Below are positions 1 through 32,000 of a stretch of 32,000 nucleotides of DNA, piece by piece. The stretch lies in the NCBI RefSeq assembly GCF_003231495.1, contig NZ_PQWO01000007.1, positions 210,001-242,000 of the forward strand, read 5' to 3'. This DNA is from Acaryochloris thomasi RCC1774. Its GTDB lineage: Bacteria > Cyanobacteriota > Cyanobacteriia > Thermosynechococcales > Thermosynechococcaceae. The notes under the pieces are model-generated. The model saw only the letters and a list, made by a program, of their open reading frames with translations, had not been told where the DNA came from and did not search any database. The position numbers were made by a program, and so were the translations under genes. Within the stretch, counting starts at the first letter, position 1. Every line of letters starts with the position of its first letter.

Positions 1-238
1 ACATAATCTGCCAGGGTCTTTGAGAACTGAGCAGTGGAGCGTCAGCACGTGATTTTTTCTTTAGCCAAGGAATCATGTCAGATCTGCAGATGGGACAACA
101 GCCACCACGAGACGCTCGAAGTAGGATGAAATTTTATTTATCTGGAAGAAAATATCCCTGGATACCCCTACCCCTAAGTTCCCCTACTTAATCGTTCGTA
201 ACCCAGCTGGCTAGCTCTCTTGAAGCGTTTCTTTAACC

Positions 239-1369
239 TTAAGTTCCCGCCAGGGCCTCTTTTAGACCGTCACGAACGCATTCTTGCTCAATGGTTGTCA
301 ACTCTGGAAACATGGGCAGCGATAGCACCTCATGAGCCACCTGTTCTGAATGGGGAAGCCGTCCGGGCTGATAGCCTAAGGCTGTATAAACAGGCTGTAA
401 ATGTAGGGGGAGAGGGTAATAGACCATTGAGGCAATCTCAAGATTGCTGAGGTATTGACGGATGAGATCGCGTCTCTCCCCTGATTTATTGCAGGTAATG
501 CGAAGGGTGTACTGATTCCAGACCGATGTTGCCTCCGGTGCCACCTTTGGCAAAACGATCCCTGGTATGTGCTGCAGCAACTGATCGTAGCGTTCTGCTG
601 CCGCCTGCCGCTGCTGGTTCCAGCGATTAAGGTATCGCAACTTAACGGACAGAATAGCAGCCTGCAAACTGTCAAGACGGCTGTTGACGCCCACTGTCTC
701 ATAGGTATACCCTCCCCGACGGCCATGATCTCGTAAAAGCCGAATTTGGGCTTCGATTTCAGGATCGTTCGTGGTAACTGCGCCTCCGTCACCGCAGGCA
801 CCCAAGTTCTTGGTGGGGTAAAAACTAAAGCAGCCCACATGACCGATTCCGCCAACGGCTTGGTCTTTCCAGGTGGCTCCAACGGCTTGGGCACAGTCTT
901 CAATAACGTAGAGGTTGTGATCTGTGGCAATGGCCTGTAGGCAGCCCATTGCCGCTGCCTGTCCAAACAAATGGACTGGGATAATGGCCCGCGATCGCGG
1001 AGTGATCGCCGCTTCCAGTTTCTCTGGGTCCAGATTGAAGGTGTTGGGGTCAATATCGATAAAAACCGGCGTTGCTCCGACCCGGCTGATCACCTCGGCT
1101 GTGGCAATGAAGGTGAACGGGCTAGTGATCACCTCATCCCCGGGACCAATCTGGAGGGCACGAAGCGCCAAATAGAGGGCATCAGTTCCTGAGTTGCAGG
1201 CGATGCAGTGATCAGTCCCGACATATTGGGCGAACTGCTGTTCAAAGTCACTGACGGCAGCTCCACCAACGTAGTTTCCTGAAGCGAGTACTGACGCAAC
1301 AGCAGCACTGATTTCAGGCTGAATCGCAGTAAACTGGCGCTCTAGATCAAGGGGTGGAATTTTGGGCAC
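239..1369 (-). CDS. DegT/DnrJ/EryC1/StrS-family PLP-dependent (sugar) aminotransferase
   Basis: 376-aa ORF. The N-terminus 'PLDLERQF...SGNYVGGAAVSDFEQQFAQYVGTDHCIACNSGTDALYLALRAL' and 'FSFYPTKNLGACGDGGAV' (PLP-Lys region) match the family pattern. ORFs 220..450, 376..1053, 746..940, 924..1175 and 971..1192 are shadow frames inside it. Confidence 0.9.
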   Translation of the reverse strand: MPKIPPLDLERQFTAIQPEISAAVASVLASGNYVGGAAVSDFEQQFAQYVGTDHCIACNSGTDALYLALRALQIGPGDEVITSPFTFIATAEVISRVGATPVFIDIDPNTFNLDPEKLEAAITPRSRAIIPVHLFGQAAAMGCLQAIATDHNLYVIEDCAQAVGATWKDQAVGGIGHVGCFSFYPTKNLGACGDGGAVTTNDPEIEAQIRLLRDHGRRGGYTYETVGVNSRLDSLQAAILSVKLRYLNRWNQQRQAAAERYDQLLQHIPGIVLPKVAPEATSVWNQYTLRITCNKSGERRDLIRQYLSNLEIASMVYYPLPLHLQPVYTALGYQPGRLPHSEQVAHEVLSLPMFPELTTIEQECVRDGLKEALAGT

Positions 1370-1555
1370 GAACGAGGATTTCTAGAGATAAAGCCAGCCT
1401 ATCACCTTATCCTGGCTCTCTTGGCACTGGTATGGGCTAACTTTGAAACCGTCACAAAGACTGATTGCAAGGAATAGTCGCCTCCAAAACAGCAAAACTT
1501 TTGACGAAGGTGCATGATACGCACATGTGCCTATCGTCCCTATCCTGTTTTTGCA

Positions 1556-3001
1556 ATGTTGAACGATACCATGATGAACCACCGCACCAAGATTGTGGCG
1601 ACAATTGGTCCCGCGAGTCAGTCGCCTGAGGTGCTGAGAGAGATGGCCTTGGCCGGGATGACGGTGGCGCGACTCAACTTTTCCCACGGGAGCTATGAAG
1701 ACCATGCGCAGACGGTGAAATTGTTGCGATCGCTCTCTCAAGATCTCGATACCCCCATCACCCTATTGCAAGATCTCCAGGGTCCAAAAATTCGGGTCGG
1801 TATTCTAGAACAGCCCGTTGAGCTGATCGAAGGTGAAAAGCTAACGTTGGTCCCTGTTCCTGACTTTCAGCAGCAGCCCCATACCATTCCCATTGACTAT
1901 CCACATCTGGCTGAGGAGGCTCAGCTGGGAGCGCAGGTTCTACTAGATGATGGTCTCTTAGAGCTGAAAATTGAGGCTGTTTCTGAAGCGGCTGTCACCT
2001 GCCAGATTATCGAAGGAGGGTGGCTTAAAAGCCGCAAAGGGATCAACCTACCTAGTCTGGCACTGCGTCTCCCCTCCCTCACCGATAAAGATAGACAGGA
2101 CTTAGAATTTGGCGTTGCCCAAGGTGTTGACTGGGTCTCCCTCAGCTTTGTTCGTCGCCCAGAGGATATCCAGCATCTCAAGCAGGTTCTCAAGGAGCTA
2201 GGCGCTGAGTCGAAGCCTGTGATTGCCAAAATAGAAAAGCCCCAGGCCATTGACCACCTAGAAGCCATCGTGAACGCTTGTGATGGTGTTATGGTGGCGC
2301 GCGGAGACCTTGGGGTGGAGATGCGTCCTGAGAAAGTGCCCAGGCTGCAAAAGCGGATCATTCGGCTCTGTAATCAGCGCGGCATCCCTGTGATTACGGC
2401 AACGCAGATGCTAGAGAGTATGATGCAGAACCCTCGTCCGACGCGGGCAGAGGTCAGTGATGTCGCCAACGCCATTATTGACGGAACCGATGCCGTGATG
2501 CTGTCGGGCGAATCTGCTGTCGGTAAGTTCCCTGCGAAGTCTGTAGAGATGCTGGCTCGAGTCGCAGCAGATGTAGAAGTGGATGCCCAATTCGTTAACT
2601 ATCCGCCGACAGGAACCGACGAAACCCACGCTCTCAGCGAAGCACTAAATATCTTAGACAAGACATTGGACCTGCGCTGTATTGTCGCGGTGACGACAAC
2701 CGGCTATACAGCAATGCTGGCAGCGGCGGAGCGATCAAAAGCCCCTGTCATAGCCCTGACGCCGCAGCTAGAAACCTATCATCGTCTCAATCTAGTGTGG
2801 GGTGTGCAGCCGCTCTACTGGGAGCGACCTATGGAACCCGTCGAAACTTTAATCGATCAGGTGCAAGCCTGTTTACTAGAGCGTCAGTTAGCTGCAGCAG
2901 GAGATACTGTTTTGATCTTGGGCGGCATTCCCTCTCGTGCGCGCGGGACCAATTTCTTGAAGATTCATCGGATGGGTGGCTATGAAAATCGCAGTCTTTA
3001 G
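1556..3001 (+). CDS. pyk: pyruvate kinase
   Basis: The ORF track gives 1514..3001. Motifs present: [47 protein letters not shown]. Family N-termini begin just before 'TKIV', so ATG 1556, 1571 or 1574 is more likely than 1514. The start is uncertain and the stop is firm. Confidence 0.9.
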
Positions 3002-3971
3002 CAGTAAGTCCTACGATCGCAACTTTCTCGAAGCGGCTAACTCTGAACATGAACTTGTTTTCTTTGAACCGCGCCTCACCGCAGCCACAGCTCCCCTTGC
3101 GGATGGGTTTCCAGCAGTTTGCGTGTTTATTAACGATCGGCTCCAGGCTGAGACACTGCGGCAGCTTGCAGACCAGGGTACACGCCTCATTGCCTTGCGT
3201 TCCGCAGGATTTAATAACGTAGATTTGGCGGCTGCAGCAGAGCTAGATCTCACGGTTGTGCGCGTGCCAGCCTACTCTCCCTATGCAGTGGCGGAACATG
3301 CGGTGGGACTGATTTTGATGCTCAACCGGAAGCTGAATCGCGCTTATAACCGAGTGCGGGAAGATAATTTCGCCCTAGAAGGACTGCTGGGTTTTGATCT
3401 GCATGGGGCCACGGTGGGGATTGTGGGTACAGGCAAGATCGGCCTCTGCTTTGCCCAGATCATGAATGGATTTGGCTGTCGCCTGCTAGCCTATGATGTT
3501 TACCAAAATCCTGACTGCTTGAAGCTGGGGATAGAGTATGTGACACTTCCTGAGCTGCTGGCACAGTCTGATGTGGCGTCGCTCCACTGTCCGCTGATGC
3601 CGGAGACCCATCATTTGATTAATACTGAGACGATTGGGCTTCTCAAGCCAGGGATGATGCTGATTAATACGAGTCGCGGCGGTCTGATTGATGCGGCTGC
3701 TGTCATTGGAGGCATTAAATCGGGCCAGATTGGCTATCTAGGCATTGATGTTTATGAACAGGAAGAAGATCTGTTTTTTGAAGATCTGTCGGACACCGTT
3801 ATTCAGGATGACACTTTTCAGCTGCTGCAGTCTTTCCCAAACGTGGTGGTTACAGCACACCAGGCTTTCTTTACGCGGGAGGCGCTACAGAACATCGCTC
3901 AAACAACGATAGGCAACGTCTCTGATTTTGAAGCAGGTCGACCCTGCGCTAATCAGATTGAGCATCGATAA
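2976..3971 (+). CDS. ldhA: D-lactate dehydrogenase (D-isomer-specific 2-hydroxyacid dehydrogenase, LdhA type)
   Basis: It appears colinear with my recollection of E. coli LdhA along its whole length: [12 protein letters not shown]..., [34 protein letters not shown] (NAD fold), NTSRG, DVYEQE, TAHQAF (Arg/Glu/His catalytic positions). ATG 2976 or ATG 2982 (MKIAVF). It overlaps the pyk 3' end by 20-26 nt. Confidence 0.9.
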
Positions 3972-4069
3972 AAGTACAGCCGTTGCCAGCTGAGTTAGGG
4001 CAGCACTCCTCTACCGGGCACAGCTTCCGGGCATTTTGATGCCTTAGTCAATATGTCAAAGATTGTAAA

Positions 4070-4143
4070 TCGGGATGGCAGGATTTGAACCTACGACATC
4101 CTGCTCCCAAAGCAGGCGCGCTACCAAGCTGCGCTACATCCCG
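4070..4143 (-). tRNA. trnP: tRNA-Pro (anticodon UGG)
   Basis: The reverse complement reads CGGGATGTAGCGCAGCTTGGTAGCGCGCCTGCTTTGGGAGCAGGATGTCGTAGGTTCAAATCCTGCCATCCCGA. The acceptor stem is CGGGATG/CATCCCG, the anticodon loop is TT-TGG-GA on stem CCTGC/GCAGG, and the T-arm is GGTTCAAATCC. CCA is not encoded. Confidence 0.92.
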
Positions 4144-4318
4144 TAACCTGAATATCCTATCACAAGGTTATGGATAAGAAACTGTTTGTGGTCTGGATTG
4201 GTTCGTGACTTTTCGCAAATCGACGACACCTCAAAGTGAGTACGGTGTTTCATGGCCTATCCCACTCCGATCAGTGATTTGAGCTGTCTAATTAATCGCA
4301 GTGGTGAGTCGTTTCGTT

Positions 4319-4843
4319 CTAGGAAGTTTTTCCGTATTGAAAATTCGTGAGACTGAAGATCGCATCTTTTACCTTTGGGCTTCCTTCGCCGTATAAATCG
4401 ACCCAATCATAAAAGGTGAGTTCCGGTTCAAGATGGGCTTGAGGATTTTGAGCACCCTCCAGCATGATGGTGGCAATAGCCTCATAGGCTTCTTGCCAAG
4501 CATCCATCGTTGCTGGCGTCCAGTCAGAACCAAGATAGGCTGCAAAGGTCTCAAAGAGAGCTTGACCAACCAGGGGATAGTGTTCTTCTAAGGTCCCTAC
4601 TTCAAAGTGCCTGGCGCCTAGACTTTTGAGTGCAGGTTCGAGTACCTCAGGACTTCTTAGGTTCTCAATGATTGCCGCGAGGGAGAAAATGAGCTTTTTC
4701 CCTTGGGCCTGCTGGCTAATATTGGCAAACAGTGGTTTTATGCCAGGATTGTGGCGAAAGAGCGTTTCATAGAAGTGGTTGGAAAAAGCGATCGCTTGAG
4801 GCCTGATCTGTTCAAACGATCTTTCGAGAAGCTCGATGTTCAT
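4319..4843 (-). CDS. single-domain globin (globin-coupled-sensor-related / bacterial globin family)
   Basis: 'MNIELLERSFEQIRPQAIAFSNHFYETLFRHNPGIKPLF' has a B10-like Tyr, and 'LKSLGARHFEVG' has a proximal-His-like LGxxH. The ORF track extends to 4894, but the globin fold begins at ATG 4843. A roughly 40-aa C-terminal tail lies outside the fold. Confidence 0.8.
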   Translation of the reverse strand: MNIELLERSFEQIRPQAIAFSNHFYETLFRHNPGIKPLFANISQQAQGKKLIFSLAAIIENLRSPEVLEPALKSLGARHFEVGTLEEHYPLVGQALFETFAAYLGSDWTPATMDAWQEAYEAIATIMLEGAQNPQAHLEPELTFYDWVDLYGEGSPKVKDAIFSLTNFQYGKTS

Positions 4844-5052
4844 AGGCGAATTACGGTAGGTTCGAAGCGAAAGAGGTACACAAGCAAGCAGCATCTAAGC
4901 TTTACTCTCTCTGACGCTGACCGAACTACGATATAGACAAAACGTGCTGGAGTAATGTCAATCTCGATACAAAGACCATCATGCTCCTTCAAGCGACTAT
5001 TCCTGATTAAATGACCTTTAATGGATAGTCTTGAGAATCCTTGAACATTTTG

Positions 5053-5361
5053 CTATAGGTAGATCCCATCTTCCTCATCGGTTCTTAATGGAGGAGCATC
5101 GCCAAATTCAATTCGTTTGCTGGGCATTGGCAATTGCTCATCGGTGTTGGTTCCCGTGGGAGGGTCGCCAATCTCATTGTTTTTGCCTTTGACGGGGGGG
5201 AGCTTATCGACTAGCCCCATCGTGAAAGCTGTATCCGGGAGCTGCCCTGAAATATACTTCCCAGGCTGGAAGACGCGACCCGGCGTGAAGCAAATCTGCT
5301 TTAGCTCCACGACTTCGTCGGGTAAAAAGTTATCCCGAGACATTTTCCGTTCTAGGGGCAT
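5053..5361 (-). CDS. hypothetical protein (102 aa)
   Basis: An ORF with an AAGGAAAG Shine-Dalgarno-like motif 6-7 nt before ATG 5361. It lies on the same strand 54 nt downstream of the DUF1361-like gene. I recognise no motif in it. Confidence 0.5.
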   Translation of the reverse strand: MPLERKMSRDNFLPDEVVELKQICFTPGRVFQPGKYISGQLPDTAFTMGLVDKLPPVKGKNNEIGDPPTGTNTDEQLPMPSKRIEFGDAPPLRTDEEDGIYL

Positions 5362-5415
5362 GATGACTTTCCTTAGAAGCGTTCTGGTCCTATTTTGGCA
5401 TGATGGCTGTTACAT

Positions 5416-6066
5416 CTATTGGAAAGGAGGAGAATCGAGTTGCTCTTGCTGACGTCCGTAGCGGATCTGCAGGGCCAGTCCAAGGACGATTTGCTTCATC
5501 AGCCAGTAGAAAAGGGTGAGCACGATAAAGGTAATGACGATCACGAGGGCTGGAAATTTGGAGGTGATGTCGTTGAAGGTCATCAGCAATAGGTTGCCTG
5601 GGTCTGTGATTAAGTCCCAGCTATTGAAGCGGAGAAATCGGCCCATGTAGACGCCAAGAGCTGATAGGGCATGAACCATTAATTCTGCAATGAGGACAAA
5701 CTGTTTGGCTCCCTGACGCCTGAGGTAATGGCCCTGATTAATCAGCGAGATGACGTAGGCTCCAAAGCCAGCCAGAATGGCAAATAGGTGGAGCGGTATG
5801 AAGACGAGCGTGATGATCCAGATGGAGTTAATAGCGCGCGTGGCTCTAATCAGGTGAATGATGTCGGTTAGCAGATAGGGTGCATTGGGCAAGAAGGCAA
5901 TAAAGACGATTAGCGCCAGCCACCAGAGGGGTGATCGCACACTCTTCCGACGCCGAAACAGCCAAAAGCTCAGCGCTAAAGGAATAAAGGCTAGGAATAA
6001 ATTCCAGATAATCCAGCCACTGTAGCGATTGAAAAGTCCTAGGGCGTTGCCGAGTAGCTGTTCCAT
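5416..6066 (-). CDS. integral membrane protein, DUF1361-like
   Basis: 216 aa with about 5-6 hydrophobic helices. 'NLFLAFIPL', 'NAPYLLTDIIHL' and 'RFNSWD' resemble the DUF1361 family pattern as I remember it. Confidence 0.7.
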   Translation of the reverse strand: MEQLLGNALGLFNRYSGWIIWNLFLAFIPLALSFWLFRRRKSVRSPLWWLALIVFIAFLPNAPYLLTDIIHLIRATRAINSIWIITLVFIPLHLFAILAGFGAYVISLINQGHYLRRQGAKQFVLIAELMVHALSALGVYMGRFLRFNSWDLITDPGNLLLMTFNDITSKFPALVIVITFIVLTLFYWLMKQIVLGLALQIRYGRQQEQLDSPPFQ

Positions 6067-6212
6067 CTGCGTTGTGCTCGATTCGTAAATTTACTTTGTG
6101 CCCCCAGATACTGGGATGCTTGATTGCACATTCTTGTTCCAGTCTCTGTCTTTTTATCTGCTGAGATCGCACAATTTGCGATAATTAACTGAGTTTTGTT
6201 GGAGCTGTACCC

Positions 6213-7121
6213 ATGACTGCTGCCCCTGGAATGGCCTCTCGGATTGTCAACGGGCTACTCGCGATTGATCCAGTGGCTAAGTTTGCCAAGCACAATGCTC
6301 GTAACATGATGATTAAGCGGGCAGAGTCGATTGGAGTGCATTGGCTGAAGGAATCAGCGGCTCTGCAGGCCCGAGGCTCTGAGGTCTGGGAGGCAGAGCG
6401 TCAGGCACTCTCGCAAGATATTGAGTATCCAGACTATTATTTAACCTCGTTTCACGCCTATGAGTCGGGCAATTTGAGTTGGGATGCGGCAACGGAGGTG
6501 GAGTCTGCGGCGCGTGCTGTTCATGCCAAAATCTGGCCTGAGCTGGAGGCTAAGGGAGATGCTCATCTGCGACAGACCTATCATGATTTGCTTCGGCAAA
6601 ATATTGAGACTGACCCACAAGCTATTTTAGATGTGGGTTGTGGGGCTGGGATGAGTACGATCTCACTACAGGCAATTTACCCTGACGCTCAGATGACGGG
6701 CCTAGATTTGTCGGATTATTTTCTTGCGATCGCAAACCACCGCACTCCCCAGCAGAACATTCAGTGGCTCCACCGCCCAGCGGAAGAAACCCAGCTTCCC
6801 GACCAAAGTTTTGATCTTGTGTCTATCTGCCTAGTTGTCCACGAACTCCCGCAGGAGGCTACCCGCAAGATTCTGCAAGAAGCCCGTCGTCTCCTTCGCC
6901 CTCAGGGACACTTGGCGATCATGGACATGAACCCGCAAGCTGAATTTGTGCAGCGGTTACCGCCCTACGTACTGACGCTTCTCAAAAGTACCGAACCCTA
7001 TCTGGATGACTACTTCAGTCTAGATATCGAACAGGCCGTCCAAGAATCAGGATTTATGCTCCCCAAGGTCTTTGTCAATAGTCCTCGCCATCGTACTCTG
7101 ATTGCTCAGATTCAAGGTTGA
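6213..7121 (+). CDS. class I SAM-dependent methyltransferase
   Basis: SAM motif I 'ILDVGCGAGMST', post-I 'GLDLS', motif II/III 'FDLVSICLVVHELP' and 'LRPQGHLAIMD'. The substrate cannot be determined from sequence. Confidence 0.85.
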   Translation: MTAAPGMASRIVNGLLAIDPVAKFAKHNARNMMIKRAESIGVHWLKESAALQARGSEVWEAERQALSQDIEYPDYYLTSFHAYESGNLSWDAATEVESAARAVHAKIWPELEAKGDAHLRQTYHDLLRQNIETDPQAILDVGCGAGMSTISLQAIYPDAQMTGLDLSDYFLAIANHRTPQQNIQWLHRPAEETQLPDQSFDLVSICLVVHELPQEATRKILQEARRLLRPQGHLAIMDMNPQAEFVQRLPPYVLTLLKSTEPYLDDYFSLDIEQAVQESGFMLPKVFVNSPRHRTLIAQIQG

Positions 7122-7136
7122 TAGGCTTTGCAGGAG

Positions 7137-8774
7137 CTACTGCTCCTGCCGCAGTCGTTGAGAATAGAAAGAGGCGGACTCGTTACCTGTGCCGCACTCT
7201 TGAGCAAAGGTGATCAGGTGGTGACTGACGATGCCGATGTGAATCAGACTTTGGATACGACCGGCTTTCAGCGCCGGCCACGCCATTTTCCAGAAGGTGC
7301 GACGGTAAGAGCCGAACAATCCGATCTTGAATAGCAGTTTGCCGAGGGTCCGAAAGCCACGCTTGATATTGAACAAAGAGAGGCGAGCCTTGCTGTTGGG
7401 CACCTCAATTCGATTTAAGAAGGTGGTGCGGTAGTGGTGGTCGAAGCGTTCGTATAAAAACTCCGGCTCATAGGCTTGGGTGATGCAGCGCCGCCACATG
7501 CCCACCACCTGCTCGTAGGGCATCAAAAAATCGACGTTGGATTCGCGGGTCTCGTCGTTGTGAATCAGCCGTCCTTCTGCCTCCAATCGCCGCCAGAGCT
7601 GCGTGCGGGGCAACGCATGCAGTAAATTGATGGTCAGGGTGGGGATTTTGGACTGGCGGATGAAAGTGAGGATGCGATCGCAAGTCTCCTCCGTGTCTGT
7701 ATCAAAGCCGATAATGATTCCCGACACTACTTCCATCCCATAGCCGTTGAGCGTCTCAATTGCCTTGAGGATCGGCATACTCAGATTCTGATCTTTTGAG
7801 ATCGAATGCAGCGCCTCAGGATCCGGCGTCTCAATGCCGCAGAATACCGTACAAAAATAAGCCTCACGCATCATTTCTAATAGCTTGGGGCTTTGGGCAA
7901 TATTTAGCGTCGCCTCACAGGCAAACTGCACCGGATAGCCGTTCTGCTTTTGCCAGTCGACTAAGTAGGGCAACAGCTCCATAACGGCGCGGCGGTTGCC
8001 AATAAAATTATCATCGACAAAGTAAACCGCCCCCGGATTGCCCGATTCCAGCATTGCGTCTAGCTCCCGCACAATCTGCTCTGGCACTTTAAGGCGCGGG
8101 TTGTGACCGTAAAGCTCTGGGATATCGCAAAACTCGCAATGGAAGGGACAACCGCTAGAGAACTGAACGCTACCAAGAAAATATTGCTTGAGCTGAACCT
8201 GTTCGTAGGCCGGAACCGGAAACTGATCGAGGGGCAATCGCTCCTGAGTCTCAAAGCAAAGCTGCTGGTCAGGACGCTCGGTGTGCCGATCTAAATGCTT
8301 AATCAGTGCATCATCAGCATCCCCCAGCTCGCCCACCCGGAGGATATCGAAGTCTGGATAGTATTCAGGACAGCCGGAGACCGAAGGGCCGCCCACCACC
8401 GTGATTTTGTTGTATCGATGTGCGATCTCATTTATTTCATTAATCTGGGGCCGCTGAATATGCATCCCGCTGGTGATCACCACATCAGCCCATAGATAAT
8501 CCGACTCTGTTGCCGCTTGAACATTTTCATCAACCAGCCGTACCTCCCAGCTTTTGGGTAAGTAAGCCGCCACCAGCAAAATTCCTTGAGGCGGCATAAA
8601 AGCCTTCACATTGCCCATGAGGGGATAGGCATGGTGAAACGTCCCGAAAGAGCGGCTATAGCGCGGAAACACACAGAGAATGCGGCGTTGATTTGCCGGG
8701 AAATAGGATATTCTTTCCTGGTGGGACTCAAAGGGAGCCTGTGGCGCCAAGGTTCCGGTCATAAGATCCTGCAC
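7137..8774 (-). CDS. B12-binding-domain radical SAM protein (DUF4070-type C-terminus)
   Basis: The N-terminal cobalamin-binding-like region is 'RILCVFPRYSRSFGTFHHAYPLMG..KAFMPPQGILLVAAYLP'. The radical SAM cluster motif is 'GCPFHCEFCDIP' (CxxxCxxC). The long C-terminal region is typical of DUF4070-containing members. Confidence 0.88.
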   Translation of the reverse strand: MQDLMTGTLAPQAPFESHQERISYFPANQRRILCVFPRYSRSFGTFHHAYPLMGNVKAFMPPQGILLVAAYLPKSWEVRLVDENVQAATESDYLWADVVITSGMHIQRPQINEINEIAHRYNKITVVGGPSVSGCPEYYPDFDILRVGELGDADDALIKHLDRHTERPDQQLCFETQERLPLDQFPVPAYEQVQLKQYFLGSVQFSSGCPFHCEFCDIPELYGHNPRLKVPEQIVRELDAMLESGNPGAVYFVDDNFIGNRRAVMELLPYLVDWQKQNGYPVQFACEATLNIAQSPKLLEMMREAYFCTVFCGIETPDPEALHSISKDQNLSMPILKAIETLNGYGMEVVSGIIIGFDTDTEETCDRILTFIRQSKIPTLTINLLHALPRTQLWRRLEAEGRLIHNDETRESNVDFLMPYEQVVGMWRRCITQAYEPEFLYERFDHHYRTTFLNRIEVPNSKARLSLFNIKRGFRTLGKLLFKIGLFGSYRRTFWKMAWPALKAGRIQSLIHIGIVSHHLITFAQECGTGNESASFYSQRLRQEQ

Positions 8775-9114
8775 TCCTCAACATTGCGATCAAAAAATTA
8801 CGCCCGCTCTTGCAAGCTCAGAGGTTAAAGGTATTGACGAGTATATCGTTCGTAAATGAGAGAGCTGGCCTTACAGAAAAGCTCCCTTGTTTGTTAAGAC
8901 CCGTGAATCGCTGATCCGTTCCAGAAAGACCGAGCTAGATCGAGCTGGAGGTCAATGAAGTCACAAGTAACACCGCGTACATGACCCTCGCACAGGGCCA
9001 AAAATCAATGCCTCAGTAAGCCCGCAGAGGCGCGACAAATCTCTAAAAGATTGTGTTTACTGAAAATTAACGCTAGGTTGGCATCTATAGGTGCAAGAAC
9101 AGCAGGGTTCCGCC

Positions 9115-9163
9115 ATTGTTTCAGCTCTATCTGCTAGATAGTAAACCGCCTGATTGTTTCAGC
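9115..9163. repeat. 11-bp direct repeat ATTGTTTCAGC x2 flanking a small inverted repeat (CTATC-tgcta-GATAG)
   Basis: The copies are at 9115-9125 and 9153-9163, each preceded by CGCC. They lie 40-90 nt upstream of the J-domain gene start. Confidence 0.3.
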
Positions 9164-9201
9164 CCTGACACCTTCTGCTGGCGTTCCTGTGATTGTTGAG
9201 T

Positions 9202-10131
9202 ATGCCAACTATCCATGACTACTATCGCATCCTAGAGCTGAAGTACGGTTCTCCGATGGAAGAGGTGAACCAAGCCTATAAAGATTTGGTGTTTGTCTGG
9301 CACCCCGACCGCATCCCCACTGAGCGCGAGCGTCTTCATGAAAAAGCCGTTGTTAAGCTGCAGCAGCTCAATGAAGCCCGTGACTTTCTAAAGGCTTATT
9401 TGCAAAAGCGATCGCGACCAGCCGCCAGCCAGCGGACCGCACAGTCAACGGCTCGCTCGACCGCATCGGCTGCGAACCGCCGCACGCAGACAACGGCCCG
9501 AACTGCAGTCCGGACCACTACGGCCCGGACTGCCGACCGCACAGCACAGACATCAACTCGACAGAGAGCCACAGCTCAAGCTACTGCAACTCGTACCGGG
9601 GGCCGCACCACCACTCGTACCTCAACCCAGCGACCGACTCAGAGATCGAGACCTGCGGCCGCTGCTAGCTATGCGACGAAATCTCCTGTCCCAACGAATA
9701 ATCGTCCATCGCCGCCGCCAGCTTCACAGCCTGCTGTTAGGACACAGTCCACTCGTCATCCCCACCTGCCCGATCTCAGCGGTGTCGATCTGCAGGGATC
9801 TGATTTACAAGAAAAAGATTTGTCCGGTCGCAACCTCAGTCGCGCCAATTTGACCAAAGCCAACCTGAAAGATGCTTTCTTACACAAGATCGATCTTTCA
9901 GAGGCCAACTTGTCCCAGGCCAACTTAACGCGGGCAAACCTTCTGCAGGCTAATCTCAAAAACGCCAATTTGCGAGGCGCAAACCTGACCTGCGCTGACT
10001 TCAGCGGCTCTGACTTACGAGGTGCAGACTTAACTGGGGCCAGTATGGGCAGCAGCAGCCGAGTGATGGTGAAGCTGACGGGGGCCAACTTGTCAGGGGC
10101 CATTATGCCTAACGGGGCTGTACATCCCTAG
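9202..10131 (+). CDS. J-domain (DnaJ-like) protein with Thr/Ala/Arg-rich linker and C-terminal pentapeptide repeats
   Basis: The J-domain is 'DYYRILELKYGSPMEEVNQAYKDLVFVWHPDR' with an HPD motif. A low-complexity T/A/R/Q stretch of about 130 aa follows. After it come roughly 20 consecutive A(D/N)LxX pentapeptides ('ANLTKANLKDAFLHKIDLSEANLSQANLTRANLLQANLKNANLRGANLT'). The ORF track starts at TTG 9193, and the first ATG is 9202. Confidence 0.85.
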   Translation: MPTIHDYYRILELKYGSPMEEVNQAYKDLVFVWHPDRIPTERERLHEKAVVKLQQLNEARDFLKAYLQKRSRPAASQRTAQSTARSTASAANRRTQTTARTAVRTTTARTADRTAQTSTRQRATAQATATRTGGRTTTRTSTQRPTQRSRPAAAASYATKSPVPTNNRPSPPPASQPAVRTQSTRHPHLPDLSGVDLQGSDLQEKDLSGRNLSRANLTKANLKDAFLHKIDLSEANLSQANLTRANLLQANLKNANLRGANLTCADFSGSDLRGADLTGASMGSSSRVMVKLTGANLSGAIMPNGAVHP

Positions 10132-10164
10132 GTTGATAGGGCAGTTTCTGTAGAATAAAAGTGA

Positions 10165-10800
10165 ATGTTGCGGAAACCTTCTATGCTTGCTCAACTCGTC
10201 CGTCCCCTCGTTCGCACACAAATCCAGCTTTTAACCCAGACGCAATCCTCCAGCGCCAAGCTTGTTAGCATGATTTCTCAGTGGCTTGGATACTTGGGCA
10301 TTCAAGCACACGTCAGTCACCTAAAAGTTGGTGACGGCAGGGTCAAGATTTCGTTAGATGTCGGTAAACCAGAGCAGTGCGAACCCCAAGAGTGGCAGCA
10401 GATTTTAGATAACATTGCTCAGACTCATGGTCGTCAAGATCACGAGTCTGAATTAACCTACGCTAATATGCCCAGCGATCAGCAACGCAAGGTAGCTCGA
10501 CTATTGACCTGCGTCATTCAGGCGGGGAATCCTGAGACAGTGCCTGACCAGGATATTCTTCAGCAGCGATTGTTGAAAATGGGCTTCGACGAGTCCCTTG
10601 TGCTAGAGATTAAGGCAGCCGTGAAGGTGCCAGGTGTTTTTGAACCTCTTTTGGAAGATTTAGAGCCAGATCTGGCGGCCTTTGTACTTTCGAAGGCGAT
10701 CGGCATTGCGCTGATGGATCAGGAGATTAGCCAGAAAGAAGATAGTGCACTGAAGGCTATCTATCATGTGCTGGAAAAGAAGGCCAGTGTTTCTGGTTAA
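10165..10800 (+). CDS. hypothetical protein (211 aa)
   Basis: An ORF 33 nt downstream of the J-domain gene on the same strand. I am not confident of any family. Its C-terminal about 70 aa has a diverged partial copy at 11043-11204. Confidence 0.6.
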   Translation: MLRKPSMLAQLVRPLVRTQIQLLTQTQSSSAKLVSMISQWLGYLGIQAHVSHLKVGDGRVKISLDVGKPEQCEPQEWQQILDNIAQTHGRQDHESELTYANMPSDQQRKVARLLTCVIQAGNPETVPDQDILQQRLLKMGFDESLVLEIKAAVKVPGVFEPLLEDLEPDLAAFVLSKAIGIALMDQEISQKEDSALKAIYHVLEKKASVSG

Positions 10801-10970
10801 ATGCTGACTTGAATGAAAAAGAAAAATCTTTCTCAGACAATCAATGAGTGAGCTTTGACCGCAAAGCATCGCTTTCAGAGTTGTGGTGGACTCAACTCTT
10901 GGATTCGTTTTCCCTACCTTTCCTCATATGTTTTGGACATGCGATACCTTCTGACCCACTGTTAAGATGA

Positions 10971-11204
10971 GATCGCATCCTCTCGGGTCAGACGAAACTC
11001 CTCTACGTATCCCCTGAACACGGCCTCAATTTTCTTGACCGGGTGAAAGCGAAGATTGATTTTGATGAGACCTTTGTTCTAGAGATTAAGGCAGTCGTGA
11101 AGGCCTCGGATTTTTTTGACTTTTCTTTAAAGGCTTTCGAACCAGATAAGGCATATTTGTATGCTGTCTTCAAACTTATCTCAGACAGGCCAATAAAAGA
11201 ATAA
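10971..11204 (+). pseudogene. mosaic gene remnant: internal recQ fragment fused in frame to a copy of the C-terminal part of ORF 10165..10800
   Basis: An open frame with no ATG reads DRILSGQTKLLYVSPEHGLNFLDRVKAK|IDFDETFVLEIKAVVKASDFFDFSLKAFEPDKAYLYAVFKLISDRPIKE*. The first half matches RecQ residues 'DRILSGTVKLLYVAPERLLNEGFLNFLDQVKAK' (nt 15691-15792), with about 75-80% nt identity by hand alignment. The second half matches 'KMGFDESLVLEIKAAVKVPGVFEPLLEDLEPDLAAFVLSKAIG' of ORF 10165. Confidence 0.6.
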
Positions 11205-11667
11205 CGACTCGTACGAATGTTAAAGAAATATTATACTTAGCGACAATATAAAGTAACTCCGTGACGCTTAGAAACCTATCTCTTTCAATGCCAACTAGTC
11301 GCTCAATGGTTTCTTGATCAAGACTCTCTACTCGTCTGAGAGGACTCTAAAAACAAGATATACTTTACTTATACGTTATTTATACATTCTCTCTATCTCA
11401 AAAGCTTTATGCTGTAGATGTATAGCTAGTTATTCTTTCTCTGCAGTTTTTTGTTGATCTTTATTTAGGAAGATTGCGGAGAGAAAGTAAGAAGAATCAA
11501 AAATCTATAGTTATGAATTTTTCTGTTGAAATTTTAGACTTAATCTCAAATTTTTTGGTGTACTACTGTACAACGTTCCTCTCTGTAAATGCTGTGATGC
11601 ACTCATGGATGTTGGATAGCAGCGTGCAAATATCTAACTGAGACCGCATCGTTGATGGAACAAAGAT

Positions 11668-13122
11668 ATGCCAGGAGGAATCTGTAACAACTTCATTAAT
11701 CTTGCGCTCACGCTGAATGGGCAAGCCCCCCAATGGGATCTGACGCTAGTATGGCTGCATACTCTATCTGAAGCCTGTATCGCTTCGGCATATTTCTCGA
11801 TTTTATTGGCGCTCATCTATTTTGTTCACCAGCGGAAAGACCTGCATTCCTGGATCTTTCCGCTATCTGGGGCCTTCGCTTTCTTCGGTGGCTTGACCCA
11901 TATCATGGAAGCCTATGCACTATGGTGGTATCCAAACCATTGGGTATCAGGCGTCATTAAATTCCTGACCGCCGTTATTTCATTAGTGATGGCAGCTGCG
12001 ATGATTCCTATCATCCCCCAGGCATTGACTCTTTCGAGTCGTGCAGAATTGGAAGTGGCTAAGGCAGAGTTAGAAGATCGTGTTCTCGAGCGAACGCAGG
12101 CGCTGCAGATTAGTGAGGAGCGCCTTCAACTGGCCCTTGACGGCTCTGGTGATGGGGGCTGGGACTGGAATATTTCTACAGGGGCTTTGTTTCTTAGTAC
12201 CCGATGGCAGGAAATGTTGGGCTACGGCGCCAATGAACTATCTGGAGAAGTGAGTGCTTGGGAGAGCTTAATTCATCCAGAAGATAAGTCAAGAGTCATG
12301 AAAGTACTAGAGCATCATCTTCAGGACAGTCGCGTGTCCTATGCTTTTGACTATCGCGTAAAAATGAAGTCAGGAGAATGGAAGTGGATAGGGAATTATG
12401 GCCGAGTTGTGGCCCGAGATGCGCAAGGTGCAGCGCTTCGTATGGCCGGAACTCATAAAGACATTAGCAACCGCAAACACTATGAGCAGAAGCTTTCAGA
12501 CTCGCTGGACGAAAAAAATATCATGCTGCAGGAGATTCACCATCGGGTAAAAAATAATTTGCAGGTGATTTGCAGCTTACTTAGTTTACAAACTCAAAGT
12601 AATACCGATCCGAAGATAATAAAGATTATGCAAGAAAGTCAGGATCGGGTTAGATCGATGGCCTTAGTCCATGAAAATCTATACTTGTCTAGAGAATTTT
12701 CAAACATTGATCTTGAAAGCTATGTGAATGACTTGACGAAGAATTTATTGCGTTCTTATCGTTCTAAAATAAGCCTGACAAAGATTGACGTTTCTATCTC
12801 AGACCTGCGTCTTGACATCGATAGTGCGGTTCTCTGTGGATTGATCATAAATGAGCTGGTGTCTAATGCTCTGAAATATGCTTTTCACCAGCGTCAAAAT
12901 GGAGAGATTTGCATCAAAATGGCCGAAAGAAACAGACAGGATATAATGTTGACGGTTACTGATAACGGTATCGGTTTACCCTCTGATATCAATATTGAGA
13001 AAACCGAGACAGTCGGCCTCCAAATGGTCAAGGCGTTGACGCAACAAATGTCAGGAACTCTCAGTATTAGCCGATGCCCAGGGACTTCGTTCTGTATTAC
13101 TTTTCCTCAAGTTTTTTCGTGA
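11668..13122 (+). CDS. sensor histidine kinase (ETR1-like 3-TM N-terminal domain, PAS, HisKA_2, HATPase_c)
   Basis: The N-terminal membrane module aligns to the plant ethylene-receptor binding domain (see findings). It has a coiled-coil linker, then a PAS domain 'LQLALDGSGDGGWDWNI...IHPED'. The H-box is 'EIHHRVKNNLQVICSLLSLQ' (HisKA_2 type). The N-box is 'NELVSNALKYAF' and the G-box is 'VTDNGIGLP'. Confidence 0.9.
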   Translation: MPGGICNNFINLALTLNGQAPQWDLTLVWLHTLSEACIASAYFSILLALIYFVHQRKDLHSWIFPLSGAFAFFGGLTHIMEAYALWWYPNHWVSGVIKFLTAVISLVMAAAMIPIIPQALTLSSRAELEVAKAELEDRVLERTQALQISEERLQLALDGSGDGGWDWNISTGALFLSTRWQEMLGYGANELSGEVSAWESLIHPEDKSRVMKVLEHHLQDSRVSYAFDYRVKMKSGEWKWIGNYGRVVARDAQGAALRMAGTHKDISNRKHYEQKLSDSLDEKNIMLQEIHHRVKNNLQVICSLLSLQTQSNTDPKIIKIMQESQDRVRSMALVHENLYLSREFSNIDLESYVNDLTKNLLRSYRSKISLTKIDVSISDLRLDIDSAVLCGLIINELVSNALKYAFHQRQNGEICIKMAERNRQDIMLTVTDNGIGLPSDINIEKTETVGLQMVKALTQQMSGTLSISRCPGTSFCITFPQVFS

Positions 13123-13143
13123 TTCTTTTTTGCGGCTATATCT

Positions 13144-15288
13144 ATGATTGAATCTGAAATAATATCTGCTTCTATCGCCACACCTGCAAGGATCTTGATT
13201 GTTGAAGATGAAGGTCTCGTGGCCCTAGATATAAAACAGCGCCTACTTGACTTAGGCTATCAAATTGCCGGGATAGCTGAAACCGGAAAAGCTGCGATCA
13301 GGCAAGCTTTAGACTCCGAGCCTGATTTAGTTTTGATGGATATTCGACTCAAGGGAGAAATGGATGGAATTGAAGCGTCAACCTCTATTACCGCTCAACT
13401 TGATGTTCCCATCATCTTTCTCACAGGGTTTGCCGATCAGCAAACCCTTGATCAGGCTAAAGAAACGTTTCCCTTTGGCTATATCCTTAAGCCCTTCGAT
13501 ACGGTTGATCTATTCACGGGTATTGAGATTTGCCTTAAACGGCATCAGTTAGAAAAAGCTGTAAAGCATCAAAAAAATTGGCTAGATATTGTCCTTGAAA
13601 GCATTGGAGATGCTGTTGTAGCTACTGATAATAATGGCGCTGTGACTTATATGAATCGAGTTGCTGAGTCGATTACCGACTGGCAAAGAATAGATGCGTT
13701 GGGTCGAGATGCCAATGATGTTATGCCTTTGATGCTAGGTCATACAAAAGATGCCATAGAAAACCCTCTTAAGCAGGTTTTGAGGGAGGGGCAAGGGGTT
13801 GTGCTACCGGAAAATACTTTTCTCATTACTAAAAATAAGAAAGAGGTTCCAATTGAAGATAGTGCTGTTCCTATATTAGATGCAGACAATCAGTCCCATG
13901 GTGCTGTGATTGTCTTTCGAGATATCACGAAGCGGCTGCAGACGGATCAAGAACTCTTTCATCACGCTTACTATGACGCATTGACAAACTTGCCAAATCG
14001 CTCACTATTCATGGATCGCCTTCAACATCTGGTTGATCTCAACCAACGGTATCCGAACTGTAGCTTCGCTGTGCTGTTTGTTGATTTAGATCGATTTAAG
14101 TTGATAAATGATAGCTTAGGTCACCCTATTGGTGATCAGCTATTGATCCTCACGGCTCAACGGCTGCAAAAATGTCTGCGACCGACAGATACTGTTGCTC
14201 GATTTGGTGGGGACGAGTTTGCTGTCTTATTAGAACAGATTGTAGATCTTGAGAGTGTTCGCCTACTTGCAGAGCGTATTAATCAGGAACTTGGGGAGAC
14301 CTTTCATCTCGAAAATTATGATCTTTTTAATTCTGCCAGTATTGGCATTGTCCAGTGGCATCCTCGATATAAACAGGCCGAAGAACTGATTCGTGATGCC
14401 GACACCGCCATGTACCAAGCTAAGGCTAATGGTAAGGGATGTTATGCTGTTTTTGATGCTGCGATGCATACTCTGGTTAGAGGGCAGCTCACGCTAGAAA
14501 ATGAGCTTCGGTGGGCTATTCCTAATAACCAATTAACCCTTGAATACCAGCCAATTATTTCATTGGCTGATCAGGAGATTATCGGTTTTGAAGCTCTTGT
14601 TCGCTGGCAAAACCCGCAGCGAGGACAGATTTCGCCAGGGGTGTTTATCCCTATCGCAGAAGAAACAGGACTCATTGTTCATTTGGACTGGTGGGTTCTT
14701 CGCCAGGCTTGTCAGCAAATGAAAATTTGGCAAGATCAGTTACCGCCTGGGAAAAAATTAGAAATTAGTGTTAACCTTTCAAGTCACCATTTCTCACTCC
14801 CGAATGTAGTCGAACGAATTGAGAAGATTCTAAATGACACAGGAATGTCTGCTGCTAGCTTGAAGTTAGAAATTACTGAAAGAATACTTATTAAAAATCC
14901 TGACTCAGTTGCCCAGATTTTGTTGAATTTAAAGCGCTTGGGTATTCGTATTCATATGGATGATTTTGGTACAGGCTATTCGTCTCTAAGCTATTTGCAT
15001 AAATACGATATTGATACTATTAAAATTGATCGGTCCTTTATCCAAAACCTGGACTGCAGTGCTGAAAGCTTGGAGATTGTGCGCACGATTGTGCTGCTGG
15101 CTCATGCCTTAAAAATGGATGCGATTGCAGAAGGTGTTGAAACGGCTGAGCAACTTGCAATGGTCAAAAAACTGGGCTGTGAATATGTGCAGGGGTACTA
15201 TTTCTCTCAATCGATGACCTGTGAGCAGGTGATGACCTTGGTTGCTCAGAAGCAGTTCAAGCTTGATCCTGTGTCTCCGCAGGATTGA
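13144..15288 (+). CDS. response regulator receiver-PAS-GGDEF-EAL protein (c-di-GMP synthesis/hydrolysis)
   Basis: The REC domain is 'ILIVEDE...DLVLMDIRL...ILKP', followed by a PAS domain. The GGDEF domain has an intact 'RFGGDEFAV' and an I-site-like 'RPTD' 5 residues upstream. The EAL domain has EALVRW, NLS, EITER, DDFGTGYSSLSYL, KIDRSF, EGVET and QGYYFS. It starts 21 nt after the kinase stop. Confidence 0.92.
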   Translation: MIESEIISASIATPARILIVEDEGLVALDIKQRLLDLGYQIAGIAETGKAAIRQALDSEPDLVLMDIRLKGEMDGIEASTSITAQLDVPIIFLTGFADQQTLDQAKETFPFGYILKPFDTVDLFTGIEICLKRHQLEKAVKHQKNWLDIVLESIGDAVVATDNNGAVTYMNRVAESITDWQRIDALGRDANDVMPLMLGHTKDAIENPLKQVLREGQGVVLPENTFLITKNKKEVPIEDSAVPILDADNQSHGAVIVFRDITKRLQTDQELFHHAYYDALTNLPNRSLFMDRLQHLVDLNQRYPNCSFAVLFVDLDRFKLINDSLGHPIGDQLLILTAQRLQKCLRPTDTVARFGGDEFAVLLEQIVDLESVRLLAERINQELGETFHLENYDLFNSASIGIVQWHPRYKQAEELIRDADTAMYQAKANGKGCYAVFDAAMHTLVRGQLTLENELRWAIPNNQLTLEYQPIISLADQEIIGFEALVRWQNPQRGQISPGVFIPIAEETGLIVHLDWWVLRQACQQMKIWQDQLPPGKKLEISVNLSSHHFSLPNVVERIEKILNDTGMSAASLKLEITERILIKNPDSVAQILLNLKRLGIRIHMDDFGTGYSSLSYLHKYDIDTIKIDRSFIQNLDCSAESLEIVRTIVLLAHALKMDAIAEGVETAEQLAMVKKLGCEYVQGYYFSQSMTCEQVMTLVAQKQFKLDPVSPQD

Positions 15289-15369
15289 CCCGAGTCGCTT
15301 CAGATCGCAAACCCTGGTTCTAATTTGAGATGATAGGGAGAATAAACTGAGATTCTAGCGTTCCCTATT

Positions 15370-17595
15370 ATGCCTGCTCTTTCCATTCCCGGGTTTGAAT
15401 CCTTAGAGGCTGCTCTCAAACACTTTTTTGGTTACGATACTTTCCGGCCCGGGCAGCAGGATGTGATGGCGGCGGCCCTGCAGAATCAAGATCTGCTGGT
15501 GATCATGCCCACGGGAGGTGGAAAATCCCTGTGCTTTCAGCTTCCGGCCTTGCTGAAGTCGGGGCTAACGATTGTGGTGTCTCCTTTGATTGCGCTGATG
15601 CAGGATCAGGTGACGGCGCTGGAAGCCAATGATATTGCGGCAACGTTTCTCAACAGCAGTTTGGGGGCTGTGGAAGCTCGGGAAAGATGCGATCGCATCC
15701 TCTCTGGCACCGTCAAACTTCTCTACGTCGCCCCCGAACGCCTGCTCAACGAAGGATTTCTCAACTTTCTCGATCAGGTGAAAGCCAAGGTTGGCTTGGC
15801 GGGCATTGCCGTCGATGAAGCCCACTGCGTTTCAGAATGGGGCCATGACTTCCGCCCTGAATATCGCCGCCTTGCCGAAATCCGGCAGCGCTATCCTGAC
15901 GTTCCTGTGACCGCCCTGACCGCCACTGCCACTGAGCGCGTTCGGGGAGATATTTTGCATCAGCTCCGACTTCAAGATCCCCACGTTCATGTCTCTAGCT
16001 TTAATCGCCCCAATCTTTACTACGAAGTGCGGCCTAAAGAGCGAAATTCATACAACTCCCTTTATCAAGAGATTCGCCAACAAGATGGAGCCTCAGGCAT
16101 TATCTACTGCCTCAGTCGGCGCGAAGTCAATGAACTCACCGAACGTCTGCAGGATGACGGCATTAGCGCCCTGCCCTATCACGCGGGCCTCAAGGATGCC
16201 GATCGCAGCCAAAACCAAGACCGCTTTATTCGAGACCACGTTCAGATCATGGTTGCCACCGTTGCCTTCGGCATGGGTATTAATAAGCCCGATGTTCGGT
16301 TCGTCATTCACTACAATCTGCCGCGCAACATTGAGAGCTACTACCAAGAAGCAGGACGTGCCGGACGGGACGGTGAATCCTCACGCTGTCTGCTTTACTT
16401 CAGCCTCAAAGATATTCACACTCTCGACTGGTTGATTGACCAAAAGGTCGATGCCAACGGGCAACCGCTCGAAAACGAACAGCGGGTGGCGCGGCAGCAA
16501 ATGCGTCAGATGATTGACTATGCCGAGAGTACAGAATGTCGGCGCACCATCCAGCTTGGCTACTTCGGCGAAACCTTTGCTGGCAACTGTGGCGAGTGCG
16601 ACAACTGCCGTCACCCTAAACCCGTCGAAGACTGGACCGTGGAGGCGCAGAAGTTCCTCTCCTGCGTGGCCCGCTGTAAAGAGCGATTTGGCATGAACCA
16701 CATTATTGATGTACTGCGCGGCTCTAAAAGTCAGAAGGTGCTGAGTCGGGGGCATAATCGGCTTTCGACCTACGGTATTGGAAATGATAAGACGGCGGAT
16801 CAGTGGCGACGGTTGGGGCGATCGCTGTTGCATCAAGGTCTGGTTGCTGAAACCACTGACGGTTATCCAGTGCTGAAGCTGAATAACCAAAGCTGGGCGG
16901 TTTTGAAGAAAGAGCGTGTTGTGCAGGTTGCGGTGCCCCGAACACCGGAAAAAGATCCGACTCAGGTGGATCTGAAGCGTTCAGAGGTGGAGGCTTTGTT
17001 CATGCGGTTGCGATCGCTTCGCAAGCGGTTAGCGGATGAGCAGTCGGTTCCCCCCTACGTCGTTTTCGGCGATTCCAGCCTTAAGTTTATGGCTCAACAG
17101 CAGCCTCAGACTTTAGCTGATTTTGGACAAATTTCGGGGGTCGGCCAGCGCAAACTGGAGCAGTACGGCGAGATTTTCACTGAAGAGATTCGAGCCTATC
17201 GCCAAGAGCAGGGGCTACCCGTGGTGGCGGCAGAGATCATAGAACAAGAAGACTTGCCCAAACGCAGAGAGCGTCCGAAATCTACGCAGCTATCGAACAC
17301 CTTAGCAATGACGTTAGCGCTGCATCAGCGAGGGGAGACACCTGAACAGATTGCTCAGCAACGGGGTGTGAAAGTGACGACGGTCTTTAATCATCTGGGA
17401 GAACTGTTGGAGAAGGGGCAGCCAGTGGTGCTAGAGCAACTCGTGCCAGTTGATCGCCAAGCTTCGATTATGCAGGCGATAGAGCAAGTTGGCCCTGACT
17501 ATTTAGGACCGATTCGTGAGCATTTAGGGGAGCAGTATGAGTACAGCGAAATCAAATTAGTTCGAGCTTGGTGGCAGCAAAATCAAAAAGCGTAG
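15370..17595 (+). CDS. recQ: ATP-dependent DNA helicase RecQ
   Basis: It opens with 'FGYDTFRPGQ'. Walker A is 'MPTGGGKSLCFQLPA' and the DEAH box is 'VDEAHCVSEWGHDFRPEY'. Further motifs are 'TATAT', 'VATVAFGMGINKPDVRFVIHY' and 'YYQEAGRAGRDG'. It has the Zn Cys cluster 'C..(x)..CGECDNC', an HRDC-like 'SVPPYVVFGDSSLKFMA' and an extra C-terminal HTH-like tail of about 110 aa. Confidence 0.95.
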   Translation: MPALSIPGFESLEAALKHFFGYDTFRPGQQDVMAAALQNQDLLVIMPTGGGKSLCFQLPALLKSGLTIVVSPLIALMQDQVTALEANDIAATFLNSSLGAVEARERCDRILSGTVKLLYVAPERLLNEGFLNFLDQVKAKVGLAGIAVDEAHCVSEWGHDFRPEYRRLAEIRQRYPDVPVTALTATATERVRGDILHQLRLQDPHVHVSSFNRPNLYYEVRPKERNSYNSLYQEIRQQDGASGIIYCLSRREVNELTERLQDDGISALPYHAGLKDADRSQNQDRFIRDHVQIMVATVAFGMGINKPDVRFVIHYNLPRNIESYYQEAGRAGRDGESSRCLLYFSLKDIHTLDWLIDQKVDANGQPLENEQRVARQQMRQMIDYAESTECRRTIQLGYFGETFAGNCGECDNCRHPKPVEDWTVEAQKFLSCVARCKERFGMNHIIDVLRGSKSQKVLSRGHNRLSTYGIGNDKTADQWRRLGRSLLHQGLVAETTDGYPVLKLNNQSWAVLKKERVVQVAVPRTPEKDPTQVDLKRSEVEALFMRLRSLRKRLADEQSVPPYVVFGDSSLKFMAQQQPQTLADFGQISGVGQRKLEQYGEIFTEEIRAYRQEQGLPVVAAEIIEQEDLPKRRERPKSTQLSNTLAMTLALHQRGETPEQIAQQRGVKVTTVFNHLGELLEKGQPVVLEQLVPVDRQASIMQAIEQVGPDYLGPIREHLGEQYEYSEIKLVRAWWQQNQKA

Positions 17596-17715
17596 AACTC
17601 AGATTCGCTATAAATCAGGCTGTATTCTGGCTCCAACGGTAGATTTTAGCCCTGTGGGCAACAAAGGTTTATTATTCAAGTCTGAGTGGTGGTTGATGCT
17701 GGGGGGCGATCAAAA

Positions 17716-19431
17716 ATGTCAATGATGACGCCAAATTTGTGGCTGTATCGATCTTTATCGCGGTTTAGGTGGCTGTGGGGCTATAAGAGCAAAATCATGG
17801 TTGTTGCCTTTGTCGGTATCCATGTGCCTCTGTTGACCTTGCTGGTTAGTTTTTTGGTGTCATCGACTTTCCCGATGGGGCTTACCGTCCGAGTGCTCAT
17901 AATTGGGCTTTGTGCGACTCTGGCCGGGACCATCTGTACGCTTTATGCGCTCCGTGATTTATTAGCCCCGGTGGTTCTAACCGCTAAGAGTCTGCGTGAT
18001 TATGCCAATCTCAGGGCGTTGCCCAATCTGCCCACGGAGTTCTCTGATGAAGTGGGACTGCTCATGAGCAATACCTCTCGAACGATCCAACAGTTGGATC
18101 AAGTGATTCACTACATGGCAAGCTATGACGATCTCACTGGCTTGCCCAATCAAACTCTCTTGTCTAGCCGCCTGCAGCAAAGGCTCTCTCATGCGCAGCA
18201 GAAGCATCAATTCTTTGCTGTCTCATCTTTTGCCATCGGGAATCTAGACGCGGTTTATAGTGCGTTTGGCAAAGAGAGCAGTGAGTCCTTTGTTAGGGCC
18301 GTTGCTCAGCGCCTTAGTCTGCAGTTCCATGAGTCCGTTCTTTTTTCTTACTTGGGCGGTGGCTTATTCACCGCTGTTCAGACCCATTCTGAAGAGTCAA
18401 CAAATCGAGCTGTCCTGGCCCAAACGATTCTCGAAGCGCTGCAGGAACCTTTCATGCTTGATGAGCAAGAAATCTATGCGGTCGTGAATATAGGCACGAG
18501 TGTCTACCCCTATGACAGTACTGAGATCAATCAACTGCTGCAGCATGCCAATGCTGCCCTGAATCAGGCCAAGCAATTGGGGCGAAATACCCATCAGTTT
18601 TTTGCCTCTGAAATGAATGTCAAACTGCAGGAGCGCCTCAGTCTTGAAAATGAACTGCGCTGCGCCCTCGCTAGAAATGAACTGCAGCTTCACTATCAAC
18701 CTCGGGTCGAGACTCAGAGCGGTCGCATTGTGGCGGTTGAGGCGCTCCTGCGCTGGCATAGTCCAACTCGGGGCTGGGTTTCTCCTGGAACCTTCATCCC
18801 CATTGCTGAAGACAGCGGCCTCATTCTGTCGCTTGGAACCTGGATTCTCAAAACGGCCTGTCGCCAGAATCGACTGTGGCAGGAGGCGGGCTTACCTCCC
18901 ATTCGCATGGCGGTTAATTTATCGGTTCATCAGCTGCGGCAAGATAACTTTGGGGCATTGGTGGGGGATATTTTGGCGGAAACTCAACTAGATGCCGCGT
19001 CGCTGGAGTTAGAGGTAACCGAAAGTCTGATGATGGACAATATGCAACAGTCCATCGATACTTTGCAGGCGCTGGGTGATCGGGGCATTACTTTGGCGCT
19101 AGATGATTTCGGTACAGGGTACTCCTCTCTTAGCTATCTGCGACGATTCCCGATTGATACGCTCAAGATTGATCAGTCCTTCGTTCAGAATGTTTTGTCT
19201 GATGTTGGGGATGCTGCGATTACCAAAACGATCATTGCCCTTGCCCAAAATCTACAGCTCAACATCACTGCAGAGGGTGTCGAAACGCAGGAACAGTTCG
19301 AGTTCATCAAGTCGCAGGGATGTGATGAGGTTCAGGGCTTTTACTTTAGCCGTCCGATCTTGGCCGATCATTTGACTGACCTACTGCAGAATGGTGCCAA
19401 TTTATCTAAGCAAAGTGCGCCGATGTCTTAA
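17716..19431 (+). CDS. membrane-anchored degenerate-GGDEF / EAL c-di-GMP phosphodiesterase
   Basis: It has two N-terminal TM helices. The GGDEF-fold region has the signature replaced by 'GGGLF' (nt 18355-18369). The EAL domain is complete: EALLRW, NLS, EVTES, DDFGTGYSSLSYL, KIDQSF, EGVET, QGFYFS. The ORF track starts at GTG 17686, and the first ATG is 17716. Confidence 0.88.
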   Translation: MSMMTPNLWLYRSLSRFRWLWGYKSKIMVVAFVGIHVPLLTLLVSFLVSSTFPMGLTVRVLIIGLCATLAGTICTLYALRDLLAPVVLTAKSLRDYANLRALPNLPTEFSDEVGLLMSNTSRTIQQLDQVIHYMASYDDLTGLPNQTLLSSRLQQRLSHAQQKHQFFAVSSFAIGNLDAVYSAFGKESSESFVRAVAQRLSLQFHESVLFSYLGGGLFTAVQTHSEESTNRAVLAQTILEALQEPFMLDEQEIYAVVNIGTSVYPYDSTEINQLLQHANAALNQAKQLGRNTHQFFASEMNVKLQERLSLENELRCALARNELQLHYQPRVETQSGRIVAVEALLRWHSPTRGWVSPGTFIPIAEDSGLILSLGTWILKTACRQNRLWQEAGLPPIRMAVNLSVHQLRQDNFGALVGDILAETQLDAASLELEVTESLMMDNMQQSIDTLQALGDRGITLALDDFGTGYSSLSYLRRFPIDTLKIDQSFVQNVLSDVGDAAITKTIIALAQNLQLNITAEGVETQEQFEFIKSQGCDEVQGFYFSRPILADHLTDLLQNGANLSKQSAPMS

Positions 19432-19503
19432 AGATCTGAGGCTGGGGCGACGACAGTAACGAGCCTTACTAATACACGCTCTTGCCCTTTATGCGCTCTG
19501 GGC

Positions 19504-20013
19504 CTAGGGTTTTTCTTCTGTTAACAGTAATGTCTCAACATAGTCTTTCGATTCTCGAAGCCCCCAGCCGGTTTGTTCTCGAACGCGCTTGATGGCTACA
19601 ATCTTCTGACCATTTAGGACTAACTGTCGCACTTCTGCGTCTCTGTCTACCGAGAGATTTTGGGCTAGAGGCATTGGAGACGTTGATGTTTGGCTAACAG
19701 TGTCTAACTCGCTCACTGGATGCGTCAGGTCCTCTGCATATTGCTTCGCTTGCTTGAGGCTCCAGCCTGTCTGCTCGCGGATCAGTTTGATTGCCAGAAT
19801 TTTGTGACCTTTGATCAGCAGATCTTGAGCTTCTGCATTGAGAGAGGGCCAGGATGGATGTGACGGATTGCCAGCGTTAGGGGACAGGGGCGGCTGACAT
19901 TTTTGTTGAACGTGAGGCGCATTCGCGGCCCTTTGGCCTTGTTTCGGCTGGAGGATCCACCAGATAAAGATCATGAATAAGATGGCGGCACCCACAATCC
20001 AAACGACACTCAT
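19504..20013 (-). CDS. membrane-anchored protein with two ribosomal-protein-L7/L12-C-terminal-like repeats
   Basis: The N-terminal TM helix is 'VVWIVGAAILFMIFIWWIL'. The two internal repeats are 'LLIKGHKILAIKLIREQTGWSLKQAKQYAEDL' and 'LVLNGQKIVAIKRVREQTGWGLRESKDYVETL'. They resemble the L7/L12 CTD segment '[24 protein letters not shown]'. Confidence 0.65.
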   Translation of the reverse strand: MSVVWIVGAAILFMIFIWWILQPKQGQRAANAPHVQQKCQPPLSPNAGNPSHPSWPSLNAEAQDLLIKGHKILAIKLIREQTGWSLKQAKQYAEDLTHPVSELDTVSQTSTSPMPLAQNLSVDRDAEVRQLVLNGQKIVAIKRVREQTGWGLRESKDYVETLLLTEEKP

Positions 20014-20322
20014 TGTTTAACCCCCTGCAAGAGCTGCTCTCATCAAGTCCAGTATGCCAATAATGAGGGCTTCTGCTATCAGTGAAAAGGAGCAGAGATC
20101 CATTATTAGGGGCGAACTGTCGGTTCGTTTAGAGTGCCTCTACCGATTTCGCGGGTCTTTTCTTAACGTGGCCTCAGGTTCGTTCTCATTAAATCGATCT
20201 AAAGTACTACATGGGGTGGGAGTAAAGATCCTAGAAGCTCAAAGAGGATCAAAATAGGATCGGTACTGGCTTGTGTAACTGAATGGCTTTGAGCCATGGT
20301 TACGGAAAATTGGGTGAGGCTA

Positions 20323-20346
20323 AGTCTCTGGTCGTTATTAGAGACT
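20323..20346. promoter_or_regulatory. inverted repeat AGTCTCT-n10-AGAGACT upstream of the RND operon
   Basis: 7-bp arms, lying 39 nt upstream of ATG 20385. There is no regulator gene in the window to assign to it. Confidence 0.2.
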
Positions 20347-20384
20347 AATCTTTTGGAAATTGCTGTAGGCAGAATGATTAGAGG

Positions 20385-21878
20385 ATGTTCTTTAATCTCT
20401 TGGCGCTGAGGTTGCGCTTGTTGACGGTGGGGCTGGTGATCCTAACCACGGCCTGTGGTACGGTCAGTGCTTCTGATGAGGCTAATGCGCCCCCAACGTC
20501 TGATGTGATTGCCGTGGATGTTGCGATCGCAACTCCCAATAAAACCCAGTCTGCTATCTATACCGGAACGACGGCACCGATTCGGGAAGTCTTGTTGCGA
20601 TCGCAAATCCAAGGCCAGCTGCAGCGGCTGAGCGTGAAAGTGGGCGATCGCATCCAGCAGGGCCAGGTTCTGGGACAGCAGGATGACGACGTGCTCACCG
20701 GATCTGTGAACGAAGCCCGTGCCCAGCGTGAAGCCCAGGTGGCAGAGGTTGCCAGTGCCCGCAGCCAGGTGGGAGCTGTCAGTACCCAAGTTGAACAGGC
20801 TCGTTTGGGCTTGGTGCAGGCAAAAGGAAACATCCTGCAGCTTCAGAATGCTGTGCGGGCGCGTACTGAAGAGGCCCGCCTCCAGGTGCGGCAAACGCAA
20901 TCAGACGCCGTTCGCCTGACTCAGCTTGCTAAAGACGGTGCTATCTCCGAGCAACGGGCAGAACAAGCCCGCACCCAAGCCCAGCAGGCTCAACAGAACT
21001 TGGTCAATATCCAGGCCAGCGGTATTCAAGAGATCACTCAGGCTCAAACAGCCGTCAAAACAGCGGCCCAGGTGCTACAGGCGGCAGAATCCCAAGTGGC
21101 CATGGAGCAAGGCACCGTTGATGCGGCTCAAATGCGCGTACTGGCTCAGCAATCCGTTCTCAACCAAGCTCAAAAACAGCGCACCAACGCTGTGCTGACG
21201 GCTCCCCTAACGGGAATTGTGATGGAGCGTCTGGCTGAAGAAGGAAATTTGCTGCAGGCTGGGGATGAAGTTCTCCGTCTGGGTGACTTTAAGCAGGTCA
21301 AAGTCATTGTCCAAGTTTCAGAACGCTTGCTGTCTCAGTTGCGCGTTGGTCAACAGACTCAAATTACCTTGGATGCCTTTCCGCAGCGTAACTTCAGCGG
21401 TAAAATCACCCGAATTTCACCCCTTGCTAACTCCGCTCGTCTGCTGCCGGTGGAAATTGTAATGGCCAATAACGGTAAGATCGGCAGCGGTCTATTGGCG
21501 CGGGTGAGCTTTGTTCAACCCCAACAGCAGCGGGTGTGGATTCCTGAGACAGCGCTGCAAACGAATGGGGGCCGCAGGCGGCCATCCACGGGGAAAGCAC
21601 CCCAGGCTTCGCCCGGATCAAATTCCCATGCGGATTCCGCTGCTCAAAAGCCTGATTCAATCGAGAACCAAGCCACTCTATTTGTGCTGGAGACAGAGAG
21701 TCCCGAGCCTCGCGTTGCTTCTCGCTCTGTGGTTTTGGGGGAGCGTCGGAATGGTCAAGTTGAGATCATTCAGGGATTGAGTCCGGGGGAGTCCTTCGTG
21801 AGCCGCAGCAGTGAGCCGCTCAAGGATCAGACTGCCGTGAGCCTCAGCGCCATTTCAGAATCACCGGAGAACCGCTAG
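20385..21878 (+). CDS. RND efflux periplasmic adaptor (membrane fusion protein, HlyD family)
   Basis: It has a signal/anchor with the lipobox-like 'LTTAC'. The lipoyl-like half-motifs are 'LRSQIQGQLQRLSVKVGDRIQQGQVLGQ' and 'LTAPLTGIVMERLAEEGNLLQAGDEVLRL', flanking a long Q/A-rich coiled-coil hairpin. Its stop overlaps the pump start (TAGTG). Confidence 0.88.
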   Translation: MFFNLLALRLRLLTVGLVILTTACGTVSASDEANAPPTSDVIAVDVAIATPNKTQSAIYTGTTAPIREVLLRSQIQGQLQRLSVKVGDRIQQGQVLGQQDDDVLTGSVNEARAQREAQVAEVASARSQVGAVSTQVEQARLGLVQAKGNILQLQNAVRARTEEARLQVRQTQSDAVRLTQLAKDGAISEQRAEQARTQAQQAQQNLVNIQASGIQEITQAQTAVKTAAQVLQAAESQVAMEQGTVDAAQMRVLAQQSVLNQAQKQRTNAVLTAPLTGIVMERLAEEGNLLQAGDEVLRLGDFKQVKVIVQVSERLLSQLRVGQQTQITLDAFPQRNFSGKITRISPLANSARLLPVEIVMANNGKIGSGLLARVSFVQPQQQRVWIPETALQTNGGRRRPSTGKAPQASPGSNSHADSAAQKPDSIENQATLFVLETESPEPRVASRSVVLGERRNGQVEIIQGLSPGESFVSRSSEPLKDQTAVSLSAISESPENR

Positions 21879-24800
21879 TGGAGCGCTCCTTTAGCCTCAG
21901 CACTCTTTCTATTCGACGACACATCGGTATCTCAATGCTGACGTTGGCCGTTGTGGTTTTGGGGGTCTTCTTCCTTTCGACCCTGCAGGTGGATCTGCTG
22001 CCTGCGATTACCTATCCCCGCATTGGGGTTCGCATCGATGCCCCCGGTGTTTCACCCGAGGTGGCGGTGGACGAGGTGACGGAGCCTTTAGAAGAAGCCC
22101 TTGCGGCCACGGAAGGCGTGGTGCAGGTGTACTCGCAAACGCGGGAAGGGCGGATCAGTCTTGATCTGTTTTTTCAGCCCGGTGGCGATATTGATCAGGC
22201 GCTTAATGACGCGACGGCCACCCTCAATCGCGCCCGTGGCGGTTTGCCCGATACGATTGAGCAGCCCCGCCTCTTTAAGTTTGATCCCTCACAGCTTCCG
22301 GTCTATGAGCTGGCCTTAACCTCGCCTGGATTAACGAAGTCACAACTGCGCGTCTTCGCGGAAGAAACTCTGGTACGGGAGCTGGGGATTGTCCCCGGCG
22401 TGTCTTCGGTGGAGGTCTCGGGTGCAGCTCCTGAAGAGGTGCGGATCAATGTCGATCTCAACCGATTACAGGCGGTTGGGGTGGGGCTGACCTCGGTGCT
22501 CGATGTCCTTCGCCAGCGTAATCAAGATACCTCGGGGGGCCGTTTGCAGGGGAACCTGGCCGAGCCTCTAACGCGAACGGTGGGCCAGTTTAAGTCTGTA
22601 CCTGAGATTGAAAACTTGATTTTAAATGGGGCAGCGGGAACCGGCTCGAATGATGAATCTGACGGAGCGGCGACAGCCGGACAGCAAATCTATTTACGAG
22701 ATGTGGCAGACGTCATTGATGGCGCTGCTGAACAGCGGGTCTTCGTTAACCTCAACCAGACGCCTGCGGTCAAGGTGAGCCTGCAAAAGCAGCCCGACGC
22801 CAATACCGTAGAGGTGGTGGATGGCGTTAAGGCCCAGCTTGATTATCTGCGCCAGCAGGGCAGCATTCCTAGCGGCATGGTGATTATTCCGACGCTGGAT
22901 GAGGCGGTGTTTATTCGTAACGCGATTCGCAACGTTGCGATCGCAGGTCTGAGCGGCATGGTGCTAGCCACGCTGGCTGTTCTACTGTTCTTGGGTTCCC
23001 TGCGACAGACCCTGATTATTGTGCTGGCGATCCCCTTGGCAACCCTGGGGGCGATTATTCTCATGCGGCTCTTTGGCCTGTCGCTGAATGTCTTTAGTCT
23101 AGGGGGCTTGGCGCTTGGGGTCGGCATTGTCGTAGACAACTCCATTGTCATGCTGGAGACCATCGTTCAGGGGACGCGTTCGTCCAGGCATGCCGGTTCC
23201 CAGGCACTGCTGAGACAGGCAGAGCAGAGCAGTCGTCAGGTAGAGTCAGCCTTGGTGGCCTCCACCAGTACGAATTTAGTTGCAGTTCTGCCGTTTTTGC
23301 TCATTGGTGGCTTCATTGCTCTGCTGTTTAATGAGCTGCTGCTCACGATCAGCTTCGCCATTGCCACCTCGATTTTGATTGCCCTCACGGTTGTGCCGAT
23401 GATGGCCTCTCGCTTGCTCACGATTCGCTGGTCGAGTCGGGTGGGGCAATCCTGGTTTTTAGTGACCTTTCGAGAGCAGTTTGAGCGAGCGACCCGTAGC
23501 TATCAGGGAAGCTTGGCGCGAGTTTTGCGGTGGCGATGGGGCGTGGTTGCGATCGCAACCCTGATCCTAGGCGGCAGCAGTCTGTTGATGTTCGATCAAA
23601 TCCCGCAAGAAATTTTGCCCCCCATCAACACGGGGCAAGCCTCTTTCTCTGCTCGATTTCCTCCTGGCACCACCCTAGAGCAGAACCGCATCGTCACCGC
23701 CCGCGTCGAAGAAATCTTGGCGGAGCAGCCCGAGACCGACTATGCCTTCATCACGGCGGGTGGTTTTTTGTTTGGAACGAATGTCTCTGAAAATCCTCAG
23801 CGGGCCAACGGCACCATTACCCTGAAGCCGAATACCGATGTTGAAGCCTTTGCTGAGCGGGTGGGGCAAGCCGTTGAAAAACTCAACCTTGTTGATATTC
23901 GCATTGGTATTCGGCCTGGACGGGTGCGCGGTTTGATTACCAGCAACTCCCCCATTCGCGGTGCCGATCTCGATATCCTACTGCAGGGCAGCGATTCTCG
24001 CACCTTAAATCAGGCGGGGTTGATGGTGATCGGATTGCTGGATGAACAAGTCTCCGCAGCCCAATTTCAGCCCGACAACGATCCTCGGCAGTCTGAGCTG
24101 CAAATATACCCCGACTGGGAACGCGTCGCAGCGTTAGGACTCTCGGCACAGCAGATTGGTGACACTGTTCACACTGCTGTGGATGGACTAGTGCCGACGC
24201 AGCTTCAGCGCGACAACCGCCTCGTCGACATTCGCGTCCAGCTTGATCCGGCCTCTATTCGAACAGAGGAGCAGCTCGCGCAACTGCCGCTGTTTGCCAC
24301 CGGGAACCAGCAAATTCGCCTAGCGGATGTTGCCAGAATTGAACCCGGTCAAGCTCCCGTTGAGATTAAGCGCATTAACCAGCGGCCCGTTTACCTGATT
24401 GCGGGTAACTTAGAAGATGGGGCGCGTCTGAGTGATGCCATCAAGGAAGTCGAGACGGCTTTTGCCGGTCTAGATCTCCCCGCTGGTGTGGCGCGGTTGC
24501 CAAGCACCATTGCCCAGAGCAATCAAGAACTACAGCAATCGCTCCAGCTTTTGGGAGGGCTGGCGGTGTTTTTGGTGTTCGTCGTCATGGCCGTGCAGTA
24601 CAACTCGCTGATTGATCCTCTGGTAATTCTGTTCACAATTCCGCTGGCGCTCACGGGAGGAATCTTTGGCCTTTACGTTAGCCAAACCTCGATGGGAGCC
24701 ACGGTGATTGTGGGCGTGGTCCTACTGGTGGGGATTGTGGTGAATAACGCCATCATTATGGTGGAGCTGGCGAATCAAATCTATGTCCAATCGAATCAAG

Positions 24801-25117
24801 ATCGCCAAGCGGCTATTCTGCAGGCGGCTCCCCAGCGACTTAAGCCTATTTTGATGACCACAATGACCACGGTGTTGGGGATGTTTCCGCTGGCGCTGGG
24901 CATTGGTCAAGGGTCGGAATTCCTGCAGCCGTTGGGCATTGTGGTGTTTGCTGGTCTTTCGCTGGCGACGTTGCTGACGCTGTTTATTATTCCCTGTGTG
25001 TATCTAATGCTGCATGATGATCTGCCGCGGCGGTCTCGTCCTCAAGCAAGGCAGCCCTCCTTTCCTCTTGCTGCATCTCGCGTGATCTTGAAAGGCAAGG
25101 GTCGTCGGATAAAGTAG
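21878..25117 (+). CDS. RND efflux transporter permease (AcrB/AcrD/AcrF superfamily)
   Basis: 1079 aa with the pseudo-twofold 12-TM plan. The N-terminus 'SIRRHIGISMLTLAVVVLGV' is typical, and the TM4-like and TM10-like segments are 'GIVVDNSIVMLE' and 'GIVVNNAIIMVE'. It also has 'RLKPILMTTMTTVLGMFPLAL'. The GTG start overlaps the adaptor stop by 1 nt. Confidence 0.95.
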   Translation: MERSFSLSTLSIRRHIGISMLTLAVVVLGVFFLSTLQVDLLPAITYPRIGVRIDAPGVSPEVAVDEVTEPLEEALAATEGVVQVYSQTREGRISLDLFFQPGGDIDQALNDATATLNRARGGLPDTIEQPRLFKFDPSQLPVYELALTSPGLTKSQLRVFAEETLVRELGIVPGVSSVEVSGAAPEEVRINVDLNRLQAVGVGLTSVLDVLRQRNQDTSGGRLQGNLAEPLTRTVGQFKSVPEIENLILNGAAGTGSNDESDGAATAGQQIYLRDVADVIDGAAEQRVFVNLNQTPAVKVSLQKQPDANTVEVVDGVKAQLDYLRQQGSIPSGMVIIPTLDEAVFIRNAIRNVAIAGLSGMVLATLAVLLFLGSLRQTLIIVLAIPLATLGAIILMRLFGLSLNVFSLGGLALGVGIVVDNSIVMLETIVQGTRSSRHAGSQALLRQAEQSSRQVESALVASTSTNLVAVLPFLLIGGFIALLFNELLLTISFAIATSILIALTVVPMMASRLLTIRWSSRVGQSWFLVTFREQFERATRSYQGSLARVLRWRWGVVAIATLILGGSSLLMFDQIPQEILPPINTGQASFSARFPPGTTLEQNRIVTARVEEILAEQPETDYAFITAGGFLFGTNVSENPQRANGTITLKPNTDVEAFAERVGQAVEKLNLVDIRIGIRPGRVRGLITSNSPIRGADLDILLQGSDSRTLNQAGLMVIGLLDEQVSAAQFQPDNDPRQSELQIYPDWERVAALGLSAQQIGDTVHTAVDGLVPTQLQRDNRLVDIRVQLDPASIRTEEQLAQLPLFATGNQQIRLADVARIEPGQAPVEIKRINQRPVYLIAGNLEDGARLSDAIKEVETAFAGLDLPAGVARLPSTIAQSNQELQQSLQLLGGLAVFLVFVVMAVQYNSLIDPLVILFTIPLALTGGIFGLYVSQTSMGATVIVGVVLLVGIVVNNAIIMVELANQIYVQSNQDRQAAILQAAPQRLKPILMTTMTTVLGMFPLALGIGQGSEFLQPLGIVVFAGLSLATLLTLFIIPCVYLMLHDDLPRRSRPQARQPSFPLAASRVILKGKGRRIK

Positions 25118-25123
25118 CTTGTC

Positions 25124-25651
25124 CTATAGCCGAGTTTCTTTGTCGATCAGATGGGCCTCCAGGAACCACAAACGCATGTCCGCAGTGCGCGAGATTTCGG
25201 TGTACAGATCTGCTGTGTCTGAATCGCCTGCCTCTTCTGTAGATGAGATCGCATCTCTCACATGACGGGCATAGGTAGCATAGGCATCTGCCAGCGCTTG
25301 CACATGCTCAGACCCTGCCACCGCATTCATTGGATATTCTGACAGCAGTGATTCCGCTGCCGCCACTCGGGCCGTCCCTCGTGCGACGGATCCTAGTGCT
25401 GTGATTCGCTCAGCAACCATATCGACATAGCCTTCGATTTCGCCCGCAAGTTCATCGAATAGGTTGTGAAGCTGGTAGAAATCCATCCCCTTTACGTTCC
25501 AGTGGGCCTGCTTGATCTGAGTTTTGAGATCCAAGCTGGTGGCAAGGGTCAAACTCAGCGTATCCACAACCTGCTCACGGGTACCCATCGGTAAATCAAT
25601 ACGGCTGGGATAAAAGCGATGCTTCGTCGTTTTGTGAGTGCTTGCAACCAT
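25124..25651 (-). CDS. dps: Dps-family DNA-protection/ferritin-like protein
   Basis: 'LKTQIKQAHWNVKGMDFYQLHNLFDELAGEIEGYVDMVAERI' carries the Dps ferroxidase-site pattern HW.V.G..F..LH..FDE...D..AER. ATG 25651 is preceded by GAGGAA, 5 nt upstream. The ORF-track extension to 25816 is unlikely to be real. Confidence 0.9.
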   Translation of the reverse strand: MVASTHKTTKHRFYPSRIDLPMGTREQVVDTLSLTLATSLDLKTQIKQAHWNVKGMDFYQLHNLFDELAGEIEGYVDMVAERITALGSVARGTARVAAAESLLSEYPMNAVAGSEHVQALADAYATYARHVRDAISSTEEAGDSDTADLYTEISRTADMRLWFLEAHLIDKETRL

Positions 25652-25897
25652 GATGATTCCTCGTAGGGCAATGATATTGAGCTTAAACCGAAAATACGAC
25701 CTGTGCCGTACCCTAGACAACGACTCAGTGGGGCCAGACGTAATGTCACTATGGCCCAAATTATGAGGAGAAAAGCACAAGAGTCCAACAACGGCGAGCC
25801 TGCCGTCACTAGGCAAAAACTAAAAAGCTGTTGAACTCTTATCGTTTGAAACAATCGTTAGGCTGGGTAAACGCCGCAGCAGAAACAGATCAGGACG

Positions 25898-26156
25898 TCA
25901 ATGACTGAGCTCACTTTGAAGTTTCAAAACCTCAGTACCGTCTTCTTGCTCAATTAACGAGAGCCGGATTATTCTCGGAACCGTTGCGAGTCACTTCATT
26001 ACCTTTGATCTTACGTGTGATCGAAGAGTGATGGATCTCTTGAACCTTACCCTCCGCTTGTCTGTTTCCCCAGGCCCAAGTGACGTTCTGACCTTTAGCT
26101 GCTTTGATAAAAATGAGTGATAAGCAGACGCGAGCAGCTAGGGGTAAGTATGTCAT
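25898..26156 (-). pseudogene. DUF2945-like (HVA Tudor/SH3-like) small protein gene interrupted by a 1-nt frameshift
   Basis: Frame A (26156..25950) ends '...KGNEVTRNGSENNPALVN*'. The adjacent frame continues 'LIEQEDGTEVLKLQSELSH*' to 25898, which is the expected end of this small domain. The ATG overlaps the upstream gene's stop (ATGA at 26153-26156). Confidence 0.5.
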
Positions 26157-28300
26157 GAGTCTTCTCCTAAGTGGGATTGAAGGATTTTTGTGCGTGGATT
26201 GGCGCGGAAGATCTGTCGATGGTTGCGATCTCGCAAAATATAGTCCCGCAGCCAGCTACTCAGCAGGGCGAAGCGATTGCCGATGCCGGGTAAGTAGTAG
26301 AGGTGAATGACGAGCCAAGTTAACCATCCCAGCGGTCCGGTCACCTTGATTTTGCTGAGCAAATAAGCCACACCCGCATGACGGGCAATAATCGCGGCGC
26401 GTCCTTTATCGAAGTATGAAAAGGGCTGAGGGTCGCATCCCTGCATCTGCCGCTGGATATTTTTAGCCACTGCGCCCCCCTGCTGGAGTGCTTCGGGGGC
26501 CACGCCGATCAGAACTTCATCCCCCTGTTCAACGTGGGCAACATCTCCAGCCATATACACCGTTGGATAGTGAGCAAGCTGCAGGGTTGGCTCCACGACA
26601 ACTTTTTGCTGACGAGCGGTGCCAATTACGCCATCCCAGTCTTCAGGGTGCGACAGGCTGGGTTTATCTGCCAAAACCCCTGCAGTCCAAATGACTGTGG
26701 CAGCCGCAATGTGTCTGTTATCGGAGAGAGCTGTACCTTGGGGCGAGACCGCCGTTACTTTTGTGGATAAACGAACCTCTATCCCACGTCGCTGAAGCTG
26801 TCGGAGGGTGTAGCGCCCCAGTGATCTGGGCAATCCGGGTAATAGAGTCTCGCCAGACTGAATTAAGAGAATTCGTGCTTTTGACAAATCAAGGTTGGGA
26901 TAGTCTCGACGAAAGGGCCCCGCCAATAGCTCTTTAAGTGCGCCTGCTAACTCGATTCCAGTGGGACCACCTCCGACGATCACAAACGTTAGGTACTGAG
27001 ATTCATTTGTTTGGTCAGCCTGTTCCAAACTCCAGAGAATTTGGTGACGAAGTGCGATCGCATCCTCCAGGGTCCGCAAGGCAAACGTATGCTCCGGTGC
27101 TCCGGGCACTCCCAGAAAACGTGTTTGGCTCCCCGTTGCCAAAATTAGATAGTCATACTCCAGATCGCCAGTATCGGTGATCACCTGCTGCCTGTCTAAA
27201 TCGAGCTGCTTTACCGCCCCGAGCCAAAAGCGACTATGAGGAATGCGCCGGATCCAGTTGCGAATCGGATAGGCAATCACGCTGGGCGCAATGAAGCCGG
27301 TGGCAACCTGATAGAGCAGCGGAATGAAGGTGTGGTAGTTGTTGCGATCTATGATTACAATCTCAGCTCCGGTTTGAGAGAGCTTTTGGGCCGCTCGGAT
27401 GCCTGCAAACCCTGCACCGATAATCACGATTCGCTGATGATTCTTGGGTGTTGAATGAGTCTGTGAGCCGATCAAGATACTGCCCAGCACAACCCCAGCC
27501 CCGATCAGTTGAATTGCGGTGAACGTCTCTTGTAAAAAGAAATATCCAATCAGAGAGGCCACTAAGGGGCTGAGCAGTCCCAGATAGGAGGCCGCAGTGG
27601 GATTCAACTTTGCGATTCCTCGGAACCAAAGTGCGTAGGCTAACCCTGTGCCCACTAGACCCAAATAGGCAAATCCCCATAGATTAGCGCGGGTGATCTG
27701 CTCAAACGGTCCCTCTGTGACCAAGGCCACCGGCAATAGCATCAGTCCCCCCACCGTTAGCTGCCATGCCGTGAACACAATCAGAGAAACAGGAGGCTTC
27801 CAGCGCTTCACCAGTACGGTCCCTAGCCCCATAGCGCCCGCACTGGCCAGGGCTGCAATGATGCCTATGCTATCTAGACGTGCGCTGGGGCCAAGCACTA
27901 ACAGACCCACACCGATAAAGCCCGCTACTGCTGCAAGAATAGAACGCCTAGAGGGCTGCTCACTCAGAATCATCCAGGCAAATAGCCCGACCAATAAAGG
28001 CTGAATCGCTCCGGCTGTGGCGGCAACGCCCCCTGGAAGGCGATAGGCTGCAATGAACAACAATGCCTGAAAAACGCCAATATTGAGACCCCCTAAAACC
28101 AGCATCCGCCACCACCAGATGCCTTGGGGAAGCTTCCGCAGCCCTATGATTAGCAGCAGTCCTATGGGAAGCGATCGCATCGCGGCCACCAACAACGGAT
28201 GACCTAATGGCAAAAACTCAGTCGCCACCACATAGGTTGTCCCCCATGAGATAGGAGCCAGTGCCGTGAGCAGAATGTTGAAGAGGCGAGTTGCTTTCAC
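26153..28300 (-). CDS. fusion protein: EamA/DMT 10-TM transporter domain + type II NADH dehydrogenase (NDH-2) domain
   Basis: A single 715-aa frame with a GTG start. Residues 1-280 are a DMT/EamA-like duplicated 5-TM unit. Residues about 288-715 are NDH-2: 'RIVIIGAGFAGIRAA' (first GxGxxG), 'FVIVGGGPTGIELAGAL' (second) and 'MAGDVA', with a C-terminal amphipathic tail. There is no Met or plausible start near the junction (nt about 27431-27463). Confidence 0.85.
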   Translation of the reverse strand: MKATRLFNILLTALAPISWGTTYVVATEFLPLGHPLLVAAMRSLPIGLLLIIGLRKLPQGIWWWRMLVLGGLNIGVFQALLFIAAYRLPGGVAATAGAIQPLLVGLFAWMILSEQPSRRSILAAVAGFIGVGLLVLGPSARLDSIGIIAALASAGAMGLGTVLVKRWKPPVSLIVFTAWQLTVGGLMLLPVALVTEGPFEQITRANLWGFAYLGLVGTGLAYALWFRGIAKLNPTAASYLGLLSPLVASLIGYFFLQETFTAIQLIGAGVVLGSILIGSQTHSTPKNHQRIVIIGAGFAGIRAAQKLSQTGAEIVIIDRNNYHTFIPLLYQVATGFIAPSVIAYPIRNWIRRIPHSRFWLGAVKQLDLDRQQVITDTGDLEYDYLILATGSQTRFLGVPGAPEHTFALRTLEDAIALRHQILWSLEQADQTNESQYLTFVIVGGGPTGIELAGALKELLAGPFRRDYPNLDLSKARILLIQSGETLLPGLPRSLGRYTLRQLQRRGIEVRLSTKVTAVSPQGTALSDNRHIAAATVIWTAGVLADKPSLSHPEDWDGVIGTARQQKVVVEPTLQLAHYPTVYMAGDVAHVEQGDEVLIGVAPEALQQGGAVAKNIQRQMQGCDPQPFSYFDKGRAAIIARHAGVAYLLSKIKVTGPLGWLTWLVIHLYYLPGIGNRFALLSSWLRDYILRDRNHRQIFRANPRTKILQSHLGEDS

Positions 28301-29101
28301 AGATTGACTTCAACCTTAAATTGATTTGCCTGGATTGCGGTGGGTGCCCTATTCACGTTAGCGATCGCGTGCTTTATCTGCACACCCTACAGACTTCAGA
28401 TAGTTGGGTCTTGCACAAAATTGCGGTCTTTTGTCGATTCGTTGTCACGCTTTCGCATGGCCTGTTTACATATTGGTTGGATCAGAGAAGTCCGCTGATG
28501 CCCCTATCGGCTGCTATTGATGAAAGGGGCGACGCAAAAGTGACGGCTGGCCCTTGAGGGATAATTCTGCTGGGGTTCAGTTCGGGTAGACCCGCATAGT
28601 AAATCCGCTTCACATGATCGGTACTACAAACCTCATTGACCCACGGATGTTAATAAGGCGACCGACAGTAATTCCACTGTCCTCAGGGACAGCCAAGGAA
28701 TGACTTAGCCATTGGAGAACCAGGCATTCGCACCGAATCTCATCGCGACAACCATCGCCAAACCATCGGCACTATCAAGTTTTATTGCGCTCAGCACAAT
28801 TAAAGGCATATGATATGAGTTCTAACTTAGAGCCTGTAAAAGCAGGCTGCGTAGGGGTCGTTAATCTTAACAATTACTCTCAAACAAAGCATGGAACATT
28901 AATGTGAAGTAGTCATTCACTATTTATAGAAACTAAATAAACCCAACATCTTCACAGCACGGTAGGCAAAGGAGTTTAGCTCAGCAGGTAACGTAAAAGA
29001 TATCACCAGCTAGACAACAACAAGGCTTTCATCCGCGAAAGAACATCCTCACTTGCTGAGGGACTCTTTTTTTATTCTCTAGGTATTACTTGTTTATTAA
29101 A

Positions 29102-29117
29102 AGACTTCACGAAGTCT
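29102..29117. promoter_or_regulatory. candidate operator: inverted repeat AGACTTC-AC-GAAGTCT
   Basis: Perfect 7-bp arms with a 2-bp spacer. It lies 80 nt upstream of ATG 29197 in an AT-rich, ORF-free leader. Confidence 0.3.
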
Positions 29118-29196
29118 ACTGAGTTCTTGTACTCTGCTTTATCACAATCAGGACTTGGAACATAGCTCAAGATTTACTTGATTAAGGAAATGTCGA

Positions 29197-30312
29197 ATGC
29201 TCACAGACCTAGGACAGCTAATCTATACTAGTTTTCCTGGCGCGGGCTTAAAAAGAGTCTGTAGCAACCAGATACCGCTAGACATTCAAGACGCCTTTCT
29301 ACATCAAGTTGTTTATAAAAACTGGAACTCCTATAATCCTCCAAGTTCTGGAGAGCAGGCAGTTTATCTTTATCAGCCAAACTTAGAGAGCTGCATCTTT
29401 GGCTGGCTTTATAGTGACAGTATTGATGAGCACAATCGCCACATTCCATATTTCCTAGGATATTATCTAGAAAATACCTTGAATACCAGCTATTTACAGC
29501 AAGTCCTAACCTGTATACAAAAAGGACCCATTGGTTTTTGGAACTACAGCAGCGCCCCCGACCAATATCCAAATCTAGTCAGCATTGAAGACGTTAACAC
29601 TTACGATGCAGCTCGAGAAGGGTTACATCTTTCATCTGATTTTTGCGATACCCTGCATGTAGATCTGGGCATGGAGAAAGAACTCAATTTCTTTAATTTC
29701 TCTAAGCGAGAATCTTCGCAAGCCATCATCTTAATAGATGAGCATTTAGATAGGGAGGTGGACGATGGAGATAGAGATCTCCTAAGAGAGGAAGAATCAA
29801 AAGCAGATGAAAAACCTGCGATAAATACATCAGAACTAATCGAGCTTATTTTACAGAATCTAATTCAGAAACCGCTCGAAATTCAATCAGCTTTTTTGGT
29901 TTCTGCAGAAGGCCAGCTACTTACTCCTGCAATGAATATAGATAAAGATAGTGCTCTAATCATCGCGGGAACTATGATTTATTTAGCGCAGAGTACGAGT
30001 ACAGAGTTACAGTGGGAAAAAATCGAAAAAATTTGCATCCAAGGAACAGAAGGATATATGATTTTGGCTTCCTGTACGCCTGATTGTTTTTTACTCATTC
30101 AAGCTAATAAGGTACTGATGGGGCTACTGGATGGGGAAGTCAACCGTGTCATACAAAAGATTAGGGCTATTTTACTGACTCATCAATCTGACACACATTC
30201 TTCAGAAGATGAGACAAACATAAAGAATCTATCTCAAGTGAGCAGCAACTCCAAATCAACAAAAAGCAAGCCTGTCATGTATCGTGGAAATCCCATCCAA
30301 CGAGAACCTTAA
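29197..30312 (+). CDS. protein with unknown N-terminal domain, acidic linker and C-terminal Roadblock/LC7 (MglB-like) domain
   Basis: AAGGA lies 8 nt before the ATG. Residues about 212-326, 'LEIQSAFLVSAEGQLLTPAMNIDKDSALIIAGTMIYLAQSTSTELQWEKIEKICIQGTEGYMILASCTPDCFLLIQANKVLMGLLDGEV', fit the Roadblock/LC7 pattern. Residues 1-170 belong to no family I recognise. Confidence 0.75.
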   Translation: MLTDLGQLIYTSFPGAGLKRVCSNQIPLDIQDAFLHQVVYKNWNSYNPPSSGEQAVYLYQPNLESCIFGWLYSDSIDEHNRHIPYFLGYYLENTLNTSYLQQVLTCIQKGPIGFWNYSSAPDQYPNLVSIEDVNTYDAAREGLHLSSDFCDTLHVDLGMEKELNFFNFSKRESSQAIILIDEHLDREVDDGDRDLLREEESKADEKPAINTSELIELILQNLIQKPLEIQSAFLVSAEGQLLTPAMNIDKDSALIIAGTMIYLAQSTSTELQWEKIEKICIQGTEGYMILASCTPDCFLLIQANKVLMGLLDGEVNRVIQKIRAILLTHQSDTHSSEDETNIKNLSQVSSNSKSTKSKPVMYRGNPIQREP

Positions 30313-30439
30313 CTTCGCTTACTTTTAAAGTTCTAGGATCACTTCAATATATTTAAAGATAGAAGAAAAAATTTTCCTGTAGCTTTATCTTTCCTATAAA
30401 ACAAACCTATGGCATAACAAATTTAGAGGTAGGTTATAG

Positions 30440-31786
30440 ATGTCTAAAACTGCGATTCAATCTCTTAATTTTCTTAGCATTGGCGATCGGGGTGTTGGCA
30501 AAACAATTTTCTTGCTGGCCAACTACGCTGCACTGCGTCCGAAGTCAGCAGATGCACAGAAACAGGATATATATTTTGATTGCCAAAATGGTAAAGATCG
30601 AAAGAATCTTGAATCGCTGTTAGCGCTAGTCGCTAAAACAGGTCAATATCCACCTCCAACACTTCAAATCACCGACTTTAGATTTGATGTCAAACGCCAC
30701 AGTTGGCAGGGAGCCAAAGTGCTGTGCCAGTTTCACTGGTCAGATGTACCTGGAGAGTCTTGTCAATCCTTTGATGCAGAGTTTCAAGCGGTCTTGCAAA
30801 AATCCCATGGCTGCTGCTTATTTCTGGATGCCTACGAGTTGATTCATAATCCGCAGTACCTCGCTCATTTAGAGATGTTAACCAAGCGAGCTGAAGCGAT
30901 CGCATCTCTAGCCCACCGATATCAACTCCACTACTCTATTGCCCTGGTTTTGACAAAGTGTGATCTTATTGGTGCGGGTCCCTCAGGCCTGCTGAAGCTA
31001 GAAGAAAAGCTGCATCCCTTAATTCGTTCCTTGAAAGCCGTCAACGCCAACTATCGCTGCTTCTACTCAGCCATTCCGATCTCTGCCTTTAAAACGCCTA
31101 CCGTCCTTGAAGCCCACGGGATTGAAGCGCCGCTGTTATGGTTAGTTACAGAAGCCAGAGCCTCTAGTCGACCCCTTCAAACCCTAGATAAAAGTCTAGA
31201 TAGTGTTTTGTCAAATTCGGTAGCCCCCTCCTCCAAGACAACCTCGACGAAGAGCGGCAGTCCTGTTTGGCTTCGTCTCCTAGCGGGGGTTGGTATTTTG
31301 GGAGTGTTAACTGGGCTATTTGTAGGTCTTCGCGCTCTATTGCCTTCCACAGACCCATCACTTTCCTCCAACCCATCGATTCGTAGGCATCAAATTACAC
31401 TGAAGCGTGATCCCGACAATGTGGAGGCCACCAGACAGCTCGCGGCAGAATATACAAAACTAGAACAGTACGGTCAAGCCATCCCCCTGCTCGAGAATCT
31501 CGCTCAAGAACAGCCTGAAAATCTCAACTTGCTAACTGAATTAGGTCGACTTTATTTAGTAACAGGACAGTTACAGAAAGAAGAGAATATCTATGACCAG
31601 ATTTTGCTCCAGGATGAAAGCAATATCTTAGCCCTGACAGGTAAGGCTGAGATTTATCTAAAAAAAGGGGAAATTGAAACGGCAAAGTCGCTGTTCGCAG
31701 AAGCTGAAGAGCGTGCCCCTTCAGAAAAGCTGAAGCAGACAATTCGCAAAATAGCCACAGAAAATCTCCAGGCAGCCGAGAAGTAA
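30440..31786 (+). CDS. Ras-like small GTPase domain fused to a transmembrane helix and C-terminal TPR repeats
   Basis: GAGG lies about 10 nt before the ATG. G1 is 'GDRGVGKT' (30482-30505), G3 is 'DVPGE' (30743-30757), G4 is 'TKCD' (30953-30964) and a G5-like 'YSAI' follows. The TM helix is 'VWLRLLAGVGILGVLTGLFVGLRALL' (about 31265-31339). After it come TPR-like repeats ('ATRQLAAEYTKLEQYGQAIPLLENLAQEQPENLNLLTELGRLYLVTGQ...'). Confidence 0.8.
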   Translation: MSKTAIQSLNFLSIGDRGVGKTIFLLANYAALRPKSADAQKQDIYFDCQNGKDRKNLESLLALVAKTGQYPPPTLQITDFRFDVKRHSWQGAKVLCQFHWSDVPGESCQSFDAEFQAVLQKSHGCCLFLDAYELIHNPQYLAHLEMLTKRAEAIASLAHRYQLHYSIALVLTKCDLIGAGPSGLLKLEEKLHPLIRSLKAVNANYRCFYSAIPISAFKTPTVLEAHGIEAPLLWLVTEARASSRPLQTLDKSLDSVLSNSVAPSSKTTSTKSGSPVWLRLLAGVGILGVLTGLFVGLRALLPSTDPSLSSNPSIRRHQITLKRDPDNVEATRQLAAEYTKLEQYGQAIPLLENLAQEQPENLNLLTELGRLYLVTGQLQKEENIYDQILLQDESNILALTGKAEIYLKKGEIETAKSLFAEAEERAPSEKLKQTIRKIATENLQAAEK

Positions 31787-32000
31787 ATGCATCGATAACG
31801 ACTCAGCTTTTACTGAACCGTCTGTCGTCACTTCACTGAGAAGCAGAGATAATAGACCACTAGCGATGGCTGCCTAACTTCGCAGAGAAGCAGCCAACTC
31901 AGCACTTCTTCAGACGGCGGCTAGCCATCTGTAAAGCTAGCCTCAATAACATCAGAATCATCGTCGCTAGAGGCTGCTGCTGCGTTCGCTACCGCCTGCT

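Follow-up and report, generated by a model that had tools for sequence, protein, structure and literature searches.

The ethylene-binding domain is defined in the field by its Cys/His copper site, and surveys accept a protein as a putative receptor if it has all seven binding residues. The 'seven' reportedly come from Wang et al. 2006, with Tyr32 among them. The list used here was assembled from PMC6586836, PMC10266040 and PMC11819568, with Tyr32 added. In Arabidopsis ETR1, Cu(I) is coordinated by Cys65 and His69, and mutation of Cys65 or Asp25 abolishes ethylene binding, as does mutation of the equivalent Cys in SynEtr1 (PMC11819568). Ile35, Pro36 and Ile62 are among the other residues essential for ethylene binding (PMC6586836), and Lys91 forms a polar bridge with Asp25 (PMC10266040). 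The etr1-1 (C65Y), C65S and D25A/E/Q forms of ETR1 have lost copper and/or ethylene binding but are still folded, able to signal and locked 'on' (PMC10266040; PMC11819568), in keeping with the 'on' conformation retained by loss-of-binding mutants (PMC10266040). The D25E form binds minimal copper in vitro and less ethylene, and it makes plants insensitive to ethylene; a C65S/H69A double mutant has residual copper binding in vitro (PMC10266040). A model of ETR1 places the copper sites at the dimer interface, and a tryptophan scan found that Phe27 tolerates Trp, behaviour reported for residues facing that interface (PMC6586836).

The bacterial systems closest to the locus described here are AzoEtr1, SynEtr1 and GeiEtr1/2. 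AzoEtr1 of Azospirillum brasilense combines an ethylene-binding domain, a PAS domain and a histidine kinase with an adjacent response-regulator gene, has all seven binding residues, binds ethylene and regulates biofilm-type behaviour (PMC11819568). SynEtr1 (Slr1212/UirS/PixA) and GeiEtr1/2 are histidine kinases of cyanobacteria with an ethylene-binding domain and phosphotransfer signalling (PMC6682694); they bind ethylene and have cyanobacteriochrome or GAF modules.

The kinase examined in this study is encoded in the window, the whole 32,000-nucleotide stretch of Acaryochloris thomasi RCC1774 that was analysed. It belongs to the same fold family as Arabidopsis ETR1 and ERS1, with three TM helices, but six residues are replaced (those at Cys65, Asp25, Pro36, Ile62, Phe58 and Thr101), it is without a GAF domain, and its core is HisKA_2 rather than HisKA. 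The output of ETR1/ERS1 runs to CTR1/EIN2, whereas that of the kinase is a predicted phosphotransfer to a c-di-GMP enzyme. The positions changed in the ETR1 mutants are also changed in the kinase; the mutants, however, carry single laboratory or induced mutations, while the set in the kinase has become fixed naturally in a whole clade and appears to have been selectively maintained since. AzoEtr1 has the same overall arrangement of domains and neighbouring gene, though the partner regulators differ, and its engineered non-binding controls, C75A and D35A, are both naturally resembled by the kinase (PMC11819568; D35/C75/H79/K98 of AzoEtr1 correspond to E35/G74/H78/K98). Compared with SynEtr1 and GeiEtr1/2, the kinase is without the copper ligand, has a single PAS domain and has a HisKA_2 core; it is its canonical orthologues that share with them a PHGHCYLW-type N-terminus and all binding residues (PMC6682694).

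The kinase gene and its membrane module

The gene and its domains are as follows.

11668..13122, + strand: sensor histidine kinase gene, 484 aa, with ETR1_N, coiled-coil linker, PAS_3, HisKA_2 and HATPase_c in that order (ORF listing, Pfam)
11746..12033, + strand: ETR1_N domain, residues 27-122, three predicted TM helices (Pfam PF25487)
12187..12456, + strand: PAS_3 domain, residues 174-263, cytoplasmic (Pfam PF08447, E 5.8e-22)
12532..12759, + strand: HisKA_2 dimerisation/phospho-acceptor domain, residues 289-364, H-box EIHHRVKNN (Pfam PF07568)
12841..13110, + strand: HATPase_c catalytic domain, residues 392-481 (Pfam PF02518, E 2.1e-13)

A reading made from the sequence alone had proposed an ETR1-type membrane module at this locus, and the Pfam search bears this out, with PF25487 matching the kinase from profile position 2 to the last, 97 (92.6 bits, cut-off 27, E 1.8e-26), the full-length match expected of a member of the ETR1_N family. 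Three TM helices followed by a cytoplasmic linker are seen in AF2 secondary structure and hydropathy. The AF2 model is of low confidence and yields no geometry (18-sequence alignment, pLDDT 61.5, pTM 0.36), and it places helices at residues 25-55, 57-87 and 91-120 and a long helix at 125-157; the hydropathy peaks of TM1 and TM3 are clear and that of TM2 is weaker. A sequence search of solved structures found none matching the ETR1_N domain of the kinase. The kinase core is complete, as PF07568 matches over profile positions 1-76 of 76 (E 2e-28), the 484-aa protein has both HisKA_2 with its H-box and HATPase_c, and the EIHHRVKNN, NELVSNALKYA and DNGxGLP motifs are invariant throughout the 18-sequence orthologue alignment. 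Scans for Rfam families, promoters and terminators around the gene gave nothing specific.

For pairwise alignment we used P0275, a protein named 'ethylene receptor' that is 86% identical to the N-terminus of ETR1 and in which Cys65 and His69 carry the same numbers as in ETR1. The ETR1 N-terminus, used as a query, retrieved plant ethylene-receptor fragments of up to 91% identity and no Arabidopsis entry. BLASTP aligned the kinase with P0275 at 33% identity over 132 aa (E 2e-14), and identity to plant receptors is 33-34% over about 130 aa. The alignment sets GAFAFFGGLTH of the kinase opposite GAFIVLCGATH of P0275, so that G74 corresponds to Cys65, H78 to His69 and E35 to Asp25. There are no gaps around G74 against 18 orthologues and 151 relatives, and F70, G75 and H78 beside it are invariant. 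The near-gapless alignment to ETR1 first described was roughly right, with gaps confined to the N-terminal tail and two loops. Judged by profile and alignment, the N-terminal module of the kinase is truly homologous to ETR1-type ethylene-binding domains.

An exhaustive HMMER search with the kinase returned 6042 ETR1_N relatives, and residue counts given below out of 151 refer to the relatives listed, the best of those 6042. A wider sample consists of about 287 other ethylene-binding-type domains. Eighteen orthologues of 481-484 aa are 60-66% identical to the kinase. The derived clade comprises two genomes so far, the window kinase and P0152 (MEO0373601.1), which is 91% identical, syntenic and from an independent assembly (GCA_039814705.1). 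When the query was limited to the N-terminal 146 aa, a word-index search gave one relative and missed P0152, which was recovered by the full-length search. A metagenome scan for more members of the derived clade gave just two distant relatives (38-40% identity) and no further member.

We also considered that the N-terminus is decaying and that translation truly starts at Met80, leaving a kinase with one or no TM helix and without G74 and H78. A 405-aa public call of the same gene (P0271) begins at M80, and the N-terminal tail (codons 1-26) has a raised dN/dS of 0.44. However, dN/dS is 0.36 over codons 1-79, under neutral (p = 0.016), and 0.26 over codons 27-79 (p = 0.035), neither genome has stops or frameshifts, and the 484-aa start matches that of every full-length orthologue. 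The Pfam match also spans the entire domain and the independent assembly annotates the 484-aa form. We rejected the short form as very improbable.

Pocket residues changed and kept

The positions that matter for copper and ethylene binding, with those gained or kept beside them, are listed here.

11713..11736, + strand: residues 16-23, LNGQAPQW, a degenerate periplasmic PHGHCYLW motif (alignment; same replacement in P0152)
11770..11772, + strand: E35 (GAA), ETR1 Asp25 position (alignment)
11776..11778, + strand: C37 (TGT), ETR1 Phe27 position, Cys gained in the derived clade (alignment)
11803..11805, + strand: L46 (TTA), ETR1 Pro36 position (alignment)
11866..11868, + strand: S67 (TCT), ETR1 Phe58 position, TM2 face of His78 (alignment, helical wheel)
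11878..11880, + strand: A71 (GCT), ETR1 Ile62 position, TM2 face of His78 (alignment, helical wheel)
11887..11889, + strand: G74 (GGT), ETR1 Cys65 position, the Cu(I) thiolate ligand (direct read, BLASTP)
11899..11901, + strand: H78 (CAT), ETR1 His69 position, kept (BLASTP; His in 151/151 relatives listed)
11959..11961, + strand: K98 (AAA), ETR1 Lys91 position, kept (Lys in 151/151 relatives listed)
11989..11991, + strand: M108 (ATG), ETR1 Thr101 position, TM3 Met gained in the derived clade (alignment)

Direct reading of the codons, together with BLASTP against P0275, confirmed what had been noticed at three of these positions, namely Gly for Cys65, Glu for Asp25 and a kept His69. Cys is found at the Cys65 position in 149 of the 151 relatives listed and in 283 of the 287 domains of the wider sample, and Gly recurs in P0152. 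The Asp25 position is Asp in 150 and Asn in one of the relatives listed, and Asp in all 17 orthologues covering the site. A survey of orthologues had been proposed, and it shows Gly in the second genome, 9% diverged, and Cys in 18/18 of the more distant orthologues.

The changes go further than that reading had listed, and the extent was understated, since L46, A71, S67, M108 and the loss of PHGHCYLW were not part of it. Among the relatives listed, the Pro36 position is Pro in 140, Ser in 10 and Val in one; Ile62 is Ile in 149 of 151 and Phe58 is Phe in every one. On a helical wheel of TM2, S67 lies at 340 degrees and A71 at 20 degrees relative to H78, and S67, A71 and G74 are all within 40 degrees of it. 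Thr occupies the Thr101 position in 147/151 relatives listed (wider sample: Thr 280, Met 1), and the Met is common to the kinase and P0152, as is C37, where Cys occurs in only 2/151 of the relatives listed. In the PHGHCYLW motif, His17, His19 and Cys20 are gone; Cys20 is present in 151/151, His17 in 149/151 and Pro16 in 143/151 of the relatives listed, and the kinase has A, N and L, respectively.

Measured against the residues of a functional receptor, the kinase departs at Cys65 (Gly74), Asp25 (Glu35), Pro36 (Leu46) and Ile62 (Ala71), and agrees at His69 (His78), Tyr32 (Tyr42) and Ile35 (Ile45). Tyr42 and Ile45 each match a residue present in 151/151 of the relatives listed, and the equivalents of Gly66, Ser98 and Pro110 are kept as well. 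The kinase deviates in 10 of 37 near-invariant columns, compared with at most 4 in any of the 151 relatives listed. Every derived residue of the kinase is also in P0152, and the 18 orthologues (60-66% identity) are canonical at all derived positions covered.

Since the derived residues are common to an independent assembly, they are not sequencing errors. A single T-to-G change turns Cys into Gly, and a TGT misread as GGT in one genome could give the same letters; the Gly, the accompanying substitutions and two loop indels are nevertheless all present in GCA_039814705.1, in a gene that is 8% different in nucleotides. The second genome thus refutes such an error, to which we attach next to no probability.

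Natural proteins occasionally carry another residue at the Cys65 or Asp25 position. Single-site variants include Halomicronema hongdechloris WP_088429228.1 (Cys to Gly) and an uncultured Nostoc protein (Cys to Tyr), and natural Asp25Asn variants are also known (PMC10266040). Unlike the kinase, the single-site variants are intact in the rest of the pocket and in the N-terminal motif. The Cys is missing from only four of the about 287 domains in the wider sample, each of which retains the remaining pocket, and the six pocket-related changes combined with loss of the N-terminal His/Cys motif occur in that sample only in the window clade.

By analogy with mutants of other receptors, copper and ethylene binding has probably been lost. 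The proposal that the kinase probably cannot bind Cu(I) or ethylene in the canonical way has gained strength, and the loss appears firmer than first argued because four residues reported as required are changed rather than one. It is also conceivable that the domain is still an ethylene receptor, holding Cu(I) on His78 with a substitute Cys37 (possibly across the dimer interface) or Met108, and perhaps binding ethylene with weaker affinity and more rapid kinetics, a behaviour that has been suggested for natural Asp25Asn variants. C37 and M108 are specific to the clade and in both genomes, Trp is tolerated at ETR1 Phe27, the C37 position, as at dimer-interface residues (PMC6586836), natural Asn25 variants have been argued to be functional low-affinity receptors (PMC10266040), and some ethylene binding is left in ETR1 D25E. 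Set against this, Asp25, Pro36, Ile62 and Cys65, reported as required, are all changed together, one Cys65 substitution suffices to abolish binding in AtETR1 and SynEtr1, and C37 and E35 are 200 degrees apart when helix 1 is drawn as ideal. Furthermore, the periplasmic His/Cys motif, with its Cys in 151/151 relatives listed, is gone, which points to copper having been abandoned altogether. We regard continued ethylene reception as improbable.

Two further observations touch on copper. The residual in-vitro copper binding of ETR1 C65S/H69A and the ethylene binding that D25E partly keeps both speak against an ethylene-blind domain, and the gained C37 (helix 1) and M108 (helix 3) are in principle possible soft ligands.

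Constraint on the module and its predicted output

Conserved columns changed in the clade are concentrated in the sensor module, with 16 of 69 changed there versus 19 of 226 in the remainder (Fisher p = 0.002); about 11 of the sensor-module changes are in the domain and 5 are N-terminal. Between the kinase and P0152, dN/dS of the ETR1_N domain is 0.19, a value based on few differences (8 non-synonymous, 12 synonymous), and canonical pairs give 0.14-0.33. By this measure, the ETR1_N domain in the clade is under purifying selection. Such selection and the buried polar residues E35, H78 and K98 fit a functional ligand site and a structural role equally well.

The partner gene is immediately downstream.

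13144..15288, + strand: putative cognate response regulator REC-PAS-GGDEF-EAL, 714 aa, starting 21 nt past the kinase stop codon (Pfam)

Gene order and Pfam domains show an adjacent receiver-domain partner for the kinase, and the regulator has the motifs RxxD, GGDEF (355), EAL (483), DDFGTG (606) and EGVE (663). It shares 94% identity with the regulator paired with the kinase in L018 and 65% with that in L001, a Leptolyngbyaceae MAG, and a REC-PAS-GGDEF-EAL gene also lies 3′ of the kinase in L001, L018, L021 and L023. The two genes are probably co-transcribed. The HisKA_2 kinase and the c-di-GMP enzyme named in the sequence-only reading were both recovered, by Pfam matches to HisKA_2 and HATPase_c on one side and an enzyme with intact motifs on the other.

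Taken from comparative sequence evidence, the interpretation we favour, and hold to be fairly probable, is that the domain derives from the ethylene-binding domain, has become blind to copper and ethylene, and is retained in a c-di-GMP two-component pair for input and transmission at the membrane. In a small cyanobacterial clade, the copper/ethylene pocket has been rebuilt while the three-TM-helix fold was kept. Helix 2 has lost its thiolate ligand (Cys65 to Gly), and two more positions on that face now hold smaller residues (Phe58 to Ser, Ile62 to Ala); helix 1 has exchanged Pro36 for Leu and Asp25 for the longer Glu, helix 3 has taken Met for Thr101, and PHGHCYLW has been erased. Most probably, the canonical Cys/His(/Asp) Cu(I) site and high-affinity ethylene binding would be gone as a result. 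The domain probably still serves as a membrane-embedded dimeric input and transmission module, and we predict that it works in transmission because it shows no decay, is under purifying selection and keeps the equivalents of His69, Lys91, Ser98 and Pro110, which are linked to signal transmission. Domains and gene order predict that HisKA_2 autophosphorylates and passes its phosphate to REC in the neighbouring REC-PAS-GGDEF-EAL protein, and that this protein then sets c-di-GMP synthesis or breakdown. Ethylene would no longer be the input. Most simply, the input would come through the cytoplasmic PAS_3 domain, a candidate for the remaining sensory input, or the TM module would be locked in one signalling state, like that of ETR1 Cys65 mutants.

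Another way to account for the same constraint is that the sensor has been re-tuned, with the rebuilt pocket binding a different ligand or cue and the signal passing via a Glu35-Lys98 bridge and helix 3. We consider this unlikely, though it carries appreciable weight. One candidate for the cue is another metal ion held on His78, Glu35 and Met108 (or Cys37), and a second candidate is a larger hydrophobic or polar small molecule in the cavity left by Phe-to-Ser, Ile-to-Ala and Cys-to-Gly. Re-tuning would suit a burst of change in the sensor module on the stem branch (p = 0.002) followed by constraint at a canonical-like dN/dS (0.19), as well as the three TM2 changes on one helical face with the kept His. 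The carboxylate, the His, the Lys and the equivalents of Ser98 and Pro110 are all kept, C37 and M108, potential ligands that few relatives or none possess, arose together, and the downstream pathway is intact. Small-residue stripes, on the other hand, are a classic signature of tight helix-helix packing, and the S-xxx-A-xx-G stripe of the kinase is typical of such packing, which would close the pocket instead. A membrane anchor or dimerisation module would show purifying selection equally, the variant is in two genomes only, and the sequence names no candidate ligand.

What the clade means for the ethylene-binding family

If the domain is merely ligand-blind, as in the interpretation we favour, it would be an ordinary degenerate sensor domain, mostly of specialist interest. 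Were the re-tuned reading true, it would be the first ETR1-type TM domain with non-ethylene specificity, reporting to c-di-GMP signalling. The clade may serve as a natural counter-example to the definition of the domain by its copper site, in that the fold, the transmission residues and the two-component partner appear to be selected despite wholesale replacement of the copper/ethylene pocket. It also calls for caution in annotation, as a Pfam ETR1_N match by itself does not make a protein an 'ethylene receptor'. Finally, the clade would provide a natural control that separates the ligand-binding from the signalling parts of the domain, and a test case for whether the ethylene-binding fold can accept other ligands.

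The kinase and its register with plant ethylene receptors

The kinase and its partner gene lie as follows, with the codons read directly from the sequence and the domains assigned with Pfam.

11668-13122, + strand: sensor kinase ORF, 484 aa (ORF listing)
11770-11772, + strand: E35 (GAA)
11776-11778, + strand: C37 (TGT)
11887-11889, + strand: G74 (GGT)
11899-11901, + strand: H78 (CAT)
Kinase residues 27-122: ETR1_N (PF25487), profile 2-97 of 97, E 1.8e-26, score 92.6 bits (cut-off 27)
Kinase residues 174-263: PAS_3
Kinase residues 289-364: HisKA_2
Kinase residues 392-481: HATPase_c
13144-15288, + strand: REC-PAS-GGDEF-EAL response regulator, 714 aa, starting 21 nt past the kinase

By its profile match the window protein belongs to the ETR1_N fold family, and its kinase core is intact. 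An ETR1 N-terminal query retrieved plant proteins with up to 91% identity to it, named 'ethylene receptor' by their source. BLASTP aligned window residues 1-142 with one of these, P0275 (33% identity over 132 aa, E 2e-14), pairing GAFIVLCGATH of P0275, with its Cys 65 and His 69, with GAFAFFGGLTH in the window, and pairing LSEACIASAYFSI of the window with ISDFFIALTYFSI of P0275, which contains Asp25. A second plant protein gave the identical register by BLASTP, and the G74 segment, anchored by invariant F70, G75 and H78, has no gaps in MAFFT alignments of 151 relatives and of 18 orthologues. The sequence-only reading had set G74 opposite ETR1 Cys65, H78 opposite His69 and E35 opposite Asp25, and all three placements were borne out.

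Replaced pocket residues in a clade of two genomes

Residues 1-142 were searched exhaustively with HMMER, giving 6042 relatives at E ≤ 1e-3; the best 150 plus one other relative were aligned. Of 37 columns conserved to 93% or more, 10 are off-consensus in the window protein and no more than four in any of the 151 relatives.

Window residues, their ETR1 equivalents and the residues found in the 151 relatives (best 150 of 6042 plus one other)
G74; ETR1 Cys65; C 149, S 1, G 1
E35; ETR1 Asp25; D 150, N 1
L46; ETR1 Pro36; P 140, S 10, V 1
A71; ETR1 Ile62; I 149
S67; ETR1 Phe58; F 151
A20; no ETR1 position, N-terminal PHGHCYLW motif; C 151
M108; ETR1 Thr101; T 147

The two pocket changes first described, G74 and E35, are both real, but they understated the extent of change, as L46, A71, S67, M108 and A20 differ too. 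Retained are Tyr42 (Tyr32 in ETR1), Ile45 (Ile35), Gly75 and His78 (His69), together with Lys98 (Lys91), Ser105 (Ser98) and Pro117 (Pro110). Cys65 and His69 coordinate Cu(I), and mutating Cys65 or Asp25 of AtETR1, or the equivalent Cys of SynEtr1, abolishes ethylene binding (PMC11819568). In ETR1 the D25E change leaves only residual copper binding in vitro, lowers ethylene binding and causes insensitivity to ethylene (PMC10266040), and the residues listed as essential include Ile35, Pro36 and Ile62 (PMC6586836). Since Asp25, Pro36, Ile62 and Cys65 are reported as critical and all are changed, four binding-required residues are replaced in the window protein, and judged by residue it departs from a functional ethylene receptor at those four positions. 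We infer that the canonical Cys/His(/Asp) Cu(I) site no longer forms and that high-affinity ethylene binding is gone, which strengthens the earlier view, built on Cys65 as the one missing ligand, that canonical binding is improbable.

The change extends to the periplasmic side. Cyanobacterial ethylene-binding domains carry a near-invariant periplasmic N-terminal PHGHCYLW, with Cys in 151/151 relatives (best 150 of 6042 plus one), and in the window clade LNGQA(P/L)QW replaces it (window 11713-11736). Between TM2 and TM3 the periplasmic loop reads WYPNHW instead of WHPxYW, its His and Tyr swapped (window 11923-11943). Because the thiolate, the optimal Asp and the invariant periplasmic His-x-His-Cys motif are all lost together, the residues suggest that copper was abandoned altogether. 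These His/Cys motifs might serve in acquiring copper or in dimerisation; for the N-terminal Cys, a role in disulfide dimerisation has been suggested (PMC6682694). Cys6 in the N-terminal tail (window 11683-11685) is common to the window protein and P0152, with Cys in 0/151 relatives (best 150 of 6042 plus one), and this clade-specific residue may stand in for the lost invariant Cys20 in an intermolecular disulfide.

The full-length homologue search gave P0152 (MEO0373601.1, cyanobacterial MAG GCA_039814705.1) as the sole close relative, at 91% identity. It carries every derived residue (NGQALQW, E35, C37, L46, S67, A71, G74, M108) and, like the window protein, lacks one residue in the TM1-TM2 loop and has one extra in the TM2-TM3 loop. 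At its locus, L018, synteny with the window extends over the kinase, response regulator, RecQ and GGDEF-EAL gene. The only remaining entries in the P0152 cluster are two calls of the window gene itself, so the derived clade is known from two genomes. The Gly, whose conservation in orthologues the sequence-only reading had proposed to survey, is shared with P0152, and 18 further orthologues (481-484 aa, some truncated; 60-66% identical) are canonical wherever they cover the derived positions. A sequencing error behind the Gly is refuted, as P0152 comes from an independent assembly. A word-index homologue search with a 146-aa N-terminal query gave a single match, and the 91%-identical protein was found only with the full-length query; short transmembrane queries are apparently poorly served by such an index.

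Among about 287 other scorable domains, a non-random cyanobacterial and plant sample, the Cys65 position is Cys in 283 and non-Cys in four.

Independent natural replacements at the Cys65 position
P0095, Halomicronema hongdechloris C2206, WP_088429228.1: Gly
P0236, uncultured Nostoc protein: Tyr, as in etr1-1
P0066, metagenomic protein: Ser
P0300, plant fragment: Ala

All four keep every other pocket residue canonical and may be further ethylene-blind receptors, or errors where they are single records; the combination of many pocket changes occurs only in the window clade. A survey of 1,221 such domains called the Cys and His 'highly conserved' and discussed Asn25 variants (3.67%) as physiologically meaningful (PMC10266040). 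We found no description of natural Cys65-less clades in the literature searched, whose coverage was incomplete.

Where change fell and selection since

A change was counted if, at a column conserved to 80% or more, it was fixed in both derived genes and absent from all 18 canonical orthologues; dN/dS (Nei-Gojobori) compares the window gene with L018.

Clade-specific changes and subsequent selection by region
N-terminal tail: 5 changed of 10 conserved columns; dN/dS 0.44 (8.3 non-synonymous, 4.7 synonymous differences)
Ethylene-binding domain: 11 of 59; dN/dS 0.19 (8 and 12)
Cytoplasmic parts: 19 of 226; dN/dS 0.12 (29.5 and 55.5)

Clade-specific changes are commoner in the sensor than in the cytoplasmic parts (Fisher p = 0.002). 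The domain is now under purifying selection, and its dN/dS (small counts) shows no sign of decay; in pairs of canonical orthologues the same domain has values of 0.14-0.33. On the TM2 helical wheel S67 (340°), A71 (20°) and G74 (320°), each a change to a smaller residue, share the face of H78 (0°). This one-sided remodelling around the retained His, the burst of change on the stem branch followed by constraint, and the gain of Met108 and Cys37 would fit a domain neofunctionalised for another input. We consider such re-tuning possible but doubtful. A stripe of the form S-xxx-A-xx-G also typifies tight helix packing, in which case the pocket would be closed.

Ethylene might also still be sensed through a relocated soft ligand, C37 having been proposed as a substitute. 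On the TM1 wheel E35, Y42 and L46 share one face and C37 lies 200° off, which counts against the proposal. However, C37 corresponds to ETR1 Phe27, where Trp is tolerated as for dimer-interface residues, and a published model places copper at that interface (PMC6586836), so this tolerance keeps C37 from being dismissed on helical periodicity alone. With four essential residues changed, we rate residual sensing as improbable.

Public calls of the window gene comprise the 484-aa form and a 405-aa form from Met80 (P0270 and P0271), the latter at 11905-13122. Translation from Met80, as in P0271, would drop TM1 and TM2 with G74 and H78. The long form is favoured because dN/dS is below neutrality in codons 1-79 (0.36, p = 0.016; codons 27-79, 0.26, p = 0.035), supportive rather than decisive given the small counts, and because its start coincides with that of all full-length orthologues; a truncated protein seems very improbable.

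Signalling, locus and meaning

Lys91 bridges to Asp25 in signal transmission (PMC10266040), and Ser98 and Pro110 are implicated in transmitting the signal (PMC6586836). Since their equivalents are kept, the membrane module probably still sets the kinase signalling state. Non-binding ETR1 mutants still fold but are locked 'on' (PMC10266040), and in the window kinase the membrane module may likewise fix one state, with regulation via the PAS domain. The kinase's phosphate would pass to the REC domain of the adjacent regulator and so affect c-di-GMP turnover, as domain content and conserved gene order imply. The same REC-PAS-GGDEF-EAL gene follows the kinase in 4/4 canonical orthologues viewed at DNA level (some partial), in agreement with the earlier pairing of a HisKA_2 kinase with a c-di-GMP enzyme. 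The regulator retains RxxD, GGDEF, EAL, DDFGTG and EGVE and shares 94% identity with its L018 counterpart and 65% with that of L001, a canonical orthologue's locus; these identities and the same gene order indicate an orthologous two-gene cassette with its output half intact.

Other features of the window are:

4070-4143, - strand: tRNA gene (Rfam, 68.7 bits), adjoining the globin-domain gene
4319-4894, - strand: globin-domain protein, 191 aa
9193-10131, + strand: protein with a DnaJ domain, a long low-complexity linker rich in Thr, Ala, Arg and Gln, and pentapeptide repeats at the C-terminus
10165-10800, + strand: 211-aa ORF without Pfam match, after the DnaJ-domain gene
10801-11667: ~870-bp intergenic region upstream of the kinase
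17686-19431, + strand: second GGDEF-EAL protein, 581 aa, without receiver domain, just past RecQ (15370-17595)
19504-20013, - strand: 169-aa ORF, not near any ribosomal operon, whose only match is to positions 10-36 of the 67-position profile for the C-terminal domain of ribosomal L7/L12 (E 6e-12)

Pyruvate kinase, 2-hydroxyacid dehydrogenase, B12-binding radical-SAM protein and HlyD/RND efflux pair genes are also present. The 60 nt directly before the kinase start are ~88% identical to L018, and 224 nt overall 58% (ungapped); promoter-like matches in 10801-11667 were not above shuffled expectation.

By architecture the nearest characterised system is AzoEtr1, with an ethylene-binding domain, PAS, histidine kinase and adjacent regulator, and the window protein is a natural likeness of its engineered non-binding controls C75A and D35A (PMC11819568). 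On the residue comparisons, the window clade represents a loss or conversion of the ethylene/copper pocket at multiple sites, arisen naturally and maintained by selection. An ETR1_N match alone is poor ground for an 'ethylene receptor' annotation.

Follow-up and report, generated by a model that had tools for sequence, protein, structure and literature searches.

A membrane-anchored GTPase gene and its partner gene in Acaryochloris thomasi as a possible cyanobacterial switch module

Two genes, ORF1 and ORF2, lie side by side near the end of the window, by which we mean the whole stretch of 32,000 nucleotides that was analysed. ORF1 has a Roadblock domain and ORF2 a GTPase domain, and it is worth asking what kind of system such a pair forms. 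Accounts of bacterial signalling usually centre on histidine kinases, Ser/Thr kinases, cyclic nucleotides and chemoreceptors. The known bacterial GTPase switches that have dedicated partners are mainly MglA/MglB, the actinobacterial conservons and the recently proposed DO-GTPase conflict systems. The original prediction was an MglA/MglB-like pair whose architecture had not been characterised in cyanobacteria. The last point is supported: in the literature that could be searched, on DO-GTPases, on Roadblock, GTPase and TPR in cyanobacteria, on small GTPases with WD40 and longin, and on the prokaryotic Ras superfamily, there was no description of the pair. We argue that the pair is most likely a signalling module and not a classic MglA/MglB.

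ORF1 and ORF2 are genuine genes and not chance open reading frames. There are 31 clusters of homologues for ORF1 and 37 for ORF2. Purifying selection acts on both, with dN/dS values of 0.195 (ORF1) and 0.069 (ORF2) in the comparison with a close relative. The coordinates and motifs agree with the earlier description of two ORFs on the same strand, separated by a 127 nt gap and each with its own SD-like motif. These motifs, AAGGA and GAGG, lie 8-16 nt 5' of the ORF1 and ORF2 ATGs. The spacer has 85% identity with that of a relative (L084). It has no terminator-like site, so the two genes are probably co-transcribed. A scan for promoters and terminators gave signal only at the background level, and an Rfam scan of positions 28000-32000 gave no match. 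The neighbours of the pair in the window are an EamA/NDH-2-like ORF and secA. The features of both genes are collected in Table 1.

Table 1. Features of the gene pair, in positions of the window
Feature	Positions	Strand	Details
ORF1 (C1752_02890)	29197..30312	+	371 aa, soluble: N-terminal domain, acidic linker, Roadblock domain, tail motif
ORF1 N-terminal domain	29197..29700	+	aa 1-168; AF2 pLDDT mostly 83-95; travels with GTPase gene
Acidic disordered linker	29707..29823	+	aa 171-209; pLDDT <50
Roadblock/LC7 domain	29827..30180	+	aa 211-328; best Foldseek match 9jue, E 2.6e-8, TMt 0.84
YRG[NR] motif	30280..30291	+	aa 362-365; C-terminal, behind disordered tail; conserved in alignment
ORF1-ORF2 spacer	30313..30439	+	127 nt; contains the SD-like GAGG of ORF2
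ORF2 (C1752_02891)	30440..31786	+	448 aa: GTPase, linker, one TM helix, TPR
TRAFAC-type GTPase domain, DO-GTPase2-like	30458..31162	+	aa 7-241
G1 GDRGVGKT	30482-30505	+	from aa 15
DVPGE (Walker B)	30743-30757	+	from aa 102
TKCD	30953-30964	+	from aa 172
Single transmembrane helix	31271..31327	+	aa 278-296; mean Kyte-Doolittle 1.96; helix 282-300 in AF2 model
TPR module	31373..31780	+	aa 312-447; eight helices, ~four hairpins; pLDDT 89-98

What kind of GTPase is ORF2? The ordered G1, G3 and G4 motifs that were reported at the outset are all there, and a G5-like YSAIP starts at aa 209. Within D102-V-P-G-E106 the residues P104, G105 and E106 do not vary among 36 or among 24 aligned sequences. Across the family the G motifs vary little or not at all, so ORF2 and its relatives are probably active nucleotide switches. 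The label of a Ras-like or MglA-like protein finds no support. No Ras, Roc or Arf profile matches ORF2 at E up to 1, nor does an MglA-type profile, and its Walker B motif is DxPGE, not the TxxGQ of MglA or the DxxGQ of Ras. DO-GTPase2 and DO-GTPase1 are the only family-level matches of the G domain. The DO-GTPase2 score of ORF2 itself is marginal (25.7 bits with the full protein and 28.0 with the G domain alone, where the GA is 27), and 22 of 24 family members match this profile at E up to 1, the best of them at 5.3e-10. DO-GTPases are TRAFAC GTPases, and the description of the family requires a Walker B glutamate (PMC7159879). ORF2 has this conserved glutamate. The Roc profile weakly matches 4 of the 24 family GTPases (best 0.012), Gtr1_RagA weakly matches 3 of the 24, and RagD appears at E 0.25 in a search of PDB sequences. 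Profiles of the AIG1/Toc34 and SRP54 types gave no match for ORF2. Foldseek of the G domain finds EF-Tu, Arl6, Rab and Cdc42 at E ~1e-5. Judged by its sequence, the ORF2 GTPase appears to belong with, or next to, the DO-GTPase family.

That ORF1 ends in a Roadblock/LC7-like domain is borne out by the fold. The elements of the AF2 model are H211-224, E229-236, H250-271, E278-282, E287-294, E297-303 and H308-328, which is the alpha-beta-beta-alpha-beta-beta-beta(-alpha) order of a Roadblock. The Foldseek matches are to an Asgard Roadblock, Streptomyces Roadblock/LC7, MglB and LAMTOR2 (E 2.6e-8 to 1e-5, TM-score (target) 0.7-0.84), and they include 3kye, 1j3w, 6hjm, 5x6v and 3t12. When the whole ORF1 model is compared with the PDB the list is filled by these matches, and the best 50 are Roadblock proteins throughout. 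Pfam Robl_LC7 (PF03259) gives ORF1 itself 21.2 bits (E 2.5e-4), under the GA of 23, which is exceeded by its orthologues P0069, at 23.9, and the L026 protein, at 25.9. ORF1 has no hydrophobic segment. Its linker has 14 D/E in the 40 residues of aa 171-210 and varies in length among homologues. In Brasilonema the YRG[NR] motif of the tail also occurs on a Roadblock protein that stands alone.

The N-terminal domain of ORF1 (the N-domain) is where we part with the original prediction, which treated these ~170 residues as an addition to a Roadblock protein. Comparison among homologues turns the roles round. The N-domain is the constant partner element, and Roadblock is one of many swappable C-terminal modules. 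A profile search of 1.84e9 representative proteins gave 183 matches to the N-domain, 179 of them below 1e-10. This undescribed domain is N-terminal in every homologue and is restricted to cyanobacteria. Its C-terminal partners are Roadblock, WD40, PBP_like_2, Phosphonate-bd, Peripla_BP_6, GAF, V4R, pentapeptide and caspase. One transmembrane helix usually precedes this module in the N-domain proteins of other cyanobacteria. The conserved residues of the N-domain are Q7, Y10, T11, F68-G69-W70, D77, R81, P84, Y89, G110-P111 and G142, and the element order predicted by AF2 is beta-beta-alpha-beta-beta-beta-alpha. A profile search of PDB sequences gave matches at chance level only (UvrB, E 0.5). 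Searching Pfam at E up to 10 with ORF1 aa 1-170 and 37 diverse N-domains gave chance level at most (RA_3, 0.03), with no match to GAP1-N1/-N2, GAP1-M or GAP1-C. Foldseek of the ORF1 model against BFVD found nothing significant, only faint matches to synaptobrevin and profilin. Could the N-domain be a second copy of the Roadblock, or a G domain that has decayed? With hhalign against the Roadblock and GTPase profiles the probability is 1% or less, so both ideas were dropped.

The pairing was expected to recur, and a neighbourhood survey finds the two genes side by side in many genomes, among others in Nostocales and Acaryochloris. Of 75 N-domain genes from genomes, 56 have a GTPase homologue at most 3.5 kb away, with 2 more cut by contig ends (~77% of loci). 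These paired genes are mostly less than 1 kb apart on the same strand, and both gene orders occur. The N-domain gene is within 3 kb of the GTPase gene in 34 of the 50 metagenome loci with full flanks. About a quarter of the N-domain genes and about a third of the GTPase genes have no nearby partner. The pairing persists whichever C-terminal module the N-domain carries, and most family GTPases are paired with N-domain proteins that have no Roadblock. No third conserved gene family surrounds the pair (80 loci; two families only). The two proteins also co-diverge. Over 56 adjacent pairs, the distances among N-domains and those among GTPase domains correlate at r = 0.83, a value that none of 2000 permutations reaches and that is inflated by shared phylogeny. 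Among distant pairs the same correlation is r = 0.51.

The remainder of ORF2 is laid out as it was first described, with a Ser/Thr-rich linker (aa ~243-277) just before one hydrophobic helix and then the TPR module, which has about four hairpins where about three had been counted. Pfam finds TPR_19 (41.6 bits) and TPR_17 (35.6 bits) in ORF2, both above threshold, and Foldseek of the module finds CTPR and MamA. The membrane topology can be read from the charges beside the helix. The family mean of K+R is 3.40 on its N-side versus 1.39 on its C-side (p = 5e-13). K+R is richer on the N-side in 70 of 82 GTPase proteins, and the opposite holds in 1. For the N-domain proteins it is richer on the N-side in 57 of 89 and the opposite in 9. 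The parts of the partner proteins behind their TM helix include bona fide periplasmic solute-binding folds. The flanking charges place the TPR and the C-terminal domains of the partners, where these lie behind a TM helix, outside the cytoplasm, so both are predicted to be extracytoplasmic. These statistics agree with the proposal of a membrane-tethered GTPase with its TPR on the far face.

On balance we lean towards ORF1 and ORF2 being a two-gene, cyanobacteria-specific GTPase switch module at a membrane. ORF2 would be a single-pass protein with a cytoplasmic G domain of the DO-GTPase lineage, which has a Glu where Ras has its catalytic Gln, and its TPR would face the periplasm or the thylakoid lumen. 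ORF1 would be the dedicated cytoplasmic partner of this GTPase. We infer a physical interaction in which the N-domain would bind the G domain and, by analogy, set its nucleotide state as a GAP or GEF. The conserved D77/R81 loop may be a site of catalysis or of contact. Whether the adjacent GTPase gene disappears where this loop is lost could be judged from three divergent loci only (L080, L081 and L083), too few to draw on. The C-terminal module of the partner may be a variable input or regulatory part. In the present subfamily the Roadblock probably dimerises ORF1 or adds a second GTPase contact. In the sister subfamilies its place is taken by a WD40 or solute-binding domain that follows a transmembrane helix and is predicted to lie outside the cytoplasm. 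The signal would be a ligand or protein bound by the C-terminal module of the partner or by the TPR, and it would be passed to the membrane-bound GTP/GDP switch. The pairing of the genes, the identities of their domains, the topology statistics and the co-divergence are observations, whereas we likewise infer the direction of signalling and a physiological output; the genes of the window gave no clue to the output pathway. The module could also be taken further, with the N-domain as a bacterial longin-like regulator, an arginine-finger-type D77/R81 loop, and the whole family as a cyanobacterial receptor/G-protein system that reports to a DO-type GTPase. We regard this as rather improbable. If it is true, solute-binding (phosphate-, phosphonate- or amino-acid-type), WD40 or TPR ectodomains signal across the membrane, and the system is a prokaryotic analogue of Rag/GATOR/Ragulator longin-Roadblock nutrient signalling, built from different parts.

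One can imagine a scenario where the pair is a cyanobacterial branch of the DO-GTPase-centric conflict systems (anti-phage or abortive), with the N-domain protein as GAP1 and the C-terminal modules as sensors or effectors. The G domain matches and the conserved Walker B Glu described above fit this scenario, and so does the arrangement, in which GTPase and partner domain are constant and the C-terminal fusions vary. There are caspase, WD40 and pentapeptide fusions and superstructure-forming repeats in the family, and the G+C of the pair (0.40 and 0.47) is below the ~0.52 around it. However, Pfam detects no GAP1-N, GAP1-M, GAP1-C, GASH or FNIII component. In PADLOC-DB 2.0 ORF1 has no match, ORF2 has a weak one in its TPR region only (PDC-M71B, E 1e-4), and the 24 family G domains have none except one at chance level. 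Searches of plasmid and phage proteins found no homologues, and there is no conserved effector gene nearby. Gene order around the pair is stable, and purifying selection on it is strong. Many of the partner fusions are solute-binding, GAF or V4R sensors, which are typical of housekeeping signalling. We consider a conflict system unlikely.

A polarity or motility switch of the MglA/MglB type, in which the Roadblock of ORF1 acts as GAP or GEF for a Ras-like ORF2, is very doubtful. The Roadblock fold does match the MglB structures 1j3w, 6hjm and 3t12, and adjacency to a GTPase is conserved in the Roadblock subfamily. The conserved tail motif of ORF1 presumably recalls the regulatory C-terminal extension of MglB. 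It is hard to reconcile the MglA/MglB reading with an ORF2 that is membrane-anchored, has DxPGE and matches no profile of the Ras, Roc or MglA type, or with a family in which most GTPases pair with Roadblock-free proteins. Type IV pilus, Frz and RomR genes are absent from the window and do not recur in related loci. The pair might also be thought of as a membrane receptor GTPase for protein targeting or membrane biogenesis, in the style of Toc34 or the SRP receptor, with the TPR docking clients and a tie to secA. A G domain with a single TM anchor and a TPR calls organellar import receptors to mind, and secA is convergent and downstream of the pair in the window and in two relatives. However, this secA neighbourhood is limited to close relatives and is absent as a family-wide trait, the AIG1/Toc34 and SRP54-type profiles do not match, and the TPR is predicted to lie on the other side of the membrane from the G domain, outside the cytoplasm. 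A targeting receptor is highly improbable.

The reading we prefer is still the two-gene switch at a membrane. The pair suggests a compact module, spread across the cyanobacterial lineage, in which a membrane-anchored GTPase is combined with an unannotated partner domain. The fusions of the N-domain are a sensor-like set, many of them beyond the cytoplasmic membrane. The N-domain, which has no Pfam model, gains a name and boundaries, and the DO-GTPase lineage would be extended into a phylum where it was reported to be nearly absent. This is a testable two-protein system for bacterial GTPase regulation across a membrane, and it includes genetically tractable groups (Nostocales).

It remains to place the pair among known systems. 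Like MglA-MglB of Myxococcus and Thermus it has a Roadblock-fold gene adjoining a GTPase gene (Roadblock E ~1e-5, TMt 0.7-0.78). Unlike MglA, ORF2 is not MglA or Ras by sequence, has DVPGE as switch II, is membrane-anchored and has a TPR ectodomain. MglB is a stand-alone single-domain GAP, whereas the Roadblock of ORF1 is fused behind a larger 168-aa N-domain and a linker. The actinobacterial conservons (CvnA-D, Mfp) consist of sensor kinase-like, Roadblock, DUF742 and GTPase proteins. They too are multi-gene cassettes with a membrane sensor, a Roadblock and a GTPase, and 3kye, a Roadblock structure from Streptomyces, is similar to the Roadblock of ORF1 (E 1.2e-6). However, there is no CvnA-like kinase or CvnC/DUF742 here, the GTPase is from a different family, and it is the N-domain, or the GTPase itself, that carries the sensor-like modules. 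The eukaryotic longin/Roadblock platforms (Ragulator, GATOR1, FLCN-FNIP and Mon1-Ccz1, with Rag/Rab/Arf GTPases) also have a Roadblock and a second small alpha/beta domain in one regulator. The N-domain resembles a longin domain in its predicted element order only, and it has a conserved Arg in a hairpin loop. There is no significant sequence or profile similarity, and the likeness is one of analogy, not membership.

The DO-GTPase/GAP1 'GTPase-centric' systems (Kaur, Burroughs, Iyer, Aravind, eLife 2020, PMC7159879; Pfam PF19993, PF19975) are the remaining comparison. As published they are nearly absent from cyanobacteria and have N-terminal TM segments (PMC7159879). The present family, in contrast, is essentially confined to cyanobacteria, and the TM helix of ORF2 is C-terminal to the G domain. 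ORF1 has none of the three GAP1 domains, there is no GASH/FNIII component, and the window has no paralogous 'double' GTPase or effector genes. What the two have in common is a TRAFAC GTPase with a Walker B Glu, for which DO-GTPases are the best and only, if for ORF2 marginal, family-level profile match, an adjoining partner gene with a constant domain and variable C-terminal fusions, and many membrane-proximal components.

The families of ORF1 (a partner protein with an N-terminal domain, the N-domain, and a Roadblock domain) and ORF2 (a GTPase with a transmembrane helix and TPRs) form a conserved, co-diverging two-gene unit. Genomes with the ORF1 family were scanned, one per species, giving 77 loci. 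The pair was proposed from a single sequence, and homologous pairs do recur across the cyanobacteria: 56 of 75 N-domain genes have a G-domain homologue within 3.5 kb, and 2 more are cut by a contig end. The partner GTPase is mostly less than 1 kb off on the same strand. Pairing is found in Roadblock-type N-domain genes (23/33, plus 2 cut by a contig end) and transmembrane-type ones (30/37). Seen from the GTPase side, in metagenome contigs with full flanks, an N-domain gene lies within 3 kb in 34 of 50 loci. When the flanking ORFs of 80 loci were clustered, the N-domain and GTPase were the only conserved families; the next was in 13 loci. The order of the two genes is not fixed. In Acaryochloris and Thermosynechococcaceae the GTPase-TM-TPR gene follows the partner gene, and Hydrococcus and Pleurocapsa have a soluble 260-aa GTPase ahead of the partner. 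Over the 56 adjacent pairs, pairwise distances between N-domains track those between G domains (r = 0.83). This is partly due to shared phylogeny, and 0 of 2000 permutations reach the value; among distant pairs r = 0.51. Several genomes have at least two paralogous pairs, which suggests that the two genes diversified together, each pair as a unit. In A. marina (locus L003; 2278-7919 and 12045-13595) the pair is directly 3' of four CTB-family peptide genes, an HlyD-like gene and a C39-peptidase ABC exporter; 3' of the pair itself are an MMR_HSR1-DUF697 GTPase and an RND efflux pair. Only close Acaryochloris relatives have these neighbours (7-11 loci).

Within the window both genes are exactly where the original prediction put them, on one strand and 127 nt apart, with the expected Shine-Dalgarno-like motifs (AAGGA and GAGG) 5' of the ORF1 and ORF2 start codons. 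A terminator scan found no terminator-like site in the spacer. A close relative (locus L084) has both genes in the same order. Protein identity to it is 90% for ORF1 (dN/dS 0.195) and 95% for ORF2 (dN/dS 0.069), which marks both as expressed, constrained genes. The region 5' of ORF1 (28301-29196) is intergenic for nearly 900 nt and has no Rfam match. It holds a terminator-like hairpin with a T-run at 29046-29072 (+). Over its final ~477 nt, identity to L084 is 81%, close to what neutral divergence would give. The 715-aa ORF before it may be an unusual fusion, or else a mechanical ORF call has merged two genes.

Features of the two genes, their proteins and other parts of the window
Feature	Position	Strand	Remarks
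ORF1, C1752_02890	29197-30312	+	371 aa
ORF1 N-terminal domain	aa 1-168		confident in AlphaFold2 model
ORF1 acidic linker	aa 171-209		disordered in AlphaFold2 model
ORF1 Roadblock-type domain	aa 211-328		confident in AlphaFold2 model
ORF1 tail	C-terminal to Roadblock		disordered in AlphaFold2 model
ORF1 YRGN tail motif	aa 362		conserved YRG[NR]
ORF2, C1752_02891	30440-31786	+	448 aa
ORF2 G domain	aa 7-241		AlphaFold2 model; low-confidence linker C-terminal to it
ORF2 G1, G3, G4 strings	aa 15, 102, 172		
ORF2 G5-like YSAIP	aa 209		
ORF2 hydrophobic helix	aa 282-300		AlphaFold2 model
ORF2 TPR-type helices, eight	aa 312-447		AlphaFold2 model
715-aa ORF	26153-28300	-	EamA-type transporter (two EamA repeats, aa ~1-280) + NDH-2-like flavoprotein (Pyr_redox_2, aa 290-608)
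Second low-G+C stretch (0.43-0.45)	11668-15288	+	ETR1_N (ethylene-receptor-like) PAS-HisKA_2 kinase, then receiver-PAS-GGDEF-EAL protein

The original prediction treated the N-domain as an extra on a Roadblock protein. It is the N-domain, not Roadblock, that is the decisive partner element. When four domains were searched separately in the loci, the first ~166 residues of ORF1 emerged as an independent module. In about 30 loci it is joined to Roadblock (V4R is added in some), and elsewhere to WD40 propellers, to solute-binding domains (PBP_like_2, Phosphonate-bd, Peripla_BP_6), or to GAF, pentapeptide repeats or a caspase domain; it also occurs in short proteins. Its profile has 183 matches among 1.84 billion representative proteins, 179 of them below 1e-10, and the N-domain is N-terminal in every one. 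Among these matches are the fusions P0070 (758 aa), P0098 (527 aa), P0142 (494 aa) and P0151 (733 aa), whose added domains are caspase (Peptidase_C14), GAF, pentapeptide repeats and Peripla_BP_6/ANF-receptor. The ~1000-aa WD40 forms have an unannotated ~450-aa cytoplasmic region between N-domain and TM helix. All 77 loci are cyanobacterial save a few, probably mis-binned, MAG contigs whose labels are unspecific or name another group. Two such pair-bearing contigs (L025, L031) are labelled 'Candidatus Gracilibacteria' and 'Crocinitomicaceae'; these are probably binning errors, since the distribution is otherwise purely cyanobacterial.

The N-domain has no match in Pfam or among PDB sequences, and no profile similarity to Roadblock or the G domain. 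Strongly conserved residues are Q7, Y10, T11, FGW 68-70, D77, R81, P84 and GP 110-111. The D77/P84 loop motif is missing from three divergent N-domain proteins (L080, L081, L083), two of which lack R81 as well. No GTPase gene adjoins any of the three, which is suggestive in too few cases (n=3). The AlphaFold2 model predicts the element order beta-beta-alpha-beta-beta-beta-alpha. Longin domains have this order, and in eukaryotes longin and Roadblock domains build GTPase GAP/GEF platforms. The likeness is a lead only, as it comes from element order and not from a structure search.

The Roadblock/LC7 domain predicted in ORF1 is there. The ORF1 model has four parts (mean pLDDT 74.6), and all 50 of its 50 best Foldseek matches in the PDB are Roadblock proteins. 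The top match is an Asgard Roadblock (9jue, E 2.6e-8, target TM-score 0.84); others are Streptomyces 3kye, MglB (1j3w/6hjm/3t12) and LAMTOR2 (5x6v/6ehr). Pfam Robl_LC7 scores 21.2 bits, just below the gathering score of 23, and orthologues score above it. A stand-alone 163-aa Roadblock protein (L057:6004-6495, +) is 40-46% identical to the C-terminal half of ORF1 and has the same MYRGN C-terminal motif. It adjoins a 721-aa fusion of a Ser/Thr kinase and an MMR_HSR1-type GTPase (L057:6791-8956, -) with a weak Gtr1_RagA match (23.5 bits). This arrangement is also in L061, L063, L068 and L073 (Brasilonema, Scytonema), which implies that Roadblock plus tail is a mobile module also found beside another GTPase family. 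Two Thermosynechococcaceae MAGs (L008:4595-5362, -; L009) have a second Roadblock protein (255 aa, 45-47% identical to the ORF1 Roadblock). Its gene is divergent and directly 5' of the ORF1 orthologue, and it could be a hetero-dimer partner.

The ORF2 model (pLDDT 82.9) bears out a G domain, then a helix, then TPRs. By Foldseek the G domain resembles EF-Tu, Arl6, Rab, Cdc42 and Ras (E about 1e-5, target TM-score up to 0.70), and the C-terminal part consensus TPRs and MamA. The predicted likeness to MglB/MglA held in part. There is a real GTPase switch module with extracytoplasmic TPRs, but it is not MglA/MglB. ORF2 matches none of the Ras, Roc, Arf or MglA-type profiles. A G-domain profile has no significant match among PDB sequences; the best are Ski7 and RagD (E about 0.2). 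At family level it matches DO-GTPase2 and DO-GTPase1 instead. DO-GTPase2 scores 25.7 bits with full ORF2 and 28.0 with the G domain alone (gathering score 27); among 24 diverse family GTPases it matches 22 (best E 5.3e-10) and DO-GTPase1 matches 12. P-loop G15, R17, G20, K21 and T22, Y70/P71 with T74, P104-G105-E106, D175 and F208/S210 are nearly or fully invariant, and the G domain is apparently catalytically intact. The observation is confirmed and its interpretation partly supported.

One hydrophobic helix follows the N-domain in 91 of 149 representatives; the Roadblock subfamily, including ORF1, has none. In the GTPase family a single helix C-terminal to the G domain is nearly universal, and about half of the members have TPRs too. 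The helix flanks of the GTPases carry 3.40 K+R on the N side vs 1.39 on the C side (70 vs 1, p = 5e-13), and those of N-domain proteins 2.73 vs 1.56 (57 vs 9, p = 2e-9). The charges follow the positive-inside rule strongly. Taken with the periplasmic solute-binding folds that come after the helix, they put both the G domain and the N-domain on the cytoplasmic side, and the TPR, WD40 and solute-binding modules on the other, as had been proposed for the TPRs. This topology is well supported by sequence at the family level, for a plasma or thylakoid membrane.

The G domain is membrane-anchored, and the N-domain is its dedicated cytoplasmic partner with conserved loop residues and interchangeable, sensor-like C-terminal modules. 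We argue that the N-domain would bind the G domain and set its nucleotide state, the C-terminal module being the input. To our knowledge all characterised Roadblock domains dimerise and bind GTPases. In ORF1 it may dimerise the regulator or give a second contact, and the YRG[NR] tail may serve as a docking peptide. The ORF2 TPRs would bind an extracytoplasmic partner.

One can imagine a defence role for the pair, and this is a serious rival, though we consider it improbable. By sequence the closest family for the ORF2 GTPase is the DO-GTPase of conflict systems; the conserved Walker B Glu in the description of that family fits DVPGE of ORF2. The caspase, WD40 and pentapeptide fusions of the N-domain point the same way, as does the low G+C of ORF1 (0.40) and ORF2 (0.47) against about 0.52-0.56 in their neighbours. 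However, PADLOC matches neither the pair nor the family GTPases, no homologues were found among the plasmid or phage proteins searched, and synteny of the pair with secA is stable among relatives.

A switch module of the kind argued here was not found described in the full-text literature (few subscription journals), neither as the pair nor as the N-domain or a cyanobacterial membrane GTPase-TPR protein; this absence is not proof of novelty. DO-GTPase systems need GAP1 plus GASH or FNIII components and effectors, none of which was found with the pair, and they are reported to be nearly absent from cyanobacteria (PMC7159879). What MglA/MglB has in common with the pair is the Roadblock fold and the general arrangement of a Roadblock gene beside a GTPase gene, and nothing more. 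The actinobacterial conservons have CvnA and CvnC, both absent here. Since the components of these systems do not fit, the pair is best seen as a variant of GTPase-centric two-component modules that is a member of none of them.
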